From a virus: DNA of 15,140 nt. The translations under genes were made by a program, and so were the position numbers. Shown here piece after piece: positions 1 to 15,140 of this stretch. The stretch lies in the IMG/VR virus record IMGVR_UViG_3300034107_000243. The stretch is one strand, 5' to 3'. The first letter of the stretch is position 1. Every line of letters begins with the position of its first letter. A model generated the notes under the pieces. That model ran no database searches. It worked only from the letters and a program-made list of their open reading frames with translations, and was not told the origin of the DNA.

Positions 1-127
1 TGCTGGTGCCTGTAGTGAATGGCGAACGCTGTCGCGCCACCGTGGCCGTTAGCGGCGCACAGTGTGCAGCGCCACGAATACGTCGCTGGTTCTAGCATGG
101 GTACGCCTTCACATATTGGACCCACAC
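1..127. repeat. Left copy of the exact 127-bp terminal overlap (circular closure signature)
   Basis: Base-for-base identical to 15014-15140. Carries the 3' end of the SLT-like gene and the 5' end of the 74-aa Cys/His gene (duplicate partial copy at 1-98). Confidence 0.95.
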
Positions 128-493
128 TCGGTAGGTCGCCCTCGAGGAGTAGCGGGCCGAATGATGTCCGCGACCTGTGATGTCCCACGGATACCAGGTG
201 CGACCGCCTTGGCTGATCTTGTACGCGATCGCAGCGTTATAGGCCGGATCGAGCAGGCGGATCGGGTCCCACCATGTCGCCCGGGACCATGCTGCCCGAT
301 TCCACTGAAACAGGCCGTAGTCGGACGTCGGGCTGATTGCTCGGGCGTGGCCCTTACTTTCGCGCATGACGATCCCGTACGCATAGCGCAGTGCCCGACC
401 TCGGAACCCTGCCGAGTGCAGGACGTTGACGACCGGGTCAGTGCAGGTCGGCGCCAAGTGAACGACCGCAGCTAGTGCTGCCTCGGCGATCAT
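92..493 (-). CDS. Lytic transglycosylase / lysozyme-like protein (GH23 SLT-domain-like), 133 aa
   Basis: The string MRESKGHARAISPTSDYGLFQWN...AYNAAIAYKI fits the SLT signature E-S-x(n)-S-x(n)-GLxQ followed by AYNAG-like. The ATG overlaps the upstream stop as ATGA (490-493). G/C predominates at third codon positions. Confidence 0.7.
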   Translation of the reverse strand: MIAEAALAAVVHLAPTCTDPVVNVLHSAGFRGRALRYAYGIVMRESKGHARAISPTSDYGLFQWNRAAWSRATWWDPIRLLDPAYNAAIAYKISQGGRTWYPWDITGRGHHSARYSSRATYRVWVQYVKAYPC

Positions 494-708
494 GCGGCAT
501 CACCACCCACCGGCTCGAGAACTGTGACAGTGCTTGAGACCCGCGTCCGCCGGTACTCCTGAACTGCACCGGCGTCGAGGCGCCTGAATCCTCCGGGGGT
601 CCGGTAGGACGGCAACTGGCCCTCGTCGGCCATGCGCTGCACGGTGGACTGGCTGAGGTCGAGGACCTCGGCGGCCTGCCGTGTGCTGTAGGTGTTGTTG
701 TCGGTCAT
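490..708 (-). CDS. Helix-turn-helix DNA-binding protein, excisionase/MerR-like (HTH_17-type), 72 aa
   Basis: YSTRQAAEVLDLSQSTVQRMADEGQLPSYRTPGGFRRLD is the typical Xis-family HTH pattern. A strong SD (GAGAGGAAGAA) lies directly upstream of the ATG at 708. Confidence 0.75.
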   Translation of the reverse strand: MTDNNTYSTRQAAEVLDLSQSTVQRMADEGQLPSYRTPGGFRRLDAGAVQEYRRTRVSSTVTVLEPVGGDAA

Positions 709-726
709 TTCTTCCTCTCAATAAGG

Positions 727-750
727 AAAGGGCCCCCGATTGGGGGCCCT
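727..750 (-). terminator. Intrinsic terminator hairpin for minus-strand transcripts
   Basis: Perfect 10-bp GC-rich stem AAGGGCCCCC / GGGGGCCCTT with a 4-nt loop. On the minus strand it is followed by the T-rich TTTCCTTATT. It sits 5 nt after the stop of the 60-aa gene. Confidence 0.7.
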
Positions 751-755
751 TCCGG

Positions 756-938
756 TTAGTAGATTCTGCGGACCTCGACCCAAATGCACCCGTCGACGCC
801 GGACTTGAGGAACTCGGCGCCGGCCTCGTCGGCCTCGGCGTAGGTCTCGAAACCGATTGCCGACTTGTCCGGGTAGGAGAGGACGTCCATGCGGACGTGG
901 CCTCGCTTGGTAAGCCGCTTGTAGAAGATGAAGAACAT
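756..938 (-). CDS. Hypothetical protein, 60 aa
   Basis: Strong G/C bias at third codon positions. The SD GGAAAGGGGAAAC lies upstream of the ATG at 938. The gene is bracketed by a hairpin (953-981) and a terminator (727-750). Confidence 0.6.
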   Translation of the reverse strand: MFFIFYKRLTKRGHVRMDVLSYPDKSAIGFETYAEADEAGAEFLKSGVDGCIWVEVRRIY

Positions 939-952
939 TGCGTTTCCCCTTT

Positions 953-981
953 CCTAGGCCGGTCCTTGTGACCGACCTAGG
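953..981 (-). other. 12-bp stem / 5-nt loop hairpin between the lysis cassette and the 60-aa gene (attenuator, processing site or U-tract-less terminator)
   Basis: The arms are cctaggccggtc (953-964) and gaccgacctagg (970-981). The single mismatch is a C:A on the plus strand but a G:U wobble in the minus-strand RNA. No U tract follows. Confidence 0.4.
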
Positions 982-996
982 ACCTACCTTACCAAA

Positions 997-1221
997 CTAC
1001 CCAACCTTGTCAACCTTGTCAGTCGTGTCGGGGGCGCCGAGCCCGTATTGCTTTGTCAGCGGTGTGAGCCATGCGAGGGCGACGGTCGTGAAGGCGCCGA
1101 GCAGGCTGGCCGGCAGCGGTTCGAGATGCGTGGGCAATTCGGTGCTTGCCCAGGCGATGAGGGCGCCGATGAGGAGAAGCATGAGATGACGGGCCTCGGG
1201 GCTGAGCTTGTCGAGCATCAT
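997..1221 (-). CDS. Small membrane protein with two predicted hydrophobic helices, holin-like, 74 aa
   Basis: Hydrophobic segments LMLLLIGALIAWA and LLGAFTTVALAWL. Located in the lysis cassette. ATGA overlap with the upstream gene (1218-1221). Confidence 0.6.
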   Translation of the reverse strand: MMLDKLSPEARHLMLLLIGALIAWASTELPTHLEPLPASLLGAFTTVALAWLTPLTKQYGLGAPDTTDKVDKVG

Positions 1222-1421
1222 GTGCCTTCCATGTGGTGACGCAGATGTTCGTCTTGGTTGCGCTCGAGCCGGTCTAGGCGGCTCTCGATCCGTACAAGCA
1301 GGTCGTACTGTGATTTACCACCGTTCGGGCGCTGAGCCCTCGTCTGGCCCCGGATGACGAGGGCCACTAGGCCGATCACTGCAACGAGCAGGCCGATGAC
1401 GGTGGTGAACATCTCGGTCAT
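1218..1421 (-). CDS. Small membrane protein with an N-terminal TM helix and charged C-terminus, holin-like, 67 aa
   Basis: FTTVIGLLVAVIGLVALVI is followed by a highly charged tail. ATGA overlap with the endolysin stop (1418-1421). Confidence 0.6.
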   Translation of the reverse strand: MTEMFTTVIGLLVAVIGLVALVIRGQTRAQRPNGGKSQYDLLVRIESRLDRLERNQDEHLRHHMEGT

Positions 1422-1903
1422 GGCTTGGGCTTGGCTGCTTTCTTGGCCGGTGCTTTCTTGGCTGGTGCCTTGTCGACCGGCTTGGCCTGCGGCATGTCAA
1501 GGATCGGCAGGGGGAAGGGGCGCCCGTCGTGCTTGGCAGGCTCGGCGAAACTGACGTGAATGTGGTGCGCGTGTCCGAGGCTCGGTGCGCTGCGCCAGAC
1601 CCACCGCTGGTTCGAGTAGGTGCCGGACGCTACCCGGCCCTCATACACGATGTTCTTGATGCGCTTGTCGCCGCTTGTGCGCATGTAGTCGACGAGCTGG
1701 TCGGCGAACTGGTGGGCGGGCCAGCCGTCCTCGTCGAGGTCGAGTGCCATGACGTAGCCGGTCTTGTCCGGGTTGTGGTCGGAGATGCGGCGCCGGTGTG
1801 CCTGGTCGCCGATCGTGCCGTCACTGGACCGGTCGCGTTTCGGGTATCGCTTGTTGACCTGGTCTCTGAGTGTGACCGCTGCCGCGGCTAGTTTCCAACT
1901 CAT
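1418..1903 (-). CDS. Endolysin candidate: LAS/M15-like zinc peptidase with a Lys/Ala/Pro-rich C-terminal tail, 161 aa
   Basis: SDGTIGDQAHRRRISDHNP (H..D metal-ligand motif) and GHAHHIHVSF (HxH motif) are typical of LAS-type cell-wall peptidases. The tail is AKPVDKAPAKKAPAKKAAKPKP. The gene lies directly upstream of two small membrane proteins. Confidence 0.65.
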   Translation of the reverse strand: MSWKLAAAAVTLRDQVNKRYPKRDRSSDGTIGDQAHRRRISDHNPDKTGYVMALDLDEDGWPAHQFADQLVDYMRTSGDKRIKNIVYEGRVASGTYSNQRWVWRSAPSLGHAHHIHVSFAEPAKHDGRPFPLPILDMPQAKPVDKAPAKKAPAKKAAKPKP

Positions 1904-2190
1904 GGCGCCACCTCGGGTTCCGGTGTCGGCTCAGGTTCCGAAGGTGGCGCAAATACGGTGCCGTCCCACGAATATTTGACACCCGCGTAACACCCACGCG
2001 GGTAGGGAGTCGGCTGGTCCACCGGGTAGTGAGTGCGCACATAGTCGAGCGGGTCGCCGCCCCACAGGTTCGCGAGGAACGCTTGCCCCAGCGCTTCGAC
2101 CTGCTGACCGTCGGGGTCGGTGATAACGGACGTGACAAGGGTGTGCACGTCGACAACGAGGCCGTCCTGAACTTTTGCGAAATGCGCCAT
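1900..2190 (-). CDS. Hypothetical protein, 96 aa (MAHFAKVQDGLVV...), acidic Pro-rich C-terminus
   Basis: An internal ATG at 2190 starts 2 nt after the fibre gene stop. The longer ORF-track N-terminus (to 2259) would overlap the fibre gene and is Arg-rich. ATGA overlap with the endolysin start. Confidence 0.6.
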   Translation of the reverse strand: MAHFAKVQDGLVVDVHTLVTSVITDPDGQQVEALGQAFLANLWGGDPLDYVRTHYPVDQPTPYPRGCYAGVKYSWDGTVFAPPSEPEPTPEPEVAP

Positions 2191-2192
2191 TT

Positions 2193-3320
2193 TTAACCTA
2201 CTCTCACTATGACCACGCCAGAGCCTCCGGCAAATGCGCTTGTACTGCCTCCAGCGCAACCTGACCCGCCGTTACCGGTGTTTGCTGACCCGACGGTGGT
2301 GCCTTGCGCCGCGCCTGCCGCATAGGTGACGCTCGATCCAGTGATGCTGTTTGCCAATCCTGCACCACCGGCGCCACCTAGGACGCCAGCGCCACCAGCG
2401 CCACCGCCTCCGCCCCCGGGAGAATCGTCAGCCGTGTTTGACCCACCTCCCGGGTTCCCTTGGGCGAGCGCAGTGGCTGACGCTGCGCCACCGGCGCCAC
2501 CAGCGCAGCCACCGCCACCGGAACCACCTCCGCCGCCAGCGACTCCAGCGCCGCTGCCACCGAACCCACCGCCGATGGCGGTGACTGATGCAATACCAGA
2601 CAGGACACCGGGGCTGCCGTTGGTCGCGAACCCTCCTGTGCCTCCAGCGCCGCCCGCGCCGACCTTTACGGTGTGGGTAGCAGCGCTTAACCAAAAGGAT
2701 GCAATAGGCACCAACCCACCGGCGCCTCCCGAACCGCCTCCACGCGTACCTGACCCGGCGCCCGTGCCACCACCACCACCACCAGCGACGACCAGCAAGG
2801 TGACTAGGCCAGCGGTGCCTACGACGATGGTGCCGTCGCCGGTGTACTTGTACACGGTCGCGGCGCCATCCGTGGTGATCGTCGGTGACCCGGTAGTGCT
2901 GCTCACCACTGCTGCAGCACTACCACCGGAAAAAGGTATGAACGTCCAAGTGTTCGTGCCGGTCTTCGTGAGCACGGCGCCCTTGTACTGGGCAAGGGTA
3001 AGCGGTGTTCCGTTGATCGTGACCCCTACGGCCCCGGCGACGGTCACGAGTCCGGCGCCCTGATTGAGCAGGCGCAGCTGCGTCCCGGCGGGCCATGGCA
3101 CCGTCGCCTCGAGGGGCAGGGTGACGGCGACGGGGGACGCGTTCGACAGGGTGACCAATTTCGTAAAATCGGCCGCAGCCAATGTGTAAGTGGTGCCGGT
3201 CTGCGCGTTCTGCACGAGCGCTAGGTCAGCCTTGAATCCGTCGATGTACTGCGCTATTTCGAGCGACTTGGCCGGGTAGGCGCTTACTAGGTCGCTGCTG
3301 ATGACGTACGGGGTTGCCAT
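2193..3320 (-). CDS. Glycine-rich minor tail protein / tail fibre (receptor-binding candidate), 375 aa
   Basis: N-terminal globular part, then long GGxGG-type glycine-rich tracts ending in GGSGVVIVRVG, as in actinophage glycine-rich fibre domains. SD GAGAGGA upstream of the ATG at 3320. Follows the Dit-like gene. Confidence 0.7.
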   Translation of the reverse strand: MATPYVISSDLVSAYPAKSLEIAQYIDGFKADLALVQNAQTGTTYTLAAADFTKLVTLSNASPVAVTLPLEATVPWPAGTQLRLLNQGAGLVTVAGAVGVTINGTPLTLAQYKGAVLTKTGTNTWTFIPFSGGSAAAVVSSTTGSPTITTDGAATVYKYTGDGTIVVGTAGLVTLLVVAGGGGGGTGAGSGTRGGGSGGAGGLVPIASFWLSAATHTVKVGAGGAGGTGGFATNGSPGVLSGIASVTAIGGGFGGSGAGVAGGGGGSGGGGCAGGAGGAASATALAQGNPGGGSNTADDSPGGGGGGAGGAGVLGGAGGAGLANSITGSSVTYAAGAAQGTTVGSANTGNGGSGCAGGSTSAFAGGSGVVIVRVG

Positions 3321-3336
3321 GCTCTTATCCTCTCAC

Positions 3337-4590
3337 TTAGGCGACCAGGTCGGCCGGTATGACGACGTTGTACCAACGCACGGACAGATCGACCCCGGAC
3401 CACAGCAGCGCCGGGTCGACCTCGTTCCACCTGACGACCTGGTAGCTGAATCTTGGATCGGACAGCGACAGGAACAGGCGGTGCTGTCCCGGTGTGTATG
3501 TCTCCGACCATCCCTCGACGATGCCGATGTAGTCCTCAATCGGTGACGGCTGCGGCGTGTTGTCCAAGTCGATCTTGCTGCCTGAAATGACCTGCAGCAG
3601 CTGCGACCGGACAGGGTCGGTTATTTCCTCCATCAGCACCTCGAGCGACTGCATGGCATATCGCGGCTCGGACTGGGTACGGATGATGTCCGAGGCGCGT
3701 GCCTGCGCGTCCGTCGCGTAGTGCAGTTGCGTGGACAGTGTGAATGCGCGCCGCCCGTGGGTCAGGATCGATGCCGGGTCGCTGTCCGTCTCGGTCTGGT
3801 TCTGCGCCGTCTTGTAGACGACGGTGACGTCGTTCAGGATGGTCTGGGACGTGTTCCGCCACACCGGTGACCAGGTCACTGCATTGGCGGGCAGTTCGAT
3901 GGTGGCGGGGGCAGTGTCGACCCGGTCGTACACGTCCGCCCATATCGTGTTGATGTCCGCCCAAGTGTCGAGGACGTCGATGTCGAGCCATGTCGCCGGG
4001 TTGTAGCCAAACCCACGCCGGCTGTACGACTCCCACAGGATCGCGCCGTCGGGCAGGTCGCACAGGGTGCCGCCCGTCTCCGTGCCGAGGGCCGTGAGCA
4101 GGTCAAGGGCGGAGTATCCGCCGTCCAGTGCGTCGAGCGGCTCCTGTGTCATGAGGGGGTCGGAGTTGTTGGCGTAGGTAAGGCCCGCATCGGTGAGGAT
4201 GTTCTCAACCCGGTCGTTGAGCAATTCCCTCGGGTATCCGCCTGCGCCGACGAATGCCAGCCCAAGGCGCGAGAGGTTGCCGATCATCGTGACGTCTAGG
4301 CGGGCGACGTAGCTAAGTGCGGGCACTCCGACGCTCGGCCCGTTGGGGTTGAAGTCGTGGGTCAGGCTGGTGTCGGTTACCCGGCCGGTGAAACGCGCCT
4401 CGCCGTAGGCCTCGATTTCGACCACGTCGGATATGGCGACCGGTATCGATGTAAACCCGAACAGCGTCATCGACGCGTCTGAGGGTGCCGGGGATGCTGT
4501 GATGTCGTTGCGGCCGTGGGACACGCTCACCCGGTACTCGACCCCGTCAAGGTCGAGTGCCGTGCCGTTCACGTAAATAGTCGGATTCAT
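3337..4590 (-). CDS. Minor tail protein, distal-tail-protein-like (siphovirus tail family), 417 aa
   Basis: Immediately downstream of the tape measure with an ATGA overlap (4587-4590). The N-terminus MNPTIYVNGTALDLDGVEYRVSVSHGRND resembles Dit-type tail proteins. Confidence 0.6.
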   Translation of the reverse strand: MNPTIYVNGTALDLDGVEYRVSVSHGRNDITASPAPSDASMTLFGFTSIPVAISDVVEIEAYGEARFTGRVTDTSLTHDFNPNGPSVGVPALSYVARLDVTMIGNLSRLGLAFVGAGGYPRELLNDRVENILTDAGLTYANNSDPLMTQEPLDALDGGYSALDLLTALGTETGGTLCDLPDGAILWESYSRRGFGYNPATWLDIDVLDTWADINTIWADVYDRVDTAPATIELPANAVTWSPVWRNTSQTILNDVTVVYKTAQNQTETDSDPASILTHGRRAFTLSTQLHYATDAQARASDIIRTQSEPRYAMQSLEVLMEEITDPVRSQLLQVISGSKIDLDNTPQPSPIEDYIGIVEGWSETYTPGQHRLFLSLSDPRFSYQVVRWNEVDPALLWSGVDLSVRWYNVVIPADLVA

Positions 4591-6584
4591 CCCAGCACCG
4601 GAGTCGGTACTGGCACGCCCATGCTGTAACCGGCGCGTGCGTTGCTGTTGCCGATGAGCCGCTGAAGTGCCTGGGCGATCTGCTGCTCGGACACCGTGAC
4701 CTGCTGCGCTGCGATCTCGGCGGCCCGCTCGGCTGCGGCTGCTGTCTTGGCTGCGTTCGCTGCCCGGACGGCGTCGGCAACCGCCTCGGCGATCTCGGCC
4801 TTGATGTTCACCCCGATGCCCTTGCCAACGTTCTTGCCGATCGCCTTCAACCGTGCCTGTTCCTTGGTCAATTGCTCGATGGTGCCGTCGACGAAGTCCT
4901 CAGCGGAGTCGATGCCAGCCGTGAGGAACTCGGGGACCATGGCCTGAGCGGTCGTGTTGGCTACGGCGACGACATCGACCAGGCGATCGCTGAATGTCTG
5001 CACAAGGCCCTTGTCGAGCATCTCCTGAGCAAGGGCCCCGCCCGCTGCCGGGCCGAGGGATGCCAATTGGTCAATCAGCATCTGGTCCGCGCCCTGCGCC
5101 TTGATCGACGAAAGGACGTTGCCGAACCATTCAGCCTCGGCTATCTGCCGGTCAAACGCGTCGAGCGTCGTGATGCCGAGGTCGGTGCCCGTCTGCTGCG
5201 CCGCGCCGAGGTCAATTCCGCCCAGCAACTGTGACGCGAGCGTCGTCGAGTAGTCCCGAGCGGCCTGCGTCGCGGCCTCAAGGTCGGTGACCTGGCTGTC
5301 AAGCGTGCCTTGTAGTTTCTCGACGACGCCGCGTTGCAGGTCGAACGCTGTCGTCAGTAGGCCGGTCTCCTTGTTGAGGGCGTTTGTCGAGCCGGTGGTC
5401 GCCTCGACTTTCCTGCCGTAGTCGACGAGTACTCCGCCATACGCAGCCGTTGCCTTGCCAGCCTGAATGGCTGACCCGACGGTGCCGGACAGCACCTTGC
5501 TGAGTTCGCCAGCAGTCAGGGCGGCCGAGCCGAACTCGCCCCCGCCGATATCGATAAAGTCGTTGCCTTGTGCGTCATCGAGTGCGATGAACCCGGCGAC
5601 GATGTCGTAGACGTCCTCCAGGAACCGTCCGACCCCGGGGATACCGCCAATCGCGCCCTTGAACTGGTCGGTGGCCTCGAACGTGTTGCGAAGGTGCTTA
5701 ATCAAGCCGTCCCATGAGGGCTCGTCAGCCATTGCGATAGCACCGTCGACCACGTTCGCCGACTCGGACGCAAACTTGGCAAGCCCAACGGCAGCCTTGG
5801 ACGCCGTTACCCCGAGGTCCCTCATGGCGGGCTCGAGGTCCTTCATGGCGTCCATGAGGTCATTGGTGCCCTGCGTCGTGTTGTCGAGGCTGCTAAGGAA
5901 CCCGGCGCCGAATGACTCCTGCAGTTCGCCGAACCCAACGGCCAGCCGGTTCAGTTGCCCCTGATAGGTGTCTGCGGCGGTCTGGGCCTGCCCTGAGAAC
6001 GTGCGCGACAGTTGCTCGGTGATAAGCCGCATGTCTCCGGTCGCAAGCGTTGCCTTGTCGAGTCCCGCACCGAGCCTGCCTAGGCCAGTCGTGTTGCCGT
6101 CGTACGCCTTGCCAAGTGCCTGCACTATGGAGTCGAGGGACTTGCCGGTTCCGGCGGATACGTCCATTGCCAGTTTCAGCGCGTCGGTTGCGCCTGCCGT
6201 ATTGCCGATCGAGCGGACGAGCCGGTCGAACGCGGGCCGTAGTGCGTCGTCAGCCACTCCCGTCTGGCGCTGCATTGCGTCGATCATTGCCTCGACCGGC
6301 GCCGTCTCGTGCGCGAGCCCGAGGTTGTCGAGCGTCGTTGCCAGTTTTGCGGCTGCGGCCTCATCCTCGACGAATGCCTTGACGCCCTCGACCCCAAAGG
6401 CGACCGCTGCGACCCCGGCAGCTGCGGCCGCGCCGATCAATGCCGGGCCCAGCATCCTCGTCAGGTTGTTGCTGAGGCCGTCGACCCCGCGCCCGAATCG
6501 GCCTAGGTCGTTCTCGGCGTCGCGTAGCTGCGGGCTGAATCGCTTGAGGTCGGCCGCCAGATAGACGGTCAGCGTGCGGCTCAT
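4587..6584 (-). CDS. Tail tape measure protein, 665 aa
   Basis: Largest gene. Ala/Gly/Leu-rich helical sequence with a hydrophobic segment ALIGAAAAAGVAAVAFGV and a TP901-type core-like region (ALKLAMDVSAGTGKSLDSIVQALGKAY). Position is downstream of the tail chaperones. Confidence 0.85.
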   Translation of the reverse strand: MSRTLTVYLAADLKRFSPQLRDAENDLGRFGRGVDGLSNNLTRMLGPALIGAAAAAGVAAVAFGVEGVKAFVEDEAAAAKLATTLDNLGLAHETAPVEAMIDAMQRQTGVADDALRPAFDRLVRSIGNTAGATDALKLAMDVSAGTGKSLDSIVQALGKAYDGNTTGLGRLGAGLDKATLATGDMRLITEQLSRTFSGQAQTAADTYQGQLNRLAVGFGELQESFGAGFLSSLDNTTQGTNDLMDAMKDLEPAMRDLGVTASKAAVGLAKFASESANVVDGAIAMADEPSWDGLIKHLRNTFEATDQFKGAIGGIPGVGRFLEDVYDIVAGFIALDDAQGNDFIDIGGGEFGSAALTAGELSKVLSGTVGSAIQAGKATAAYGGVLVDYGRKVEATTGSTNALNKETGLLTTAFDLQRGVVEKLQGTLDSQVTDLEAATQAARDYSTTLASQLLGGIDLGAAQQTGTDLGITTLDAFDRQIAEAEWFGNVLSSIKAQGADQMLIDQLASLGPAAGGALAQEMLDKGLVQTFSDRLVDVVAVANTTAQAMVPEFLTAGIDSAEDFVDGTIEQLTKEQARLKAIGKNVGKGIGVNIKAEIAEAVADAVRAANAAKTAAAAERAAEIAAQQVTVSEQQIAQALQRLIGNSNARAGYSMGVPVPTPVLG

Positions 6585-7042
6585 AGTGTCGACCTATTCC
6601 ACTTCGTGACGATGAGGTCGACGGCCTGTCCCCACTCGTTGATCGCTTGTGCCTGGTATGGCCTTCGCTTGCTCATCCAGCTGGTCCCGTTGCCGAACGG
6701 CGCCCACTTTAACCCGGGCCAAGGTTCGCGCGTTTCCTCTTTGGTGCCCATGAAGGCCGGATAGCGGACCATGTTGGTCGAGGCGCCGCCACGGTATGCG
6801 CGCCGGTCCTTGCCAACGTTCAACGCGGGCAGGCGATCCGAGCGGGCACGGATCGAGTCGGCCAACTTGGGTCCCCAGTTGCCGGCCGTGAGCGCCGCCG
6901 CCTTCCATGACGGGACCATGTGCCGGTTTGCGATGTCGACGGACGCCTTCCGCAGTTCCTTCGTGGCCTCTTTGGGCAGTGCCCGAAAGTCCTTGAGGAG
7001 CGCGCCAAGCCCGTCAATCCGCAACTCGACCTGCTTAGCCAC
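6581..7042 (-). CDS. HK97 gp10-family-like head-tail/tail completion protein, 153 aa (GTG start)
   Basis: VELRIDGLGALLKDFRALPKEATKELRKASVDIANRHMVPSWKAAA matches the gp10-family N-terminal pattern. The GTG at 7042 is preceded by SD GAGGAG; the ORF-track TTG start at 7060 lacks one. ATGA overlap with the tape measure. Confidence 0.5.
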   Translation of the reverse strand: MAKQVELRIDGLGALLKDFRALPKEATKELRKASVDIANRHMVPSWKAAALTAGNWGPKLADSIRARSDRLPALNVGKDRRAYRGGASTNMVRYPAFMGTKEETREPWPGLKWAPFGNGTSWMSKRRPYQAQAINEWGQAVDLIVTKWNRSTL

Positions 7043-7411
7043 TCTGCAGCTCCTCAACAATCGTTGCCAGCATCCTGGGCTCGTATGCGATCACCTCGGC
7101 CACTGGCCTGCCGGTACGCAATGCGACCTGAACGATCAGACGGCGTGGGTCGCCGTCTTCGTAGGGCCCACATGCTCGCGTCGCTCGACAATGACCTTGT
7201 GATCCCGGCCCCATTTCTTGATGACCTTCAGGTCAAGTGGCTCGGGGTCGACGAGTGCGCAGAACGCGGACAGCAGGTCGAGCCCTGCCGGGTACGCCGT
7301 GACCTTCGCCTTGTCGCACAGGTCCCGGTAGTCGACGACGTAAACCGTGAGCACCGGCACCTCGACGGGGTCACTGGCCCCGTCGAGGTACACGTTTAGG
7401 ACATCCCACAC
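7035..7411 (-). CDS. Predicted -1 frameshift product of the tail assembly chaperone (G-T-like), about 125 aa
   Basis: A -1 slip at GGGCCCT (7169-7163) joins ...REHVGP to YEDGDPRRLIVQVALRTGRPVAEVIAYEPRMLATIVEELQSG. That frame looks coding, has no credible start of its own, and ends at TAA 7037-7035, overlapping the next gene's GTG. Confidence 0.45.
7136..7411 (-). CDS. Tail assembly chaperone candidate (G-like zero-frame product), 91 aa, GTG start
   Basis: First gene after the major tail protein. The GTG at 7411-7409 overlaps the major tail TAG by 1 nt. The ORF-track N-terminus (to 7516) is Arg-rich and overlaps the major tail gene. The gene contains a slippery heptamer near its 3' end. Confidence 0.55.
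   Translation of the reverse strand: MWDVLNVYLDGASDPVEVPVLTVYVVDYRDLCDKAKVTAYPAGLDLLSAFCALVDPEPLDLKVIKKWGRDHKVIVERREHVGPTKTATHAV
7138..7169 (-). promoter_or_regulatory. Programmed -1 ribosomal frameshift signal: slippery heptamer G_GGC_CCT plus downstream 8-bp hairpin
   Basis: The heptamer at 7169-7163 fits X_XXY_YYZ in the zero frame. After a 4-nt spacer comes the perfect stem AGACGGCG / CGCCGTCT with a 5-nt loop (7158-7138), ending at the zero-frame TGA. Confidence 0.45.
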
Positions 7412-7794
7412 TAGGAGATCGCCAGCTCGCCGGTGAGCGATGCCGTGGCGGTCGCGACGCCGGTAGCGTCGTATGCGACCTCGACGGACTCGACGTACAT
7501 GGCAGCACCGACCCACGCCGTGTTGGTGCCGTCGTCGATGGTGACGGCGAGCGACGTGCCTGCGGTCGCGGCATTCTCGAGCGCGTTGTACATGCCCGAG
7601 TCACCGTCGAACAGGAACGTGACGGCGAGCGCGCTGATGAGGTCGGTCTGCGTGAACGCGTTGCCGCCGCCGAGCGTGCGCGTGCGCGTGATGGTGCTCG
7701 TCTGGGTGATGGTGCCTGAGGTGACCTGGGCGCTGTATGCGGTCGAGGCCACCTGCACGGTGAACTCCGACCCGGCAATGCTGACGACTGGCAT
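7411..7794 (-). CDS. Major tail protein candidate, 127 aa
   Basis: Position between the neck genes and the chaperone. Ser/Thr/Ala/Gly-rich beta-type sequence. Strong SD GAAGGAG upstream of the ATG at 7794. Confidence 0.6.
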   Translation of the reverse strand: MPVVSIAGSEFTVQVASTAYSAQVTSGTITQTSTITRTRTLGGGNAFTQTDLISALAVTFLFDGDSGMYNALENAATAGTSLAVTIDDGTNTAWVGAAMYVESVEVAYDATGVATATASLTGELAIS

Positions 7795-7796
7795 TT

Positions 7797-8171
7797 CTAC
7801 TCCTTCATAGAGGCTGTGAGGCGGATATCAACTGTGATGACTGACCCTTGGGCGCCGATGTCGACGAGTGTCGGGGGTCCGATGTCGGTGACGACTGCGT
7901 ACTTGGGCAGGGCGCCGAGGATCGTGTCGATGGCGTCCTCGGCGTCGAGCTGCGCGGCGCTGTTCTTGCGCGGGTTGACGACGATGACCAGGCGCCACTG
8001 TGTCCGGTACGACAGGCGCCCGAGTCGCTCGGGGACGACCCACGGGGAGTCGGCCATGATGACGATGCTCGGGGGGATCGGCACGGGCGGGGTCGACGTG
8101 TACACCTTGTATCCGAGGCCTGTAACGGCTGCCGTGATCGCTAGGCGGGCCTCGGTCGTGAGGGCTGTCAT
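7797..8171 (-). CDS. Neck / tail terminator-like head-tail joining protein, 124 aa
   Basis: The internal ATG at 8171 overlaps the adaptor stop as ATGA. The product MTALTTEARLAITAAV...PPSIVIMADSPW...WRLVIVV resembles DUF3168/tail-terminator-type proteins. The ORF-track extension to 8624 is Arg-rich and out of frame with the adaptor gene. Confidence 0.45.
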   Translation of the reverse strand: MTALTTEARLAITAAVTGLGYKVYTSTPPVPIPPSIVIMADSPWVVPERLGRLSYRTQWRLVIVVNPRKNSAAQLDAEDAIDTILGALPKYAVVTDIGPPTLVDIGAQGSVITVDIRLTASMKE

Positions 8172-8488
8172 CCGACCATGCTCTCGACTCGGATGTATGG
8201 CGCGATGAGGGCGGCCCGGCTCTTCAACAGGATCGAATTGAGCCTGTAGGGGCTGGCCTGCATGTCGAGGCCGACGGACTCGCCCCCGGCTGCGAACCGT
8301 GCCTGAAATATGTCGATCCCGATTCCGAGCGTTGCTTCCTTGAGGGCTGCGGGCTCGGCTGCCAGTGCCGCCGCCGTAATCACTGAGCTGACTACGGCGA
8401 CGGCTGCCGCTGCCACCTGGTCGAACGGGTCCGCCGCATAGGTCAAATCCAATGCGGTTGCCAGTTGCGTCCCGGTGAGCAGCGCCAT
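8168..8488 (-). CDS. Head-to-tail adaptor (gp6-like connector) candidate, 106 aa
   Basis: Starts 3 nt after the capsid gene stop. Size and position are typical of head-tail adaptors. The sequence resemblance is weak. Confidence 0.45.
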   Translation of the reverse strand: MALLTGTQLATALDLTYAADPFDQVAAAAVAVVSSVITAAALAAEPAALKEATLGIGIDIFQARFAAGGESVGLDMQASPYRLNSILLKSRAALIAPYIRVESMVG

Positions 8489-8491
8489 GGC

Positions 8492-10006
8492 TTACGGCTC
8501 GACGATCCGGACGATGCCAGCCGGAAGGTAGGCAGCAGTGACGCCGTAGCCGTAGATCGCGATATCGCGACCGATCTGGCTGACATTTTCTGCCTGGGCA
8601 AGCCGGGGTCCGTCTTCGATCCACCGTGCGGCCTCACCGTTGGTGACGATCGCGTGCCGTGTCGCTGCGCCGTCGAGCCACTTGGCGCGGACGACCCGCA
8701 GGCCGGACACGTTGACCTGCAGCGTGCTCGCGGTCGCGACACCGGACACGTTCTGGACGCCGTACGGCGCCGGGTAGAACGACTCCCATCCGCCAATGGC
8801 CGTCATGAGCGCGGTCGATGCGTAGACGATGGTCGCCGGGACGCCGGTCGCGTCCTCGCACTTCATCGAGGCCTCAAATACCGTCGCCCGGAAGGTCGCA
8901 CCGGTCGTATCGGCGCTGAGATCGTAGGTTTCGGTTCCGCTGCCGAGCTGCCACATGTCATCGGTGAACTTCCGGTCCGTGACCGTCGAGTACGACGCCG
9001 CCATGATGCGGTTGTGCGCGTCGAGGTAGGAAGGCATCGACCTCTGCAGCAGCTGGTACGAGATGTCCGAACCGGCCGCGTAGGTCGCGAGGCTTGCTGT
9101 GCCCTTCTTAATGTCGATACGGACGCTGTTGACTTCGTCCTTCTCGTTGGCTTGCGCCTCAACGATCGTCGTGAGGTTGCCGTCGAAGTAGGGCCAGTTG
9201 ATGTCGAGGCCGCTGGTGCCAGCGGACTGCGGGCCGCCGACTCCGGTGATGACGGGTCGACCGAGGTCGATGATGCCCCGCACCTGCATGAGCCACACGG
9301 GCGGGAGTACGCCCGGGTTGTTGTCCGTGACCTGGTCGACAAGTGCGCGGGAATCGAATCCCTCGAGGACGGCCTTGGAGTACTCGCCGAACGAGCGGAA
9401 CTGTGCGAGCGGGTGGACGGGCTCCGCGACGTGGGCGACGGACTGGACCTCGCGGCGCAGCTCGTCGATGGCCTCGCGTGCCTGGATGTCTGCGACGACC
9501 GCCGGGGCGGCGTCCTCGACGGTTTCGACTGACATGTGATCCTCTCTGATTGAACCGACGCCTGCCGTTGAGTAGGCAGGCTGGTGGGTGAGACTCACCT
9601 CGGCCAGTGCGGCTTTGGTGTAGACGATTGCGTTCTTGCCTTGGGTCCGCTTCGATTCGAGCGGTGCGAACCCGACGGACAGGCCACGGCTCGACCCCGT
9701 CCGCATGAGCGTCGCCGCATCACGCCCGAGGCTCGTGTTGACGACGTCGAAGTCGATATACAACCCGTCCGGCTCGTTGCTTGCTGCGGTAATGACGCCG
9801 ATGGGCTCGTTGTGGCGGTATGCGAGCGGCTTGCCGACCACTGCAGCGGTATCGAATGCACCGGGCGCGAACGACTCCCGCATTCCGTCGTACTCGATCT
9901 CGACTCCGTAGGGGACGGCCATGCCGTAGCCGGTTCCGATGACGTCGCCGCCGTCGTCTGCCCTAGTGTGGAGCAGCAGCGTGCCGTCCGTCGTGAGGTG
10001 TCTCAT
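8492..10006 (-). CDS. Fusion of HK97-family prohead protease (about aa 1-155) with an HK97-fold major capsid protein (about aa 200-504), 504 aa
   Basis: The N-terminal YGMAVPYGV...ESFAPGAFD...GLSVGF...EVSLTHQPAY matches the S78/U35 prohead protease pattern. A coiled-coil-like linker follows. The C-terminal GTASLATYAAGSDISYQLLQRS... matches the Phage_capsid pattern. The ATG at 10006 abuts the portal TAG. Confidence 0.85.
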   Translation of the reverse strand: MRHLTTDGTLLLHTRADDGGDVIGTGYGMAVPYGVEIEYDGMRESFAPGAFDTAAVVGKPLAYRHNEPIGVITAASNEPDGLYIDFDVVNTSLGRDAATLMRTGSSRGLSVGFAPLESKRTQGKNAIVYTKAALAEVSLTHQPAYSTAGVGSIREDHMSVETVEDAAPAVVADIQAREAIDELRREVQSVAHVAEPVHPLAQFRSFGEYSKAVLEGFDSRALVDQVTDNNPGVLPPVWLMQVRGIIDLGRPVITGVGGPQSAGTSGLDINWPYFDGNLTTIVEAQANEKDEVNSVRIDIKKGTASLATYAAGSDISYQLLQRSMPSYLDAHNRIMAASYSTVTDRKFTDDMWQLGSGTETYDLSADTTGATFRATVFEASMKCEDATGVPATIVYASTALMTAIGGWESFYPAPYGVQNVSGVATASTLQVNVSGLRVVRAKWLDGAATRHAIVTNGEAARWIEDGPRLAQAENVSQIGRDIAIYGYGVTAAYLPAGIVRIVEP

Positions 10007-11173
10007 CTATCCGCCCATCTGTACGAGGCTCGTCGGGGTGAGTCCGAGGGTGTTGAGGTCGATGACGGTGCGGGCCTCGTCGGGGGTGAGGACGCCGAGC
10101 GGCACCAGCTGCGCGACGAGGTTGCCGAGGTCGGTTGCGTTGCCCCGCAGGAAACCGGACGTGTCGAACCTGACCGAGTGCCCTCGAGGCGTGACGTCGG
10201 GCATCGACAGCCGGTGAGTGAGCATGTCCATGACCGGGCGAAGGCTGATGTCGAGCAGTTGCCGGTACAGGTCAACGCGGTTCGAGTACGTCAGCGACGA
10301 CCCGGACACGCTGGCGCCGACCCACACGGGGTCGAGGTTCGCGATACGGGCGATTCCGATCGCGGACTCGTTGCGGGCCTCGACCAGGGCGAGATCCCGG
10401 GCGGACCATCCCATGCCCTTAGCCTCGATCGCGCTATTCAGGTAGGCCGTGGCCCTGTTGCTCCTGGCTTCTTCCCATGCGGTCAGGAGCGCGTCCACTG
10501 TTGCCGCTGGAAGGTCGGCGCCGGTGTTCTTCAGGACCACGGTCGGCATGGGGTACTCGCTGTAATTCAATGTCGCGGCCTCGAGGGCGGCGGCTGTGTT
10601 GATCGCAGCGGCACCGGTCGACAGCCAACCGCCGAGGCCGTCGCCGTAGAACTTAATGACGTCGCGGGCCGGGACTGGCGTGCCGATGTAGTAGAACGGG
10701 TCGACGGGCGGAAACTGTGTGTTCTGGTTCGCCGTCGAGTGCGTGGTGAGGTCGGACACGTCGTCGACGTCCATCACCTGCACCTCGCGAGGGAACCCAT
10801 CCCACGTCCGGTCGACCACAAGCCAGTACGCCCGGTCGTGCAGCAGCAGGTTCTCGACAGTCCTCGCAATGACCGACGTGTACGGAAGATACGAGGATGG
10901 GCTGACAAGTACCTGCGCGGTTTCGATGGGCTCGCCCCCTCGGTATGTCCGCAGGCCGAACCCGCTGATCGTGTGAGAGTACGTCTTCATCGCGTCGACG
11001 AATGCGGGGACCTGCAGCGCGGCGGCCCTCGAGGTACGGAACGACGACCCGGCGCCCTGAATCATCTGCAGCAGTGACGTCCCGGCGCCCTCCCGCAAAG
11101 CCACAGACGGCCCGCCCTCCATCGACCTTGTGGGGGACGGAGGGGCGGACCATCTCGGACGGGGAAACGCCAC
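10007..11173 (-). CDS. Portal protein (HK97 family), 388 aa from the GTG at 11173; alternative ATG at 11122 gives 371 aa
   Basis: Position between terminase and protease-capsid. Portal-like motifs (LLLHDRAYWLVV, NRATAYLNSAIEAKGMGWSARDLALVEARN). The ATG at 11122 has an AAGG SD 4 nt upstream, so the true start is uncertain. Confidence 0.85.
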   Translation of the reverse strand: MAFPRPRWSAPPSPTRSMEGGPSVALREGAGTSLLQMIQGAGSSFRTSRAAALQVPAFVDAMKTYSHTISGFGLRTYRGGEPIETAQVLVSPSSYLPYTSVIARTVENLLLHDRAYWLVVDRTWDGFPREVQVMDVDDVSDLTTHSTANQNTQFPPVDPFYYIGTPVPARDVIKFYGDGLGGWLSTGAAAINTAAALEAATLNYSEYPMPTVVLKNTGADLPAATVDALLTAWEEARSNRATAYLNSAIEAKGMGWSARDLALVEARNESAIGIARIANLDPVWVGASVSGSSLTYSNRVDLYRQLLDISLRPVMDMLTHRLSMPDVTPRGHSVRFDTSGFLRGNATDLGNLVAQLVPLGVLTPDEARTVIDLNTLGLTPTSLVQMGG

Positions 11174-11179
11174 GCGCCC

Positions 11180-11206
11180 ATATTACATGTTTATAACGAT
11201 TGTCAA
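11180..11206 (-). promoter_or_regulatory. AT-rich promoter-like element (TTGACA, 15 nt, TAATAT) between terminase and portal
   Basis: The minus strand reads TTGACAATCGTTATAAACATGTAATAT. It is the only strongly AT-rich island in the structural region. The 15-nt spacer is suboptimal, and the -35 hexamer overlaps the terminase stop. Confidence 0.2.
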
Positions 11207-12960
11207 GCACGTCGACGGCTGTGAATGATCGCCGTCGGCCGTTGCCGCTTCGTCGCCTGAGCAGCCGCGAACATCACGGCACGCGCCGCATACGAGGGGC
11301 CCTCTCCCATCGCGCTAGACAGCACCCACCCGGCGTCCCGCTTTGAGATGCGCGATGACGCGAAGTGCTCGCGCAGGACGAGGCCCCCGTCGTGGAGGAT
11401 CGAGCGCCGGTCGAACAGGTCGAGCAGCGCTTGTGTACCGGCCACCGCCTCCCGCTGGCCCACGAGTTCGTCGAAGTGCTCGTGGAGCCGGTCGACGTAT
11501 CCGGGGGTGACGAGGACGAACAACTGCGGATGCTCGGCGCGCAGCTGCGCGAGACGCTCGTCGACCTGCTTGATCGTCCGCATCGTCGACACCCGGACGA
11601 CCACGCGCTCATCCTCGAGGACACCCGCGACCGCGACCGCATGCCCTTGCCCGTCGAATGCCGACTCGACCGCGACCGTCCATGTGCTCGACTCCGGCAG
11701 GTCAACGTCCGACGTCGTGTCGGCCCACTGGCTGTCCTTGAGCCAACTGCCCGACTTCGTAACCCACTGATTGCACCACTGCCTACGGAACGACGATTCC
11801 TCAAGCGTTGAGTGCTGACGTGCCACGAACGCTTGCCGCTTGTCGGTCCACTCGGGTGACGCCCAGGCCCACGTCTCGGGCTCGTCCGGGTTAGCGTCCG
11901 CCGGCGCCGACCACTCGAGCAGCAGCGTGCTGGCTGGCGCGTCGAGCTGCTCGATCGCTGCCGAGCGATACTGAATCATGAGGTCGCTCGACGAGTCGCC
12001 TGCAGTCGAAACGAGCCACAACTGAGGCTGCTCACGCTCCGACATCGTAGGCATGACCGCGTCGTCGATGACGTTGCGAGAAATCGCCCAGCACTCGTCG
12101 GCGAATACCATGCTGCACGAGTAACCGACGCCGGCAGAATTGTTGGCCGCATGGATCAGCCAACGATCACCACTCGGCAGGCTGATGCCCGCCGCGGCAT
12201 TGCCCCACCTGACCGAGCCCTTCCCGTATCGCTCGAGCGCCCACAGGCCTGCAGGTCGTAGTACCTCCATCGCCGTGTCGCGCTTGTTTGCCATGTGCAG
12301 GATTGTCTGAGGTTCGCCAAACAGGTCCCGGTTATGGAGGCGCCACATGCAAATCCCCCGGCTCAGCCAACTTTTGCCGCTCTGTCTCCCCACGCTCAGA
12401 ACGACAACCGCCCACACCAGGCGCCCGTTCTCGTCGTGCTCGAGCGCCCGATCGAGCGCGTGCCGCTGCCAGCCTCGCAACTCCATCCCGTACACGCTCG
12501 ACAGCCATTCGGCAGCCGCTCCACCGTGAGACCCCCGCACCGTCGCAGGCGCCCTAGTTTCCAACCGGGGTCTCACCCATCCAGCCGGGTCAAACTCGGG
12601 CCGCTCAGGCCCTCCCTTAGGCGATCCGGACCCCTTGGGGGAATAAGAGGCGGGGGACATGGGGAGTGACCTAGGTGTGCCTAAAGAACGGGTTGGGCTC
12701 TTGGCGTGGAGTTTCTTCGCGAGGTTTGCGCCGTGCTTGCGGTTGCAATCGAGGTGCGAGATGCCGGCGCCGTCCATGCTGGGGAGCAGGTCGCCTGTCA
12801 GGGCTAGGGCTGGTTCATGATCGGCGCTAGCACCCCACTTGCTTGTCCTGGGCAATGTCATGTCGACAGGCATGCCGCACCTGATGCATGTGGGATCACA
12901 TGTCGCCATGACTTGAGCGACCCATTGGCGGTAACCGGGGCCTCTGCGGTGGTTGCTCAT
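11203..12960 (-). CDS. HNH endonuclease domain fused to the terminase large subunit, 585 aa
   Basis: The N-terminus carries CIRCG...SADHEPA...HLDCNRKHG (CxxC / DH / H-x2-CN-x2-H HNH motifs). A Ser/Pro/Gly linker follows. The terminase ATPase has Walker A GRQSGKS and Walker B MVFADE, followed by a nuclease domain. It is one uninterrupted ORF. Confidence 0.85.
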   Translation of the reverse strand: MSNHRRGPGYRQWVAQVMATCDPTCIRCGMPVDMTLPRTSKWGASADHEPALALTGDLLPSMDGAGISHLDCNRKHGANLAKKLHAKSPTRSLGTPRSLPMSPASYSPKGSGSPKGGPERPEFDPAGWVRPRLETRAPATVRGSHGGAAAEWLSSVYGMELRGWQRHALDRALEHDENGRLVWAVVVLSVGRQSGKSWLSRGICMWRLHNRDLFGEPQTILHMANKRDTAMEVLRPAGLWALERYGKGSVRWGNAAAGISLPSGDRWLIHAANNSAGVGYSCSMVFADECWAISRNVIDDAVMPTMSEREQPQLWLVSTAGDSSSDLMIQYRSAAIEQLDAPASTLLLEWSAPADANPDEPETWAWASPEWTDKRQAFVARQHSTLEESSFRRQWCNQWVTKSGSWLKDSQWADTTSDVDLPESSTWTVAVESAFDGQGHAVAVAGVLEDERVVVRVSTMRTIKQVDERLAQLRAEHPQLFVLVTPGYVDRLHEHFDELVGQREAVAGTQALLDLFDRRSILHDGGLVLREHFASSRISKRDAGWVLSSAMGEGPSYAARAVMFAAAQATKRQRPTAIIHSRRRA

Positions 12961-13007
12961 GTCGTCGACCCGGTGACGGTTCCATGGTGGTTAAGTACTA
13001 ACGGTTC

Positions 13008-13087
13008 GGGTGACATGGGTGTCACCCCTTGCCTCTAAGGGGGGGTGACATGGGTGTCAGGGGGGGGGTGACACGGGTGTCACCCCC
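13008..13087. repeat. Three GC-clamped 16-bp dyad sites GTGACA-YGGG-TGTCAC (13010-13025, 13045-13060, 13068-13083) flanked by G7/G9 runs
   Basis: Read directly: GGGTGACATGGGTGTCACCC, GGGGGGGTGACATGGGTGTCAGGGG, GGGGGTGACACGGGTGTCACCCCC. They overlap the last codons of the HTH_36-like gene, and the array ends (13008) 48 bp upstream of the terminase start (12960). Confidence 0.85.
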
Positions 13088-13360
13088 GACGGTGATGCGC
13101 TTGCGCCATGTCCACAGGTTTGTCCCCACCTTGTGGACGCCGCATGTGCGCTCGATCCATCCGTCTGCCTCGATCTCTCGTAGGCAACGTTGGACCTGTC
13201 GACCTGAGACACCGGCGCGCCTCGACAGGCTGGAGATGGACGGCCAGCACAGGCCGCTGTCAGTGTTGGCGTAGTCGGCGAGGGCGATCGCGACCATGCG
13301 CGTGCTCGGCGACCAGTGCGCCGGCGCGAAGTCGAGGACGAGGGCTATCGCTTGGATCAT
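13022..13360 (-). CDS. Winged-helix DNA-binding protein (HTH_36-like), 112 aa; possible replication initiator or small-terminase substitute
   Basis: VAIALADYANTDSGLCWPSISSLSRRAGVSGRQVQRCLREIEADGWIER matches the HTH_36 pattern. ATGA overlap with the upstream gene (13357-13360). The C-terminal 20 aa are encoded by the dyad repeats. Confidence 0.7.
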   Translation of the reverse strand: MIQAIALVLDFAPAHWSPSTRMVAIALADYANTDSGLCWPSISSLSRRAGVSGRQVQRCLREIEADGWIERTCGVHKVGTNLWTWRKRITVGGDTRVTPPLTPMSPPLRGKG

Positions 13361-13608
13361 CTGTTCACCTTGCGCCTAAGTCGCTTGCGTTGGGCGTACA
13401 TGGCCTCGCATTGCTTGCAGCGCCATCGCACGTCAGCCCATCTCATCGAATGGCCACGGATGCATACGCCTTTTATCGCCGATATCGAGCGTTTCTGTCC
13501 CCTCAGTGTGGGCAGTTGCTTGTCGATGTTGTGCCGCTCGCATTGCTCGCAGATGTCGAGCACATCGATGGGTTCCTCACATGTCGCGCACCTCACGATG
13601 TCACCCAC
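13357..13608 (-). CDS. Cys-rich zinc-ribbon protein with a basic C-terminus, 83 aa
   Basis: Three CxxC pairs (CATC, CEQC, CKQC) plus VCIRGH, and the tail RKRLRRKVNR. G/C predominates at third codon positions. Confidence 0.55.
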   Translation of the reverse strand: MGDIVRCATCEEPIDVLDICEQCERHNIDKQLPTLRGQKRSISAIKGVCIRGHSMRWADVRWRCKQCEAMYAQRKRLRRKVNR

Positions 13609-14249
13609 GGGTCGTCTTCGACGGGGCCCTTCGACCTCGAGGCCGGCGGGGTCGCCGACTTGAGCAGCGCGTCAATGATGACCGAGGCTTGAGCCTTGCT
13701 GAGTGCGCCAAGGCCCTCGACTGGCAGCTCGAACCCGAGCGACTGCGAGCAGTAGTCGGCTAGGACGGCTTCGTTTATGTGCTGTTTCGACATCGTCGAC
13801 CGCAGCAGGCCGATTTGTTTCGGGGTCGCCGGTGTGGCGCCTTCCTGCCGGTGGCCTCCCGAGGGTGTCCGGTAGGAGCCCATCTCGGCAGACTTCGCCT
13901 GCACCGGGTCGGCCTGTGCTGCCTGTGCCGAGCGGACTTCATTCGCCGAGGCGATGCCTTTGTGGACTGCGATGCCGATACTCGAGCAGGCTCTGCCCCA
14001 TGCGCTGGTTTCGCCGTTCATGAGTTCCGAGCCCTTCGTGTAGGGCGTGCGTCCCGGGATCGGCTCCCAAGCGTGACCGATGCCAGGTCGTGCGTCCTCA
14101 GGCGACCTGTAGGCGTAGGCCTTCACAACGAGCCACTGTTCGCCGTCGCGCATGACGTAGTCCCATTCCGACTGCAGTGAGCCGGTCGGATAGAGCTCGA
14201 TGAATTGCCTGATGCGTTCTGAGACTTCGACGTAATCCTCACGCGCCAT
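13593..14249 (-). CDS. Putative ssDNA-annealing / ssDNA-binding protein (ERF/Rad52-like core), 218 aa
   Basis: The start is taken at the ATG at 14249 (MAREDYVEV...), preceded by GGGGTGAG. The core ...WLVVKAYAY...GETSAWGRACSSIGIAVHKGIAS resembles the ERF-type GxTSYARKYxLxGLFGI segment. The assignment is by eye only. Confidence 0.45.
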   Translation of the reverse strand: MAREDYVEVSERIRQFIELYPTGSLQSEWDYVMRDGEQWLVVKAYAYRSPEDARPGIGHAWEPIPGRTPYTKGSELMNGETSAWGRACSSIGIAVHKGIASANEVRSAQAAQADPVQAKSAEMGSYRTPSGGHRQEGATPATPKQIGLLRSTMSKQHINEAVLADYCSQSLGFELPVEGLGALSKAQASVIIDALLKSATPPASRSKGPVEDDPWVTS

Positions 14250-14541
14250 CGTTCTCACCCCAAAGCACCATAGCGAGGTTGGCCGCTTTGATTGTCTGTG
14301 AGTGCACGGGTCCCCAGCACGCTGCACACTCCTGCTCGAGCGTGACTGCAAGGGCTCGGGCGCGGTCGCGCTCGTCTCGTAGTGCTGCGCCCTTGTGGGC
14401 GAGGCTTGTCGCCATTGCTTGGTATTCCCTCATGATCCCCGTTAGGCGGTTATTGCTGTCCGACAACGTGTTGATGACGCCGAGCAGGTCTGCGACGGTT
14501 AGATCAATTTCTTCCTCATTCGGGCGGTTCATTTCGTACAT
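14239..14541 (-). CDS. Hypothetical helical protein, 100 aa (MYEMNRPNEEEIDL...)
   Basis: The ATG at 14541 is preceded by a strong SD, AGGAAGGGGAAACC. The ORF-track extension to 14658 runs through the repeat array and is rejected. Confidence 0.6.
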   Translation of the reverse strand: MYEMNRPNEEEIDLTVADLLGVINTLSDSNNRLTGIMREYQAMATSLAHKGAALRDERDRARALAVTLEQECAACWGPVHSQTIKAANLAMVLWGENDGA

Positions 14542-14554
14542 GGTTTCCCCTTCC

Positions 14555-14763
14555 TGTCTACCTCTATACAGTTTGTTGTCTAGTGGTAGATATCTAGTGC
14601 TAGACACGGTTGTGTCTAGCGGTATACGGATTCTGTCTAGTGCTGTGCAAGGTTCCATGACGGAAACCTGTCTAGTGTTGTGCAGTTTGTGTCTAGTGCT
14701 AGATATCTAGACGTAGACAATCGCTTGTCTAGGCCTATACATGATCTTGTCTAGTGGTAGACG
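14555..14763. promoter_or_regulatory. Array of ten 16-bp dyad sites TGTCTA-N4-TAGACA-like (operator or iteron array) in the main intergenic region
   Basis: Sites start at 14555, 14577, 14591, 14613, 14634, 14669, 14690, 14704, 14726 and 14748. Eight direct TGTCTA(G/C) cores are spaced 21-22 or 35-36 bp apart. A 52-bp submodule (14577-14628) is repeated at 14690-14741. The region is locally AT-richer. Confidence 0.85.
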
Positions 14764-14890
14764 GCTCCACGGATTCCGTCTTCAGGTAGGCCAGCCTCAG
14801 GGATTGCAGTTGGGCGATTACCTCGAGGCGTGCGTCCCATGTGAGCAGCGCAAACTCCCGAGGGCTCGGCAGTCGCTTGGGCGCCCTCAC
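14735..14890 (-). CDS. Hypothetical small protein, 51 aa (GTG start)
   Basis: The GTG at 14890 overlaps the upstream TGA as GTGA. Moderate G/C bias at third codon positions. The 3' end runs into dyad sites 14726 and 14748. Weak call. Confidence 0.35.
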   Translation of the reverse strand: MRAPKRLPSPREFALLTWDARLEVIAQLQSLRLAYLKTESVEPSTTRQDHV

Positions 14891-15111
14891 TGCTGATTCC
14901 TGACGTACTCGGCGTAGGCCGTGTAAGCCCACTGATACGCGGCCACGCCCTTCAGCCCGTGCTCGTCGCGGGCCTCGATCAGATAGCCCGTGTATGTCGG
15001 CTCGGGCTCCTGATGCTGGTGCCTGTAGTGAATGGCGAACGCTGTCGCGCCACCGTGGCCGTTAGCGGCGCACAGTGTGCAGCGCCACGAATACGTCGCT
15101 GGTTCTAGCAT
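14887..15111 (-). CDS. Small Cys/His protein with a C2H2-like zinc-finger pattern, 74 aa (alternative GTG start at 15138)
   Basis: The pattern is CTLC-x13-H-x2-H-x-H (RCTLCAANGHGGATAFAIHYRHQH). The ATG at 15111 is preceded by GAAGG and overlaps the SLT-like gene stop (the equivalent of 92-94) by 7 nt once the circle is closed. Confidence 0.5.
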   Translation of the reverse strand: MLEPATYSWRCTLCAANGHGGATAFAIHYRHQHQEPEPTYTGYLIEARDEHGLKGVAAYQWAYTAYAEYVRNQQ

Positions 15112-15140
15112 GGGTACGCCTTCACATATTGGACCCACAC
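15014..15140. repeat. Right copy of the exact 127-bp terminal overlap
   Basis: Identical to 1-127. Confidence 0.95.

Follow-up and report, generated by a model that had tools for sequence, protein, structure and literature searches.

The window, meaning the whole stretch of DNA that was analysed (15,140 nt), carries an exact 127-bp terminal overlap that marks it as a circular assembly, and the genome is therefore about 15,013 bp long. Its overall G+C content is 0.64, and the minus strand carries every gene. In the direction of transcription, a winged-helix (WH) ORF is followed by an array of three dyads, a gap of 48 bp, an ORF encoding an HNH domain joined to a large terminase (HNH-TerL), a portal gene and a protease-capsid fusion. 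The array sits exactly where the early genes give way to the late HNH-TerL and structural genes, and HNH-TerL, which starts at position 12960, is the next gene downstream. A near-identity DNA search with positions 11000-15140 gave no match among cultured phages, and a tRNA search found none. The features of the locus are as follows.

Positions 13022 to 13360, minus strand: WH ORF, 112 aa, Pfam HTH_36.
Positions 13068 to 13083, minus strand: dyad 1 in transcription order, GTGACACCCGTGTCAC, within the WH ORF and read in the frame GGT GAC; plus strand GTGACACGGGTGTCAC.
Positions 13045 to 13060, minus strand: dyad 2, cTGACACCCATGTCAC, within the WH ORF and read in the frame CTG ACA; plus strand GTGACATGGGTGTCAg.
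Positions 13010 to 13025, minus strand: dyad 3, GTGACACCCATGTCAC, of which the TGA at 13022-13024 is the stop codon of the WH ORF; plus strand GTGACATGGGTGTCAC.
Positions 12974 to 13007, minus strand: GAACC block, GAACCGTTAGTACTTAACCACCATGGAACCGTCA, of lower G+C content, a candidate unwinding or helicase-loading region.
Positions 11203 to 12960, minus strand: HNH-TerL ORF, 585 aa, comprising an HNH domain (residues about 1-98), a linker that holds the putative cos, and the large terminase.
Positions 12652 to 12665, minus strand: putative cohesive-end segment (cos), TCCCCATGTCCCCC, 14 nt, in HNH-TerL codons 99-103 and bracketed by 17 contig termini.

The dyads start at positions 13010, 13045 and 13068, with spacings of 35 and 23 bp, in agreement with every coordinate of the preliminary description, and all three share the core TGAC-N6-GTCA. 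With its flanking G and C runs, dyad 1 extends to the 24-bp palindrome that had been reported at 13064-13087, the 11-nt arms of which (13064-13074 and 13077-13087) proved to be 100% complementary. Dyad 2 has one half-site that departs from the consensus at its outer base, and is flanked by C-runs on both sides. Dyad 3 is the best-conserved copy and adjoins the GAACC block, which it also does in distant phages. The array spans the last 20 codons of the WH ORF together with its stop codon and ends 48 bp before the start of HNH-TerL, again as first described. Two 8/9 matches to DnaA boxes lie beside the array, with a genome-wide count that is not above chance.

The 15-mer GTGACAYGGGTGTCA has three exact matches, compared with 0.11 expected from 200 shuffles when up to two mismatches were allowed. 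In the preliminary description, the motif had not been seen elsewhere in the genome. This holds for the conserved copies but not for the bare core, as further TGAC-N6-GTCA cores occur in the window at 427, 5288 and 7222; these are conserved in no relative, and for this reason we treat them as chance occurrences. Genome-wide, L051, L080 and L091, which are complete relatives, have no such sites other than the three dyads. The TGAC/GTCA cores are invariant in 19 aligned relatives and in 24 distinct sequences of the family. The six central bases vary freely within the family, including flips between CCCA and TGGG, and the centre of dyad 2 reads CCCA, CCAG, CCGG, CTGG or flipped TGGG in relatives. 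The spacings are 23 and 36 bp in L177.

The only two copies of GAACCGTYA in the genome are in the GAACC block, at a distance of 25 bp. The block hardly varies among the 24 family sequences and is retained in lineages whose dyad half-sites differ. At 0.50-0.55, compared with 0.64 for the genome, its G+C content is only modestly reduced, and it is no more than mildly AT-rich. A second repeat array (CTAGACA), at 14555-14765, occupies the one region of the genome with a low G+C content. This second array could be the origin, or an additional one; a role as the universal origin is unlikely from the distribution of the repeats, since they are missing from relatives that retain the dyads.

The 112-aa WH protein matches Pfam HTH_36 (E 7e-11) and 12 PHROG families (E down to 1e-12), the names of which, covering replication initiation, O-like, primosomal and DnaD-like loader proteins, are annotation-level labels. 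All of the PHROG matches run through the N-terminal WH domain of these families. Judged from these matches, the protein is a homologue of the DNA-binding domain at the N-terminus of O-like phage replication initiators, and we propose it as the candidate dyad-binding protein. Disorder is predicted for residues 90-112, the part that the dyads encode, and the reading frame stops at the TGA of dyad 3. For comparison, we used two larger proteins with a WH domain, gp46 of Arthrobacter phage Kuleana and the protein of L040, a 79-kb viral contig; a tblastn search found no counterpart of their C-terminal domains anywhere in the window.

The motif recurs in the initiator genes of other phages. A blind scan of viral contigs with the DNA pattern TGACACCCRTGTCAC alone returned 114 loci outside the phage family, 36 of which encode a WH homologue. 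In 35 of these 36 loci, no more than 600 nt separate the motif from the WH match, and the motif is listed 3' of the WH domain and in the same reading frame; the rest of the scanned loci (about 319 kb) contain one other WH homologue. The motif-bearing WH ORFs are about 120-390 aa long. When 34 ORFs were tested (32 from the scan, together with those of L040 and Kuleana gp46), all 34 matched PHROG replication-initiation families, and each matched phrog_270 (E down to 7e-43). The neighbours of the motif-bearing WH genes include those for RusA, Rad52, SSB, ParB, an IstB/DnaC-like ATPase, a G39P-type loader and methylases, and no terminase was found among the neighbours at the 35 loci.

The arrays of these unrelated phages comprise 3-7 units, often only with the GGTGACA half repeated, and end with a perfect dyad, after which come CCC(G/A)AAC and an AT-rich stretch. 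Across 34 unrelated loci, GTGACA occurs at 7.1 per kb after the WH helix and at 0.15 per kb elsewhere, a 48-fold difference, and 38 of 76 unit spacings are 22-23 bp, with other groups at 33-36 and 44 bp. In the 60 nt after the last dyad, G+C is below that of the locus itself in 27 of the 34. The carriers of the motif span genomic G+C contents of 39-73%. In the records examined, neither the motif nor its recurrence appears to have been annotated. A literature search with the motif as a string gave one irrelevant match, in a table of sigma-70 promoters, which is not proof of absence; a paper on actinobacteriophage origins describes RepA-based and RNA-based origins and no repeats like these dyads.

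The position of the genome ends was approached by proxy, through the contig termini of independent metagenome assemblies of relatives, which were gathered by searches with both the terminase and the WH protein. The termini fall as follows.

Ends on the WH/HNH side, L023, L032, L036, L166, L168 and L170: exactly at ...TCAC (window position 12666).
End on the WH/HNH side, L176: 1 nt before ...TCAC (12666).
Ends on the WH/HNH side, L167 and L169: 5-6 nt beyond ...TCAC (12666).
Starts on the terminase side, L015, L016, L017 and L163: at GCC (window position 12651).
Starts on the terminase side, L014, L020 and L165: within 2 nt of 12651.
Start on the terminase side, L013: at 12665.

In total, the ends of nine contigs are no more than 6 nt away from 12666 and the starts of eight are at 12650-12653 or 12665, such that 17 independent termini bracket 12652-12665, compared with about 0.1 expected by chance. 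From these termini we infer that the physical ends lie at 12652-12665, inside HNH-TerL and about 345 bp downstream of the dyads, instead of at the array. The dyad region, which is far more extreme in composition, breaks at most one or two assemblies, with L001 starting in dyad 3. Conserved sequences directly flank the putative cos, with CCCGTTCTTTAG upstream and TTATyCCCCCAAGGGG downstream. The 14-nt segment itself is missing from most contigs on both sides. End-repair removes 3' overhangs, and the cos ends of actinobacteriophages are typically 3' overhangs; because most contigs are without the 14 nt, as they would be after end-repair, the overhangs are probably 3' here too. The HNH-TerL frame is open across cos in all relatives examined, including lineages that are about 55% identical. 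With cos inside this frame, the terminase gene would therefore be intact only once the ends are joined.

These ends bear directly on the earlier proposal that the dyads are cos/pac or terminase-binding sites. In such a scheme, cutting and packaging would be guided by a small terminase bound to the sites, a role that the WH protein might fill. The array is indeed located just upstream of HNH-TerL, beside which no small terminase gene is recognisable, and the combination of three repeats, each of about 16 bp, with neighbouring genes for a terminase and a winged-helix protein recalls the R sites of lambda cosB and Nu1. However, the 17 termini lie about 345 bp away from the array, and conserved sequence directly adjoins the cut. 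In lambda, cosB and the terminase and head genes are on one side of the cut, whereas the array of the window is separated from these genes by it. Moreover, in the 35 other phages the motif travels with replication modules and is never beside a terminase. One relative, L164, encodes a homologous HNH-TerL and has the same type of cos sequence, but it has neither a WH gene nor dyads in the 1.5 kb available upstream of the terminase. The gene directly upstream of its terminase encodes a zinc ribbon, and no repeats were found in this region, which therefore contains no substitute array. On the evidence of gene content, the dyads go with the WH gene and not with the terminase, and we reject a packaging role for them as the least probable of the readings considered here.

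The sequence of the dyads also changes together with that of the WH protein. The recognition helix RQVQRC/H is associated with the half-site GGGGTGACA. In three distant 15-kb phages, three copies are found in the same place, with the same GAACC block and other half-sites: L172 has the helix RQVRRH and dyads of the form GGGCGGACA-TGGG-CGTCCGCCC, L038 has the helix RQVRIH and dyads of the form GGGCGGAAG-CCCA-CTTCCGCC, and L174 has half-sites of the GGAGGACA type. Within one genome all three copies change together, and the four half-site classes track the WH lineage and the sequence of the recognition helix. The predicted change of specificity goes with the replacement of helix residue Q57 by R in L038 and L172.

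From these comparisons, conservation is at the level of DNA. The two frames that avoid an in-frame TGA are used equally often, in 17 and 16 cases, and the WH stop codon falls after dyad 1 in L177, in dyad 3 in the window and beyond the array in P0013. The tail peptide TPPLTPMSP was rejected as the selected feature, given that two frames are used, that the stop position varies and that disorder is predicted for the tail. The conserved feature is a symmetrically read sequence, as expected for a dimeric DNA-binding protein.

The preliminary description had also suggested tandem RNA hairpins. The three G+C-rich hairpins would terminate, pause or stabilise the early transcript and thereby split early from late expression. 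The fold is energetically possible (-58.1 kcal/mol for the sense-strand RNA, z = -2.6 relative to shuffles, with a 10-bp hairpin at dyad 1), and, given the one-strand layout of the genes, the array is transcribed. Nevertheless, a terminator scan revealed no U-tract after any hairpin and no terminator-like site at the array, and Rfam gave no match. Covariation is also lacking among the 19 relatives: 14 of the 25 stem pairs never vary and only one changes on both sides, while the inner pair of dyad 1 and the outer pairs of dyad 2 are broken in 9 and 10 of the 19, respectively. Three hairpins would have no reason to share one stem sequence or to change jointly, and in distant relatives many units are direct repeats of the half-site that are unable to form hairpins. 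We thus consider it very unlikely that the dyads act in RNA, and they can be explained without recourse to RNA structure.

The reading that we favour, with a probability of roughly 0.65, is that the three dyads are the initiator-binding iterons of a lambda-style origin located inside the initiator gene. This possibility, also raised in the preliminary description, fits all the comparative evidence, namely the O-like WH domain, the presence of the motif in other initiator genes, the joint change of half-site and helix, and the helical phase of the sites. The WH protein would bind each dyad as a symmetric dimer. The GTGACA and TGTCAC half-sites are 10 bp apart from centre to centre and would therefore face the same side of the helix, and the spacings of 23 and 35 bp correspond to about 2 and 3 turns, so that bound dimers would align on one face. 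Three aligned dimers may then form a higher-order complex capable of destabilising the adjoining GAACCGTTAGTACTTAACCACCATGGAACCGTCA block at 12974-13007. The duplex would open there, and host replication proteins would be loaded at the GAACC block. For this phage, we infer WH binding, the dimer stoichiometry, unwinding and origin activity from the patterns described above.

With regard to the lambda type of origin, the locus has an initiator with an N-terminal domain of the type found in annotated initiators, sites within its own gene, helical phasing and co-change of site and helix. The C-terminal part of lambda O recruits the helicase loader, and no C-terminal domain recruiting a helicase or a loader was found here. 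Because this domain is missing, helicase recruitment by a WH-only protein is not explained by the origin reading, and the element is best described as a variant that would work in the manner of a lambda-type origin without being a typical example of one.

The same gap leaves room for the main rival, in which the dyads are operators and the WH-only protein, having lost its initiator function, acts as a dimer to regulate late read-through or timing, or its own expression. A parallel would be found in iteron plasmids, where Rep dimers repress their own promoters through inverted repeats. We retain a purely regulatory role as the principal competitor because the protein consists of a DNA-binding domain only and has a generic winged-helix fold. 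A PDB sequence search with the WH protein gave nothing meaningful. The fold search returned a generic winged helix, with the transcription regulators RbkR, Fur and MarR as the best PDB matches and the N-terminal domains of plasmid RepA (4pql and 5kbj) only at ranks 30 and 48. As all of these matches are generic winged-helix proteins, the fold cannot tell an initiator from a regulator. Dimeric wHTH repressors with palindromic targets are the nearest structural matches, and the sites of the window are true palindromes, not direct repeats, and fall precisely at the junction of the early genes with the late operon.

Several observations nevertheless argue against operators. A promoter scan found no sigma-70-like promoter at or near the array, although the promoters of the host may not fit that consensus. 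The same arrays are found mid-gene in full-length O-like initiators of replication modules, where an operator role is unlikely, and an operator would not account for the GAACC block that always follows the last dyad. We therefore judge a regulatory role by itself to be improbable, if less so than the packaging and RNA readings. Operator and origin roles are compatible, and a dual role is possible.

If the origin reading is taken further, the locus could represent a minimal origin module, in which a WH domain of about 90 residues, ended by a stop codon that lies in the last of its own binding sites, three dyads and a GAACC block of about 35 bp would suffice, with host factors only, to start replication of a 15-kb phage. 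The cassette would then be an instance of a wider origin signature, with the origin linked to cos; we put this extended proposal forward tentatively, as somewhat doubtful. Origins are rarely annotated in phage genomes. The combination of TGACA-N4-TGTCA dyads and a GAACC block could be an unannotated origin signature, and the co-occurrence of a WH domain, GTGACA-type repeats at 22-23 bp and the GAACC block in dozens of unrelated phages could allow origins to be predicted from sequence alone. It is also a possibility that an origin about 345 bp from cos, in the terminase ORF, links replication, terminase expression and packaging, the terminase gene being whole only on joined ends. If correct, the interpretation would fix both the origin and cos of abundant uncultured high-G+C phages of about 15 kb, the metagenomic sources of which include lake water. 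An initiator reduced to its DNA-binding domain would raise the question of the minimum contribution that a phage must make to recruit the host replisome. Cultured carriers are available in Bifidobacterium phage PMBT6, which has the same motif, and in Arthrobacter phage Kuleana, which has the same layout with other repeats.

Among known systems, the iteron plasmids (pPS10, F and R6K, and pSK41/pTZ2162 RepA) resemble the arrangement proposed for the window in having winged-helix initiators, a repeat periodicity of about 22 bp and an adjoining unwinding element, in addition to the weak structural matches of the WH protein to the RepA N-terminal domains 4pql and 5kbj. In these plasmids, the direct repeats of the origin are bound by Rep monomers, whereas the rep promoter is repressed by dimers on inverted repeats. 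In contrast, the candidate origin sites of the window are themselves inverted repeats. Sequence-specific contacts of Rep with the unwinding element are described in PMC4081077.

A close counterpart in layout to the favoured origin reading is ori-lambda with its initiator O, together with the Stx phages P27 and 933W, where the origin lies in the initiator gene, as proposed here, and repeated sites are followed by an AT-richer tract; in the window, the drop in G+C after the dyads is modest. In the lambda type, the initiator is dimeric and the repeats encode a linker, the length of which varies with the number of repeats (PMC7466680). The WH protein of the window matches PHROG families annotated "replication initiation O-like", a likeness at the level of the family annotation. 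The site sequence and the protein family differ, and the window has three sites compared with 4-6 in the lambda type. Furthermore, the protein of the window ends in the last repeat, without a C-terminal domain, the tract of lower G+C is not in the gene but in the gap of 48 bp that precedes HNH-TerL, and no P-like loader gene was found in the window.

Kuleana gp46 (RefSeq NC_049473), annotated as "replication initiation protein", has a WH domain 39% identical to that of the window over residues 2-81. The layout is shared, with a WH domain, repeats mostly 22 bp apart and repeats of the GAACCGTCC type. In gp46, the WH domain is followed by 5 x GGGGTGCAC, by 4 x the 11-bp GAACCGTCCTT and then by the C-terminal domain; the GAACCGTTAGTACTTAACCACCATGGAACCGTCA block of the window corresponds to the 4 x 11-bp repeats. 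The differences are that the 5 x GGGGTGCAC are direct repeats, not dyads, and that gp46 is 265 aa long; its function is known at the annotation level.

The dyads themselves are shared with L040 and PMBT6, in which TGACACCC(A/G)TGTCAC dyads directly follow an HTH_36 WH domain. L040 has three copies in the middle of a gene for a 301-aa protein, and PMBT6 has 6-7 copies in a gene for an "HTH domain-containing protein". The repeats are unannotated in the PMBT6 record. In contrast to the window, the motifs of both are mid-gene, in proteins of about 300 aa with WH domains about 33% identical to that of the window. The L040 gene adjoins a Toprim-DnaB primase-helicase and that of PMBT6 adjoins SSB, whereas the WH gene of the window adjoins HNH-TerL. 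In both, CCC(G/A)AAC and then an AT-rich stretch come after the dyads.

The exact 127-bp direct terminal repeat of the window (positions 1-127 and 15014-15140) is as produced by circular assembly with k=127, and the true genome is about 15,013 bp. The start points of contigs vary between relatives. Seventeen contig termini were found to bracket one 14-nt sequence, which points to a cohesive-end site:

12652-12665, minus strand: putative cohesive-end site TCCCCATGTCCCCC (14 nt), with flanks at 12628-12692, placed from contig termini

This site falls within the linker separating the HNH and ATPase domains of HNH-TerL, the 585-aa terminase ORF, whose frame is uninterrupted across it in all relatives examined. 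The terminase gene would therefore be whole only where the DNA is circularised or concatemeric. The flanks, CCCGTTCTTTAG and TTATyCCCCCAAGGGG, are kept even in lineages that are only about 55% identical.

With regard to the unit formed by the winged-helix (WH) gene and the three dyads, neither component was found upstream of HNH-TerL in positions 1-1700 of L164, a 14.5-kb relative with a 54% identical TerL (3.8 kb of the contig covered). In place of the WH gene, a zinc-ribbon gene directly adjoins the terminase. On this comparison, the WH-dyad unit acts as a module that can be exchanged. A tyrosine integrase is encoded at positions 1-129 of L172, a 15.5-kb contig of a relative with a 56% identical WH protein, which makes it probable that some members of this phage group are temperate. 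No integrase match was observed among the window ORFs scanned.

The dyad core, TGAC-N6-GTCA, occurs six times in the window versus 0.36 expected, the three dyads being accompanied by three further sites:

427, 5288 and 7222: additional TGAC-N6-GTCA sites

As none of these three is conserved in relatives, they were taken as chance occurrences. Two 8/9 matches to the DnaA box TTRTCCACA, the only ones in the window, are located at 13108-13128, 12 bp apart and 25-45 bp from the dyads, within the stretch that encodes the WH wing (NLWTW). Genome-wide, the count of such matches does not exceed chance expectation. Perfect TTATCCACA boxes adjoin the arrays of two other viral contigs, L125 and L174.

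A second dense repeat array was identified:

14555-14765: array of CTAGACA copies

It comprises seven sense-strand copies, spaced 22, 36, 21, 35, 21 and 36 bp apart, together with inverted copies, and covers the 5' end of the ORF at 14239-14658 (minus strand) and the region upstream of it, in the only low-G+C part of the genome (54%). Two close relatives, L051 and L091, share the array, and it is missing from L080, L177 and the sequenced part of L172. It probably represents an early promoter/operator region, or else another candidate for the origin; its 22+36 bp rhythm is similar to the 23+35 bp of the dyads.

Among the structural genes, one ORF combines two functions:

8492-10006, minus strand: protease-capsid ORF (504 aa), Peptidase_S78 and phrog_2263

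The prohead protease domain (Peptidase_S78) spans residues 14-155 and the major capsid protein (phrog_2263) residues 28-502. This ORF is a protease-capsid fusion, which is likewise present in other very small siphoviruses.

Origin-like cassettes comparable to that of the window are held by the WH protein genes of two cultured phages, whose records leave the repeats without annotation:

Bifidobacterium phage PMBT6 (MH444512), 2460-2640: 6-7 copies of GGGGTGACACCCATGTCACC inside the WH protein gene
Arthrobacter phage Kuleana, 2780-2944: five copies of GGGGTGCAC and four of GAACCGTCCTT inside the WH protein gene

Both phages are models of this arrangement that are open to experiment.

Follow-up and report, generated by a model that had tools for sequence, protein, structure and literature searches.

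The window analysed here is a stretch of viral DNA of 15,140 nucleotides (IMG/VR record IMGVR_UViG_3300034107_000243) that comprises a complete genome of 15,013 bp and a 127-bp assembly overlap. The genome has a GC content of 64%, and all genes taken as real lie on its minus strand. When the genome and the array described below were compared by megablast and blastn with GenBank phages and PLSDB plasmids, no match was found; the terminase shares 24-30% identity with those of Arthrobacter, Microbacterium, Gordonia and Mycobacterium phages. In the order of transcription, the genome starts with a SigA-type promoter, a conserved 5' hairpin, a 60-aa gene, an intrinsic terminator, an HTH_17 gene and an SLT lysozyme-like gene. 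These are followed by a gene for a 74/83-aa protein, a 51-codon ORF, the array, and genes for a 100-aa protein (g100), a 218/252-aa protein (phrog_23738) and a variable Zn-ribbon protein, and then by a gene for a 112-aa HTH_36 O-like protein (g112), three GGTGAC-N6-GTCACC palindromes, and the HNH-TerL, portal, head, tail and lysis genes (Table 1).

The array lies approximately 1.4 kb downstream of the promoter, inside a single long string of co-directional genes. The first-pass annotation had placed it directly upstream of the first gene of a long operon, a placement at odds with the positions of the sole SigA-like promoter and the sole strong terminator, the latter approximately 1.17 kb upstream of the array along transcription. 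Almost all relatives conserve the promoter, in which TTGACA is fixed and the -10 element keeps only TA...T. Within the array, the absence of a -10 hexamer was confirmed: there is no TAnnnT on its coding (minus) strand and no promoter-like pair. The description of the region as intergenic holds for only part of it, as about 115 bp belong to the conserved 51-codon ORF, the 3' end of which runs into the first two units.

Table 1. Array, individual sites and neighbouring signals, in window coordinates.
Feature	Position	Strand	Basis or remark
Intrinsic terminator GGGCCCCC-AATC-GGGGGCCC-TTT	727..749	-	After the 60-aa gene; only strong terminator
SigA-type promoter TTGACA-N16-TAAGGT	986..1013	-	Sole coding-strand -35/TAnnnT pair of the genome
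Three GGTGAC-N6-GTCACC palindromes (13005-13086) and two near-consensus DnaA boxes (13108, 13120)	13005..13128	-	Rival origin/cos region
Shine-Dalgarno GGAAGGGGAAACC and ATG of the 100-aa gene (14239-14541)	14539..14554	-	Abuts the last dyad; junction invariant in all array-bearing relatives
Whole array, ten imperfect 16-bp dyads	14555..14763	-	Motif positions, GC
Dyad nearest the g100 RBS, + strand TGTCTAcctcTATACA	14555..14570	-	Most conserved array end in relatives; part kept in the L053 mini-array
30-bp composite palindrome TGTCTA-N4-TAGATATCTA-N4-TAGACA	14577..14606		Dyads 14577-14592 and 14591-14606, 2-bp overlap
Dyad TGTCTAgcggTATACG	14613..14628	-	Weak second half, conserved as weak
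Dyad TGTCTAgtgcTGTGCA, beside the centre	14634..14649	-	TGCACA-type weak half kept in relatives
Central spacer with GGTTCC..GGAAAC inverted repeat	14650..14668		Core CCCTCA(T/C)GG recurs in relatives
Dyad TGTCTAgtgtTGTGCA, beside the centre	14669..14684	-	Motif match
Second 30-bp composite palindrome	14690..14719		Dyads 14690-14705 and 14704-14719
Dyad TGTCTAggccTATACA	14726..14741	-	Holds the stop codon of the 51-codon ORF
Distal dyad TGTCTAgtggTAGACG	14748..14763	-	Within the 3' end of the 51-codon ORF
Conserved 51-codon ORF	14735..14890	-	Starts with GTG, overlapping the stop codon of the 74/83-aa gene upstream

All ten of the 16-bp dyads that the first-pass annotation had described are present (Table 1), with centre-to-centre distances, as claimed, of 22, 14, 22, 21, 35, 21, 14, 22 and 22 bp. 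Seven array sites match TGTCTA-N4-TAGACA with at most one mismatch, and all ten do so with at most three. Across the window, a search for this dyad returned 8 matches at two or fewer mismatches, all in the array, and 12 at three or fewer, 10 of them in the array. The hexamer TGTCTA itself occurs 11 times in the window (10 of them within 14555-14753), whereas dinucleotide shuffles average 2.85 occurrences and reach 7 at most. The motif is indeed confined to the array, with no match at two or fewer mismatches elsewhere in the genome and a single stray TGTCTA outside. On the coding (minus) strand, the dyad consensus is TGTMTA-sCAC-TAGACA; the strong half TAGACA and the CAC before it are on one strand throughout, oriented towards the downstream gene, while the other half is weaker. 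The graded classes of half-site that had been proposed are real and conserved, with weak halves kept as mismatched.

The array is organised as two five-site arms around a 19-bp centre, and the arms are related by a tandem duplication of approximately 113 bp. The 52-bp duplication noted earlier (14577-14628 and 14690-14741) is present with 38/52 identical positions, as is the central GGTTCC..GGAAAC inverted repeat at 14651-14667. Each arm contains one copy of the 30-bp composite palindrome, both in the window and in the relatives closest to it; most array-bearing relatives have one copy or more. At 44.5% GC, compared to 64% for the genome, the array is the lowest-GC stretch of the genome. The proposal that most sites face the same side of the helix stands for neighbours 21-22 bp apart and fails for the remaining sites: the eight direct cores are incoherent at a period of 10.5 bp (R = 0.05) and coherent at the best period, 11.35 bp (R = 0.92).

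The symmetry of the dyads is in register, with 81% of cells pairing compared to 18-42% when the partner is slid, and it comes without covariation. An RNA hairpin or cruciform was considered and rejected; the array folds better than shuffles (z = -4.3), yet compensatory changes are absent (covariation term +2.78, with observed values matching shuffles, 123/500) and mismatched halves are conserved. Because the symmetry is in register, compensatory changes are lacking and the mismatched weak halves are conserved, recognition of duplex DNA by a protein fits the array, and a hairpin function is unlikely. Scans with Rfam and for tRNAs gave no match. A reading frame that stays open across the right arm and is in frame with g100 was set aside as fortuitous, as it has no Shine-Dalgarno sequence and its ATG is not conserved; substitutions in it track the spacers rather than codon positions.

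Relatives of the window were collected from IMG/VR, JGI, ENA and Logan assemblies, and about 55 of the 111 loci fetched form a family with a common gene order. Many family members carry an array with the same motif. Among eight relatives, pairwise identity within the array is highest in strong halves (96.6%) and weak halves (91.5%), lower in the N4 spacer (81.7%) and the centre (77.8%), and lowest in inter-dyad spacers (72.0%); the flanking coding DNA stands at 80.3%. Judged from the aligned sequences, this pattern is that of a putative protein-binding footprint, with purifying selection acting on the dyad. The first-pass annotation had named conservation in related genomes as a check on the array, and the outcome is divided: the array is kept in many relatives and missing from many syntenic ones (L004, L009, L011, L015, L016, L047-L049, L051/52, L067-70, L072-75 and L087). 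In these array-less relatives, the 51-codon ORF is joined directly to the 100-aa gene, and no such site is found anywhere.

Intermediate forms also exist. L053 holds a remnant of three half-sites (TAGACA-N5-TGTCTA-N4-TAGACA) directly before the ribosome-binding site, and L007 and L008 lack exactly one 22-bp unit. In L010, L012-14 and L019 the array is located upstream of the 51-codon ORF, compared to downstream in genomes of the window type, and L048 represents an array-less form of the L010-type lineage. Among relatives, the dose of the array is 0, three half-sites, or some 5 to 10 sites. It occupies either of two positions, and at both of them a Shine-Dalgarno sequence always follows its end by 0-6 nt. 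The array is dispensable, and it behaves as an accessory, transferable cassette. In the distant relatives L021-23 and L061-64, no analogous array with a different motif was found.

Within IMG/VR, the 30-bp composite palindrome is confined to the family of the window, while the 16-bp dyad is not. Two contigs of 20-33 kb (L088 and L093), which have an actinobacterial host as judged from their WhiB gene, contain a homologous two-arm array that includes the composite TGTCTA-N4-TGGATATCCA-N4-TAGACA. Its spacers are C/A-rich, similar to those of the window array, and its centre holds the CCTCATG that is also found in the centre of the window array. No protein was found to be shared between these contigs and the window. 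Their array is positioned between an exonuclease/SSB-like block and a TOPRIM/AAA_25 primase-helicase gene, upstream of the latter and in the same orientation. Additionally, the retrieved part of L091 ends in seven or more TGTCTAGGCCTAGACA-type units, of which five are exact, and in L095 the dyad overlaps a leaderless promoter, TAGACA-N18-TACAGT-N6-ATG.

The same dyad is also found at genes for a protein of approximately 100 aa with a C-terminal helix-turn-helix, which we name TBR. In 8/8 distinct prophage or phage loci (L096-L098 and five fetched through protein homology; protein identity 48-100%), two dyads 22 bp apart directly upstream of the TBR gene form TAGACA(-35)-N17/18-TAnnnT(-10)-dyad-ATG and so cover -35 and +1. 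Both dyads are perfect in five loci, and a single mismatch is present in one dyad (L104, L107) or in both (L105); N4 variants include gtgg, ccac and gcac, and the 16-bp site is identical to that of the array. The eight loci come from Actinomadura, Nonomuraea, Nocardia, Amycolatopsis, Streptacidiphilus and metagenomes, and the 131 TBR relatives identified come from these same sources and from genomes of Streptosporangium. TBR belongs to no Pfam family and has no homologue among GenBank phages. In 5/8 loci, the gene lies in reverse orientation between the putative tape-measure and minor-tail genes of a prophage, which is a typical place for lysogen-expressed genes, and no further dyad was found within about 7 kb around the TBR cassettes.

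This layout is the usual signature of an autoregulated operator and, because the two sites are consistently paired with the promoter of a small HTH gene, TBR likely binds the TGTCTA-N4-TAGACA dyad, as far as synteny can indicate. The window array contains the same 16-bp site as the TBR operator in a different arrangement. TBR genes have two sites 22 bp apart, a real promoter and the regulator gene immediately downstream; the window has ten sites spaced at 14, 21-22 and 35 bp, with no promoter to overlap and no adjacent HTH regulator gene. When three TBR proteins were compared by tblastn with the window and all family loci, the best E was 0.25, and hhalign of TBR against g100 and sORF profiles gave probabilities below 1%. 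A literature search for the motif string returned nothing relevant, and no name or description was found for the two-dyad TBR operator. In a scan of bacterial genomes, the only hits to three phased CTAGACA units were 7-nt microsatellites and a single plasmid-like contig of Microcoleus. Resemblances to the NrdR box, the McbR site TAGAC-N6-GTCTA, CRP-type TGT-N10-ACA, the DnaA box, dif and attP serve as leads only: spacing or sequence differs, or a required enzyme is missing.

We tentatively favor the interpretation that the array is an accessory operator cluster, bound cooperatively by a trans-acting TBR-type regulator and acting as a roadblock or a sink, and we place it close to, although short of, an even chance. 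A dimeric HTH regulator would recognize TGTCTA-N4-TAGACA and would be supplied in trans by a resident prophage, the host or an unrecognised phage protein; as the genome holds ten sites and no TBR gene, the regulator probably comes from outside the phage, in which case a TBR-type protein would be present in its host. Loading would be cooperative, with strong sites alternating with conserved weak sites 21-22 bp apart. Because the array is inside one long transcription unit, with the promoter-proximal genes on one side and the recombination/replication and late genes on the other, the loaded array may serve as a roadblock that, like clustered stoperators, would stop read-through into the latter, and it would double as a high-capacity sink for the regulator. 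The earlier idea of a cooperative platform with multiple operators was partly right, in that the dyad is of operator type, is under purifying selection and overlaps -35 and +1 near HTH genes elsewhere; a self-contained genetic switch can be dropped, given that the array has no promoter and that the genome yielded no cognate regulator gene.

Stoperators of cluster A mycobacteriophages (the L5 gp71 sites) are about 30 dispersed, 13-bp, non-palindromic sites bound by the phage's own immunity repressor. By analogy, the array would likewise consist of promoter-less repressor sites within transcription units, asymmetric and in one orientation relative to transcription, and both would block elongation; unlike stoperators, the array occupies one locus, is dyadic and has no cognate gene recognised in the genome. 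Lytic phages also carry boxes for host regulators, such as the Spo0A boxes in phi29, which are few and overlap phage promoters. The array would be comparable in providing cis sites for a regulator that the phage does not encode, which could tie development to the state of the cell, whereas it differs in having ten promoter-less sites. With respect to ecology, the named carriers of TBR are soil actinomycetes and the one large TBR metagenome contig looked up is from farmland soil; the phage family appears to be of freshwater origin, which we presume from one BFVD relative and the sample series, and this mismatch counts against a role for TBR. Blocking essential late genes also looks costly for a phage, which counts against a roadblock.

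Alternatively, the array could be a set of operators for a phage protein not recognised as such, used for autoregulation or temporal control of the downstream block, with the C2H2-like 74-aa, variable Zn-ribbon, 100-aa and 51-aa proteins as candidates. These genes occur only in this phage family, and the 74-aa protein, encoded just upstream, is modelled as a C2H2-like beta-beta-alpha finger followed by two helices (pLDDT 84), which to that extent counts against TBR. A fold search with this protein gave no significant PDB match; DNA-bound C2H2 fingers are among the sub-threshold matches, but all have E > 1. The residues with which the finger would read DNA vary, whereas the motif is invariant and stays so while neighbouring proteins diverge to 32-59% identity. 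A presence/absence matrix of 24 loci showed no gene specific to array-bearing genomes, and all phage-encoded candidates are also present in array-less ones. No residues discriminating array-plus from array-minus genomes were found in the HTH_17, zinc-finger-like, 100-aa or HTH_36 proteins, and the Zn-ribbon gene alone stood out in this test: every array-bearing genome with data carries its IDVLD form. This link was downgraded, however, as L048 has the IDVLD form without an array and IDVLD and MEL differ by conservative substitutions; the AlphaFold model of the Zn-ribbon protein (pLDDT 56) was too low for use, and PDB sequence searches with four proteins gave nothing useful. HTH_17 was rejected as the binder, its HTH being identical in array-less genomes and only 48% identical in L010-type genomes with the same motif. 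None of the four binders proposed in the first-pass annotation (490-708, 13022-13360, 13357-13608 and 14887-15111) tracks the presence of the array or its invariant motif. As the same motif and array architecture exist in a phage (L088) that shares none of these proteins, we consider control by a phage-encoded protein quite improbable. A different use of the same sites would be as a decoy, whereby ten sites per genome, multiplied by replication, would titrate a TBR-type regulator of a prophage or the host, neutralising a repressor-based defence or derepressing the regulator's genes. Sites that are orphans, with neither a cognate gene nor a promoter to regulate, and a copy number that is high, variable and subject to frequent gain and loss, as expected under conflict-driven selection, are in keeping with this, as are TBR cassettes that are self-contained, reverse-oriented between tape-measure and minor-tail genes and free of other dyads within about 7 kb. 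Nevertheless, a sink needs neither strict orientation nor a fixed ribosome-binding-site junction nor conserved weak sites, the genome has no other TBR-type site in need of protection, and a decoy presupposes a TBR-type regulator in the relevant host. Sequence data alone cannot separate titration from a roadblock, and we regard a pure decoy as rather unlikely. It is very improbable, finally, that the array is a cluster of unusual or activator-dependent promoters with TAGACA as -35. TAGACA does serve as -35 in the main promoter of L010-type relatives and in the TBR and L095 promoters; without a TAnnnT on its coding strand, however, no site of the array has a -10 partner, the only -35/-10 pair of the genome with a 16-19 bp spacer is the SigA-type promoter, and array-less relatives express the same genes without a replacement region.

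Roles in replication or maintenance were raised in the first-pass annotation. As an auxiliary iteron-type origin or replication enhancer, the array would be wrapped by an initiator or host factor and would operate alongside a main origin near the O-like gene. Its direct repeats with a best period of 11.35 bp, its two arms around a centre and its location in the lowest-GC stretch of the genome, at the head of a recombination/replication block that ends in the HTH_36 O-like protein, are compatible with such a role, as is the homologous L088/L093 array directly upstream of a primase-helicase gene whose product has a winged-helix-like C-terminus. That both full-array lineages hold the array in a replication/recombination module is an observation that an origin-type function also fits, and it counts against the TBR interpretation. 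The spacing of plasmid iterons, at approximately 22 bp, is close to that of the array. More broadly, lambda ori iterons (the O-some), plasmid iteron origins and incA-type arrays belong to replication modules and are built of partly palindromic repeats phased at a period near 22 bp, and incA-type control arrays also act by titration. The array resembles these in phasing, partial palindromy, period and genomic context, but differs in that it is dispensable and lacks DnaA boxes in or beside it, an AT-rich unwinding element (the best 13-mer is 77% AT) and a co-varying initiator. The putative initiators g112 and the L088 primase-helicase are unrelated, yet the motif is identical. It is also far from universally conserved, since many syntenic relatives without it keep all replication genes; moreover, the three-half-site remnant in L053 is too small for an origin, and the dyad elsewhere is a promoter operator. 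In this genome, the lambda-like layout of repeats inside an O-like gene is provided by a separate set, the GGTGAC palindromes. These overlap the HTH_36 O-like gene at its 3' end, lie a short way upstream of HNH-TerL and have the genome's only near-consensus (actinobacterial) DnaA boxes beside them. The O-like gene co-occurs with these palindromes rather than with the array: they are found in every close relative, array or not, and are absent in distant relatives that also lack the O-like gene. By its sequence, the palindrome/DnaA-box region is a better candidate than the array for an essential origin or cos site. An essential origin at the array is unlikely, given the many otherwise syntenic relatives without it, and we give an auxiliary one low odds too, but count it as a serious rival, because both full arrays lie in replication modules. 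A partition site of centromere type, comparable to parC of plasmid R1 and serving a plasmid-like carrier state, appears scarcely credible. The parC site has five plus five 11-bp direct repeats, a promoter in its core, and parM and parR adjacent; the two five-repeat clusters of the array around a central core resemble it, but the array has no 11-bp direct repeats, no promoter in its centre and no parM/parR neighbours. Indeed, no ParA, ParM or TubZ-type NTPase, adaptor, integrase or repressor was recognised in the 15-kb genome, in which small and flanking ORFs were scanned with Pfam and PHROG and the other large ORFs matched phage structural proteins by tblastn; dispensability is also contrary to a centromere role.

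Operator arrays and iteron arrays are both familiar, whereas an array of another element's operator is not. The array is under selection in a minimal lytic genome, with neither a promoter nor a cognate gene of its own, and it appears to have been exchanged between unrelated phages. In its fullest form, which we think fairly improbable, this would amount to a portable orphan-operator cassette for the regulator of another element, carried by a strictly lytic 15-kb phage and, independently, by a second actinophage lineage, and used either for titration, as an anti-immunity or anti-defence sponge, or for prophage-dependent development; if so, the array-less relatives would represent the other side of an arms race. 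Should the regulator indeed act in trans, the array would reveal an interaction at the DNA level between a virulent phage and resident prophages or the host, in which it would serve as sponge, sensor or defence target. It would also assign a role to an uncharacterised small HTH gene that is widespread and lies among the tail genes of actinomycete prophages. If the array instead turns out to be an accessory origin or simply a regulatory site, the analysis still yields a well-defined 16-bp operator, a candidate family of regulators and natural isogenic pairs with and without the array.

The first 127 nucleotides of the window (1-127) are identical to its last 127 (15014-15140), and this exact terminal overlap indicates a circularly closed assembly with a genome of 15,013 bp; the gene at 14887-15138 runs on across the circular junction. 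Among the 30-mers of the genome, AT content peaks at 11180-11209 (73% AT), where a short gap separates the terminase gene from the portal gene. Features are collected in the table below.

Positions of features in the window and in related or dyad-bearing loci
Feature	Location	Strand	Remarks
Intrinsic terminator, strong, GGGCCCCC-AATC-GGGGGCCC-TTT	window 727-749	minus	
Palindrome or 5'-UTR hairpin, CCTAGGTCGGTC-acaa-GGACCGGCCTAGG	window ~940-982	minus	from alignment of relatives
SigA-type promoter, TTGACA-N16-TAAGGT	window 986-1013	minus	junction of 74-aa and 60-aa genes
Large terminase, HNH + TerL ATPase fusion	window 11203-12960	minus	PHROG 338, residues 6-90
Three GGTGAC-N6-GTCACC palindromes and DnaA boxes	window 13005-13128	minus	
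Zn-ribbon protein gene	window 13357-13608	minus	
Open frame through right arm of array	window 14542-14658	minus	in frame with 100-aa gene
TBR, example locus	L101 1370-1810		loci L100-L111
Two-arm array homologous to window array	L088 ~11150-11410; L093 ~1900-2150		

A candidate origin and/or cos-binding region likely lies ahead of the terminase gene, where the GGTGAC palindromes, kept in all close relatives, overlap the 3' end of the O-like HTH_36 gene 45-125 bp upstream of HNH-TerL. Adjoining them are DnaA boxes at 13108 and 13120, the sole near-consensus pair in the window genome. Distant relatives in which both the O-like gene and the palindromes are missing carry, with the terminase gene downstream, a perfect TTATCCACA DnaA box and a repeated ACCTGTGGA (at 4640-4760 in L021). 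The HNH endonuclease segment of the window terminase, matching PHROG 338, is N-terminal to the TerL ATPase to which it is fused; in the window genome, no gene of its own was recognised for a small terminase. The 72-aa HTH_17 protein gave a weak TerS PHROG match.

Beyond the close relatives, a two-arm array homologous to that of the window was found in an unrelated actinophage that encodes WhiB (L088 and L093), immediately ahead of the gene for a TOPRIM/AAA_25 primase-helicase and with its inner palindrome symmetrically altered, TGGATATCCA replacing TAGATATCTA. Two TGTCTA-N4-TAGACA dyads are also carried by the promoter of TBR, an uncharacterised protein of ~100 aa with a C-terminal HTH, 131 homologues and no Pfam family; at most inspected loci its gene is part of an actinomycete prophage, where it lies in reverse orientation with tape-measure genes on one side and minor-tail genes on the other. 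On a plasmid-like contig of the cyanobacterium Microcoleus sp. (JAUBRC010000095.1, L035 2400-2580), TGTCTAG(T/C)(G/A)GT forms a direct-repeat array adjoined by tyrosine recombinase and primase-helicase genes, and the N-terminus encoded by the downstream gene resembles a ribbon-helix-helix; we regard its likeness to the window array as mere analogy.

The open frame through the right arm of the array, which begins at an ATG inside the central spacer, is open in five of eight close relatives, has no Shine-Dalgarno sequence and is probably fortuitous. The Zn-ribbon protein is hypervariable across the window and its homologues (at least four subtypes, 33-50% identity) around a conserved CxxCE-x2-(I/M)(D/E)(V/L)xD-x-CxxC motif; its IDVLD form occurs in all array-bearing genomes, and one relative, L047, lacks the protein. 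At L053 (1535-1850), where the array is reduced to three half-sites, an additional gene separates this mini-array from the 51-codon ORF, and its product (RWSTADDDYLRLMIKAEWDLAKIAQRL) looks by eye like a Myb/SANT-like HTH protein.

The window genome has a single SigA-type promoter. Its TTGACA is invariant among relatives, while the -10 retains only TA...T; the L010-type relatives, in which the array lies on the other side of the 51-codon ORF, have TAGACA-N17-TAGAGT at this position. Immediately 3' of the -10 is the conserved palindrome, whose arms show compensatory changes in relatives: CGGTC/GACCG becomes CAATC/GATTG in L019, and L007 has TGTCTAGG/CCAGACA as its outer arms. This palindrome might serve as an operator, or it might act in the RNA, for instance to signal antitermination ahead of the nearby terminator. 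Because that strong terminator follows the sole promoter by only ~250 nt, transcription of the rest of the genome requires either substantial read-through or antitermination.
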